A DNA stretch of 63,108 nt, filler included, from Basidiobolus ranarum (Eukaryota): assembly GCA_040143965.1 (NCBI GenBank). It is 8 parts of 8 records of this genome, joined end to end, with 100 filler letters (N's around TTAATTAATTAA, not from the genome) between each part and the next. Parts side by side here need not be neighbours in the genome. Positions count along the whole stretch, not along the records: positions 23,751 to 31,551 come from JASJQH010007936.1; 7 more parts are not named here. One strand, given 5' to 3'. How positions within the stretch are numbered: position 1 is the stretch's first letter; every line of letters starts with the position of its first letter. Made by a program: the position numbers and the translations under genes. Shown here in pieces: positions 1 through 63,108 of this stretch. Under the pieces are notes generated by a model. It ran no database searches and was not told the origin of the DNA. It saw nothing but the letters and a program-made list of their open reading frames with translations.

Positions 1-158
1 TAGCTTTATGTTTAGCTATAAGTTTTTTCTCTATAGCCGGAATTCCTCCTTTTATAGGTTTCTTTGCTAAACTTAAAGTGTTCTATGCAGCTACTCATTC
101 TGGTTATTATAAATGACTCTCCACTGAAGGGACACACACTTGCTAATGATTTGTTTAG

Positions 159-1389
159 GCTGCCAAAGCAGAAACGGATGTACCTGATAATTGGCCAGAG
201 TTCATTTCCCAGCGTAGACGTTGGCTTAATGGATCCTTGTTTGCAGCTTTCTTTGCTACCGCGCATTGGATGAGAATTTACGGGGCAGAGCATGGAATGT
301 TCCGAAAGATTCTGTTTTTCATTCAGTTCGTTTACAATATAATCTCGCTATTTTTCAGTTGGTTCACTTTGGTAAGTCCTCTCTCTGTTCATTCTTCTAC
401 ACCTCTGTAGTAACCACTTTCATCAGGGTAATTTTTACCTGACATTCTATTTCTTGGCCGATGCGGCGGTGCCCAAAAACCCTGACGGATCAACCAGACA
501 TAGTTACGATCCCGATCGTCCAGATCCATTTTTTGGATATTCTTGGATAGTGTTCCCAATTGCAAGGCAAATCTTTTTACTGGGAATCATTGTTCAGTTT
601 ATTCTTTCCCTCGGGAATCGCCCCCAAGGCTCCAAAGCGGTCTACTTGATTTGCGTGTTTATCTTCGCATTCATTATGGCTATAATGCTGTATACGGTCG
701 GGTTCAATCTGTACATGTATTTCTCGGATCCTAGCAATACCCAACTTTTATTGAAGCATCCATTCGCGAAGGAGACTTTGAACTTGTTTATTGCGTTGGC
801 CTCTACATATGGACTGTATATTGTCTCTTCGATTCTCTACTTGGATCCCTGGCACATGATCACTTCATTTATACAATATTTGTTCATCTTCCCTTCCTAT
901 GTAAACATCCTGATGGTGTATGCATTCTGCAACACTCACGATGTTTCTTGGGGCACAAAGGGTGACAATGGGTCTACCGGTGACTTAGGCAAGGTGATGG
1001 TTCAGACCACTAAGCAAGGAAAAGAGGTGGCAGCGTTGGCAGTGCCCAGCCAACGTCAAGATATCAATGCGATCTATGAGGAGACAGTCAAGGATCTATC
1101 CATACGCCCAGTAATCCAGAAAGATAAGCGTGATGCTAAAACCAAGAAGGAGGACTACTATCGATTATTCCGTACACGAACCGTACTGGTGTGGATCTTT
1201 TCGAATGTCATATTGATTCTAGTTTTCCAAGCGATTGAGACCAATTCATGGTTTAATTTGAACACTCCCAAAGTAGCTGATTCCAAGCATTTCTATCTTA
1301 CCTTCATATTTTGGGCAGTTGCCATTCTGTCTTTGATCAAATTTATCGGTTGCTTTGCTTATCTGTACCTTAGTTGCCTTTGTGGCTGA
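159..1389 (+). CDS. chs: Chitin synthase (division I-type), 5'-partial; exons 159-371 and 427-1389
   Basis: Exon 159-371 translates AAKAETDVPDNWPEFISQRRRWLNGS, with the QRRRW catalytic motif at 210-224. GT-AG intron 372-426. The downstream exon has LGNRPQGS, LDPWHMITSFIQY and AFCNTHDVSWGTKG, all chitin synthase motifs. Confidence 0.95.
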
Positions 1390-1638
1390 GTGAAATGTTG
1401 ATCGTTTTAGCTCATTCACCCACTTTCTCTTCGATAAATCTAATTTTGTTAATTTAACTTGATAATACAGTCCCTTGAATTTTGACTTTAATTGCTTGTT
1501 TTGCTTGTTTGTCGCACACGCACAGATAAATATTTATGCCCTACATGCATAGTTTTTTGATGAGCTTCATCGCTAACCCTAGCTTGGTCGGGTAGTCGGA
1601 CAAATACAATAGTTTATATCCGATAGTTTACTAAACCC

Positions 1639-1700
1639 AACTAGGTATTTTGAAATCCAAACTGAGCTACTAACTAGGTATTTCGAAATCCAAACTGAAC
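1639..1700. repeat. Short direct repeat, two near-identical ~28-bp copies
   Basis: aactaggtatttYgaaatccaaactga occurs at ~1640 and ~1673. Confidence 0.7.
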
Positions 1701-2018
1701 CATAATCTCCAGAGTAATCGTCATGAGCTCAAAACTAGATATAAGCAGATGGGTGGTTAACCCTAACCCTAATATAGATTGACATATAGTTCCAGAATCA
1801 CCACAAAAGGTAATCCTTAGACATGAATATTTGAGTAGAATATCTATCTGTGAGAGTCCAACCAAAATTCGACCCTACCAGTTCTATAAATGGCCAACCG
1901 ACACTAAACCGGATACCATATGTATTGCCATTTTACGTGAGTATAAAGGATAACTAACACTAGGATTTTACATTTAACCAGTATTTTGGTATTGAGAACC
2001 TTAATTTTGTAACTGGGT

Positions 2019-2884
2019 ATGACAAACCAAAGCTTTTCTTATCCTATTAGTGAACACGTTAATCGACTTTCGATTAGTTCGAGTCCTCTGAAGAGAGCGG
2101 AGCGAGATATAACCAATGATAACTCAAGTATTAGTAATAAAATAAGGGCACGACATAATAGCATGTCTTCAACTTGCTTGGATTCGGCAACTTTCACACC
2201 CAGTGCTGTTCAGCTGAAAAACAAAGGTTCACTTCAAGTTCCCTTTGTTATTTGAAAAATTCTAACGTTCTTTTTAACTATAGAAGTGTTGGTGGATTTC
2301 TTTAACACCGATGTGTACCCAATACCAAGACTACTTCTGTGGAAGCATACTGTTGGTAATTGTCTAGAAGCTACCGAAGCGAATTATGTTCATTTAAATT
2401 TGAACATTGACACCCAAACTCAAAAAGTTGTAAATGTATCTCAATTGAAAGATCGACGCATCGTAGTTGTCATCAGTGACAATCAAACGCAACATACCGA
2501 AATATACTTAGAATATCCTTCCAATTTAAGTTCTGCCATTTACCAAAGATCTTCCAAGTTGAACCTTAATAGAATATACAATCTGGTAGGATTGAATTTC
2601 GTACAAAATATATTAGCTATATACTCGAGTGTTGACAAGGAAGTAAGAATCATAGTGTAATAACTTGTTTATATCCCGACTATATTGACCTTCTATTAAC
2701 GTTGTAGCTTGCCATAATTTCTTTCAAACGAGATTCAGTGAGCATTGTCAATTCTGACTGTACTTTTACTGCTGGACTAAAGAGTGAGGTGAAGAAACTG
2801 ATATTTATTCACGGCTCCAACGAGTTGTGCTTAGTAACCGAGAATGGTTTAAGAACTCTTAATATTACCACCCATCTAAAATAG
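2019..2884 (+). pseudogene. Spliced gene or gene fragment, possibly a relic of a fungal very-large-GTPase (VLIG)-type protein
   Basis: ORFs 2019-2255 and 2286-2660, plus a putative exon from ~2708 reading LIFIHGSNELCLVTENGLRTLN and ending at TAG 2882-2884. Family resemblance is from memory only. Confidence 0.3.
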
Positions 2885-3403
2885 CATATATACACTCCTT
2901 TTCCCGTGACGTCATCGAAGGCATGCTCTATTCATTCCAAGAGCTTTCTTACATTGTTGTATATATAATACATATGTAGAGTTCTTCCCATTCAATACAC
3001 CTTTTCATATGCTTCATTTCTTGAGATGTACATTGGTTCCAACTACACATAGAGTCTCTTTTAGGATTATATTTGTTTACTCCACAAGAGATATCCCTCA
3101 CTACTTTTTTAAATAAATCCTTCTCAAGCATTTAGAGCATAAACGGAGATTATAAATGGTAAGAGAATCACCAATATTTATTACCAGTATTAATGACGAA
3201 TGGTTCAAATAAGCGAATATTTCACGTCATCCAAAGGGATTTGAATGAAGAGTAGCATTTACAAATAGAGGAAACAGTAAGTTAAACGTGTTAAAATTCC
3301 GGATATTTCAATTCCAAGAAATTCAAATTCAGCCACCCTCCAACCACTATACAAATATTCTATTGAAACGTACTCCCCTTCCCCAGAATATACCACTTTT
3401 ATT

Positions 3404-5109
3404 ATGTTCGCTTCCAAAATCGAAAACAACCAACTCAATTCTACTCTAAAGGAAGTCAGTAAACCAGTGAGGCATGAAAATCCCTATATTGAGTCAGTAT
3501 TAAAGCGTCTTCGTACCTTAAAAAAACGTTGGGTAGGAGATTTTCACTGGATGTGGTTTTTATTTCGTAACCGAACCCTGAACTCACCTTGGTTTTCTAT
3601 AGAGTAAGATTGAAAGATATGACGAAGTAATAAATTCAAGTCCAGAAGGAAAAAGTGAGCTTATTCCTGACCAGATTCAAGCTTGGGAAAAAAAAGATGA
3701 GGTTTCTTCTGCCATCAAAGAGTTAGAAGATATAGTTAAACAGTTCACTATTATCGATGCGGAGGTACTTTCTCCTTTTCTTAGATTATTTATCACTCTA
3801 TGGAATATTTATCTGTGCATTGGAATAGGAAACAAAAACTCGCTTAGCTCAAGCTAAGGAGCAGGAACGTCAGTTAAAAAAATCCACTAGAAAGATAACT
3901 CTAGAAACCGAGGTTTGATGTTAAACAATTACTCAACCATTAGACCCTTGGTTTATATACTAATAAATTCTGACTATATTCAGGCGTCAGGAGCCCGTAT
4001 ACTTTTTGATACTGTAGGATTATTCCACGGGGTTTACAATATTGCACCCACTTGCGAAAATATTTCCGAAGCTGAGCGTATAGCGTTATCCCATTTCAAA
4101 GATATAATTATTTCAAAATTTGATTCTGAAGAAGATATAGAAGTGAAGCAAAAAGAAATATTCCATTATCTTAAAAAAATGAACAACCATTCAGAAGATG
4201 AGATATCTGAAATGGCCGGAGTACACTGTATCTTTTTCCCTTTACCATTGAGTATGCCCTTTAAATTCATGATTTATCCTTGACCTGAAGTTTTTTTCAA
4301 GTCCAAGATATAGCATCTCTATTGAACACTTTAATTTCACCACCCAAAAAACCCGAAGTGATTGTCGAAGAAGAGTCTGTAGAAGAGCTTCATGGAATCG
4401 AATTTTCTACCGAAGATTTAGAGCATGTACATTACGACGGCGATGATACAGGTGAAATCTCTAAAGAGCGGAATTTTTTATTACAAGAATGTTAATCATC
4501 TTTCCCTCAGTTGTTATTCACGAGGTGATTGTTCCACCTGGTGGCATCAGCTTTATGTCTATTTCGGAAATAGGTAATTAATACTGCTACATGAAATTCA
4601 AGTTACCATAACTCATCTCTTCCACTAGACAATCCTGTATTTAAACCCAATGGAGTCACCGACGAGTCCAATAGCTCCCATGATACGGTAACCAATGGAT
4701 TGGTGGACTCCACATCCGAAACACACAACACTCAAGAGATAATAGAAGAAAGTAAAGTTGTACAGAACAGTGCTCCACATCACGACCAAACAGAATCCGT
4801 ATCCGTACCAGCCGAGAAACATGAGAATCAACATCGTGGTGGTCATCGAGGTGGCTATCGTGGTAGACGCAATAATAATGGTCAACACAATACTGGCTAT
4901 CGTGGCCGAGGTAGCTCTGATGGAAGTCGCCGTGGTGGAAACCGTAGTCGTGGAGGTCGAAATCCCAACAATGATGCTCGTGGAAAAGGGCAATCGCATG
5001 GTAACCGTTCACTATAAGTATTGATATTATTTCATGAATAACCAGATATTTGTTAGGTAATCGAGGCCCAAATCGCGGTCGAGGTCGTCAAAGTCCAAGT
5101 GAAATTTAG
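3404..5109 (+). CDS. Caprin-1-like RNA-binding protein (N-terminal helical region, C-terminal RGG region), multi-exon
   Basis: Spliced N-terminus ENPYIESVLKRLRTLKKRLSKIERY...LIPDQIQAWEKKDEV...IKELED resembles the Caprin HR1 region. RGG/RG-rich tail at ~4830-5100. Last exon 5057-5109 ends in TAG. Confidence 0.65.
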
Positions 5110-5499
5110 TGGAGATTTTCTTTCTTAAAAAGCATGTTTAATTCCTTCATAATCCTCGATTCCCAATCCCCATCTCACATCCTATATTTTATGTTTTGAT
5201 CTCTTTCATTGTACACTACCATTTTTAACAAACTTGGCACTTTGGTTCAAATATACACCGATTTTAAGCATAAAGCGAACTGTTACATAGAAATCGAGTT
5301 TCAGAGATTTTATTCTTGTCAAAAACTATGCATTCTGCTTGACTATATGTTAATGTTGGTCAAACAAGGTGGAAAATTGTATGCTTTTCAATTTCAGCAG
5401 AAAAGAAAGTGCTGAACAGTAATCACAGACTAATAGTGCAAAGGGGATGGGGATGTGCCCAGAAAGATTGCTCTATTAACCTATAGGTCCATCAGCCAA

Positions 5500-7820
5500 T
5501 CAATCCTCTTCGTCTTGGAAGAAAGGATCCAAATCATCATCATCTACTTTGTCAACCGCAGGTTTGGGTGGAGGTGAGAGTGGGGATGGAATGCTTCGAT
5601 CCACCTCAATTGTAGGCGAATCTAAAGGAATATTCACTGTGTCTTTCTGGTCTGCGTTTACTTTCGAGGGTTCCGTTGACTGCTCTGGTTGCTCCACGGG
5701 GGTTTCGTTTGCTTCGACTTTCTCCGTTTCAGCAACAATTACTTTTTCATCGGACTTGGGAATATGGTCCTTGGTTGTGCTGGGAGCACTAGAATCATCT
5801 ATAGAGTCAAGTTCGATTGGCTCTACTCTAGGCGTTTGAGATACATCTTTCAGCTCGACCGCAGATTCGGATATTTCCGCACTTGGCTCTGGCGAATTAA
5901 AGCTCTCTCTATCCAAGTCAGAAGAAGGATCCGAGAATAACAGTTCACTTTCATCTTCCTCCTCATCATTCAGACTTGAGCTGGGTTTTACAACTTCAGC
6001 ATTTGGGTCTGACGATTCATTGTCATCATAGGATATATTCGTCAAGTTCATCGATTCAAAGATATCCTGATAATGGCATATCATGTCCTTCACAAACTTC
6101 TGTGGATGTCTGTCGTGGAAAGTCACTGGAGTCTCTACGTGCGGACGCAGAAGAATATGTCCAAGATTATGACAGATTTCGGGTAAAAATGGCTCCTCAG
6201 AGGACAAATCCTGAAGTAATCTATTTCAAAAGTCAGTCCTATCTGCCACAAAAGCATGATCTGTGGATAGTAGATTACTCACTGATTGAGATGGCTCATG
6301 ATAGCCTTTAAGCAGCGTTTGTTAGCAGAGGGCAAAGCGGTTAACAAATTTTGAAGTGAACTTAGTCTGGCCCTTTCTTCTTCGTCATCTTTATCTGGTA
6401 TTGGGACTTTCAGGTTTGGTGATTAGTATGATTTGATGTCATGAGCGTGATTCCAGATATCTTACCAGGTGCATAGATAGCCTTTACAGCATCATACAAT
6501 TCTGAAGTACACAAACACTCTGGAAGTTCCAACAAATAGAGTTTAAGCGCGCCAACAATACTTTTCAAGTCGTATCCTCGAAGTTGCTTCAGGGTCACCT
6601 GACATCCTTGATTGATACTTCTCTTTAGACTGTGGACTGTGGTCAATGGAACGCGTGCAATCCAGATGTCTCTCCTCTCGACGTACGACATGTCTCCGTA
6701 CCCCTTAGTAAGTGCACTGAGACACTTGGTGATTATCAGAGGGATGTGGTTCTTTGAGAGACGGGCTTGTTCTTCAAGGGGTACCCCGTAGATCTGATCC
6801 TTAACAGATCCATAATAGAAGTTTTCGTATACAACAGGCTTAGGGTGGAAGTAGCCAGTGCCGTATTGCTCAATCATAAATGTGATGTCATTCTCGGGTT
6901 TAAGTGTCTCAAAGTAAAGTTGAGTTCTTTCAGCCATAGATATGTGAGTAGAAACCACGTTCGAGAAGGTAGCTGCGAAGCTCAGGAATGCTGCCTTGAT
7001 GGCTACGATTCGATTCATTTCATTGTTTTCCATACTTCCAAGATAACTCATCAAAGCTCTTTCAGTAGACATTCTAGATTTATCGACAGTTTTAGCTAGA
7101 ACTTTATAAGTAGCGTCTGTCTCTTCGGCTTCAAGTCGTGCCTTCTCCAGTGGTGAACCTTGATCTTGATAAAGTTTCTTCCACTGATAGAATGAATTGG
7201 GTTTAACTGTGAACTTATTTCCACGCCCAATAAACTTCATGAATCCCTGATCTATAAGACCTTGACCAACCTGTTCCACCTGCTCTTCTGTCTCTAGGTT
7301 GTAATGTACACGAAGCCATTCTGCAATTGATTCTCCGGAAACCAGGCCCTTATATAAACCCAAGAAAGGATAGCGAACTTCTTGAGTTTTGATTTCGGTT
7401 TGAATTCTTTGTAAGAATTCCTTAAATTCTTCTTCGGTGAAAGAAAGAGTTCCAAGAGTATTTGTTATAAGTTCCAGTCTAAGTTGAAGGTCTTGAATAG
7501 ATAAACGTCTACTAGGTTTATCAGCCTCTTGTTTTTCCAAAGAGTCAGCGAGACCACATTTAGACATATAAATTTCTTGAGTACGTAACAATTCCGTTCT
7601 TTGTTTATCCAAACGTTTTAAAGCCAAGTCAATTGTTTCTTTCGTATTTTTCATAGCGGTTTTACGTTCGTCCAAAAAATTTTGTAAGGGTTTTACGACC
7701 AATTCGGTAATATCGGAAGCGTTTTGTTTATAAAACTCCCCTAGTTCAAAACACTCTTTTTTTAAACAGTCGAAAGTACGTTTTAAACTGGCTCCATCAT
7801 CTTTAGAAAACCCTCCATTT
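5500..7820 (-). CDS. Rho GTPase-activating protein with F-BAR/coiled-coil, DEP and RhoGAP domains (Rgd2/Rga8-like), 5'-partial
   Basis: DEP-like SGESIAEWL...VGQGLIDQGFMKFIGRGNKF. RhoGAP IYGVPLEE...IPLIITKCL...GALKLYLLELPECL. Acidic low-complexity C-terminal exon 5500-6207. Confidence 0.88.
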
Positions 7821-7920
7821 NNNNNNNNNNNNNNNNNNNNNNNNNNNNNNNNNNNNNNNNNNNNTTAATTAATTAANNNNNNNNNNNNNNNNNNNNNNNN
7901 NNNNNNNNNNNNNNNNNNNN
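7821..7920. other. Artificial contig linker (N44-TTAATTAATTAA-N44)
   Basis: 100-bp N pad containing an all-frame stop sequence. Confidence 0.98.
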
Positions 7921-7968
7921 AAGAAGTTCATTAACCCAAGCAAGAAGTGCTTGTCTACTTTCACTCAT
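7921..7968 (-). CDS. BIM1: EB1/Bim1/Mal3 microtubule plus-end protein, first 16 codons only (cut by contig end)
   Basis: MSESRQALLAWVNELL matches the conserved N-terminal SRxxLLxWxN motif of the EB1 CH domain. Confidence 0.65.
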
Positions 7969-8961
7969 TATACTCAAAAAAAAGGATAACTGTTGAAAAT
8001 GCTTTGACTTTGCGTATGCGAGCTTTTTGAAGTATACAAATTGGGGTTCAACCATTCGAAATGGTCCAATGTTTTCTGATGTTTTCAGGTTTTGCTTATG
8101 CATTTTCTGATGTAACAATTAATTTTAGTTGATTTAAAGGTCCCTAAGAAATGCATGTTAATTGTTATTATTATTATTTTCTATAACGTCATCCAGTATG
8201 TTACTTGGTCCCCTAAATTCATCATCGTCGTATTGAAGGGGTTGTCCTGTCGTCTTAATGGCAACAATATCCGTATATTCCAAACCTTAGCATTCAAGAC
8301 TTGAGTATTCCAGAACCACATATCCTCGTAGAGTTCATTACCCTAGGTCAATCTCGACTGAAAATATTTTGTGCCTCATGATATACTATTTCCTTTAGGA
8401 AACCCCGAAGAATCTTGAAGATACACCGCTATTGTAGAACAAAATGGCCTCGCCTAGTCGTATACCCAAAAATCCCACTATCGAAGCTAACAACAAGTCA
8501 CTTTGGCAATCATATAAATCATTGTCACCTCGTCTTCGTCTGGGCCTTGGATTGTGTAAGTACCTTCTATGTACCAAATTAGTGAGACATCCCTCTGATT
8601 CATTGTGAACCTTCTTTCTCCTTATGAATAGTTGGCATCGCATTCTCTTTTGCTGGAATATACGTAAGTGATCGGTTAGAAGAGAAGAAACCACAGGACT
8701 CGAAGCCCGAACTATAAATCACCTGGTGGCATTCCTCTGCATTCATGACCTAGCCTTTTGACGATTCCTTTCAAGCGTAGCCTGAATGTTATGTCAAAAG
8801 TAACTTCAAAATAATAAACACATCTACTTAAAACGGACCTAGTCCCAGATTTCTTACAAATATATTTTGTAAGCATTAGCTTTATTTACGTGAAAATGCG
8901 ATGATGTCTTTATCTGGTTGTAATGAAGAGAAATATGATGGCCAACAGGGAAAATAAGGAT

Positions 8962-9666
8962 CTATTCATGCATACGGCGACTGGCATCTCCGATACGATT
9001 GACTGGCTGAGGCTTGACTCGGCTCTTGCGCTCTTGTGCAGTCTTGGTCACTCTAAATTCATCGTTCATAATGTTACGTCCACGAATTATCTGAAGTTTT
9101 TCATGGGCGACAAAGGCGGGCCAGTTTAATTCATCTTTCTCGATAACATCCTTCAATGAAGGTCTTTCCCAAAATAAGGTGAGCTTAGGTACTTCGGCGT
9201 TATGTAAGCGCTTAGGTAGCTGGTTCAAGCCTTTGCATAAGGCAATAACTCTAGAGTCTACTTGATCCATTTCCTCCACCTTTCGCACGGTCTTCTTTTT
9301 TTTGAGCCACTCGGCATCCTTCTTGATGGGATCGATATTGTCATGAACCAAAGTATTCAATAAGTTAAGGTGAGTGAAGGACTCGAAGCCTGTAACAGCA
9401 ATCATGGGAGTCCAGTGATCTTTACGATAGTGGGCAGGTCTTTGGGTCTCCTTAAGTTGAGTCAATACAGCTGGCTATGGAAGTACGGGTTAGTTTAAAG
9501 GGGAAGCTTTATCATTGAAGTCATTTCAACTAAGAGAAATGGAATATAACTGAAATGAAGGAAATCTTCAAGAGCATACCTTGACGTTTTGCTTTAAAGT
9601 TAACAAGACTTGGGAAGTCATAATGTTACGAAATAAAAAGAGAGCATTTCTTTGAATGGGCGCCAT
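8962..9666 (-). CDS. MHR1: Mitochondrial ribosomal protein mL67 / Mhr1; exons 9666-9580 and 9474-8962
   Basis: Exon 1 MAPIQRNALFLFRNIMTSQVLLTLKQNVK and exon 2 RPAHYRKDHWTPM...LTLFWE resemble the Mhr1 motifs FRNxxxxQVxYS and RKDxW. The 3' end may be further spliced. Confidence 0.7.
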
Positions 9667-10137
9667 AGCTTAATTGAAAATAGTTGAGTTCAACTTTATG
9701 GTTCCTCGTTCGACTCTAACGTCAAGTATCAAAAGTTTCAATTTTTAGATGTCATGCAAAGTTTTAATTACTAAATTGGTATGGAAAAGATTCGTGGGTC
9801 TCACCAATAGAAAGTGAATTAACTATCGTAAAGGGAAAGTAGGATAATTAATATACTATCTAGGAGTTCCCGGTATTTTAACAATTTTTAAAATACTTTG
9901 CTCCATTTAATCTCACTTGGAGCTTACATTCAGTTGATTTCATTAATAGGTTAAATCTTGAAGAAAAAAAATTATATACACAATAATCAAGAATAATGTG
10001 CAGGTTCAAGGAAAAAAATAAAAAAAAAATACGAAGCTGCTTTACCGGGCTATCTCTTGTGGTTGCAGTACACAAAATAGACCCAAACTACCCTTCTACT
10101 ACTTCTCTTCTACTTATAATTATATTTCTTAGTAATT

Positions 10138-12216
10138 ATGGGTAAAAGAAATCGCGCCGCCCTGCTTGCCACTAATCTCCCACAGCTTCAAAATCTTATT
10201 AAGCGGGATCCCGAATCGTACAAGGATGAATTTATTCAACAATGGCGCCATTTTGAGTCCTCCCTCTCCATTTTCAAGTTGAAACCAGATGAAGAAGCCA
10301 AAGAATTCGGAGAGTTAATCACTTTCCTTGCTCAAGTTTCTCCCTGCTATCCAAAAGAGAGTAGCGAGTTTCCTAAAGAAATCATGGGTCTTTTATCTGA
10401 ACACTATCAGATTCTCGAACCCAATCTTCGTAAGAACATGGTATCCGCTCTAATTCTCCTTCGTAATAGAGATATTATCACTAGTACTAGTCTCTTGTCC
10501 CTCTTCTTCACTCTTTTCCGTTGCCACGATAAGAACCTTCGTGAAATGCTATATACACATATCGTGAACGACATCCGTAACGCCAACAATAAGCATAAGA
10601 ACAACAAACTCAACAAAACTTTGCAAAACTTCATGTTCACCATGATAACCTCAGCTGAAGGGGCTGCTGATAACAACAGTGAGAATGCCATTGCTGCAAA
10701 GAAGAGTTTGGACGTCTGTGTTGAACTCTACAAGAAGAATGTCTGGCATGACGCGAAGACCGTTAATGTTGTTGTTAGCGCTTGTTTCTCTCCTGTTACC
10801 AGAATTATGGTTACTGCTCTCCAATTTTTCTTGGGTGCTGACGAGGAGGAGGATTCTTCAGATGAAGAGGATGACGATGTTCCAGATGTCCGTCGCATGC
10901 AACAAGTCAAAACCTTTACCAAAAAGACCCGTGCTAAAACCCGTGCTTTAGATAAAGCTATTGCAACTGTTAAAAGAAAAGAGAGAAATAGAACCAAAGC
11001 CGAAAATTTCAATTTCTCAGCCATTCACTTGGTGAACGATCCACAAGGTTTCGTTGAGAAGCTCTTTGCTCGTCTTAACAAATCTTCTGAAAGATTTGAA
11101 GTTCGTTTGATGATCATGAAGTTGATTGCTCGTCTCATCGGTATACACAAGCTTATTTTCTTGAGTTTCTATACTTATCTTATCCGTTATCTCCAACCTC
11201 ATCAACGCGATGTCACCCAAGTCTTGGCATTGACTGCCCAGGCTTCTCATGAAATAGTCCCTCCTGATACCCTTGAACCAGTCCTTTTGGCGATTGCCAA
11301 CAATTTCGTCACTGAAAATATGTCAAGTGAAGTAATGTCAGCTGGTTTGAATGGCATTCGCGAAATCTGTTCTCGTTGTCCACTAGCCATGACTGAGACA
11401 CTTTTGCAGGATTTGACCGAGTACAAGGGCCACAGAGATAAGGGTATTATGATGGCCTCTAGATCCTTGATCGGTCTCTTCCGTGAAATCAATCCTGAAT
11501 TACTCAAGAAGAAGGACAGAGGTAAGGGAGTTACTATGTCTCTGAAAGATTTCAAGCCTGCTCAGTATGGTGAAGCGCGTGCTGCTGAGACCATCGACGG
11601 ACTCGACCTCTTGTCTAAAGAAAAGACCACCGAGGAAGATGATGCCGCTGCCTGGGAAGGATGGGAAGTTGAGAGTGACGATTCTGAGGGTGAAGGCGAT
11701 TGGGTTGATGTTCAGCAATCTGACGATGAGACTGCTATTCAGGTAGAAATGGACTCCGACGAGGAGAAACCAAAGGAGGAAGAGGAAAATCAAGAGCCCG
11801 TAGAGAACATTGCTCTTACCAAGATTCTTACTCCTCAAGACTTTGCTAGAATCAACGAGCTTAAGACCATGAATAAAGCGGAACAAATCATTGGCAAGAG
11901 AAAGCAAGATACTAATGAGGCTTCTGAAGAAATTGTGGATGAATCTACTATTTTAGGCCCTAGAAAGAAGAAGAAGCAGGACTACGAAGAAAGATTGGAA
12001 TCCATCAAGGCTGGTCGTGAAGGAAGATCTAAGTTTGGTTCAAGTAAGGGTAATCCTGATAGAGGCAGTACCACTAACAGAGAAAAGGCTAGAAACAAGG
12101 CCTTTATGATGGTGGTCCACAAACGCTCTGTCAAACAAAAGTCCAAGTTGTCATTGCGTGAAAAACAGAAGCAGCTTAGAACACACATCAATCACCAGAA
12201 GAAGAAAGGCCATTAA
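10138..12216 (+). CDS. SDA1: SDA1 ribosome biogenesis protein (692 aa, intronless)
   Basis: NLPQLQNLIKRDPESYKDEF, FSAIHLVNDPQGFVEKLF, ILTPQDF and STTNREKARNK motifs. Confidence 0.96.
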   Translation: MGKRNRAALLATNLPQLQNLIKRDPESYKDEFIQQWRHFESSLSIFKLKPDEEAKEFGELITFLAQVSPCYPKESSEFPKEIMGLLSEHYQILEPNLRKNMVSALILLRNRDIITSTSLLSLFFTLFRCHDKNLREMLYTHIVNDIRNANNKHKNNKLNKTLQNFMFTMITSAEGAADNNSENAIAAKKSLDVCVELYKKNVWHDAKTVNVVVSACFSPVTRIMVTALQFFLGADEEEDSSDEEDDDVPDVRRMQQVKTFTKKTRAKTRALDKAIATVKRKERNRTKAENFNFSAIHLVNDPQGFVEKLFARLNKSSERFEVRLMIMKLIARLIGIHKLIFLSFYTYLIRYLQPHQRDVTQVLALTAQASHEIVPPDTLEPVLLAIANNFVTENMSSEVMSAGLNGIREICSRCPLAMTETLLQDLTEYKGHRDKGIMMASRSLIGLFREINPELLKKKDRGKGVTMSLKDFKPAQYGEARAAETIDGLDLLSKEKTTEEDDAAAWEGWEVESDDSEGEGDWVDVQQSDDETAIQVEMDSDEEKPKEEEENQEPVENIALTKILTPQDFARINELKTMNKAEQIIGKRKQDTNEASEEIVDESTILGPRKKKKQDYEERLESIKAGREGRSKFGSSKGNPDRGSTTNREKARNKAFMMVVHKRSVKQKSKLSLREKQKQLRTHINHQKKKGH

Positions 12217-13325
12217 TCGACCCACAGCCATGGTCATTCTTAAGGTCGCTTGCACACTCACTTTTCCTTTAGTTATTATTCAATTTGCTCATATTTGGTT
12301 TGTGCTCAGCATTTACATGTTAGCTATATATATTTTGAAGTGGCAAGTTGCTGTGAAATTCGTTGAACCTCTTTGTTAGCCATAAGCTCTTGAACCATTC
12401 TTCACTATAACCACCTTAATAGATAGATAAGTAAACCTGCGTTTCTACAAATATTTCCCGTTCTTTGATGTAAAGATTTTTGTAAAAATAAACATATTGA
12501 AATGAGCTTTAATATCCAGTATTTTAAGCATACTAAATAAAAGACTCGCTTACATAATATAACCTTGAAGTAGCAGGTTTCCCCAGAGTATTAAATATAT
12601 GTCAAGCCTTTGTCTTGATGCTCCATATAGGTTTTAGATAAAAGAAACTCAAAAACAATTGGATGCTGTTGACAGTCATAACCCCTAACCCTTTAAGCAT
12701 TTCCCGTCAATGATTACTCACTCGATACATATCCGATAAGCAAAGATTCCTTGACCAGTAGATGAGATGGTTAAGAAGGGGTGGAAAACAAACCCGGTGT
12801 CCCAAACTAACCCTGGTTAAATTAATCTCACTATCTCACTACACACCCCTTCCCCCATCAGCTACTGTTGGTCTCTGAATCAAGCACGAGGATCTTGGAT
12901 CATGCAATTTTGAAATAAATATTGAATTCTATACCCTGAGATCAGTTTAGCAGCTCTTCAGAGAAACATTTATCAGGACGCACCTTTGTTAATTAAAGAT
13001 GAGCTATATTAAGAATTGAACCTTAAAAGGCGGTCCAGTTGAATGTTATTGTATACAGTGACATTGATTACTATTAAAGTAGTTTGCTTTCAGAGATATC
13101 TCAGTAAATTTGGAAATGAAGATATCATCATTGCAAGGAGCATTACAACTCCTATTTTTCCATTCCTTTCATTGGCTTAGTGAGTCAAATCATAGAAAAT
13201 TGGATTGGTGGAATCCATTCCTTTTTTTCTGAGTATCTATTCCCTCATTCTCCTGTGCTTCCTTATCTCTACTTTTTGTTATTGTCTACTCTGCTTCCTT
13301 GGATTTCCCAACACCTTTCAATAAT

Positions 13326-14986
13326 ATGGAGCCACTGCAAAAACCCCGTAACGTTGCGCACCAATTGTATAAGCTCTATGGTTTGATCATATACACTATA
13401 CATTCCCAACTTAACATCAACTAACGCCATTGTCGATTGTTCTCGCTACTACTTTCGTGTTCATAGATTTACTAGATAGAGGTCTCATTGATCTGAGTAA
13501 GCAATCATAACTCACTATAACAATATCTTCACCCCACTTATCTTTCATTATCTCTTTACTTACGCTAACACCAGCTCCCGAATTCCAACGTGATGTGGTC
13601 TGGCCAGGTACCTTATTTATTTTCCAACCTTGTTACTACTATTACCCAGCTAAAACAAGTTACTTGTAGAAAAAAAGATGTCCCACTTGATAGATTCAGT
13701 GTTGAAGAACTTTTATGTTCCTCCAGTGATTTTCTCCTGTAAACGTTTACCAGATGGTCGAGTATTAAAAGTTTGCATTGATGGAAAGCAAAGATTAACA
13801 GCTATAAGAAGGTAACACTCACTATATATATTGGACCGGTGTAACTCGTTGTTCTAAATTAATTGAATGACATTTCAAAAGATTTATGAGCAATGAAATT
13901 CCTCATCTTGATCCCTTTGAGGAAAGCGCCGTCAAACGTTACTATAAGGAAGATCCTTCGTACCCAAAACGTAAAACATTATCCCTACGCGAGCAAGAAG
14001 ATTTCCAGTACTCTGAATTTGTTTGCAGTAAATTTCACCTTTACTTTATGTCTTTAAAATCATTAGTTGGCTAACTGTCTTGAAAATAGTTGAGTACACA
14101 GATTTAACACCAACTCAAGAACACGAGATTTTCTCCAGAGTGCAGTTAGGTGTAGCTCTAAGCGTTGCAGGTAAGAACAGATAGTGACATGAAAGTATTA
14201 GTGTTCAAGTAGACTAATCTATCTACATTCAAAAGAAAAACTCCAAGCTATTGCAAGCCCAATGTCTAATTACGTTCGAACGATTATTGAGGACTATCCA
14301 GCACTGTCTACCATTATGGATACTAAGCGCGCGCGTCCTTTCTTACTAATTGGCCAAGCACTTCATATTATGCACAATGAGCCTGACCGATTCATTTCCA
14401 CTTCTCCAGCAATTGAAAAATTTCTGAAAAGAGGCGATACTGTGGATCCTGCTCTTCAATCCAAAGCAAAGAGAACCTTTGAGACATACTCTACGTTAAT
14501 CCGTACTTACCCGGACATTTTCGAAACACCTACGAAAATGGCACCAATCGAATTTGTGATGTTCTCTTATGTAATTGCACGCTACCCAGAACGCGGAAAT
14601 GAACAGCTCAAACAGGATCTTCGCAACATGAGGGATCACGTCCGTAACAAGTATATTGATATCCGTTTCAACACCGCTGTGTACAACTGCATTATGGATT
14701 TTATTGTTAATATTGATGATGAAATGGATCGCGAATCTGCATATACCAATGGGGATAAAGAAGATCACAAACATGATTTGAGCGAAGAGGACATGGAGGC
14801 CACCGACTTTAAACGTGTCAAGGCTGAGCCTGTGGAGGATAATAACACGTAAGTCTTAAGCTTACTATTGGATGCAAGCGATGTTTACTAATATGTTATA
14901 GTGAGGCACTAAGTTTCCAACCCATCAGTGGTAAGGTTACGCAACGACCCCAGATGTTCTCCGCTGGAAAAGCACCAAACGTATAA
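13326..14986 (+). CDS. DUF262 (GmrSD N-terminal / ParB-like) domain protein, multi-exon
   Basis: Spliced MEPLQKPRNVAHQLYKLY-DLLDRGLIDL-PEFQRDVVW-LIDSVLKNFYVPPVIF...CIDGKQRLTAIRR-F...EIFSRVQLG, matching the QR, DGQQR and FxRxN-like motifs of DUF262. Probable last exon ~14901-14986. Confidence 0.85.
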
Positions 14987-15737
14987 GTATGAAGATCATC
15001 ATGGCTCAATATGTACATAGCCTATCAATGTTGATCCAGGGATTAGTGAAGCCCAAAACCAAACCCAAAAAAACCCATTCCAGCAAGTAAAAAGGAAAGG
15101 ATGAGTGAAGGTGGATTCATTGCCGTTTTTGACAAACTCTAAGACATTTGTAGCATATTTCTTCAATTGTGTTTACGACCTTCCTGCCTCTTTCTGCATA
15201 CCTATTTCGATCCCTGTTTCACGTATTTTTACCTCTTACTCTTTGTTTTGCCTGCTTGTTAGAATTCATCAATACATAATTTAAATAAACGTTAATCATT
15301 CCATCTTGAACGTTACTGTCGCAATAGCTTGTTTGTTATGGATAATCTCTGCTCTTATTTGAGATTAAGCTATGTTTACAAGGATTCCTTGGCTCTCTTG
15401 TAAACATACTTTAAAAGTCGCGTCACGGACCCACGCGCCATGGCACGCGTCATACCTTTCCTAAATAGGGTATGCATTAGATGCATCTTTTGACTGTGAA
15501 AGAAGCCTCGTGTTTCTACCGCCCAAAGTGGTTAAAAATAAACAATACATCAGTGATTTGTTGTGCACTGTATGGTACAGAACCAAACCACTCTTTATCA
15601 CTGTTTACAGTTATGAAGAGAGAATCTACCCTAACCCTAACCATAACCATACATGGCTCACCAATTAAGTAAGATTATCTTCTTTAGGCTGGTGTTGTTG
15701 ATTTAATTAACTCTCAAGCATTGACCCAATCATGACT

Positions 15738-15837
15738 NNNNNNNNNNNNNNNNNNNNNNNNNNNNNNNNNNNNNNNNNNNNTTAATTAATTAANNNNNNN
15801 NNNNNNNNNNNNNNNNNNNNNNNNNNNNNNNNNNNNN
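15738..15837. other. Artificial contig linker
   Basis: N44-TTAATTAATTAA-N44. Confidence 0.98.
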
Positions 15838-18413
15838 CATAGTAAAAATAATGTCAGTTTTGAATTGCCAATCCAAGGTATACCTAGCTTTGCGTGGTTT
15901 TATTAAAATTCTTTGAGCTGGAGAATTCTGTGTCTCACTATAACTCAGATTTGCTGAGGCATCTACTCGGCTGTTGTGTATACGCATTACCCCATAGAAA
16001 ATCCTTATGATGCTGTAGATTTAACATACCCCATCATTTGTTCAAATTCTCCTATCTCACCATATTGATTTAGTTCGTTTAGAGGCTTATTGCGAATGAC
16101 CCCATTCCAAAGAATTATTCCAAACAATTGCGAAATATAATAGATGATGAATCTGCAACCAGGTCCAGCGAAATATACTTATATTCTATGTTCTATAGTA
16201 AGACCTGCTATACTTGACCAGTCCCCACCACTGGGCATAGGTCGTGCAGTTTACCAACACATTTTCATTTTGTCGGGTACTATTCGGTTAGATGCAGCAT
16301 GTTGATATAGCAAAACTCCATGACAAAGCGTGGATTTTAATATAGCAATCAAATCATAGTGATGAGTATTGAATCACTTTGTTATGGTTTTATACATGTG
16401 AAAATATCATTTCTACCATATGGGTGATCTGGAGTATGACTCATGACAATTGCTTTTGATTCTCCCAGTAGCCATTCTCAAGAGAAGCACATTGGTTCTA
16501 GTTCGAAAGTATTCTCAGACTTCAAGGTGATATTTCATCAATTTTAAAGAACTAGCTCTTCAACGAATTTTAGGCCCTCGAGCCTTATATTTGAGTTGGA
16601 GCAACAAATACGTGGTTTCACGCATGTAACTTCTCACTACACGAACCTCGTCCAAGACCTTCTTCAGTAACGAAATACTACTCTGAGAGTAAGTGTAGCC
16701 TTTACATCGTCAGATCAATCTATAGAACGTAAGGTTTGTATACGCTAAGGGTTTCGGATTTTTTGAACCATTGCTTTATTGAGAAATCGATTCCAATAAT
16801 TGGGCTGTTGTAGAAATGTCCATCTTCTAGTAACCCTCTATTTAGGTTGAGATAATCCATAAGTTGAAACATCCCTCACATTTTTGAAAATTATCAACTC
16901 TACCATTGTGTCGTACGGATGGTTACGAGTTTCTTTCCTGTTACTCTTCCTGCACTAACCATCAGCAAAATTAACGAGATAGATGAACGTGGAGTTGAAG
17001 CACTCATGTACGAGGGAAAATATTGATAGCACCGATATTTACTTCATACCCATTTACTGTATGTTCCACCTTTATACGGAATTTGACCCGATTAAACAAC
17101 GTGATCGCAGCCAGAGCTTATTTACCTTGTTATTTCCTAAAGCTGCACCAAACACAAATATCGCACGAAAATTTCCGCATCTTCAACGGTACTACAGATA
17201 TAATGTCATTATTTGCAAGAGGAAGGTTACCACGTTTGTACATACATATTCGAATGTTCGCAATACTGAGCTATGATTTATCAACAAGATGATCGGTCAT
17301 TAGGGCCCAGGCTCAAACTGCTTTTTCCATCACCATTGACAACCCAGTGGCTCTGGTTTAGCTCCTGACCCAATATATTCCGTCCAACTCTTCCAAGAAG
17401 CTTCAACTCGGAATTCGAAGGGAAAACCGACGCCAAGTAAGCCAGCATTTGCTTTCGCAACATTACTCAATAGCGGATATTTCTGTGAGTCTTCAATCAT
17501 CGGATCTATTGGAAAGTTTCCCAGGGGTGACAAGATGTCGATGAATCTATCTCACCAGTGTACTAGATATTTTGAATCTTTCCTATTGATCAATTGCTAC
17601 CTTAGGCCTATCTTTAATATTGACAATTTCGGCATGGAGTTTTTTGTGAACGTCCGATTTTCCTTTATTGGCTTCACGAGAGACAAAAGATGTAAATGAC
17701 TAAATTTAGCGATTCAAATTTGATAATCTTCAGACGTGGTATAGTGGATCTACAATTTGGCAGTAATTTGCTTGAGTTATTCATTTTTTGAGCCACCCTT
17801 AGCCGTCACGATGTTACCAACTAGGTGACAACCGCCTTTGGTAAGCATCATTTAGTGTTCACTGTGCCCACTTTTGAAATGGAATTTTCTAATTCCAACC
17901 TGAACTTACTTCTTGAATTTGTCTAGTATTTGGGATTGACAGAAGCCTTTTGAAGTGCACTCCCCAAAGTCTGTTTTCTTACTGCTCCGGTTTGCTTGCA
18001 TTTACAAGGCAAACCCTAAAGATGGTTTAGATGGTTTTGGTCAATCGGAAATAACACCTTCGATGGTGGAATTAAATGAAGTTAACACAAGTTAGAGGCG
18101 TAGCCGAAACCCTTAATAATGTATGCTCAGTAGCAATAAATAAATTAGCACACTGTTGGCCAAATATATCGATTTAAAGATGGGATTCACTTCGCTATCT
18201 AAGATCTTTGAGCCTTCCCAAACAGCGCTATGATGTGCTACAGGCTATAATGTAATATCCTATATATATTTGCTTCACGATGTCCTTGTGTTCTTGTACT
18301 ACAACATGCAAATTGTTCTTAAAAGGAGTCAAAGTAGCTATCATTTGAAGGTTGAAAGTTCATCACTGCGTACTTATCCAAAATTTCGATCGGAAAAGTT
18401 CTGTACGAGAGAA

Positions 18414-19838
18414 ATGGAGACGGTTCAAATTGTTCTCATCATCATAGCAGCCATATGGAATATTCACATTATCGTTTCTATGGCTTTGTTATGGCAGAGA
18501 AGACATTTAGATACCGTTAGATATCGCTCTCCTGGGCTAACATGTGTTAGTGCTGTTTCTTCAATGGTGCTGATCGCGATTTATGTTGCCTTGCTTCCCA
18601 TGCAGAAATTCCCTTGTTTCCTAAATCTTTGGATCACGTCTTTGGTCCAACCACTTCTTTACCTGACTATCCTAGCGCGTGCATTAAGGTTGTTGTTTTT
18701 CTACCAATTCAGTGAGGCAAGACTAGCTGTTGCCCTAAATAAACCGGAAAAATCTACATACCGACCCAAATCCATCATTCAAATATTCACTGCAAGTAGA
18801 AGGAAAAGTGATGGGTCGGCCTACGAGCTTCACGGCTTAACCGACAGCCCAACTCCGCCTTTACCTTCTGACTCTATCGTCCAAGATATACCTCCGCCAA
18901 TATGGGGATACAGGGGGAATGATTTGAGTCAAAATTGGTATTATCGTCGACGATACATGTTGTCTGGACAGTTCATAGCCACTGTGATCGCCATGATATT
19001 GATGTTTCATCTTTGCGTGGTATTTATCGTTCAACTTTTGAGCAAGCGATTTGCATTATATCCTGCCATTCATACAGAAGATTGCATGCGAGGCTGGGAG
19101 TATTATCCACATGACGTATTCGCATGCATTTATATTCTGATATTTTTCCCATTTCTGATTTATAAATTATGGTCCGTTAAAGATGCATATGGGATTAGGG
19201 TGGAGTTGATAGCCACATCGTTAATCTCGTGCATTGGATTTTTCATCTTTCTCATGACGCTCATATTCGGGAAAGATACCAGCTTTAGTAAGGACATTCC
19301 GCATAGCTTATGGTGGGGTTTACCCCTAATGGTGGTCAGTTTTTTCACTGTCACCTATCCCCTGATCAAATGCTTGCCATACTCCTTCTCATGTTCCCGA
19401 CGTCTTTCATCCGAAACCGAGTATACGATGGAGGTTTTCGAGTCCCTTCTCAATAATCCCATACAATTTGAAAGTTTCAAGCTGTTTACAGTTTCAGATT
19501 TCACCATTGAAAACACTCTGTTCTATGAGCGTTGTCGTAACATCGCCTTGAGTGCACAGGAGGCGAATTGTAACAACAGTATTGATGTGGCCACTGAACT
19601 TCAGGAGATCTACAACACATTCATCAAAACTACCGCGGAATTCCAGGTGAATTTGGAATCGGAGACTCGGAAATCATTACTAGACAAAGTAGAGAAGGAA
19701 TTGTTCACTTTAGATATGTACGAGTCGGCAGTGGAGGAGATTAAATTCCTAATGTTTCGTAATACCTATCTTCGTTATCTTACCCAAGCGAAAACCAGAC
19801 GGGTAGACTGGGAGGGTAAGAGTGAGGGATTTATATAG
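18414..19838 (+). CDS. 7TM-RGS protein (GprK/AtRGS1-like architecture), intronless
   Basis: About seven hydrophobic segments with YRSPGL and VKDAYGIRVEL motifs, then an RGS box FESFKLFTVSDFTIENTLFY...IYNTFIKTTAEFQVNL...EIKFLMFRNTYLRYL. ATG at 18414 preferred over the TTG start at 18270. Confidence 0.88.
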   Translation: METVQIVLIIIAAIWNIHIIVSMALLWQRRHLDTVRYRSPGLTCVSAVSSMVLIAIYVALLPMQKFPCFLNLWITSLVQPLLYLTILARALRLLFFYQFSEARLAVALNKPEKSTYRPKSIIQIFTASRRKSDGSAYELHGLTDSPTPPLPSDSIVQDIPPPIWGYRGNDLSQNWYYRRRYMLSGQFIATVIAMILMFHLCVVFIVQLLSKRFALYPAIHTEDCMRGWEYYPHDVFACIYILIFFPFLIYKLWSVKDAYGIRVELIATSLISCIGFFIFLMTLIFGKDTSFSKDIPHSLWWGLPLMVVSFFTVTYPLIKCLPYSFSCSRRLSSETEYTMEVFESLLNNPIQFESFKLFTVSDFTIENTLFYERCRNIALSAQEANCNNSIDVATELQEIYNTFIKTTAEFQVNLESETRKSLLDKVEKELFTLDMYESAVEEIKFLMFRNTYLRYLTQAKTRRVDWEGKSEGFI

Positions 19839-21344
19839 ATGATGTTTAGTATTAAACTACTGTTAACTCCTTTCGTCTCTCTTATCCATACCTTCTGCTG
19901 TTGATTCCTCCTTTGCATTCGAAACTTCCCCTTCTTACTATTAGAAAGCCCTATAAAATCCCATCTTTCTATTTTTCTAGCGTTTGTTTCTTCTGTGTTT
20001 GTTCCATAATTTCTCCTATATTCCTTTCTATTCCGTCAGATTTGTAATCCTATCCAAAGTACGGCTCTTCTATTCAAAACACTTTATATATGTAGACACA
20101 CAGGAACAATCCTACATTGATTCCATTTTAGATAATTACTACACCAGAATAAGGCAAGATGCCATAGAGTGAGTATTCATACTATTCAATAAACCTTTTG
20201 ATACTGTATCAGAGGCTTGCAAATCTTTAGTGAGACCATGTTCAACGATTCAAACAATCGTACCATCATGATATACCATCATGTATCAATAGATTTTCCA
20301 TCTATTTCTCAATCTTTTCAACTTTGTTAATTGAGCATGCAATACCTGGAGTTATATGACATAAGCACATCACTGTATCGTCTGAGCTAGTATGTAAGTG
20401 GGGATACATGAATGAGCCGGTAAAATCCGATAGTATAGATTCCATCCTTCCAATCCCTTCTCTTCGAAAGGTAGTTCTCGGAGCGAACTTACCCATCTAT
20501 AACAACTGGTTCGACCACACTTTTAATCCTGCCACTCGTCCAGAAAGTTATCTATGTCTTCATCCATTGTAAGCGTAGTTATCCAGAGTTTAACGGCAGG
20601 GATCGCTTATAGAGTAGCTCACGTGTTGGATTCTTCGATCTATCTAATGATGAATCGATCAAATTGAGTGGTTATGATGCATATAAGTCATTGAGAGTGA
20701 GAGTTTCTCAAGAGCAAAAAAGGCACTTCGCAAAAGGACAAGGATCTCTTAGATAATATGCTTTAGCTTCTACACCCTTACCAGTAGTATCTGTAAACCC
20801 AAATCTGATAGAGGAGCTTATGGTATCAGACATCACTGCACTGCACTGCACTGCCTACCAACCCCAATCAAGTGACAGGACGCATCCATGTTGAAAGGGA
20901 ATATTTAAGGTAATCAAGCTGTTGGTCGACAGTTATTAAGTATCATGGTAATTTGGCATAACACAAGCCATACAAACTATCTCAGCCCCCTGTCATTAGG
21001 TTTCATCTATTCACGTTTATACTCACGAGGGAATGATTCACTGGATGCTTTGAGCTATAAACTGGCTCGGCTTGGCTAAGTATTTCTGAAACCCCTATCG
21101 CATCCTGATAATATGGGCTTTCGCTTTCACTCTCGACCTAAAACCGTGGGGCCATTTAAGATTGGTTGGAAATTTCTACGCTGATAAGCCCAAGCAAGAG
21201 GATGTTTCTAAAATTATATCATAGCCTTTGATGACGGTGTGTCCACATCACTGTTTTGAAGACTAACATATAACCTGAACCTAGCAGAGGAAACGGGCGC
21301 ACACACATATATAGAGAGAGATTCCCTAAAATTGCAACCAAATC

Positions 21345-21854
21345 ATGCATATCCTTTTTGTTGCTCTATGCCTTCTGTCAACAGTGAGATTCAGCCTTGG
21401 CTGAGGATGTTACGGGCCTCAGTAGTGTCTACTCTATACCAACGAAATGTGCAATAGAGGGGTGCCGGTAAATAGTCCCGATTGTCAATGCGACTGTTGT
21501 CCCGCGTGTAATTCGTGTCCTCAACTTAATGCTGGATGCCATTCTACGAAGCTCAATTATACAGATTTATATTTTGAACAACCGCTGGGAACCTTCAGTC
21601 GGAATTCCCCAATTCCAGTAATATATCTCAAATCCAAACGGAACATTGACGGATTCTATTTTGGTGATCCATGTGTGAATCCAGCTCTACCCGCGGGGTT
21701 ATCTATTTCCAATCTAACTCAATCGGCTCCATTACCGGTGTATGCCCTCTCCGGAACTCCAGTGGAGTCGTCCGCCCCAACCCAGTACACACTCATCCTA
21801 CGTGGGTCTGTAAATACGTTAGCTGCTCTGAAATTTCAACTGGCAGTGAATTAA
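21345..21854 (+). pseudogene. Secreted Cys-rich protein with putative Ig (He_PIG-like) domain; two in-frame stops after the signal peptide
   Basis: ATG 21345 gives signal-like MHILFVALCLLSTVRFSLG, then TGA 21402 and TAG 21423, in frame with ORF 21447-21854 (CQCDCCPACNSC...LPAGLSI...LSGTP). Confidence 0.5.
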
Positions 21855-22239
21855 TTCTAATAGTAACATCTCAAGAGATATACCCAGGACTTATGAATAG
21901 GCTAACCTACATATTGTATTAAAATAGTTAGCTTCTTGAGCACAGTAATATTATGATGTTCAACGCTACTGTCCGACTCAATTGTCAAATTCAAACAGAC
22001 GGGCAGAATGGAATATCTTATTTGTAAACCATCGATTCTTCTGTATTTCAATATCTAATCTTTAAACTCTTCCATTCTTATGTTGACAACAATCTTTACA
22101 ATTCTTTTCATTTTTGACTGAAGAATTCACTTTAATAAACGCATTAGCCATTGACACAAAAGTACCTAGTCGTCAGCCTGTTCTCCAAATATCCAACGAA
22201 CAATTGCAAACCTTAATCAGCCATCAATGCGAGCAACAA

Positions 22240-23650
22240 TGTTAGCAACTCTATTATCTATATCCTGTGTTAGTTTTTCACCTATACATATCAAAAAAAC
22301 TATTAGCAATGATATTAATAATACTCTAATTGTAAGTAAAATACATTAAAACATCAAAAATGGTAATACTTAATATGATATTAATATTAGGTTTCTAATA
22401 CTTGTTATTCTATGTTTCATGAATCAAGATTTTGATGTTGAATTTGATTTATGTCTGCAATATCAAATGTAAAACATTTTCAATCACATTCAGAAGCTGG
22501 TAATGTGATCATTCTCCTCTTGGCAGAATAGTTTGTAAATTAGTCTTTGTATTGTGAGTACCTTTATTGCATCTAAGATAATATATACATGTCAAGTAAT
22601 AACATTATAGGCAACTATCCATTGATATTGCTGAGATATAAGAAATAAGCCCTTAATTATTCACACATCTTGCTCAGAAAAGTTGGTATTTACTTGTTGA
22701 ACATATCTGATATTTACTTAATATAATTAAAATATGTGATGAATTTGCTTTCTTAAGTATTAACCAGGATGAAAACCTTTCAAACTTGTCAAAAGCTTGC
22801 CAAACTTTAACCTCAAATCTCTGAACACTCTAGAAGCACATCCTTGTCATTTGTTTTCTTCATTCTTAGCATTAGTATATATACTTGATTCAAAACTGTT
22901 GGTCAATCTTGACAAAATGGTGGTAGACTTGGTATTTTTGAGACACTTATGATAGTGTTTTAGTTACTTTATTCTTAAGAGAATATGGTTACTTATATAG
23001 CACAGAAGTAAATCAATTGCTTGAGATATTCAGGAGTTTGTGTAATAGGATATAATAGATCAGTGAGGATAGTAAGACATACTGGTTATATAGATATGGA
23101 TATATCTCTAATTATAGTATAGCAGCCATAGATATGTGACTTTCTGTTTCTGACATATGTGTCCTAACTAATGCTAAATAACATGTTGAATAAAGATTAT
23201 TTATCCATCAAATACAATAAAACATCAAGTGGAATTTGAATATTTCTAAAAAAAAAAAAATCAATGTTAGATAACATAGGTTGGATCATGATAATATTGA
23301 TGCAATACTATTAAAAATCCTCCATAATACCAGCAACTTGGATTTTGACTGATTTTATGTCAATTACCCTATGGTTCTCTAACAGGACTCCTATAGCATT
23401 TTTTGACCACAATTTAATCCTGTTCACACAAACCTTACTCTGGATTCTGCCAGTTTTATGAATAAATATTTTGACCTTTAGCATGCATATATTTAGTACA
23501 CTTATATTCCCCATTCATAGTGCTTGTTATTTTCAACACTATTATTCTAGCTGTATCAAGAGTCTTAAAATACAATAAACTCCTCTTTCTTCATTATAAC
23601 AAGTTTTCAAGTGTGATTGAGCAGGCATTACTCCAAAATTTCGACATTTA
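22240..23650. mobile_element. Decayed AT-rich, CpG-depleted repeat/transposon remnant
   Basis: Almost no CpG and no intact ORF. 23125-23210 is homologous to 39570-39655 on another contig. Confidence 0.6.
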
Positions 23651-23750
23651 NNNNNNNNNNNNNNNNNNNNNNNNNNNNNNNNNNNNNNNNNNNNTTAATT
23701 AATTAANNNNNNNNNNNNNNNNNNNNNNNNNNNNNNNNNNNNNNNNNNNN
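23651..23750. other. Artificial contig linker
   Basis: N44-TTAATTAATTAA-N44. Confidence 0.98.
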
Positions 23751-24382
23751 TACGTCCTGAACCCGGAGTACCTCCGAATCACGGAACTGGCGCCACCACT
23801 TCCTGAACTCTTAGAAGTTGAGGTACTGACTGATATCCTAGAATGTGCTAGACTGCAACCACTCACCATCATTTCAAACTAGATCATTTCTGCGCAGCAG
23901 TTACCCAAACCGAAGCTCGCTAGTAAAGGCGAGATTGTCGACCCTTTTTGCGAACTGGAGGTGATCACCTCTACCGTAGTACGTCGTCGTACTCGTACGA
24001 TCGCAAACAACGGTTTCAATCCAATCTGGAAAGAAAAGTTTATCTTTGAGATCCATCGTCCGGAAATCACTTTTCTAAGATTTGCTATCTACGATCAAGG
24101 GATAGGCTCTGATGAGATTCTGGCTAGCTACTGCATCATGTTAGATAATTTACAACAAGGTAAGTATTTCGAGAATACTCATTGATCTGTATTCCCGCTT
24201 CTAAGGACAATACGGTTTGTGTTTTAGGCTATCGCCACCTGCCTCTCAAAGACTACAAAGGAGAGCGAATCCATTTTAGTCACGTCTTTATACGCTCCAA
24301 TCGACGACCCTTATCCAAACGAACTAGATCTTCCTCCACAATAGAAGATATCAAATTACCACCATCCATTCAATCCGTTTGA
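23751..24382 (+). CDS. PLC1: Phosphoinositide phospholipase C, 3' end (end of Y box plus C2 domain), 5'-partial
   Basis: Exons YVLNPEYLR / IISAQQLPKP...DPFCELEV...RTIANNGFNPIW...FLRFAIYD...LQQG / YRHLPL match the PLC C2 domain. Confidence 0.9.
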
Positions 24383-25175
24383 TTATACGTTGCTTTAACG
24401 TAGTTGCATTCCATCCCTCGTCACCCAACCCCCTTTCACATGTATTTATATATATCAAGCCTTCATAATGTTATTTTCTAAACCTCCCAAAGTGCATGGA
24501 GGTTCTTGTGTATTTCATTCTATTGCCTGTAAACCACACGACATTTGTTAATTGTCATTTTCGCCTTTCTTTCCGTTTGTTCTTCACTGTAAAGCCTGTA
24601 ATGTTAGTATCTGTACACGCTGAGTCAATTTCGCAAGCTAAACATTCTTGGTCCTAAGCCAAGGTTGAAAATTCCCATTTAGCAAGTTGTATTCGAATCG
24701 CGAATTTAATGGTACTTTGTTTACAACACCATACGTATTTGAACCACCTCGCACCAAGACCTCGGCAGGATCATCCAAGAGAACCACCATTGGTAGGATA
24801 GAATGATTGGTAAGAAGATGGGTTATCATTCCACAGGACAAATGAATAACTAGATATCCATGAAGAGTAAAGTTACTTCATTAAAACCAACCGTTTGAAA
24901 TGCATCATTTACATCTGCATATTGAATTTGACCTGGCAGGATAGTGGTAATTGTGAATGCAAGAACAGTCTATTACATGTTCATCCATCTGTTACAACGT
25001 TTCGTAGTTGCGTAGCTTCGTACAAATCCCAGAGATGAGGTGGATTAATTTGGTTAGATATGATGAAATATATTCATAACAAATTTACTAAACTATACTG
25101 ATATGTGGCGGAGTTTTGGGGGAACACTATAAAGTCCCTGGGAATTATTCCCGTAAATTTTTATCTAACAAGAGT

Positions 25176-25349
25176 ATGAAATATCCCTCGGTTATATATT
25201 TGTTCCTCATTCTTAGTACCTCTATTACCAGGTCCAGGGCCTATCCAGAGGGCAATCCCGTTGAGAATACTGAGAATAAGCCATGCTCAGGTACAATCAA
25301 CCTGAACCTTGAATTCCTTGGACTTCCCATCAAAGCATGTCTTTTATAA
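25176..25349 (+). CDS. Small secreted peptide (57 aa) with C-terminal C-x17-C-LL module
   Basis: Signal-like MKYPSVIYLFLILSTSITRSRA. TATAAA ~45 bp upstream. The C-terminus is homologous to that of the next gene. Confidence 0.7.
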   Translation: MKYPSVIYLFLILSTSITRSRAYPEGNPVENTENKPCSGTINLNLEFLGLPIKACLL

Positions 25350-25634
25350 GATTAAAATGACGAAATCTCACCTACATCTGAGACGTAACATTTTGGTTTC
25401 ACACTAACCTAAGATAAACAAATCCATCTCGGTGGGTAGTGGAATAAAATCCATTCACAAACAACATGTTGAAATGGTGGTGCATTTGCATCCATGTAGA
25501 ATATTATCAATAAAGAAAACCAACGGAAGATTTCACTTATCAACCGGTACATTAATTCCTCTCTCTATATATATGGTACTCGATATTCCTAAAAATCATA
25601 CACTCTTTTCTTTATCGATCAATCCATATTGCAT

Positions 25635-27080
25635 ATGAAATTCACTACTACCACCACCATATCCATTATATTGGCATCTGGTATGGTACAATCAGCAGTG
25701 ATTGATTCTTCCCCCGAGCCTAGCAGAATGTCCATATCCATGGACAAGAGAGCACTGAGACCGATTCGTAGATCTCCATTAGAGAATGATTTCACTAAAT
25801 TCATGGGATTCTCTAGAAAAACCAAAGATATTTCAAGGAATGTTAGTAATTCTATGAGTAGAACCAAAGAAGCAATATCTACCAGAAAGCGTAGAAGACC
25901 TGATCCTACATACAGAAATGGTGGTCATAGAGGTGGTCATGATCGTAAATATCCAGGTATAATAGGTTCCGTTGGTAGAAGACCCCCTTCTGATATGCTC
26001 AATCTTCCTGGATCCAGAAACGATAGAGGTTCTGATAATTCTGGTAATAAGTCAACTGGTGATTTAGGAAAGAAATCCTCTAATGGAACTGGTGATGGAA
26101 GTCGTGGTAATAATAACCTCGGTAGTGGTCAACGTGGTGGCTCTAGTTCCAGTGGAAATGGTAACTCTGGAGGAAACAAGGATAATCGTGAACCAAAAGG
26201 CAGGACTGCCGCAAGAGATAATACCAATGGTAGTAAAAACTCCAAAAATTCCGACTCTAGAGATAATAATGCCAACAACAACCCAATGAATAATACTCCC
26301 AGTAATGGTCGTTCCAAAGACAATAATGGCTCGAAGGGTCGTGGTAATTCCGGAAAAGACTCCAAAGATAGTAAGAATTCGAAGGAGGGTGGTAATAGCT
26401 CTGGGAATGATCCTGACAGTCCCAAAAACACCAACCCTAAAAATAGCGGTAGCAACTCCCGGAATGGTTCGGACAGTCCAAAAGACAATGCTGGTTCTAA
26501 AGATACCAACCCCAAAGATGGTGGTAATAACTCTGGGAATGGTTCTGCTAATCCTAAAGATAATGGTGGTTCCAAAGATACTAATCCTAAAGATAGTGGT
26601 AGCAACCCAGGAAAAGGTTCCGATAGTCCTAAAGACAATGGTGGCTCCAAAGATGCCAATCCTAAAGATAGCGGTAGCAACTCTGGAAACGACAGTCCTA
26701 AAGATGCTAACCCTAAAGATAACAGTGGCAACTCAGGTAATGGTAATCCTAAAGATGGCGGTAATAACTCAGGCAATGGTGATGCTAAAGACGGCGGTAG
26801 TAACTCCGGCAATGGTGATCCTAAAGATGGCAGTAGTAACTCTGGAAATGGTGGCAACAATGCTGGAGACGGTGGAAATCCCCCAAAGGATAATAGCGGT
26901 GGAAACAGCTCAGACAACGGTGCCGAGAGTCCCAAAGATAGCAGTACTACTCCCTCCCCAACAACTACACCCACACCCACACCTACTCCTAGCAATGCGC
27001 CACCAGCAAATAACTGCAACCGTCTTATCAGCTTAAACGTCAATCTTCTTGGAATCCCTATTCGCGCTTGTTTACTGTGA
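25635..27080 (+). CDS. Secreted low-complexity repeat protein (481 aa; PKD/GSN repeats, PT linker, C-x17-C-LL tail)
   Basis: Long ORF with signal-like MKFTTTTTISIILASGMVQSA, dibasic sites, about a dozen PKD-containing G/S/N repeats and TPTPTPTP. TATATA upstream at ~25566. Confidence 0.85.
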   Translation: MKFTTTTTISIILASGMVQSAVIDSSPEPSRMSISMDKRALRPIRRSPLENDFTKFMGFSRKTKDISRNVSNSMSRTKEAISTRKRRRPDPTYRNGGHRGGHDRKYPGIIGSVGRRPPSDMLNLPGSRNDRGSDNSGNKSTGDLGKKSSNGTGDGSRGNNNLGSGQRGGSSSSGNGNSGGNKDNREPKGRTAARDNTNGSKNSKNSDSRDNNANNNPMNNTPSNGRSKDNNGSKGRGNSGKDSKDSKNSKEGGNSSGNDPDSPKNTNPKNSGSNSRNGSDSPKDNAGSKDTNPKDGGNNSGNGSANPKDNGGSKDTNPKDSGSNPGKGSDSPKDNGGSKDANPKDSGSNSGNDSPKDANPKDNSGNSGNGNPKDGGNNSGNGDAKDGGSNSGNGDPKDGSSNSGNGGNNAGDGGNPPKDNSGGNSSDNGAESPKDSSTTPSPTTTPTPTPTPSNAPPANNCNRLISLNVNLLGIPIRACLL

Positions 27081-27972
27081 TCATATCTAAAGTGTGATAC
27101 CTTCAACGCTAGGAATATAGAAATATCAATTGAATTGAAATATTAAGTAGATAGCTAGTTTACTTTTGTTTACCCATTCGGAAATAAATATACTCTAACA
27201 CAACAACACTAGGACGATTGCCATTGATCTGCAATTGTTACACTAGGGAATTTGTTTATTATGAGGCTTTGCTCAAGAGTGGGGGGTTAGGGTTGGCTGG
27301 ATTAAGTGCAGATTAAGTGGTGGTATTGCGTGGTGGTATATTGCGTTGAAATCAGTGACACCATAGAATGAGGCTTGTTGTATAACCAGGATTGGCTAGG
27401 ATTAGGGTTATATTTCAGATAATCTTCATCAAGATCACTAATTATATCGGTAATATTTAGGGTAGCTACAGGAACCACATATAGAGTGGGATGATTATAA
27501 GATTGCTTTCCCCACAGAGGATCTAAAATTGGGGCTGCCATTCCAAGCCTCACTTCTGTGCCACAATAATCCCCAAATATATCCAAATCTCTTTTAATGA
27601 CACATTCAGCCTCAATATAATGCTACTCGTAATTTTATTAGTAGGTTGAAATCAGAGTAACAATCAATAAATATATATAAAGAAATCGCGAGGCTGAAAG
27701 CCACAGGTTGATGAGATAACCCCATTTTCTTGTGCATCAGCTGTGGGGAATTGTAAAATTTAACAAGCGAAGGAGGACAAGGGTACAGGATTCAATGGTT
27801 TTGCCTTGACTGGTTAACCAGATACATGCCAAATTAGGAAAGTTCATGAAAAGTCCAGTGGGGGTGAAGTCAATACTTACTCGGAGCAGAAAAAAAAGAT
27901 GCCTTCTCATATCACATATTTTCTTCATCACCAACTCTGCTGCTTGACTTGTCATCATTCCCCTATTCTAAA

Positions 27973-29229
27973 ATGTTCCGTTCTGCACTTACCTCTGTTG
28001 CTAGAAGCACTGTTCAAGCTCAAAACCGAAAGCTCGCTTTGGGTGCTACCTGCAATGCTGGTAGACTTTTTGTCCAAGCTCGTTTCAATTCATCAGCTAC
28101 CAAGCAGGTACTTGGAATGTTATTAAAGAATCTGAGCCAACGATAGATCATTAACACTTTTAATTCAAAGATTACCGTTCGTGATGCCCTTAACTCAGCT
28201 TTGGACGAAGAATTATCTAGAGATGATAAGGTTTACCTTATGGGTGAAGAAGTTGCTCAATACAATGGTGCCTACAAGGTTTGTTTTCTATTATATATAG
28301 CGCTCTCTTTATTTATTCATTTCTTAATCATTGCTTTTGCTTGCGAATAGGTTTCCAAGGGTCTTCTCGATAAATTCGGTGCCAAGCGTGTGATTGATAC
28401 CCCTATTACTGAAGCCGGATTTGCCGGTATCGCCGTTGGTAGTGCCTTGAGTGGACTCAGACCTGTGGTCGAATTCATGACTTTCAACTTTGCTATGCAA
28501 GCTATTGATCATATCGTGAACTCAGCTGCCAAGACTCATTACATGTCTGGTGGCCAAGTCCAATGCCCTATTGTTTTCCGCGGTCCCAACGGTGCTGCTG
28601 CTGGTGTAGGTGCTCAACATTCCCAATGCTATGCTGCCTGGTATGGTTCCATCCCTGGTCTCAAGGTTATTTCTCCTTGGAACGCTGAGGATTGCAGAGG
28701 TCTCTTAAAGGCCGCCATCCGTGACCCCAATCCTGTCGTTTTCCTTGAAAATGAAATCATGTACGGTGCTTCCTTCGATATCTCCGAAGAGGCCCTTGGC
28801 AAAGATTTCGTCATTGAAATCGGTAAGGCTAAGATTGAACGTGAAGGTACTGATGTTACCTTGGTAGCTCACTCCAAGCCAGTTGGTGATGCTTTGGCTG
28901 CCGCTGAGCTCCTTGCCAAGGAAGGTATCAACGCTGAGGTTATCAACTTGCGTTCTATTCGTCCTTTGGATATTGACACCATTATCAAGTCCGTCAAGAA
29001 GACCAACCGTCTTATCACTGTTGAAGGTGGCTGGCCTCAATTCGGCGTTGGTTCTGAAATCTGCGCCCAAATTATGGAGTCTGAAGCTTTCGACTACCTT
29101 GATGCTCCTGTTGAGCGTATCACTGGTGCCGATGTCCCCATGCCTTATGCTAAGCCTTTAGAAGACCTTGCTCTTCCTACCACCGACATTATTGCACAAG
29201 TCGCCAAACGTGTCTTGAACAGAAAGTAG
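27973..29229 (+). CDS. PDB1: Pyruvate dehydrogenase E1 beta subunit; exons ~27973-28107, 28171-28278, 28351-29229
   Basis: Mitochondrial presequence, [56 protein letters not shown]. Confidence 0.97.
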
Positions 29230-29467
29230 AGATCCAATAGTGTCGATGCTGCATTTGCCTTCACATCCAATATCTAATCATCATTTAAACCACACAAATC
29301 AAATTCAGTTTTCAAACTCACCTTGCTTTCATGATCAACTTCGTTATATCCTTCCTTGAAGTCAAGTTGACTTTTAGACTCATGTATCATTTTCTTATTT
29401 TCAACCGCTACACATTTGAGTTGCAAATAAACTAATTATCATCCAAAGCTCATCCGTTTTTTATTCA

Positions 29468-29884
29468 TTAACTTTCATATTTCTCCGCAGCCGGCTCATT
29501 AAAGTCGGTGCGATCAAAGCCATATCCTTTGCCAACGCCGATCCCACCAGAACCACTACCTCCAATATCACCATCACCCTTGAAATTGAAGCCACGCTCC
29601 AAGGTACTGCTTCCCTTAGCTCCAAATCTTCCTTTGATCCCACCTCCGAGTCCTGGGATGAACTTACTTTTATACCCACCATTACCGGATCCACCAATAG
29701 ATCCTTCTAGACTACCAGTACCATTTTCCTTAACATATTGGTATGCCTTCCGAAACAATCCACCAATAAACGATCCATCCACAGTTTCCATATCCCCAGC
29801 GTTCTCTGTGATCCCTTGTGGGAATGCGAGAGCAACTTGGCTAATTGCGACAGCAGCAAGAACGATGGCGGCAATGGATCTCAT
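29468..29884 (-). CDS. Secreted glycine-rich protein, copy A (138 aa)
   Basis: Signal MRSIAAIVLAAVAISQVALA, acidic ENAG segment, Gly-rich body. Similar to the divergently transcribed neighbour. Confidence 0.75.
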   Translation of the reverse strand: MRSIAAIVLAAVAISQVALAFPQGITENAGDMETVDGSFIGGLFRKAYQYVKENGTGSLEGSIGGSGNGGYKSKFIPGLGGGIKGRFGAKGSSTLERGFNFKGDGDIGGSGSGGIGVGKGYGFDRTDFNEPAAEKYES

Positions 29885-30238
29885 ACTATGAATGGATTTG
29901 GTGAAAGCAGGTCTAAGGAAACGGATCAATGATGCTTACGTAGTGAGGATAGAGAGAATATCTTGCGGATAAACTACTTATATATAATCTACCTATACTT
30001 AAAACTTCAAGGGGTTTCAAGAATACATGAAATATGCAAAGATTAAATCCTTTGGGAATGTATGACAAAGGGGAGTGTTTCATTTCGAAACAGTTTCAAT
30101 GCACATCAAATCCTCAAACAGTAGGAAATATTCCATCATCGGTGTCATTACGATACCTTCTAAGCTCTTTAAAAGAACCTCGTTTGACTCACTAGAATAC
30201 TCACCCTTCCTTTCTCTACTCACCATCCCACTATCATC

Positions 30239-30853
30239 ATGAAATTCATCCTCGCCACCGGTCTCTTTGCCTTGTCTGCTAGCCAAATCGCTTTCGCTGA
30301 AAACGCTGGCTTGAATGAAGGTGCTGAGGACGTTAATGCTCGTGAAGAGCTTAGCCTTGGTGGTGTTGCTGGATATCTTGGTAATAAGATAGCTCATGGA
30401 GTTGGTAGTGGAATTGGACACGTCTTTGATGGCTCTGGCATCGGTGGTACCTTCGGTGGTCGTGGTCACGGTGGATTCCGCGGTGACTTCGACAACGGTT
30501 TCGGAGCTGGAGGCTCTGGCAACTTCCGTGGCAGAGGAGCCGGTAACTTCAGAGATATCCTAGGTGGTGAGATCAAGGGTGGAGGTAAGGGGTCCGGAGG
30601 AGTAGGATTCGGTAACAAGTACCGAGGTGGATTAAAGGTCGCCAGTCCTGAACTCGGTTACAAGATTGATGACTATAATGAGGGTCTTGAGTGGGCTGAT
30701 GATTATGCTGGCGGTCGTGGTGGTCGTGGAGGTCGTGGTGGCCGTGGAGGTCGTGGACCTATTGTTGGACAAGACGAGAGTTCTTGGACTCCTGAGCATC
30801 TCCGTGAACCAGTTGCAGCTTATGACGATGCCGCTCCTGTAGCCGAATACTAA
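30239..30853 (+). CDS. Secreted glycine/RGG-rich protein, copy B (204 aa)
   Basis: Signal MKFILATGLFALSASQIAFA, ENAG acidic segment, GGRGGRGGRGGRG tract. Codon usage resembles PDB1. Confidence 0.82.
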   Translation: MKFILATGLFALSASQIAFAENAGLNEGAEDVNAREELSLGGVAGYLGNKIAHGVGSGIGHVFDGSGIGGTFGGRGHGGFRGDFDNGFGAGGSGNFRGRGAGNFRDILGGEIKGGGKGSGGVGFGNKYRGGLKVASPELGYKIDDYNEGLEWADDYAGGRGGRGGRGGRGGRGPIVGQDESSWTPEHLREPVAAYDDAAPVAEY

Positions 30854-31415
30854 AAACATCAAACCTGTTTGATAGGCAATTGTTTATTGTTAAACGAATC
30901 ATACTCTCTTGCCAATAAAGCTCATTTCAAAACACATAGTTTGAATTCACAATTACTAGTTAAATATTAACAGGTCTTACTGTATGTAACTATCGATAAT
31001 GATATGGGAAACAGTTTAAAGTAAGCAAAGCATAAAAAATAATACGCTCTGCTGCTTCTAAGCAGGTAATACTACATACTATGAACCTTGAATTGTGTAT
31101 TGATAATCGAAAAACATGTCAAATAATCAGGTTTAAGTTTGGCCAGATAATTTCTTCTCTTTAGATTAATATGTAAGGGTGGATATTTATCACTAAACGC
31201 AAGATCTATACTTGTCGACTCAGACATTCTTGATTATCAATTTTCATTTCAAAATAATTCTATCACAACAGGTTTTTCTATTCATGCATAGAATTATATA
31301 CCAACTTAAAGAGGATTTAAACATAGATAATCAGACTTATTATTTTGAGTATATTCAGAAGATCAATGAAGAGTTTATTTAAGATGGATTGTATCATTCT
31401 TGATAAAACTTCTAC

Positions 31416-31551
31416 CTATTCTTCGGCTTCAGGGGCAGAAGCATATGCAACAGCGGGCTCATAGCCACCACGACCGCCACGTCCACCGCGACCTCCACGG
31501 CCACCACGACCGCCAGCATAATCATCAGCCCACTCAAGACCCTCATTATAG
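31416..31551 (-). CDS. Glycine/RGG-rich protein, copy C, 3' end only (cut by contig end)
   Basis: Minus strand reads YNEGLEWADDYAGGRGGRGGRGGRGGRGGYEPAVAYASAPEAEE*, paralogous to copy B. Absent from the ORF track. Confidence 0.8.
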
Positions 31552-31651
31552 NNNNNNNNNNNNNNNNNNNNNNNNNNNNNNNNNNNNNNNNNNNNTTAAT
31601 TAATTAANNNNNNNNNNNNNNNNNNNNNNNNNNNNNNNNNNNNNNNNNNNN
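31552..31651. other. Artificial contig linker
   Basis: N44-TTAATTAATTAA-N44. Confidence 0.98.
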
Positions 31652-33120
31652 CAAGTCGCAAATAATTCCTGATGAAAACAGTTAATTTCCACAGAGAAAG
31701 ATGAGGTGCTTTCCCGAGATTCGAGGCACTTGATCGAGGCATAGTCGGAATCTAGAACTCGTAGTAAATGAAAGCTGCTAAGATGATGCCTTTGGAAATC
31801 TCTGCTAATTGGTTACCAAAAAGTAGTTTCCATATTCTAATCGATTTGAACGTAAGTTGGTAGGGTTAGGGTTTGGTAAATCAAGCTATTTTGAATTAAA
31901 AAACATTCGCTTCATACAACACCTCGATATATTATTTTCATAGATTACCGACCTTCCAGAATATAAATCATGGCATGGCACAATTTTCACGCAAATAAAC
32001 GGACTCTAATTGGATGCCTTTTACGGGAAAAAAACTTTCTATCTTAGCATGGTCGAATATATATATCATATTTATACTGTATGGCAAAAACTTCTTAATG
32101 TTCCGCAATTTATTTATTGAACACTAAAGTTACCCAGAATATTTCGCGTTCCCAGATTGAATTTACTACCCTGAATTATACCGCCCTTCGACGATACCGG
32201 TAGTGGTATTCAAATACCCCTACGTCCCTGAAAGTGATCTTTAGTGAGAATATTAAGGATTAATTATTTTGAAGCAGGAGTGATTTTACACGGATCAGGA
32301 TACCTTGACCTTTAATTACTTTCAGGAATAACTCCTCTCTTGCTCAGCAGACACCTTTGCAACTTTCGGAAAGTTAAAATCCTATGGAATGGATGCTGCA
32401 TGCACACTCCATCCTGGAGGTTAAGCAGAGCAGTTGCTCGAAGCGTATACATGCAACAGTCCGGATTAGCTCAAGTTGAAGTTCAGGTTTTCTATAGTTT
32501 CGCTTTACATCTGCACAATACATACAGGTTACTATTGCGAATCAAAACATGAAGTCACATCAAACTGAGTTGAATGCTATTCGTAGACAGTCAGCACTTG
32601 CACATCATGTGCGGACATATTCATCACAATCCGGTCTTTGATCACGAGTGATTGAGGCCAACCATTTAGTTCTACTTGAGAACACTATGTTCAAGTCTCG
32701 TGAGGGAACAAAGTGAATACTGCCATATTTAACTTGGTTTCGCTGATCTTCTGGGAAAACCTATCATGTTGTATTAGTGCTTATTATGTGAGTATGTGTG
32801 TGAACAAGCTTATATTATATGGTAACGCAAGGTGATTGGGGTGCCTCTATAGGACCCTAGTATCTTCGACATGTGACAGTTTGCCCTGTGTAAAACCTTG
32901 TTCTTCACATGATTACCTTAATGACATCAGTCAAGTAGTGCAAATTACATTAAAAAACGTAAATTTCTCGTTGCGTGATAAGTAATCTAACCTTCGAGGA
33001 TGATTGATAATGAACAAATGTGGTTCAGATTTAAGCAGAATTTTACACTTCTTTGGTGGTGATTGTACCCCAAATCGCTCAATTCGGCGCATATTTAAGG
33101 TTAGTGTGAGGGTTTATAAA

Positions 33121-33222
33121 TCTGGCACAACTACGAGTGCTCTATACATGTATATCCGGGACAACTATGAATGCTCTACATGTATATCCGGCACAACTAT
33201 GAATGCTCTACATATACATCTG
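33121..33222. repeat. Minisatellite, three copies of ~32-34 bp
   Basis: Unit close to tccggcacaactatgaatgctctacatgtata, repeated head to tail with small variations. Confidence 0.8.
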
Positions 33223-33425
33223 ACCCAGCTATAAGAATGCTAGGTGGATTTCATTTTGGTTCCGACTATCTTATCTTGTTCAATCATCATCCACAAACAT
33301 TTTCTATCAGAGTAGTTTTTGGACATGATTTATTAGCTAATAATGGTATGAAATCGAATATCTGAATTTATGGACAATTAACTGGAAAAAGATAATGAAA
33401 ATGATGAACTGTAAATTTACAAGTA

Positions 33426-34756
33426 TTATTTATCTGGACATACAAAATCACCTCGCCATTGGACTCTTGATTTTTTCCCCAACCAGCTAAGAGGAGGTGC
33501 AGATATAGTATTGACAAATCGTAATATCATTGAGTTCTTGTGTGGCAGGCGTAAAAGATCCGGATCACAAGCAAAAACAAGTGCGGTCCAGGTATCATCG
33601 TTTGGCATTTGCTGAGAGTAGCTTATGTTAAATGGTATGGTGACAAATGTTACTCTACTGCTAGCAAGATGGATGTTGTGAGCCGTAGTTTGTCCCAATG
33701 AATTCGAGCCGTCTATGAAATAGGCCTAGGGATAAGCAATGTTATTGTTAGTAGAGTAGATATCAGTTGTTTTACGTTGCTAACTATCACATACATTGAT
33801 GTCGAGGTTTGAGACAGTAACGGGGTATTGATTGTAATTATCGAAACCAATTGTCAAAGATGTGCTGATGTTGAAGGTGGGAGGCGATTTCTTTAAATCC
33901 GAAGCTATCGGCCCACTAAGTACTTGTATGGAAGAGATGTAGGTTGAAGGAACTTTGGGATAGAATATGCAGAAAAGAACCAGCAGTGCAAGACCTATTA
34001 TGAAACTTATACCCACGCAAAATTTCTTAGACCAAGGAATAAAACCACAAGGTGTTCTCCTTCGCGTGTGCCGTTTACTCTTTCTTTCATAATCAAATAC
34101 TTCTACAAATTCACAGGAGTCTCTACTGTCGCCAAATCCTGGGGGGAGTTTTCTTATAGATTGGCTCCGAGTGCTATTGATTTCTTTTAAAGGGATAACG
34201 ACTGAAGATTCTGCAACGGAGCTATTTGTTAAACTCCTGATATATGTATTTTGAGTATCTTGGCTTTTGACACTTTTGTTATCCAACTTTGGGTCTATAT
34301 AGTTCGAGGTCCCACTTTCAAAAGGGTTCTCATCCTCTTCCGAATAGCTGGGGGCTCTTATGTGTTTACGCATTTGAGTGTCGGAATTCGTAGATGAGGT
34401 GGTGTTATAGGACCTAATACTGCTAGGAACTGATCTATACGAAGCGGGGGGTTGATTCTGTTGGTGCCATCGGCTTCGAGACGAGTGGGATGTCTCCTTA
34501 TACTGTGGGGATATGCTTAAATCTAAAAGCCCATTAGAACATTGGAGGGGAACGTGGAATGTAGGAGAAATGATATACCTGGTTCAGCCAAACGCACGTC
34601 TCTCTTATGTTGTTTATATGAAGAAGAATCGGAATCAAACTCAGTGGAGAAGGGACTTTCTGGTGTATTTGGACTTGATTGAGAGCTGGAGCCTCCTCGA
34701 TTGAATGCCCTTTCAGCATACTGTTTGTGAGATATTGGCTTGAAAGGTTTAGACAT
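33426..34756 (-). CDS. Single-pass type II membrane protein with LEA_2-like domain, three exons
   Basis: Ser-rich disordered N-terminus, TM segment CVGISFIIGLALLVLFCIFYP, then a beta-rich region with FDNYNQYPV. GT-AG introns at ~34578-34523 and ~33794-33727 join ORFs 34523-34756, 33780-34373 and 33426-33698. Confidence 0.65.
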
Positions 34757-35451
34757 TGTGGCTTTATCACGGTAAGTTCGCGCTTTTGTCTAGACTTGAA
34801 CTTTATCGTGGACACTATAGGATATAGCACGAAGTTTAGCTGTCAGAGGTAGCCAAGGACCCTAACTGTTTTGCTAACACCAAAGCAAAGCCCTAAATTA
34901 AAAAACACAAAAAAGGCTCTAAGAGCTGAGTCTGATTCGTTTATTAGTATTGGAATGGAAAACATATGGGATCTTTAATCGGCCTTGCGTGCAACTTATG
35001 GTCAAAGAGGTATTTTTAGCACCTAGAGTGTGGTTCTTATTGGAAAGTTCATGATTTCCGATCCTTGATAGGCCATATCGGACAATGTTTTTGTCGAGAT
35101 AAACCATATTTGAGAGGAGTCCGAATTGCTAGTATTGAAAACAAAATCTGGTATATAATCGTATGTTCTGGTCTCTGTGCATAAATTCTTGATGGTTAAA
35201 CAGATAACATTTACATTCATTAAGAGATTACTTATCCAGAATGATGGGTGTAAGTGTTCCCTAGTACAAAAAAAGCTTCTTTAAAACTGTCCCAATCAAA
35301 CTCGAGTAGTTGACACTAGTAAATCTGGTCCGAAATGCTTCCCTATTAAATTCATATTGATTTAACATTTAATTGCGTTTCTTGTCATTACGTATAAATA
35401 ATTTTCCTGTAACGTTTAAAGGAGAATACGACCCTTAGATTCTTCTTGCCG

Positions 35452-36762
35452 ATGGTTGAGTTTAGACATAGAAAGTCGAAGATGCAAGCAGAGGAATCCA
35501 TTCCTTTTGTTTCCTTGGATAGCAAAGACTCTGAGGTCTCTTCATTTTTGTTGAATTTCAGCGAGTTACCGAAATGGTTGAAAGATAACAACTATATATT
35601 AACGGGTTATCGCTCTCCAACCTTCTCATATCGAAAATGTGCCGAATCTCTGTTGTATATTCATAATCAAACAGGAAACATTTACTCTCATCTACTGGGT
35701 GCTGCTCTATTCTTTGGTATAGCTATTTTTACTAGAGTCCATGTTCTTTCCCAATTTGAAACAACTCATTGGTCCGATATTGCCGTCATGTACATCTTCA
35801 TGTTTGGAGCCATATCCTGTCTGTGCTTTTCGACTCTTTTCCATACGTTTATATGTCATTCGGAAAGGGTATAATTAAGCATCTATCGAAATGTTTCGCG
35901 AACTGCCACTTAACTACGTACATGTATAGGTGTCTGTTAATTGGAACCGGTGTGATTATGTTGGAATTGTATTTTTAATTGTGTACGTATTTTTTGCCAT
36001 GGACCTCCAATGACTTCCTCTAACGCCGAGATTTTCATTGTAGAGGGTCGTACTTCCCAGCCGTTAATTACGGTAAATGAACTCAACGTTCAGTCTATTG
36101 TTTACTTCAAAAACTAAACGCTATAAAGCCTTCTACTGCTCCAACAAGTGGAAGATGGTATATCTATCCTTCATCGTTATTTTTGGAACTGCGACTGTAA
36201 GAAAGTACATCAATTGATCGAACTATCCGTTCAAGTTATTAATCCAGTGTTTTTATTCTTCTTTTTAAGGCAATCATGAGCATAGCTAGAAGGTTCGGTA
36301 CACCTGAATATCGCTGGATCAGAACTAACTTATTCCTTGCTATGGGGCTATCTGGTATATGTCCTCTTGGTCATGCTCTATGGATCAACGGGGTAAGCCG
36401 TGCATTAGAGTATCCAAGATATTGAGATTCTAATAGCTTTTCTTTGACAAAGTGGGCGGTTGCTGTCGAGAAACTCTCCCTCCTGTGGTTCGGTTCTATG
36501 GGTCTTATTTATGTCTGTGGCGCACTTATTTACGCTAGTCGGTTAGTTGTCTCGATGCTAAATCCTACATGAAGATACATTTCTTACGCAGTTTCGAGTT
36601 GTTAGAGTGCCAGAAAGATGGTTCCCAGGCAAGTTCGATTACTGGGGGCATTCCCATCAAATCTTTCACCTTTGCGTGGTGGTCGCAACCACTCTCCACT
36701 ATATTGGTGTCGTTAAAGCATATAGATGGAACCACCTTGAAAACCATAGTTGTCTCCAGTAA
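35452..36762 (+). CDS. PAQR/HlyIII family adiponectin-receptor-like protein (IZH-like), many introns
   Basis: LPKWLKDNNYILTGYR, HNQTGNIYSHLLG, STLFHTFICHS, DYVGI and PERWFPGKFDYWGHSHQIFH motifs. Confidence 0.93.
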
Positions 36763-37131
36763 GATTCGCTCAATGAGTGGTTACCGATTATTTTGAAAGA
36801 TTCCCCGACTTTCCCCTATACCCGTGAATTTCCGGCACTCTTTTTATCATTGTTTGAAGCCATTGATTATTTATATATATCATTAATTAATGCATACATG
36901 ATCATCTCATACAATCTTTTAAACCATTATCTATCATTGTTTATTGGATTGTTACATATCTATCTCCATACTTAAACAACTTATAAATATTGGATTTCAC
37001 CCCGGCCCCTCGAAAATTTCATCGGAGTAAGGATGGGCTCCGAAAAAATTTGAATTTTAATGTGCTTATGGAAAAAGTATTGATAGGTTTGGTGTGCGTC
37101 TACCTTTTTGTAACAGCCCTACGCTCTAAAT

Positions 37132-38434
37132 ATGTTAAATTCTACTTCTTCGATGGGTTTTCTTCTTCAAAGAGTTTCTGCTCTTTCTTTGAAGAGCTCA
37201 ACCGCTGCACAAGCCAGTAAAAATGTTCTTCAAATTCGTGGCTTAAGAACTGGTCCTTATGCTCAAAAGCCCCTCCGAGGTGCCGATAAGGCTTTAAGCT
37301 TTTTAAAAAAGAACCCAAAGGAGTACACACCCGAGTCAGTTAGAACAGGGGCAGTTGGTTTAAAGTCTGGTATGACCGCCATTTGGGACGAATGGGGTGT
37401 TCGAGTTCCCGTCACTGTATTGCATGTAAGTGACATTAAACTTCCACTGATTGGTTATCCTCTTTTGACTAAAGAAACCCCCTCTCCATCATTTTTAACA
37501 GCTCAAAGAAAACCAAGTTGTCGACAGAAGAACTGAAGACAAACATGGATATAACGCCGTCCAAATCGGTTGTTATAATAAGAAGATCACTCGTACAACC
37601 AGACCCCTTCGTGGTCATTTCGAAAAGAACGGAGTCGATCCTAAAAAGAAACTCATGGAATTCGTGGTCTCTAAAGATGGACTTTTACCACTTGGTAGGA
37701 TGGATTGTTGGTGGAATTATAGTCCTTGAATTGTCTAATAACCTTTTCATATAGGAACCCCTATTAGTGCCGCTCATTTCGTTCCCGGTCAATTTGTCGA
37801 TGTAACTGCCACCTCGTGAGTTTTTTCTACGTTCTATCCACCGACCAATGTGAATGTTTCTAATGTATTTAATTAATTAGCCTTGGTAAAGGTTTCGCTG
37901 GTGGTATGAAGCGTTGGGGTTTTAAGGGTCTTAGAGCTACCCATGGTGTTTCTCTTGCTCATAGATCTATTGGTTCCACCGGTCAGAGAACCGTAAGTCT
38001 TTTTACTAGTAAAACGAATCGATTAGCACTGGACTAACAGTATGATGAATTTTAGGATCCAGGAAAGGTCTTCAAGGGAAAGAAGATGCCTGGTAGACTC
38101 GGTGGTGATAGAGTCACAGTCCAAAATTTGAAGGTGAATATTTTCAAGAATTTCCCCATAATTTTCACACACTAACCCAAGTATCGTCATGCGTTAGGTG
38201 GTCAAAATCGATCTTGGATTGAATTGTGTTTACGTCAAAGGAGCTGTACCCGGTGTAGATGACACATACGTTCGTATTCGTGATTCTCTTAAGAAGAGAA
38301 ATGTCGGTAAACTCTTCCCAGCTGGAGCTAAGGTTCCATTCCCCACCTATGTTCCAGGTGTTGTCGATCATCCACGTGAAGTAGTTGCAAAGAGTGGCAA
38401 GACAGTTGATCCTTTGGTGCCACTTTTGGATTAA
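37132..38434 (+). CDS. MRPL9: Mitochondrial large ribosomal subunit protein uL3m, multi-exon
   Basis: [19 protein letters not shown]...[49 protein letters not shown]. Confidence 0.93.
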
Positions 38435-38539
38435 TCCAATTTGCATGTAATTTCATTTATATTTTCATCATTTCGTTTTTCAATATTAGAAATAAACCAT
38501 CACCTGATCATCTATAACATTCCTTCAAGTCTTTCTAGT

Positions 38540-39446
38540 TTTTGATTGCTTGTTTATTCCCACTCAGAAGGCATCAAAAATATTTCTGATAGAAACTTTA
38601 TTGAGAAAAACTCTGCAAATATAATTACCAATGTAGCAATAAGGAAGTCAGTCATAGTTTTGAGATTTGTAAGTGATATCAATTGAAAAGTAGAAGTCAA
38701 GATATGTGATTGGGAGTAGACTGATGTAACATGGCTTGCTTGTACTATTAATTGTAGTTGGGCCAATTGCAACTTAGAAAGAGAGTACAAAAGTGCCTTG
38801 AACTTGAGCTCCATGTCACAAGCTTTTACAACTGATGGTGAGTATTTAGGAGACTGGGGAAATACATAACTTTCATCAAATATGTTATGTAGCACACAGT
38901 ACAATATATACTGGTGAAAAAATGAAGAGAAAAACTAAAATGAAAATGCACCTTAGATGTTAAAGGTAATTGTGACTTGATTTGAGGGGTTTTGGGCTAG
39001 TTTAAATATTTTTTCTTTTCTTAATAATACTGTCATATGTTTTAGTACATACCTGATTTTGACTCCTGGAAAGTATGATACATTGGGATGTAAGGATATT
39101 GCAATCAGTAGATCTAAAATCTCAGTTGTCTCATTTGACAAGCATCTTTGTATTCTAACTCAAATCTTGATTCTTTAAATATACATTTCTAAGAATTCTC
39201 AAAACTACATTTGTTACTGTTGAAATTAGCATTGCCCAAATACCTACATAGTCTTATATAGCTCAGTGTTTAGTTTGTTGAAATTAGCATTGCCTAAACA
39301 CCTATATAGTCATATATAACTTAGTAATTAGTTACCTTATAATTCACTAAGATATTATCAATTATTCTCAATCGGAATTTACTTTGAATATTTTTACCAA
39401 CTTAGAAGTTCTCAGATATATAGATTTTTCAAACTTGTGCTAGAAG
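38540..39446. mobile_element. Decayed CpG-depleted repeat with terminal-like sequence shared with contig 6
   Basis: 39280-39440 is the reverse complement of a sequence similar to 40790-40950. An internal ~58-bp duplication lies at 39219-39330. Confidence 0.55.
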
Positions 39447-39546
39447 NNNNNNNNNNNNNNNNNNNNNNNNNNNNNNNNNNNNNNNNNNNNTTAATTAATT
39501 AANNNNNNNNNNNNNNNNNNNNNNNNNNNNNNNNNNNNNNNNNNNN
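39447..39546. other. Artificial contig linker
   Basis: N44-TTAATTAATTAA-N44. Confidence 0.98.
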
Positions 39547-40950
39547 ATATTCCTATTTAGAATATAGGGGCTATAGATATGTTGCTTTCTGTTTCTGATA
39601 TATGTATCATAACTAAAGTTAACTATGATGTTGAATAAAGATTAATTATCCAACATATTACAGAATTTTCAATTTTCAATATTTGAATTTTCTCAATATA
39701 CTTGTAAAATTTTTCAAACTTTTGCTCAAGTTCCAGACTTTGCATACATGCTTTTGAAGCTGTTCTTAGTACCTTGGACATGCTAAGTTGTTACATTGTC
39801 ACAAAAATATAAATTGAGGCTTTGAGCTTAATCAAGCAATAAGTGAAACCACCAATTTCTCAAGTTCTCTATACCACTTCCAACAGGCTACTTGAACACT
39901 TTAATGCTTTCTTGATAATTCTACGGGTTTCCCGAACAGCATATATATCACTGATGATATTGTTTGTGATGATATCATATTCTCAGATCTCATCAAGAGA
40001 ATATTCTGGAACTTTTGAGAATCCTCCTTAGTAATCAACCCTACAAAAAAAGTTATCCTTGTCTTTATCTAATGACTTGTAATTGTGATCAACCCTAATT
40101 TATATTCCTGCTTATGAGACCTTTAGAGTGAAAGCTCAAGACATACTACAAAAGACAGTTACTGGCTACTGGGTGACTAGATAGGAGTTGACTGGCTCAA
40201 AGGAAGTATTGACTGCAAGATGTTACATATCTGATACTTCATGTGTCTTCCTTAGCTTTTTCTGCATTGGTAAGGAACTTTTTGAATTCATGGATAAATC
40301 ACTACCAATGCCTCTCCAATCAAAACCCTGCTGGCTGAGTTTTCATTTATTCTTAGTTGGTTATACCCTTTTTATCTAATCATTTTCAAAGGATGTCAAA
40401 GCCAATATATCCATTTATTGAGCACCAGCAAATTGTTCAACGGAAAGCTGGACGTTGCATTGTGGTTTATCAGTCCTTAGATAATTATAGAGGCTTGGTT
40501 CCCTTTTCACAAGGACCCAAGAGAGAGACCTGGATTACAATACATTCCATTATTCAACTGTGGCTGTTGCACCCTTGGATCAGTTCACAAGAACTTTAAG
40601 ATATTGTGCCATAGTTCCTGCTTACACCCTAAAACAACTACACTGTGTCATATAAAGGAAGTACAGAATGTGGAACTCTTCTCCTTACAGTGCTTGACAT
40701 TTATATTTTGGCAAGAAGTGCACACACCAGCATGTAGAATATCTTCAAACAGGTCCCAGGAATATGTGTGGAAAGTTTAGAGTTTTTTGGACAAGTTTGA
40801 CAAAAGCATATAATCTAACAACTTCTAGTTGGTAAAATATTCAAAGTTGCAAGTGAAGATATTGATTAATAACATAGTGAAATTTAGGGAGCTAACTATG
40901 TGACTATATAGATGCTCAAGCTAAGTCATTTTGAACAAATTTCAACTTAT
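39547..40950. mobile_element. Decayed DNA-transposon-like element, CpG-poor
   Basis: Both ends match repeats on other contigs. Weak inverted similarity between ~39710-39750 and ~40760-40805. Internal ORFs are fragmented. Confidence 0.5.
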
Positions 40951-42601
40951 TTTTTGCTGATCATCCCTAATGGTGCTGGAGAATGTCAGATTTTAATTTG
41001 CACTCTCACACCTGATATAATATACTATATGATCTAGTAAATTTATCCAAATACACTAGTAATAGGTTCTCCATCTCATTTATTGAACGATTGTTGGCAC
41101 GCATTTAACGCAAGTGCGTTGCGGTGTTGATTATTCCACTTAGAATTGCTGAAAGTTTTCAAATTCCACTTGCTTCTCTGTATCTACGGTGACCAAAAGA
41201 AAGAAAGCTATAGTTTCATGGCCAATTAGCCTCCGCAGAAAGCTACAAAAACAGATCTCCGTCACAGATATTAACTATTGTCATTGTAATAACTTTATGC
41301 TGTAATCTGGAGCTAGTGCCAGTTGAAATGAGATCGTAAGTAGAATTTCTAGAGTGTAATATGCCGGACTCTCAATCGATTGATCGCTTGCAACGTAAAT
41401 TGCAACCCTGCGATGTTCTGTCCAAGGCTGATCAATTGATACTTGGCGAGCTGGATTGGGCATTGGGATTGGATTCTTAGGCGCTTTGTGTATGGCTCTA
41501 ACATCTTTTTTTCGTTTCAAAGAGCTAATTTGTTATTGATAAAAGACTCTATCCATTTTCAGAACTGCAGGTCTTTACAATGATGCACTTACAATGGAGC
41601 AGTCAAATCCAATCATATTTTCAAAGCCCCATGGTTGATACATTTATCGCTAATATGGCTATAAATACGATACAGATCTGGCCTATTGTCGCCAGGATAT
41701 TGTTAAATATTGATGGGGAGTGGGCTGTTTTGGTGGAACTTGGCTGATACTGCCTTACTTATAGTATTGAAAGCATCAACAGAGCTAGCACCTGGTCATA
41801 CAGGTATTATAAAATTTCATATCGTACCTAACCGTGCTAAAGGAAGTAGCTACATGCTTCTACTGGTATGTTCTTCTGGTGAAGCGTTCAATGATATGCG
41901 GAATATTTACTTTATAAAGCTAAGCAAGCCCTACGAACCTCATCGTCTGTATTGCTCCAACAATGCAACACCGTTTAATAGTTTCGATAGATCTCTCTGC
42001 ATAGTTGCTGGGAGCCCTGTAGCAAATGCCCCTTAATTAACGCTCTTCGGGAATATCTGGCAACGTGAACATGCGGAGTGATCTATTACGTTAGAGATGA
42101 GCCATTTGGCTAGAATGTTGATTGGACAATACCTGAAAGAAGAATATCAGCGAAGCTCCAGTTAATACCCTTCATGGCATTGAGTAGGAAAAAGAGCAAG
42201 CAATATTTGTTTCACTTTACGATGTCATTAATATTGGATAGCTTGCATTATTAAGCACATCCATATTTTGTATCCTTTTGCGTCCATGAGTTAAACCTAC
42301 TTGAGTGCAAACCCTCCACGAATTTAATTTCAATGCAGGATTGAATCTTGCCAAAGATGTAGATGCTTTTAACAAATAAGGTTTATATCCTTTGTGCCTG
42401 GTAATAAATGATTTCAGTGGCCACCTTCCTTTCCCAGCGTCTAACAATTGTCTGCTTATTCTGATTACAAATATAAGTCAATCGCCGTTCGTGAAAATCT
42501 CCAATCTCTCTCAGCAACTGATCAAAGGTCAAGGCGTCTGAACTTCTTTATTCTCCAAGAACATTTTTTCGTGAAATACCCTAGGACAGGTTAACATTAC
42601 T

Positions 42602-43612
42602 ATGTTTGCAAAGATGGCACGACTGCATCTGGGAGTTAATCCCTACAATGTAAACACCAGCTTTGAATTGGACTTTCCTGTGACATCTTATTTTATTTCC
42701 AGCAAAACTCTGGCTATCTTGCGAGGACTTATGCTGCTCTATTCCTTATTAGTATTTGGTTCAAGTCTTGCTCTAAACAGACCCAACTGGGCATTATTTC
42801 TCGGAAGTTTTACGACCCTCTCCTACATGGGATCTATACTCTACTACTCTGTGAGTCTAATCAGCTGCTTCTCCCATGGAAATATACAAAACTAACGCCC
42901 CTTCTTATTTATTTAGCTCAGTTTGTACTATTCAGTTCGTTACAACCTGTCGGAAGAGTCTTACATCTGCTATTCCTTGATATCTCGTCGGGTGCACTTT
43001 CGTTATTTCATCTGGCTCATTTATGACACCGTAGTTGTTTATCAATTTCTCCTACCACCAGTTTATTGGTGTGTGTGGATTAATCATAGAACTAGCTTTC
43101 AGAGCAATCTAGATCTATGGATTGAACTTTCCTTTAACGGCGTGAACTTATTCTTCGTCTGTGTTGAGCTATTTATGGCACGGTGGCAGTTAATGTTAAT
43201 TCATCTTCCTGTTGTACTACTTGTGGTTCCTCTGTACTTTATCTTTTGCTGGATCATCACACTTGTGTAAGTAGGTGTACTTTCCTGTGATGCTTTTGTT
43301 TAACTTCCTAACCATCGCTTCTTACACAGCTCTGGAAATCCTGTCTACTTGATTGCAGAGCTCAAGCAAAAACCGGACGCTATTATTGTCTCCTTTTTCA
43401 TCACTCTAGCCACCGTAGCGTTGACTTTTGCAATAGTGTACAGCCTTCACAAACTTCGTGATTTGCTTGGAGATACCATTGTTAGACATCAGGTAATTCG
43501 TCGACGTTCTGATCTCGAGCTTATTGAGAATGGCTCTCGCCACAAGAACGTTGTAGACACTGCCACTACCACTCAAGCCTCCTCAGGACTACAATGTTTC
43601 CTATTCCTTTGA
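42602..43612 (+). CDS. Multi-pass membrane protein (FAR-17a/AIG1 or rolling-stone-like); exons ~42602-42850, 42917-43266, 43331-43612
   Basis: Three hydrophobic ORFs joined by GT-AG introns, with FTTLSYMG, VYW and NGVN...ELF motifs. Confidence 0.65.
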
Positions 43613-44045
43613 ACCAATTATTTGCACTCTACGGTCATTACCTCGTGACGTTTCATTTCCTATGGCGATATCAGGGTCCTAGCTCAAGAGGGCATATGCT
43701 CATTTGATGATTCTTGTAGATACTTGGTTAAGTGATATTATATGCATAATTTTATTGCCTTACTTATTTCAACTAATCACTGGTCGAGCCAGTAATAAAT
43801 TCCACTCTGGAATGAATACCAAACACAGAACCAACCATTAAGTAGTCACTTATATGCTGGTTAATTGATAATCGCTACTAAATTGAACCTTCAAAAGATC
43901 ATCTGTAAAGATGGAGGTACGTTTCCTCAATTGGAAATTCTAACCAACGTAGAGTTGTAGACATCTGATAGATTAATGCTGAAAAATTATATGGATGATT
44001 CGGATCTCATCTTTTAAACTTTCACTGCCCAAATTGTAGAGAGTC

Positions 44046-44987
44046 TCATGTAGAGGTAATATGAACAGGAATTCGTGACTCCAGAATATTACTTTGGTCT
44101 AGAAAAAGATGGTCTATCACGGTAAACAGATCCGCTTCGATCCAATCCTCGCGAGCATAGTCGGATATGCGCACAAGAAAATCAGTTACACTCCAATCCA
44201 CCCACTTGGGTTCTTGAATTCCTTCTTTAATAAAGACCTGACCAAACGTAGTACTTTCTGAAGTTACGTTCAGTAGCACGGATAATGTGGGGACTTGAAA
44301 ACGACCGGCTATCTCGAGGAAAGTTGTGGATGTTGAAGTACCCTCGGGGTTTAGGTGTAGTACTCGAAGTGCTCCAGAACGAACACTACCCCAGTGCAAT
44401 CCATGCCAGAGATTGTCCATGTATCCGAAATATGTATTATACCAGAATTTTTGGCTGTATTTAGCTAGTAAAAGTGCATAATCCGTAGGTAAATAGTAGG
44501 GCTCAATCCAACTCTGCTGAAGAACTGCTAGTTCTTGGAGCGGAATTGAGGTTGGTTGTACTTGCTTATCTTCGGGGTTAATGACTTTCCGGTTAGCTTG
44601 AAACATGCAAGCACGTTGAAATGCCTCTGTGGATTGGAACTGAAGCTCATCAAATCGTAAGAGAAGTTGAAGTTGATACAGTTTGCTTGAATCTGCTACA
44701 ACGGATGGGATATTAGGGAACCTCAACTTTAAAACTTCCGAGGTTTTATCTAGTTCAAATGCATAGCAATATTCCTCATGTATAACTCGTTTAACCTTTG
44801 AAATAGAAGAAGTCGGTAATAATTGAAGGAATGCACGGCTCAGCAAAGCTTCTTGTTTTGCTAGATATAATTCAAACTCCTTCTCGGTTTGTGAAAGGCT
44901 AAGGATCTCATATAGCTCAAGATAGCAAATTATTCGGTCCCAGATTTCCAATGGTAATAGCTGTAACAAGGTGTCTAATGCTAACAT
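44046..44987 (-). CDS. F-box domain protein (313 aa, intronless)
   Basis: N-terminal LLQLLPLEIWDRIICYLELYEILSLSQT fits the F-box consensus. The remainder is unassigned. Confidence 0.7.
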   Translation of the reverse strand: MLALDTLLQLLPLEIWDRIICYLELYEILSLSQTEKEFELYLAKQEALLSRAFLQLLPTSSISKVKRVIHEEYCYAFELDKTSEVLKLRFPNIPSVVADSSKLYQLQLLLRFDELQFQSTEAFQRACMFQANRKVINPEDKQVQPTSIPLQELAVLQQSWIEPYYLPTDYALLLAKYSQKFWYNTYFGYMDNLWHGLHWGSVRSGALRVLHLNPEGTSTSTTFLEIAGRFQVPTLSVLLNVTSESTTFGQVFIKEGIQEPKWVDWSVTDFLVRISDYAREDWIEADLFTVIDHLFLDQSNILESRIPVHITST

Positions 44988-45783
44988 GGTCGAACTTCTA
45001 CAGTCTTGCTGGGTAAAAGGGTTACCTGATTATTCTTGACTCTGCCTTTTTCCCCTGAAATCAATGGCTCTCTTGATTATGTATTACATGGAACTCGCTA
45101 GACTCCTAATCGTAACCAACCCCAACAATTTCGACTATTTTGAAAATCTTTTTCGTTTTATACTAAATTGCCCAAATGATGTACAAATGAGTTTCGATTT
45201 GTCCCAATATTGGGCAGGGAGTCTGAATGATTTACCGATATAGATAGACATCGACATTAAATTACTTGATATCGAAATAAGGTTAGATTTCATTTCAATT
45301 CTAATGTGTACGATGCTTCCAATTTTAAGATCTCCCATGTAAAAATTCAAAATCTGGACTACCCCCCACCCTCAATACGCATCTAATAATATATATAGAA
45401 ACGGAGGCTGTGTTGCGCCAATTACACCATGTTTGAAGCCATAACTAAACATACTTTAGGCAACTGTAATATACGTTAGAAACTTTTAGGAACGTCAAGT
45501 TTCAGTTACTGAAAATGTTTAATAACATTCAGATTTAGCTATGTATTATCTGCAGTCGACACGCAGCATCGAAAGTTATTGAGTATCTATAAGCTTTCCT
45601 TAATCAGGAGAAAACATCCTGACAATTCTCTCCCTACCAAATAAGGTAATGAAATTTAGGGTTTCGTAGGATTGACGTTTACTAAATACTAAGCCAAACA
45701 AAGCAACAAATTAGACGGATTAGGATGATAGACGAGACTTTATAAAAGCCCAGTAGCTCCACTTCCTTTACTCAGACAAACTA

Positions 45784-46547
45784 ATGAACTTCATCATGGC
45801 TTCTAACACACAATCAAATAGAGGTCAAAACGCTCAACTACAAGCAGAGCCTTCCACTGACTATAAACGTGCTGCCCAATGTCTGATGCAGGCTTTTAAA
45901 AACGGTATGTATCATCAAAATCTGATGGCCATTCTCAACATAGTTTTAACATACTCTAGATCCTATTTTGTGTAGAATCATGGGTACAATTAAAAATGAA
46001 TAATTACGCCAAGAAGTTTGGTGTCGTTACTTTGAAGCATTAACTAAAGCCTCAATGGAGGACGGAAAAGTCTACCCAGTTGACGATCACAAAGCTGTTT
46101 CAATTTGGTATGTAGTAATTCAACAAAATAGATATATGTATCCTTGATAATCAACTCCTTTGGTATATCAGGTTTGCTCCGGGTCAACAGTTGACTTCTT
46201 ATGATAAGTCACTATTTGATGGATGCTTTGATAGCGAAGGAACGGAAAAAATTGAAGCACTTTCTAAAATTACACATAAGATGTTGGATAAACTTGTTGG
46301 TGATAAACCAATGTGGTATGGCTACATGGTTGGAGTAGATCGATCGAAGTTAGGTAATGGATATGCTTCCAAGGTGATTCGCAACGTTACTAAATTGGCT
46401 GATGAATAACAAGTAATATGTTACATTGAATCATCTAAACCTGATTACGTTCCCATATACCAGCGTTATGGCTTTCATGTAGTCGAACTAAAATATTTTG
46501 ACGGCGATATTCCTATATATTTCATGATTCGTAAACCCGAAATCTAG
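45784..46547 (+). pseudogene. GNAT-family N-acetyltransferase with two in-frame TAA stops
   Basis: Three exons with intact splice sites: AAQCLMQAFKNDP...KAVSIWFAPG...GVDRSKLGNGYAS...CYIESS...YQRYGF. TAA at 46001 and 46407; normal stop TAG at 46545-46547. Confidence 0.8.
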
Positions 46548-47336
46548 AAGAGCCATTTGTAAATAAAATTATAATAGTATTAATCGAAATTGAATATGGA
46601 AAGATAATGACTAATAACAAAAGTAAAGGCCAATATTTTCGTAAGGTATTGCTGAAAGAGTTGGTTCACGAAAATCTTTATTTGCAGTTATATCTAGATC
46701 CAGTAGTGTGTGACTTCTCGGTAATCCGTATTTATATTCTCTAAAAACGTAACACTGATGTACAAAGTAGATATAGTACAGTTAGTGGAACGGTGATGGC
46801 ATAAGACATCCTTTAGCAAGACAAATTATTCATAAAGAGGATTCAGTTCTTGCGATAAAAGAGTATGGACTTCGGTACGGTTTAAATATTGGGATATTAT
46901 CTGCGAATTTGGCATAGGAAGAATGTATCAAGTTAATTTACATAATTCAAGTAGAGTACATGATTGTCAGAGAAAACTATTTCTATTACTATCAACTAAA
47001 GCATAGTGAGTAAAAGTGTTTCTTATCGACGTATCCTAGATCATGCCAAAGCCTTTGGAATTTTCGATGGCAGTTAGCAGTGTCTCCTCCAACTTTTGCT
47101 TACTACTATATTCACACAGTAAGAGAACATTGAAGCAAGTATGAGATGTTGGTAAACTGTAGAAGTAAAGCTGATTAATAGGAGCTCCATTAGCTTTCTG
47201 AAAAGATGCTCTTACCGATTAGAGTCACCGCCATTTTTAGCGATGACAAATTGTAGTTTACTTAGTCCACCAATCTTTTTGTTTAACTCTTTACGGTTAT
47301 TTATCGCGCTATAGTTATAGACGAAACTAATCTTCG

Positions 47337-47436
47337 NNNNNNNNNNNNNNNNNNNNNNNNNNNNNNNNNNNNNNNNNNNNTTAATTAATTAANNNNNNNN
47401 NNNNNNNNNNNNNNNNNNNNNNNNNNNNNNNNNNNN
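47337..47436. other. Artificial contig linker
   Basis: N44-TTAATTAATTAA-N44. Confidence 0.98.
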
Positions 47437-50400
47437 TAATACTTAAGCTGCTATGCTTTGTGATCAAGGCAAGTTATTGTCTCTCCTTCAGGATAACACT
47501 CTAAGCCCTCAGCTTTGATAAATTCTGCTAGCTATTTATAGACCTTGTGGTTGACTATCCTTATTATGTTATAGAGTAGCATCATATCTGCTTCAATTGG
47601 CACAAATTGAGGAACTTGCTAACTTGTTAACTAACCTCTCCTTGCTCTGTTATGTCCTGGCGATTCAATGACCTGGTTGTGTGTAAATCAAGTATTTAGT
47701 GTACTTTGCACACAAAGCTTAACAGGTATAGTTTACATACTAACTTAAGAGCCTGGCTTTTGATCCCCAATATATCCCCGTTGTTTATATTATATTGTTT
47801 TTTAATCACACTCAGTTAAGACATTGCTTAGACTGGTGCTACATGTATTCCTACTTAAACCTCTTAGTTTTAGCAGGACAGAACAGGGCATTTGACTAAA
47901 TCTTTTACAAGGATTTCATTGTATCATAACTCTGTTCTTAGTAGATTGACCCAGTAGTGTGTAGACTGGACTTTTGGCTCATTAGATAGCTTTGAGCACC
48001 AGGTGCTACACTTCACATTTTTTACAATTAGTGCATTCACTACATGTGTTTTGCTTTTGGTAATTTCATTTTATCTCCTGTTATAGCACTAAATTTTTTT
48101 CTAAAGTTAACCTGCCAATAGAATATCCCAACCTGCTCACAACATGCCAGTATTCATCCTGTCATGTAGCATCTGCAAGCACTCCTTGTGAATTAATATT
48201 TACTATTTGCCCTAGCATGTATCTTTTGGCACATGAATGGGAGTCATCTATATCTATATTGTGCAGAGTTTGCTTACAATTTCTTAGTATCCCACTTATT
48301 CTGTATTTGTTGCAATACTGAGATATAAAGAGGATTATCCTTGGTCCTGATTATACCTATTTCCTCAGATATCTGTACCACCCTAATGATTGCTCAGAAT
48401 TTGTATTGGCATCTCTTAGATTTGACATTGGCTCCTCCCTAGGCTTGCATGCTTATGGCAGTATATGACTTAGTATGTCACTTCTTTGAGCACTGCAAAA
48501 TGGTCAAAAATAATTACTCTAATATAACTCATATGTAAATCTAATACATTGTGTATAAAATGATTAGTCATCACAATATATGTACTATGCTTTGCATCAT
48601 TTTGCATCTCTAATGTCTGGCCAAAATGTATTTTGTTATACAATGCTCAAATGGCTGCCTCATGCTCCTTGTATACTGTTTTACCTAGACAAATGGATTT
48701 TGTGAATGATGTTGGCATTCCAATAACTCAATTTTTGCTTTTTCCAACATTATTTATTGAAAGTTCATTTATTTATTGCCAGCCATTGCTAGGCTCAACT
48801 ATAAATTGTTTTAACTTTGAAAACATCTGCAATTTTATTTTTCTAATGTTACAGTTCTTGTTAACTTTCACCAGTATTTAGACCATGTGATTTGACTTGT
48901 GTTTTTATTCAAGTCTTTCCTAAATTGGTTTGCTTTCCATTTTAGTTGCAAAATATGTTTCATTTTGGTGACACAATATTGACAACATTCTTATGTGTCA
49001 TATTGAGCTACCGTGCTGCCTTTAAAGTGTAAGAATGTGGCAACCACAATTTAACTTCACATACATAGTTTCAATGTCAAACTCATCTTCAAAGGCTTGG
49101 TGCAAATTCTATTCTCCACTTCAGCTGCTGTAAAAATTTCTTGACTGCATTGATTTCTTTCATCATGTTATACATAGAAAGCTCTATTACTAGTTGTTTA
49201 AGGTACTTGTCAAAAAGAGGAATAAAGAAAGAGGCTTGGCTATGAACTTAAATACAGCAATGATTTGTACAACTCTTCTTATAGTTTTAACAATTAGATG
49301 ATTGAATATAGCATATTATTTCAAAACTTTAAGTAAATCCTACCTACCTTGTTTCTTCAAACTATAAGCTCTATCATAACAGGAATTAGAATATGTGCAA
49401 AACATCCAATTCATGGGCCTTATCTTGGTCAAATACACTTCTTTTACTTAAAAAATCAGGTGAATATATGGTTAAGCACATAAATAGGACTTATGCATTG
49501 GCATTTCAACTCAGCTCCATTGCAGTACCTTTGAATAGCAGTGCCCTAGTCTGCAACTACTTTATAGTATGCCCAATGAGTTAGAGAGATTCACAACTGC
49601 TGCATAGTCTAGTGTGGAGGCTTTAACACCACAATATAAAAGTCTCAGACAATACAGTGAGCAATCATGGAGTTTGAACTCTCAGTGAAATACTGAGCAT
49701 CAGATATTGAAAAGTGCCCATAATGCATATGCATTTTGCTGACACAGTAATATAAAATATCGTATTTGTTAGAAAATGAGGCTATGCTGGGAAATAAAGC
49801 TGAACAAATGGATCCAAAATTACATTGTTTCAAGCTTATGACTTCAAAGTAGAAAAAAAATGCACATGTGTGACAACCAGCTATATTGGTAACAGAACAG
49901 ATGGCTGCTTTAAAACCTCTACAGATCAAGGTTAACTATAGCAATATCTTAATTTGTATCTCACTTTTGTAAGTTCACAAAAATATAGCACTACATTGTA
50001 CAAAGTACTGTATGCTATTTTTCATTGATTGAAAATGTAAACTTGGATATTGCTTCACATTTGAAGCTCTGAAGTATGAGGTGTATGTAAACAACTTTCT
50101 TCAATGATGTAGACAGAAGCATTAAAAGCATCAGTGATGCAGTTAAACAAGCATAATACTGCTCTAATAGCTTTTTTTTGCTCTAAGAATGAATTTGTTT
50201 AACAAACAATTGTTTCCTAATCTCAACAACAAGACTAAGTAGTGAGATATTTCAATAGTCCCCTAGCAACAATGTGAAAAGTACTATTTATGGTTGAAAG
50301 TCAGGATACTACTGTTGGGCTGAACTTAGTTCCACTAAAGTTAATATCAAAGTGGCACCTAACAAGATTACAACTCAACCTGATCTTTCTGAGGTTTTAA

Positions 50401-53400
50401 ATCAAATGTCAAACTTCTTAGGATTTGTAGTTGCACCATTTGTTATTTCATTTCAGCCTTAAAGGCTTGGTAGTATGATCTTGAAAGGTGGTAAAGGTTA
50501 ACTTAGCAGCTGCTATGCAAGATCTACAGCTAAGAAGGTTTCTAATGTAAGGAATTAGATGTCATAAATGTTGCAGATGTACATTTAAAAAAAAGACTGT
50601 TTTCACTTTCTGTATTAGTTTAATATGCAGTTAACCCAGTCCACACAGTCTGAACCAATATACCAAAGTCATGCTTGGTCTTAATCTAATATAATTACAA
50701 GTCTTGTGTAACTTATCTTGTAAGATATTTCTGGATGAGAAAGTTCACTTGAAAGGAGAAGTTGACCTAGAAAGTAGCTATAATGTTTGCATGGTGATTA
50801 GTTTTTTAGAAGCTATTCATTAACATACCCACAACTCTAGATCAAGCCCCATAGTATCTAGAATTTGAGTTCTAAATACAGGCTGAATAACTTCCTGCAT
50901 TGCAACAGAATAAATGACAATCTGCCTGTTTCAGCAATAGTTAAACCAAACATTCAATCTGGTATAATATCACTAACTCATGATTTACTCATAAATAATC
51001 CACACAACCAATATTGCAGTATCCTGGCACAGTTGTACATGTAGTACCTCAATATATGAGGATTCTTACTTCACAGAACTTGCAGGGTTATAGCAAAGCT
51101 TACTTAGCAAATGAACTGATACCAAAAAAGCAAAACTTCAGGATACTTTATCTAGATAGTGGAGCTGGAAAATAGAATTGCAAGAAGCCACTAAAAGTGG
51201 GGTTTGGGACAGTCTATGCTGAGGCATATAAAGTTGCATAGCTAAGGAAGCTACTTACAGACTAAGGATACATGAAATAAGGTGTTATCATTTTGTTTAA
51301 GACAATTGAAGTTTTATTTTGTTGGCTAAGCGGAATATGCTTCATATTGGTTACTCACATCCTGGCCAAACCTTTAACTAAAGCATTATTGGAATTATAA
51401 ACAAAGAGCTTGTCTAAAGAAAATATAAAGTTGTTATTTGAGTGCAACTGCTGAAATGGAGTAAATAGCAACTCATTTTATTATAGTATGGTTATTAATA
51501 TATTATCACTTAGAACTGAATTTGGAGATATTGCACCACTGATACTTATATTGGCAGGCCAGATGACAGCTTGCTCTTATACTGTTTACTAGTCTGACTG
51601 TTGTATCAAATTCTAATTACAATGTTTTAGGGCTGGCAGAGTAAGCAATTGAAAATACAAGGCTCACAAAAACAATATGGTCTAGTAATTTTTGGATTAG
51701 GAAAGGGATATGCAAAGTGACATTGTGATGATTGGATTATGATAGCTTTTCATCTGATCCGCTGTGACTTTATATTGGCAAATGGTGTTGCTACTGACTA
51801 ATTCTATTTGCTATCTACATGGCTAATAACTGCTGTATCTGCAGATATACATCAAAGTAAAATACTTTTTACAGATAGTAATAGATCCAGCATATAAAAA
51901 TTAATACTTCCACTGCTGTATTTAGCAAGCCCCAACAGGCAACTAATATAATTCTCAGCTAACCAAAGCCTACATTCATCCTTTATAGCAATAACACTTA
52001 TTATGTCAGTGTGGCAAATACCTACTATGCTCAACATTACTTTAGTACATTCCTCATTGAGTAGCATTGCTTAAGTAGGATGCTGTGAAATAGTGTATTA
52101 AAGTAATAATCATAGAAAAGCCTTTGAATTTTTCATGTCACAATGCTTGTTGCATGGGCAGCAGTGTGTTAAAAGCAGCAATGTATTCCAAATGCTATAT
52201 ATAACTAGAGGCCTTCACAGTACTGGTGAATATTTGATAGCTAAAGCTGATTGGCATAACATATTGTCCACATGGCTAGTAAAAGGGATGTCAGACCTTC
52301 TTCTGTTTATCATTTTGCAGGGATTGTTTCTCAAAAAGCTTACAAGTTCTTCTCCAAGCTATTGTTCTATAATCAGCCCTATAGAAGAGGTTAGTACTGG
52401 CTGACTAGTGCTTGTCAATGCTGATGGAAAGTACTCAGACTATGTTTGAAGCAATAAATTGCCCAAGTCCCAAACTTCAACCAGTATTATTTTGCAAGCA
52501 ATGATGGATAGTTAGTGGCTGCATCTTGTTGGTGCCCCTTATTTATTGCCTCTATCAGAGTATGAACCATATTGCTACTGGACTTTCATATATTCATGTA
52601 TTTGCTTTTCCTGCCTGAATCAATATCTAAGCTCTTGCCAGGTTGAGCTGTAATATCATTTAAAAAACACAGGTGCTGGTAATGCACAGGTAAACTGTTG
52701 TATAGAAAGGCAAGATTGCTCAAACATTTTACCTATGCTAGTTGCAGTCTCAGTTAGCATGGTAGCCTTTCAATGGTGTTAAGGATATAAATAGACAGAT
52801 GATCTAAGGATATTTCACATTCTTCAGAACCCATAAGATCATTAATGTGGCTATAATTCACTAATAGGATTAACATGACAACATTAACTAAATACCAGAA
52901 TGTTTGCACTATTCACTGATAACTAATAGCACTTTAAATCCATACTTTTCATTATGAACCCACTTACTCTTGTACTTTAAAGCAACCAGTTAGACCTCTA
53001 ACTTTCACTTGCTTACTTCTTCAAGCTTTTACTGTGATTTGTTCAATATCACTAATTACAAACCTTTCTCCTGACATAGTGCCAGATTTTGCTATATATT
53101 TTATTAGATAAAGTATTCTATTTATGCAGCTCAATATTGAAAAGCAAAGGTCAGCTTACAATTGGTAGTGAGGGTTTGCAAGTATAAGCTAAGTTTAGTC
53201 TCACAAAGCTTAGTGATGGAGACTTACTTTAGTTCACTCTATATTACTTCAGCTGAATATTTACCTCTATTTTTGCAGAGCTACAAGGGGCTTTCTCACT
53301 ATAAAATGAATGTATAGACATACTGCTAGTAAAAAGACCACTCAGAACTCTTGCAATCAAATTTTACAAGTGTATTTTGGCAATAAAAACAAGGAGGTTC

Positions 53401-54930
53401 CAATATATGGAATACTGATGCTTACACTTTATACTTGCATAGCATTAAACATTGTATAGGCACTTTGTATTTGTACAACAGCATCTGTTGATTCATAACC
53501 AACAGTCTGGCATCACTTATAGAACTTCTATGCAAATTTGGGCTGGCTTCCTAATAAACATGCTGCAAGGAAATCCTTTCTGACTATAACACTTACAACA
53601 GGAAGTGCTTTGGTTGTCAACATTGCTCCAATCCTATGCTTCAGGAATGTTATTTTAAAATGATTGCCATAAACCATCAAGTTTAGAACTCAAAAGGAAT
53701 TTTCAATTGTATTTCATCCAAACTCTTATTTCTCTTGATTTGCTTACATAATGCATGTTGAGTGTTAAGAAATCAAACTAATAAACTTGATGAATTCTAG
53801 TTTAAGGTACATTGAGTTAAAATTAGTAAGTGACAAAGTTAACAGGTTTCCATGATAAGTAGTTTTGGAAGATGAGGCTGTTGTTAGATCAAAGCAGTAT
53901 GAAAAATTGGCTTATATAGTTTGCCAAAGTAGCTTTGTGAGTATGAAGTTACTTCATCTATACCAATTATCAAAAATAAAACTGAATTGTCTGATTTTAC
54001 TTCTTTTTTAGTGTTTTAGATTGTTTTAGGTATTATTCAATCAACTAAATATAGTTTTAATTGGTGTTAAGTTACAAAATGGTGGTTTTCTGCCTTATAC
54101 ATGCTGTAATTACTTGCATTAAGGTACTACAGTTTTGGGCATTTTTTAGTGGCTACCAATGGTGCTGCTACACACTTATTTCCCTTTTCACTGTTTACTT
54201 GATTTAAATGCTTTGTTCTCAGCCTTTTTATCACATCTTCCTTTGTAATCATTGATCAAATAGCTTAAATATCTTAACAAAACTAAATCACCTATATCAT
54301 TTGAGCAACACCACTATGCTAGGCTACAGGCCATTATATTTCCTCTTCTAGAATTAAGTTTGATAGACATTGTGAAAGAATGAATCTATCACTTTATTGC
54401 TTGAAAGCCTTTAAATATCATATTCAAGTTTTGTACCTTGGATTCTTAGTCTGATGCTATAATTATGGATGTATATTTCTACAGTGAGGCTCTGGTTGAT
54501 TCTTTGATGCGATTGGCTTAAGCTTGGTCTCATATTCTATAATTACTATTGAATTGTCCAAATTTACATACATTGAAAGCATTTTCTTTCAATGTAAACT
54601 TTGTAGCTAGACTCTGAGCCATATGGTGCCCATGAAGTTATAATAAAGTATTGTGGTTGTCTCATCTAGGCCTATGTGCCTTAATCAATATTACTAAGTG
54701 GTTTATCTGATTTTAGAGTATTGCTCACAGACACCAATCACATAGTGCCACAATGTAAATTAGCCTTAAGCCACTCTCTGATTTATTCTGCTTTAAAATG
54801 TTAGGTTTGCTCACAATGTAAATGTTGATATATAGCTCATTGCTGATTAAGTCTAAGCCAAGAAAGTTACTGTTTTTGAGTAAACCTTAGTACAATAACA
54901 ATAGTCTGGCTTGCCTACTTGTTTTATGCA
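47437..54930 (-). mobile_element. Heavily decayed Helitron-like (Rep-helicase) element, nearly CpG-free
   Basis: Minus-strand relics in the expected order: VEHSRYLPH*H (52003-52035, HUH-like), CHFAYP (~51710), WPANISI (51541-51561), then weak PIF1-like INELS (~48760). Boundaries are approximate. Confidence 0.5.
50950..51400 (+). mobile_element. Decayed Ty1/copia RT-RNase H remnant
   Basis: Relics SWK (~51165), EAYKVA*LRKLLTD*G (~51220-51270) and ILAKPLTK (51359-51383) resemble copia ISWKS / WLRxLLxDLG / DILTKPL. Confidence 0.55.
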
Positions 54931-55223
54931 CACCCTAACAAAAATAAAATCGATTTGATCCAGATCAGATCCACCCTCCAAAATAGCAAAACCGTCAGAG
55001 AACCATCACAATATTGTTGGCTTGCATTCTGCCAGGGATTTTGATGGTGTAACGGCGGTTTCTTGACGGTATCTTGGCGGTATTCATACATGTTAAAATA
55101 TTGATCCTCAAATTTGGCATGCGTTATTCAATATCCAGCAATTTTTGCAAAAATATAATTTTCGAATGGCAAATTACTGGGTTTACTGCTGTAGGAATTT
55201 GAATTAATATGCATGCCTTTATT

Positions 55224-55323
55224 NNNNNNNNNNNNNNNNNNNNNNNNNNNNNNNNNNNNNNNNNNNNTTAATTAATTAANNNNNNNNNNNNNNNNNNNNN
55301 NNNNNNNNNNNNNNNNNNNNNNN
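55224..55323. other. Artificial contig linker
   Basis: N44-TTAATTAATTAA-N44. Confidence 0.98.
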
Positions 55324-57177
55324 CCACCAAAATGTATAAATGCTTAATTTCTGGTCAATAAATAATTATCTCACAAAGCTATTCACAACTCCACTTTTCT
55401 AAAGTTCCTCCAAACAGCCCATTTTTTCCCAATAAGATCTGCAGCTGTGTTGTAATTTGGAACAAAACAACACAACTATGTGGCCAGGAACACTCAGTGG
55501 TACTTGGGCAAGAAACTGTGCAACAACTTGACCAGGTATTCACATGACCCTATTGAGAGTAAAGACATCCAAGATAAAACCTCATGATCAACAAGGAGTA
55601 ATGTCAATAGCCCTTCTTAGGTCAACATTAGTGGTGAGCTAAAACTGATCTATTGATTACAATGAGATAAGCATACTATTTGAAACCTTGAAATTTTAGC
55701 TGTTTACAACTTGAAACAACCATTGTGTTTCATTCTGTTAAACTTAAATTACAGTGTTTTACCAGCAGAATCAGGCAGGCATTCAATTGTTTGCTATAGG
55801 CATCTACTGAATTTTAGTACTCAATAACACTCTCCAATCCGCGTCTTATTTTTTTGCTGTGCCATTTGTTTCTTTTAAGCTCCAATATATTTGACTTGAA
55901 TCAAAAAACGTGGGGTTAAAAGCACTACTGGCCATTGTGAAGGGAAGCTATTACTAACCTCCTACATGAAAATAAATTTTAAAGAGCTTGCTTATTGAAG
56001 GTATGTTATGTATAGAAAATTTAAACTCAAAAAGCGAGTGAATAATGCTAAAATTGTGCTTGTTATAATCCAATTTATATCTCTAAATGAGAGTCGGTGT
56101 CATGCTCTCAGGTAGCTGAATAATGGTGATACAGTTTTCTTCATTATCGCTATAAACGAGTGAATGGCATGCCCAGTTAGTTGGGTCATCCGCACAAGAA
56201 TCACCAAGTTACATAGCCTGATGCAGCCAATAAGTAGTTTGTGTTATTACGTGAGGAAGTTCTAGAATTTTATGGTCAATATTAAACCAAATTGAACCCA
56301 AGTGGTACTGTTGGATTGTGTGACTGCAAATAAAATCATTTGAGTGATAAACAATAGGTGGAAAGTAGATAAGGTGCCCTAGATATGACACTTCCAGAGT
56401 TAGTGATGCAACTACCAACAAGCATAACCCTCTTTCCAGGGTTCTCTCAGAAGATGGTGCCATTACATGTACAAGAAAGCTACAAGTGATGAACGTTAAA
56501 TATCAAATAAAACCCAGGGAGCAGCCTTGCCAAGAGTGCGATGAATGGAAGGGTGTGCATTTCCAAAACAAAACGACAATGGTAGCATGAATACACTCTC
56601 AGAAAGGATTTCTTAAACACCCCAACGATATATACATGTGAAACTACTGTGAATCACTGGTTCTCTTATCCACTGATTTACGTTATACAGGGTCAGAGTA
56701 GCAATGCGTGAGGAAGCACATGAAGCATGCCAGTTACCATGTCTGAAGATGATTTTTGATTAATTCTTCAACTAATACAAGTATCCTATATTCAGTAGCT
56801 AGCTCATATGTATACCTTGAAGTTCAGATAAATATAGATCGAGCATACGTTCTGCGGTATTTTCCTTCGAACAGCCCTAATCTTGAACAAAGCCCTGCTC
56901 CACAACCAGCGTCCTCAAGCAGTGTAGCTACAATTGTGCACAAGATGAGGCTCTTCAACCCCAGTAGTGTTCACCACGATCTGGTTTTTGTTACTGTGAG
57001 CTTATGAGCGAGTTGGCAGGAAATTCTCAATGTAATTTGGTACTGTTACCTATATTCATTGGAAAATCTGGTTGATCAGTTGCACAACAACAGAGTCCAC
57101 TTTACCAAATGCATGTTAAAAGACAAATTTAGCTCCATCTTTTTTTGATTGCATTCCTTCTTAAGCACATAATTACC

Positions 57178-58199
57178 ATGACTACTAACGACCTCATCAA
57201 AGACTTCAATCTTCAACAGCGCCTATATCACGATACAGAGGCCCCTTACCCACTTCCAAACGATGTTGAGGAGGTAGGAAGGTAAGATATTCCGTAAAAT
57301 ATTATTTTGGAGCATTCATGCAATTTGTAACGGTATATCACTGCTTCTTTGACTCCACAGGTTAAATCTTCAACATCATTTATTTCGTTACCTTTTGCAA
57401 TCAAACTATATTGCTCCAGTAAGTCCAGACGCCAAACGTATCCTGGATGTCGGATGTGGTAGTGGAATATGGTGTCAGGTGATTACTTTCATCGTGTCTC
57501 TTGTATATTACGAACAAACTGATCTTTGTTACCATTCTTTGATAAAAGGAAGTATCGCAAACTTTTCCGGAAGCACAATTCTATGGGATAGATATCTCTG
57601 ACGTTAACAAGGCCACAGTTACAATGCCAAACTTTACTTTTGTCAATGGAGATATTCTAAAAGGGCTACCGTTTCCGGACGATTATTTCGATTTTGTTTA
57701 TCAGAGAGCGGTAGTTACCGGAATACCAGCCAACAAATGGGAATTTGTATGTAAAGAACTTGTCCGAGTCGTTAAGCCAGGTGGCTGGGTGGAGCTTCTT
57801 GAGTTACAATTAGACAACAATTATGCCGTAGATTACGACCTGAATCGTAAACCATCTTGGCTAAGATATCATGAACTTATACATGAAATTTTAACCTTGC
57901 GTGGAATTTCTCCAAAAGAGATCCTCAAAATTCCACAGCACTTAGGGTCTTCCGGCATGATCAACCTCGATAAACGCAAAGTGATTATGCCAACTGGTTT
58001 AGGGGGAGGTCAGCTAGATCAGCTTTTTCTCCTTGATGCCTTACTGGCTTTGAAGAGTTTGGAAAAATACATCATCGCTATGGGTAAATGTACTAAAGAG
58101 GAGTTTGATCATATAGTCGCTCATTTTAAACAAGAGTCTTTAGAGAATAAGGTATTCACTACTATGGATGTTGTATGTGCTCAAAAACCCTTCCTTTAA
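57178..58199 (+). CDS. SAM-dependent methyltransferase (LaeA-like class I), three exons
   Basis: YPLPNDVEEVGR-LNLQH, ILDVGCGSGIW, GIDIS, GLPFPDDYFDFVYQR, ELVRVVKPGGWVELLE. Confidence 0.9.
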
Positions 58200-58781
58200 A
58201 CCTAAGCTTATAAGTAGAAGACTAAAGCAGTCCAATCCTTTGCCCGTATCACTCAAATAAAAGCATATATTTTTCCTTTCAGCATGCTGGTTTATGCCCA
58301 AGTGATTGTATGAAGCATTTTCAGAAAAGTTGTATTTGATGATTATTGGTTCTGGTAGCATTTAGATGACGTTTGCTATTTTAAGAACCTTATGCCACTC
58401 AACCCCTGAATTTTGAATTAGCAATGACGAATGGAAGAAAAGGACTATTATTTGAAGAATAACTCGACCCCTAATATCACGAATGAAGCGCATGATGACT
58501 CAAGCCCCACAAGCACCTCAATGAAAATTTTAAATCCCCATTTGAACTATTTACAGTCACGATGGAAAATAGTATAGAATTCGCAGTTTGTTTGAGCGTA
58601 CTAGCTGAAGAGTGGCGTATTTTCAATATACTATAATATCCGAAACAATAGCGTCCTTCTGGAAAGTTCAAGTAAGCTACAAATGAACTCGACTTAACAT
58701 AAGTGACTTTATTACAAGCTGTAAACTCGTATATTCTTAGAGCCATAATGAGTTCAAAGCACTAATATTGAAGTTAGCTAT

Positions 58782-59144
58782 CTAGAAAGGAATAAACACG
58801 CCATCCTTGTCCACTGACTCGAGAAATTCTTCGAAAGACATGTTTGAAATGCTCAAATTACATAGGGGACTCCATAAATGTAGAACTGAACAACGAAATG
58901 ACTCTTTTGTACTCACATCTACGACCACGAAAGTCTCATCTTCCAAGGTTCTTTTATCAGCCACGGTAATGTATTCTTCTTCATTCTGAATATTTATCAG
59001 ATTTGTAACAGACGAATGTTCATATTGTTTATCCTCAATAAATGTGATTGGGCATGGAAACTCTCCTTCTTGAGTTTTCTGTTTTAATTGCTTCCATTTA
59101 GTGGCGTTTGAGAAGTCAGTTAAATAGCATACAATGTCACTCAT
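58782..59144 (-). CDS. DUF6924-like small protein (120 aa, intronless)
   Basis: LTDFSNATKW, FVVVD and SFR...W...NLSISNMSFEEFLESVDKDGVF resemble my recollection of the DUF6924 consensus (RTDFSxDxxW...NLxIANMDFxEF...DxDGVF). Confidence 0.65.
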   Translation of the reverse strand: MSDIVCYLTDFSNATKWKQLKQKTQEGEFPCPITFIEDKQYEHSSVTNLINIQNEEEYITVADKRTLEDETFVVVDVSTKESFRCSVLHLWSPLCNLSISNMSFEEFLESVDKDGVFIPF

Positions 59145-62100
59145 AGATGGTTATAAATATAATATCAAGTACTTTGGTAGAAAAGTTTTAGCTGGAGTTT
59201 ATTCAAGTGGTGGTATAAATACCCCGATTGAAACTGTACATTGATAATTATCTCTTAGAAATAGTGATTCGATTGCGAATTGCTGGGAAATGGGGAAATC
59301 AAATGTAGGAGTTTTTTTCATCAACTCATGACTAAATGCCGCAGTACACAAATGGATGAATCATATTGGGACAAATGGTGAAAGCTGAAGTTCATGGCTT
59401 ACAGATAGCTAGTAGGCGAAAGTACTTGGGCTATACTACTTCTCAAATCCCAGCCATTTTATGATTAGGCAATATTGGACCCGAAAATCCGAGATTGTAA
59501 CTTAGTCTTCATCTTTTTACAGGAATTGACACAAGACACAATCATTGGCCTTAGGGTGATATGTCCTGTTTGGTATCTAACTTTGAGAGTACATTCCCTA
59601 CCACTATAATTGAGTCTGGATATCGTCAAATCACTCAGATTTGAAGAGATGTGGGAATCATTGGTATGACGACTTGTGTGTGGCTTTTGACGCAACCCGA
59701 GGCTCTATGAGCACAGAGAGTGCTATACCAAATGGTACATGAAAATTATCCTTAGGTACATTCAAAGGTTCTGCAAAACTAGAAAAGAGATGAAGTTCTT
59801 ATGTCAAAACTTGCAATAAGTACTGGAATGATTGGCCTCATGTACATATAATGTCAACTATATCCTGGACTAAACTCACTATTTGAACATCATTGTGCTT
59901 TGTTATTTTAATATGGCACACTCCATAGTGTCTCCTGCCCATGACTAACTGTAAGTTATTGGGAAAGCTATTTGAATTCCAAGATAGATATACAATTTGA
60001 AACCACTTCTACATGCACCAGCACTGTCACTATCCTAGTTATGTGATCATCTAATAACTTCTTAACTACAACTTTCCCATGAGCAATATGTCAAGTGAAG
60101 TAGCTGTAAGTACTTTGTTAAAAAATTAAGAAGCCCATTCTGCCTTTTCTGGTCAATTTTATATAATACGGGTAATAGGGAGAGGCAATGCAAGTAGATA
60201 CATGTTTACAGCAAATTCCTGAAGGTTGGGCTACAGTTTGACGAATGTGGAGTATGTATGTCAAGAGTTATGCCAGATTTACGCAAAAGAATGCCTCAAT
60301 AACTCGCAGATCCTCAACTCCACTTATAACTGAGATGCTTTCAGTTAGTGCGCGAAGATCCGGACAGAGATTTTCAAGCACAGAAAACATACGATGGGAT
60401 ATACTTGAAAGACACTTATGGCCCTCAGAATAAGTTAGCAACTGGAATTAACTCGATACGATGTGCACATAAAGCGATGGCATCTACGATATCCAGAGCG
60501 TACCGAACATATGTGATAATCTTGAATGGCCGTAGTTCGAACGCTTAGTTGCCACACCTCTCAACTAGCTCGTACTATTCAATACACATGTGAACCCGCC
60601 AGCTCCAACCACAACAATATCTCTCTAGGATTAGTAATATGATAGTTGCACCTTATCAAGATTTATACTTCGAATGGTTCACATCGATAAATCTCCGAAT
60701 CAGCAAATGTGTGTGGTACTCGTAAAATCATTGCTATTAATTTCCGCCCAATCGCACAATAATTCATATGGACAAAGATCATCATTCTAGTGCAAGTTAC
60801 TACAGCGCACTGGTGCGTATTACCTGCTGCCAATATCATACTATATTTGGTAATCTTCCTGGACACTTTCTTCAGCAATATGAGTAGCATGTGGAACATC
60901 ATCTGGAGCTAGTGAAGACGCATTGTAGCGATACACCATAGTAACTGCTTCAATGCGATCACATCGTTCAATTCTAAACACTTTTGCTTCTTGCAGAGGC
61001 CAATAGGAGCGCTGTGAGGTCGATTGCGGATTCATTCAAGCTGGACGAACGGAACGGCTAAATGACTTAGTAGGTGAAGAGATCATAATGGCCGGTCTCG
61101 GAGATGCTCTTGAGTGGATTGAATAGAAGTAATGGCAGCAAAAGAGACACTGATCACCGGTACTTTCTTATCCATCAGCATCATCAAATGTCTCTGGAGC
61201 TCTCTCTTGGAACAAGTATTAATGGTCATTTCGAGTTTTCACTGATTTGATTCATAACTGATTATCAGCAGATCCTTAAATCTTTTCATGCCAAATGCGA
61301 GGATGTTTCACGCGTACTTGTACGTCGTCCGGTGTAGAGCAAGCTGCTTTCTAATGAAATCAAAGTACCACGAGTAATTCTGTACTCTTACCTAGTGTTA
61401 TCGCTCTTCTCAGAACTAGTTTACAAGCGAGATCCTAGCTTTAAGAAGGTATGAACTAGACCTCTAGCTCAATGGAAAGGGATTTGAAGATCCTCATGCT
61501 GAATAAACATTATTCCGGGATGAGACATTTAAGATTCTCCCATGCGCCAATCAACGTCTCCAAATTATTTCTAGATAATCTCAATCAGGATTTAGGATAT
61601 GATCCAGATAGAAGTGACCTGATCGCGAGGTGCAAAAAGGTGGCAGAGATCCTCATTGGCCCTTGGCTCAAACAACCTGGCATGGTAAGATGAATTATAT
61701 GCTGACTGTTCTGTGGAGTTTGATGATCAACACTCGTCATATGCGAGAATAAGCTTACTCGTTTACAGCCTCCTGTTGCTGAAGGCTACTCGAAAGATGT
61801 TTGTCGTGCAGCTTCGGGCCTTTACTCTCATTATCAGTCGGAGATTAGTAAACATTGCCCCCAAACATGACTCTGCCTTAACAAGACTTGGTGTAATTCC
61901 AACATTCCCTTTCTTATACAAAGTGATGACCCGCCTCAATATATGCATCCCAAATCCCAAATTGGACATTTCAAAGGATGTCCCCAGATATCATGTATCG
62001 TGAAATCTAATTTGGAGCAAACAGTCTCTACCAGCATAGAAGTTGAGTAGTTTAAGTATAGTATCAAAATGGGTTTCCTTTTCCTCCAATCAAACGAGGT

Positions 62101-62210
62101 TGTAGTAATTTCTTAATATGGACCTCATACCGAAGGATCCCTATATATATAGCATGATACACTCTGGCAGAGTCGCCAATTACTCACATATTAATTTCCA
62201 ACGCTTGGAG

Positions 62211-63108
62211 ATGCCAACAAATAGCGAGGTGCTTGATGGTTTAATTACTGCTGGAAATGTGATGTCGTTAGCAGGATGCGCCTTCGTTATACTTAACTAC
62301 CACTTGATTTATCGTCGTTTTTTGGTGAATGCCTCCAATAATATCATCGCCCACCACAGGTCTTTATTATTCCTTTCTATCATAAATGTCTTTCTTAATG
62401 CTGGTGCCTTAGTGTACCAATCCTTGGACTGGAAGGGAACAAGAACTATCTGCATATTGCAGGCTCTCCACATTACCTACTTCAATACATCTAACTGGCT
62501 GTGGGGAATATGTATATGTATCAACATGTAAGTTGTCGCCGTTTCTTGCTCTCTCTGAATTGTACTAAGATTAAAGCTAGCTATACTATTCTTCTACCTC
62601 CGGAGAAGCTTCTATTCTTTCGGAAGAATATTTTGATAAAATTCAGCATTTTTTCCCTTGGACTCCCTGCGGTTTTGATGATCCCAATACTGGCTAATTT
62701 GGACGATATCGGTTCGGTTGGACCATGGTATTTTTTTCAGAACTTCTTTTACTGGTATTCATTTCTCTAATTCGATTGTTCTGTAGGTGCTGGATCAAAC
62801 CAACATCAGGAGGTTTACGTATTGGGACGTTTTACGGCTGGCTTTTATTCTCATTTTTGATGTATATTATACTTTTAACTGCAACACTCTACCAGGTATC
62901 AATCCTTCGAAAGAACCCTTGGGAACATCAGCGTAAAAGTAGACATCCTTATGAGAAGCTTCTGAACAGATATGTTCTTTACGTGCTCATCTTTTTTATA
63001 TGCTGGACCCCAGGTGCTGTCAACCGCATCATACAACTTACAAACCCAAACTTCCACAATTTTACCATTGATGCGATGCAGACCTGCTTGAGTATTAGTG
63101 AGTCCTTC
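62211..63108 (+). CDS. cAMP-receptor-like GPCR (Dictyostelium CAR/GCR1-like), 3'-partial, multi-exon
   Basis: SLAGCAFVILNY, CILQA...YF...NWLW, GSVGPW|CWI and YVLIFFICWTPGAVNRI. Confidence 0.82.

Follow-up and report, generated by a model that had tools for sequence, protein, structure and literature searches.

Two tandem genes in the Basidiobolus ranarum window

The window, that is, the whole 63,108-nt stretch of Basidiobolus ranarum DNA analyzed here, contained two open reading frames (ORFs) arranged in tandem and separated by a 285-nt spacer. The genes and the short elements flanking them were as follows.

25176..25349, plus strand: short-form gene, 57 aa; signal-like N-terminus, then a 14-residue polar spacer, a 21-residue module and the stop codon
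25635..27080, plus strand: long-form gene, 481 aa; intronless, stop codon at 27078-27080
25128..25133, plus strand: TATAAA hexamer, possible core promoter, 48 nt upstream of the short-gene ATG
25443..25514, plus strand: two AATAAA hexamers (at 25443 and 25509), possible poly(A) signals, 94 and 160 nt past the short-gene stop
25566..25573, plus strand: TATATATA, possible core promoter within the spacer, about 62-69 nt upstream of the long-gene ATG (weak evidence)
27183..27188, plus strand: AATAAA, possible poly(A) signal, 103 nt past the long-gene stop (weak evidence)

ATG-to-stop ORFs were found exactly where a first-pass annotation of this DNA had placed them. Each ORF is continuous and therefore without introns, as had been proposed, and from Met1 through to the C-terminus the long one is colinear with P0002, a 233-aa protein of Basidiobolus meristosporus CBS 931.73 (hypothetical protein K493DRAFT_305424). 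The short-form ATG is the first one past an in-frame stop at 25089-25091, the stop-to-stop frame beginning at 25092. The codon-usage score of the short-form frame was +7.0 bits, the best of the six frames (-5.6 to -52.3 for the others), and ranked at the 83rd percentile among 175 small ORFs. Codon usage thus provides modest coding support for the 57-aa ORF. The long-form frame scored +94.3 bits, and its five remaining frames were negative; ORFs on the opposite strand across the repeats of the long gene were rejected as coding, their codon scores being worse.

The TATAAA hexamer occurs at 0.65 per kb in the window, and the copy at 25128 is not significant and merely consistent with a promoter. 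AATAAA occurs at 0.89 per kb, so the poly(A) hexamers near both genes are weak evidence. A core promoter at 25566..25573 would make the two genes separate transcription units, a possibility for which the evidence is likewise weak. An Rfam scan of positions 24500-27500 gave no match at E<=0.1.

Neither the exact 57-aa protein nor the exact 481-aa protein was present in a collection of 15 billion proteins, whereas the product of a neighboring gene was; the annotators therefore appear to have skipped or mis-modelled both genes. Additionally, no protein of the window turned up in searches of the large collections with the 481-aa protein and with profiles. The deposited annotation appears to lack two genes, one of which has 481 codons. 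Another reading is that the long gene alone is functional and that the 57-aa ORF, a leftover from a partial duplication, is open by chance and not expressed; in its favor, the ORF is short, its codon-usage support is modest, its protein is absent from the collection, and the nearby promoter and poly(A) hexamers are no commoner than chance allows. The evidence against such a remnant came from the C-terminal tails.

The shared C-terminal module and its relatives

Both proteins end in a module of 21 residues, encoded at the following positions.

25284..25346, plus strand: short-form C-terminal module, residues 37-57, C-x17-C-L-L, containing the protein's only two cysteines
27015..27077, plus strand: long-form C-terminal module, residues 461-481, containing the protein's only two cysteines; 18 of 21 residues identical to the P0002 module

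An ungapped alignment of the last 21 residues bore out the reported similarity, with 12 residues identical and 17 similar and with cysteines at tail positions 1 and 19 in both proteins. BLASTP of the short against the long protein gave an E value of 8e-7 for the tails and found similarity nowhere else, in agreement with the earlier statement that the remainder of the two proteins is unrelated. The 63 nt flanking the module on each side were 27% and 29% identical between the genes, which is the random level. As a chance control, we compared the 621 stop-to-stop ORF tails of the window (192,510 pairs), and the runner-up was a single pair with 9 of 21 identities. These results indicate homology of the two tails, not a chance resemblance. 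When the window was scanned with the motif in six frames and by hmmsearch with a four-sequence profile, only these two copies of the module were detected, the next match having an E value of 0.35; a loose regular expression gave six places, four of which cross stop codons.

A profile of the two tails was searched against 1,835,955,588 proteins and gave three matches at E<=0.001, two of which are true relatives. One is P0002 (E 3.3e-8, match to residues 209-233), a long form, and the other is P0003 (hypothetical protein K7432_002490, 92 aa, from B. ranarum; E 9.8e-6, match to residues 67-92), a short form. Both end in the module. The third match, a bacterial repeat protein, was spurious and aligned solely to the non-module flank. 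When the four-sequence profile was run against longer proteins, with 8000 candidates scored, P0002 and P0003 were found again and nothing further.

Both relatives are uncharacterized and differ from the window proteins in length (233 vs 481 aa for the long forms, 92 vs 57 aa for the short forms), and share with them the terminal module, the long or short architecture and the presence of exactly two cysteines. Outside the module, the long form and P0002 were 33% identical in the N-terminal region (52/157, E 7e-13) and differed by large indels in the repeats. The short form and P0003 were identical at 14 of the 21 module residues and had little else in common but an M-K-Y start and scattered single identities. 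These comparisons indicate that conservation in the proteins is highest in the module. Module position 17 was Lys in both short forms and Arg in both long forms. The conservation of the small ORF, which had been named as a check, was also addressed by P0003, in that the short type has been kept as an annotated B. ranarum protein of putatively secreted type with the same start and the same tail.

From the four sequences, the consensus of the module was C-[SND]-[GR]-x-I-[NS]-L-[ND]-[LV]-x-[LF]-L-G-[LI]-P-[IV]-[KR]-A-C-L-L-COOH, with 10 columns invariant among the four members. With a net charge of 0 to +2, the module is hydrophobic and close to neutral. It sits at the extreme C-terminus in every member, and each protein has exactly two cysteines, both within the module and 18 residues apart. 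The terminal 21-residue module, the restriction to these two cysteines and a signal-like N-terminus, by which we delimit the C-x17-C-L-L family, were thus found in 4 of 4 members.

The first-pass annotation had not recognized the family, and our searches agreed with this. None of the four proteins matched a Pfam family at E<=1, NCBIfam gave two unrelated matches at chance level (E 0.06 and 0.1; neither usable), and a PDB sequence profile search gave no match at E<=10. Word-index homology searches yielded no candidate for the 57-aa protein and none at E<=0.01 for the 481-aa protein among 7998 scored candidates, the latter search probably being crowded by low-complexity words. In metagenomes, none of the 232 pattern matches obtained with the profile was confirmed, and a back-translated DNA pattern (last ten residues plus stop) had no match. 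The locus tags of P0002 and P0003 and one UniProt accession led to no paper in the full-text literature. Searches on the Basidiobolus secretome, hydrophobins, RNA-seq and small secreted proteins listed nothing on the family, all matches listed for the module motif strings were to unrelated text, and the JGI protein number of P0002 was absent from the accessible portions of the supplements of PMC9391592. Taken together, these results indicate that the C-x17-C-L-L family is undescribed and has so far been found in Basidiobolus alone.

The conservation statistics come from a very small sample (four sequences, at most three genomes, one genus), within which the module of the short and long genes showed a pS of 0.85, which is saturated, against a pN of 0.31. 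Tail identity at codon positions 1, 2 and 3 was 48%, 81% and 38%, respectively. The same codon was used at 6 of the 12 conserved residues, with 3.9 expected under an independent codon draw (P 0.15). In a simulation in which all sites drifted like third positions, a mean of 2.9 of 21 residues matched, and none of 5000 runs reached 10. These results indicate that the tail similarity is held at the protein level and that the module is under purifying selection.

Because synonymous sites are saturated while the protein tail has been kept, the short ORF does not look like a decayed duplicate. With third positions randomized, 12 of 21 residues, both cysteines and the stop position are still in place, a degree of retention that neutral drift of that depth did not produce in the simulation. 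Moreover, the ORF retains a signal-like start at its first ATG, and P0003 provides an annotated short form with the same start, the same tail and the same Lys at position 17. We therefore consider it very unlikely that the 57-aa ORF is an unexpressed remnant. As far as the tests reached, neither of the outcomes that had been named in advance as counting against the proposal, a dead duplicate or a known family, was encountered.

Protein architecture and possible fates of the tail

The remaining regions of the two proteins were assigned as follows.

25176..25241, plus strand: short-form signal-peptide-like region, residues 1-22; core at residues 6-15 with hydropathy 2.46 and candidate site SRA|YPE (heuristic)
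25635..25697, plus strand: long-form signal-peptide-like region, about residues 1-21; a V-Q-S-A-V-I stretch is common to P0002 (heuristic)
25698..26024, plus strand: long-form N-terminal region of basic character (about residues 22-130), in which five [KR]R sites fall within residues 38-116 and S-R-T-K-E-A and G-H-D-R are conserved
26025..26942, plus strand: long-form low-complexity region, hydrophilic (Ser, Asn, Gly, Asp, Lys and Pro abundant) and containing degenerate repeats that keep the frame
26943..27014, plus strand: long-form Thr/Pro/Ser-rich stalk and short linker, residues 437-460, directly before the module; the stalk is also present in P0002

Signal-like N-termini had been proposed for both genes, and our own heuristic (not SignalP) supported this in all four members: each has Lys2, a 10-residue hydrophobic core (hydropathy 2.2-3.1) and, in agreement with the -3/-1 rule, candidate sites of cleavage. 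The low-complexity region of the long form contains 75-nt units (26422-26686), 51-nt units (26649-26757) and 36-nt units (26712-26853). The units are 60-89% identical, and all periods are multiples of 3. The long form as a whole has 13 N-x-S/T sequons, and hydrophobic residues make up 6% of it once the signal peptide and the module are set aside. A signal-like N-terminus, a hydrophilic chain with these sequons and a Thr/Pro stalk beside the tail fit a C-terminal anchor, and the position of the stalk suggests that the C-terminal end may be the anchored one.

This layout is also the classic one of fungal wall proteins that carry a glycosylphosphatidylinositol (GPI) signal, which combine a signal peptide with a Ser/Thr/Pro stalk and end in a hydrophobic stretch. 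The tail might accordingly be a GPI-attachment or other C-terminal sorting signal that is cut off in the ER by a transamidase, in which case we would be dealing with ordinary GPI-anchored proteins of the wall or membrane and, in the short form, with a very small GPI-anchored peptide. GPI tails end in an uninterrupted, uncharged hydrophobic stretch of roughly 10-20 residues, with small residues at the omega and omega+2 positions, about 17-32 residues from the C-terminus. Such criteria were applied by a heuristic of our own. The N-terminal signal expected of GPI-anchored proteins was found in 4 of 4 members by this heuristic, and the terminal position of the module in all four would likewise be expected of a cleaved sorting signal. 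Omega-like triplets of small residues were found at a suitable distance in the two window proteins (C-S-G or S-G-T in the short form, S-N-A in the long form) but in neither P0002 nor P0003. The tail itself fits poorly: in none of the four members is it uninterrupted, the longest run without charged or amide residues being 6-8; Lys or Arg stands at position -5 in all four; two to three strongly polar residues occur among the last 15; and the best 15-residue hydropathy was merely 1.43-1.73. Unlike GPI signals, the Basidiobolus tail is conserved in sequence and not just in hydrophobicity, including the polar Asn/Asp that break it, the conserved Lys/Arg, Gly, Pro and both cysteines, despite saturated synonymous sites. 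In addition, the tail is almost the sole conserved part of the short forms, and if it were cleaved and degraded, nothing conserved would be left. A GPI signal is therefore quite unlikely, even though about 10% of the proteins in zygomycete secretomes are predicted to be GPI-anchored (PMC9391592).

A different fate would be release of the module as a bioactive peptide of roughly 21 residues, cyclized by a disulfide (a signal, pheromone, antimicrobial or toxin-like peptide), with the upstream parts as mere pro-regions. Strong conservation is confined to the module, as are the two cysteines, a pattern typical of precursors with a C-terminal mature peptide, and both the 57-aa size and the order of signal, spacer and peptide suit a prepropeptide. 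K-K stands immediately before the first cysteine in P0003, but the four members have K-P, N-N, Q-N and K-K at this place, that is, no conserved processing site, and the [KR]R sites of the long form are confined to residues 38-116, far from the tail. A glycosylatable hydrophilic chain of 440 residues with a Thr/Pro stalk, of a type kept in P0002, would also be an odd pro-region. Hairpin antimicrobial peptides are cationic, unlike the near-neutral hydrophobic module. On this evidence, a released peptide is a doubtful reading. As a separate candidate, a CaaX-prenylated lipopeptide resembling the fungal a-factor pheromone was rejected. CaaX prenylation acts on a cysteine at position -4 of a cytosolic precursor that has no signal peptide, whereas all four members have the cysteine at -3 (C-L-L-stop) and signal-like N-termini.

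The module had further been proposed to form a disulfide-closed beta-hairpin around an L-G turn. An AlphaFold2 model of 40 residues, built from the four-sequence alignment, placed short strands at module residues 4-7 and 16-19 with low confidence (mean pLDDT 60.8, pTM 0.22). The strands weakly support a hairpin. The proposed L-G turn does not lie midway between the cysteines. A beta-type alternation of hydropathy was seen along the first half of the module. The two short forms show it in their moments (2.0 at 170 degrees vs 0.85-0.88 at 100 degrees); for the two long forms, the moments at the two angles were nearly equal. The ESM Atlas models of the homologues were unstructured (mean pLDDT 0.32 and 0.44, the latter for P0002). 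Their structure matches, at TM<0.5 on such low-pLDDT models, were uninformative, as were the feature scores (best 0.77 for P0003, with P0002 lacking a usable match).

Comparison with known systems and a proposed role

Several known classes were compared with the family. Hydrophobins and the repellents of Ustilago, which the first-pass annotation had put forward as functional analogues, are, like the short form, small secreted amphipathic fungal proteins or peptides. Hydrophobins have eight cysteines in a fixed pattern, and this class was rejected for the four proteins, which have two cysteines each and no Pfam match to Hydrophobin or Hydrophobin_2. Repellents are released from repeats processed by Kex2, whereas the repeats of the long form have no K-R sites. 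Similarly, Kex2-processed repeat proteins (KEPs) have a signal peptide followed by tandem peptide repeats with K-R or R-R sites between them (PMC7329392). The long form was rejected as a KEP protein: its five [KR]R sites lie outside the repeats (about residues 250-430), and the repeat units carry none. A leucine-rich repeat in the LxxLxLxxN register was also rejected, Pfam giving no LRR match at E<=1 and the Asn being out of register by eye. The sole match to an LRR protein, P0002 with internalin K in NCBIfam, was at chance level (E 0.062; 11.7 bits against a cut-off of 1100).

Short cysteine-bearing C-terminal elements are known to drive covalent oligomerization in the secretory tailpiece of IgM and IgA with the J chain, and in the C-terminal cystine-knot of gel-forming mucins. 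The mucin knot sits on a long, glycosylated, disordered chain, and in IgM a small separate protein joins the assembly. These systems are animal ones without sequence similarity (no match in the PDB profile search) and with a different number and position of cysteines.

The closest parallel in layout was found in the chaplins of Streptomyces, a two-tier family of small module-only peptides (ChpD-H) and longer proteins (ChpA-C) with a hydrophobic two-cysteine module. According to PMC3079736, the hydrophobic domain common to the short single-domain and the long wall-anchored chaplins contains two conserved cysteines, and the two kinds are believed to heteropolymerize into a surface layer. Chaplins are bacterial, their domain has about 40 residues and is N-terminal in the long forms, and a separate C-terminal sortase signal anchors them; the Basidiobolus module, by contrast, has 21 residues, always lies at the extreme C-terminus and belongs, in the long form, to a protein that is otherwise hydrophilic. 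The four proteins were rejected as chaplins, with no Pfam or NCBIfam match to any chaplin model and no LPXTG-type signal, the short/long logic alone being in common. This logic resembles, by analogy, that of short and long chaplins or of a C-terminal tailpiece.

We propose that the locus holds two real, tandem, intronless genes of a small secreted family whose tail stays on the mature protein for association or anchoring, a reading to which we give a probability of about 40%. On this reading, the tail would be a lineage-specific C-terminal module for association or anchoring. That the proteins are secreted, form a disulfide and keep the tail after maturation is inferred from the sequences, as are the fold and the binding or anchoring role. 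The short form would consist of a signal peptide, a variable spacer and the module, and the long form of a signal peptide, a basic N-terminal region, a long, disordered, glycosylatable hydrophilic chain, a Thr/Pro stalk and the module. As the functional unit, the module would be a small amphipathic element, stabilized by its two cysteines, that fastens the hydrophilic long chain at its C-terminal end to a partner on the cell surface, either hydrophobic or a protein. The module of the long form may pair or co-assemble with the module-only short form, possibly via disulfides.

In a stronger version of this proposal, Basidiobolus, which belongs to the fungi outside Dikarya, would have evolved a minimal system of its own for surface assembly. 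The 21-residue, disulfide-closed amphipathic module would self-assemble as a tag at interfaces or on the wall, free short peptides building a layer to which long, glycosylated brush proteins are tethered by the same tag. We regard this version as quite improbable at present. If it were true, the system would be a eukaryotic counterpart of short and long chaplins, and its tag would be among the smallest assembly or anchoring tags known.

Whatever the function, the comparison shows that selection on a 57-codon ORF can be demonstrated with a single paralogue, and two "hypothetical" Basidiobolus proteins are now placed in a defined family with short and long forms. Hydrophobins are, to our knowledge, a family of Dikarya. 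If the tail does serve for assembly or anchoring, it would reveal the means by which an early-diverging fungus decorates its surface in the absence of the families known in Dikarya; with its 21 residues, it would also make a very small transferable tag for protein tethering.

Two genes with a common C-terminal module

Two open reading frames (ORFs) on the same strand, separated by 285 nt, ended in a common module of 21 residues:

25176-25349, +, short form, 57 codons from ATG to stop
25635-27080, +, long form, 481 codons from ATG to stop

The last 21 residues of the two proteins aligned without gaps (12 identical, 17 similar; BLASTP E 8e-7), and each tail had its cysteines at positions 1 and 19 and closed with L-L before the stop. 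Outside the tail, BLASTP detected no similarity between the proteins, and the DNA flanking the module on either side was 27-29% identical between the copies, which is random. As a chance control, the last 21 residues of 621 stop-to-stop ORFs in the window, each of at least 40 aa, were compared all against all; among the 192,510 pairs, the runner-up to this pair was a single one with 9 identities. These results bear out the first-pass annotation, which had described a shared tail on otherwise unrelated proteins. No third copy of the module was found in the window by a six-frame motif scan or by hmmsearch with the family profile. The sole DNA match of the module to anything else nearby was a 14-nt direct repeat (25999-26012 and 27040-27053, 13/14 identical), which joins the N-terminal region of the long gene (residues L-N-L-P-G) to the module (N-L-L-G-I) and is probably due to chance.

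The two 63-nt modules differed at 11 of 21 first, 4 of 21 second, and 13 of 21 third codon positions, with a pS of 0.85 (past saturation) and a pN of 0.31 (Nei-Gojobori). The same codon was used at 6 of the 12 conserved residues, where 3.9 were expected under an independent draw from window usage (P 0.15). Divergence of all sites to the degree seen at third positions would leave 2.9 of 21 residues matching, and the count stayed below 10 in each of 5000 simulations. Saturated synonymous sites together with kept residues indicate that the duplication is old and that, as read from the codon comparison, selection has preserved the residues of the module along with its two cysteines and stop position. 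Given these values, a decayed partial duplicate, which the first-pass annotation had allowed for, is very unlikely, and a silent short ORF is highly improbable, being hard to square with this selection pattern and with the existence of a short-form homologue in B. ranarum (K7432_002490, hereafter P0003).

Six frames of each gene were scored with a codon-usage model trained on ten conserved window ORFs, and the annotated frame scored best for both genes. The score was +94 bits for the long gene and a modest +7 bits for the short gene (83rd percentile of 175 small ORFs). The internal repeat periods of the long gene (75, 51, and 36 nt) are each a multiple of three. Additionally, its repeat region was open in three further frames (ORFs of 222, 337, and 248 codons), placed in the open-frame listing as follows:

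26064-27142, -, other-frame ORFs across the long-gene repeats
26290-27036, +, other-frame ORFs across the long-gene repeats

The codon scores of these ORFs were far below that of the annotated frame; they are a side effect of stop-poor repeats and could mislead gene callers.

Candidate transcription signals were located by hexamer or sequence scans:

48 nt upstream of the short ATG, TATAAA (hexamer scan)
about 62-69 nt upstream of the long ATG, TATATATA (sequence scan)
downstream of both stops, AATAAA hexamers (hexamer scan)

Because such hexamers occur at a background rate of 0.65-0.97 per kb in the window, the promoter and poly(A) signals are simply compatible with a reading of the short and long genes as two transcription units. 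Neither exact protein was present in a collection of 15 billion proteins (exact look-up), in which the SDA1-like product of the neighbouring ORF 10138-12213 was present (sources NCBI and UniRef), and module profile searches returned no protein of the window itself. Therefore, the deposited annotation appears either to lack both genes or to model them wrongly.

The flanking genes were ordinary eukaryotic ones, encoding a C2 domain, a 7TM-RGS protein, and a pyruvate-dehydrogenase E1-beta-like product whose presequence lies on an exon of its own. The following ORFs were observed in the surroundings:

18414-19835, +, RGS domain (E 8.7e-11) together with a weak match to 7tm_3 (E 6.9e-6) that falls short of the Pfam cut-off; the combination would make it a gene of the receptor-RGS fusion type
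21426-21854, +, dense cysteine cluster C-x-C-x-C-C-x2-C-x2-C near the start; no Pfam family at E<=0.01
29468-29935, -, signal-like, Gly-rich low-complexity protein
30188-30853, +, signal-like, Gly-rich low-complexity protein, divergent from the preceding ORF

The last two follow the long gene at a distance of about 2.4 kb, and one has an RGG-repeat C-terminus; neither matched a Pfam family, and they are mutually unrelated (BLASTP E 38). Genes for secreted low-complexity proteins may form a small cluster at this locus. Elsewhere in the window, paired N runs of 44 bases (616 N altogether) recurred at intervals of about 7.9 kb, at 7821-7920, 15738-15837, 23651-23750, 31552-31651, 39447-39546, 47337-47436, and 55224-55323; so even a spacing does not fit assembly gaps and looks like masking introduced when the window was prepared.

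A sequence family in Basidiobolus

Word-index searches with the short or long protein found no homologues. A profile of the two tails, searched against 1,835,955,588 representative proteins, gave three matches at E<=0.001, one of which, a bacterial repeat protein, was spurious, since it aligned solely to the non-module flank of the profile. A profile search of the kind proposed in the first-pass annotation yielded two relatives, both from Basidiobolus, which makes this genus or a close relative the most likely source of the window.

Relatives found with the two-tail profile
P0002 (K493DRAFT_305424), 233 aa, hypothetical protein, Basidiobolus meristosporus CBS 931.73, E 3.3e-8
P0003 (K7432_002490), 92 aa, hypothetical protein, B. 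ranarum, E 9.8e-6

The long form and P0002 are colinear: both begin with a signal-like segment containing V-Q-S-A-V-I, followed by a basic N-region (33% identical, E 7e-13), a chain rich in Gly, Asn, Ser, Asp, Lys, and Pro, a Thr/Pro stalk, and finally the module (18/21 identical). P0003 is a short form with the M-K-Y start of the window short form, to which its likeness lies mainly in the module (14/21 identical). A four-sequence profile found no further members among 8000 scored candidates from a 5.8-billion-cluster collection, nor did two metagenome scans.

Ten module columns did not vary among the four members (C1, I5, L7, L12, G13, P15, A18, C19, L20, and L21), and the only cysteines of each protein were the two of the module. 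At position 17, the short forms both carried Lys and the long forms both carried Arg, and the two long-form modules were each other's closest relatives, which suggests that the short/long split is older than the divergence of these genomes, although four sequences are no proof. Signal-peptide-like N-termini, claimed earlier for both window proteins, were recognized in all four members by a simple heuristic. The long form contained 13 N-x-S/T sequons and was rich in Ser (16%), Asn (16%), and Gly (15%), with only 6% hydrophobic residues outside the signal peptide and tail. The Atlas model of P0002 (mean pLDDT 0.44) is consistent with a disordered chain.

None of the four proteins matched Pfam at E<=1; NCBIfam gave two matches, both at chance level, and nothing came from a PDB sequence profile (E<=10) or from Rfam. 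A full-text search found no literature on the locus tags of the homologues. As the first-pass annotation had supposed, the sequence family is new; it has four uncharacterised members in one genus. Identity with hydrophobins (two cysteines rather than eight), chaplins (no domain match), CaaX substrates (Cys at -3 and a signal peptide, by heuristic), Kex2-processed repeat proteins (repeats without dibasic sites), and, for all four proteins, LRR proteins was rejected.

Possible roles of the module

Judged by conservation, the module is the functional unit of the family: the two forms have no other conserved part in common, and little else is conserved between the short forms. We prefer, at a probability of about 0.4, that it is kept on the mature protein for association or anchoring. 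The long form would be held by its C-terminal end, with the conserved N-region, a long hydrated chain, and the Thr/Pro stalk adjoining the tail. The pattern of conservation would also fit a disulfide-cyclised peptide released from the protein; this is unlikely, as no cleavage site upstream of the module is conserved among the members and a 440-residue glycosylatable chain would be an unlikely pro-region. A GPI-type signal, cleaved from the C-terminus, agrees with the general protein layout, but by the usual criteria for such signals omega-like triplets occur in only two of the four members and an uninterrupted hydrophobic tail in none, all four carry a conserved basic residue at -5, and one would not expect the best-conserved part to be a segment that is removed and broken down, which makes this reading quite improbable.

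The first-pass annotation had proposed a beta-hairpin based on an alternating pattern. In the first half of the module, hydrophobic residues do alternate with polar ones at a period of the beta type; the hydropathy moment of the short forms was 2.0 at 170 degrees and 0.85-0.88 at 100 degrees, and that of the long forms was almost the same at both angles. AlphaFold2 predicted two short strands (module residues 4-7 and 16-19), and, as these came with a pLDDT of 60.8 and a pTM of 0.22, a hairpin fold is only weakly supported.

By analogy, the family most resembles a kind already known, namely short cysteine-bearing C-terminal tails that anchor or join secreted proteins. A hydrophobic domain with two cysteines is common to short and long chaplins, which are believed to heteropolymerise (PMC3079736). 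The module-only short forms recall this pairing. A bolder reading, in which a zygomycete would have a surface system of two components much like the chaplins, is rather doubtful. The shared tail itself is real and moderately interesting, and the function of the module is inferred.
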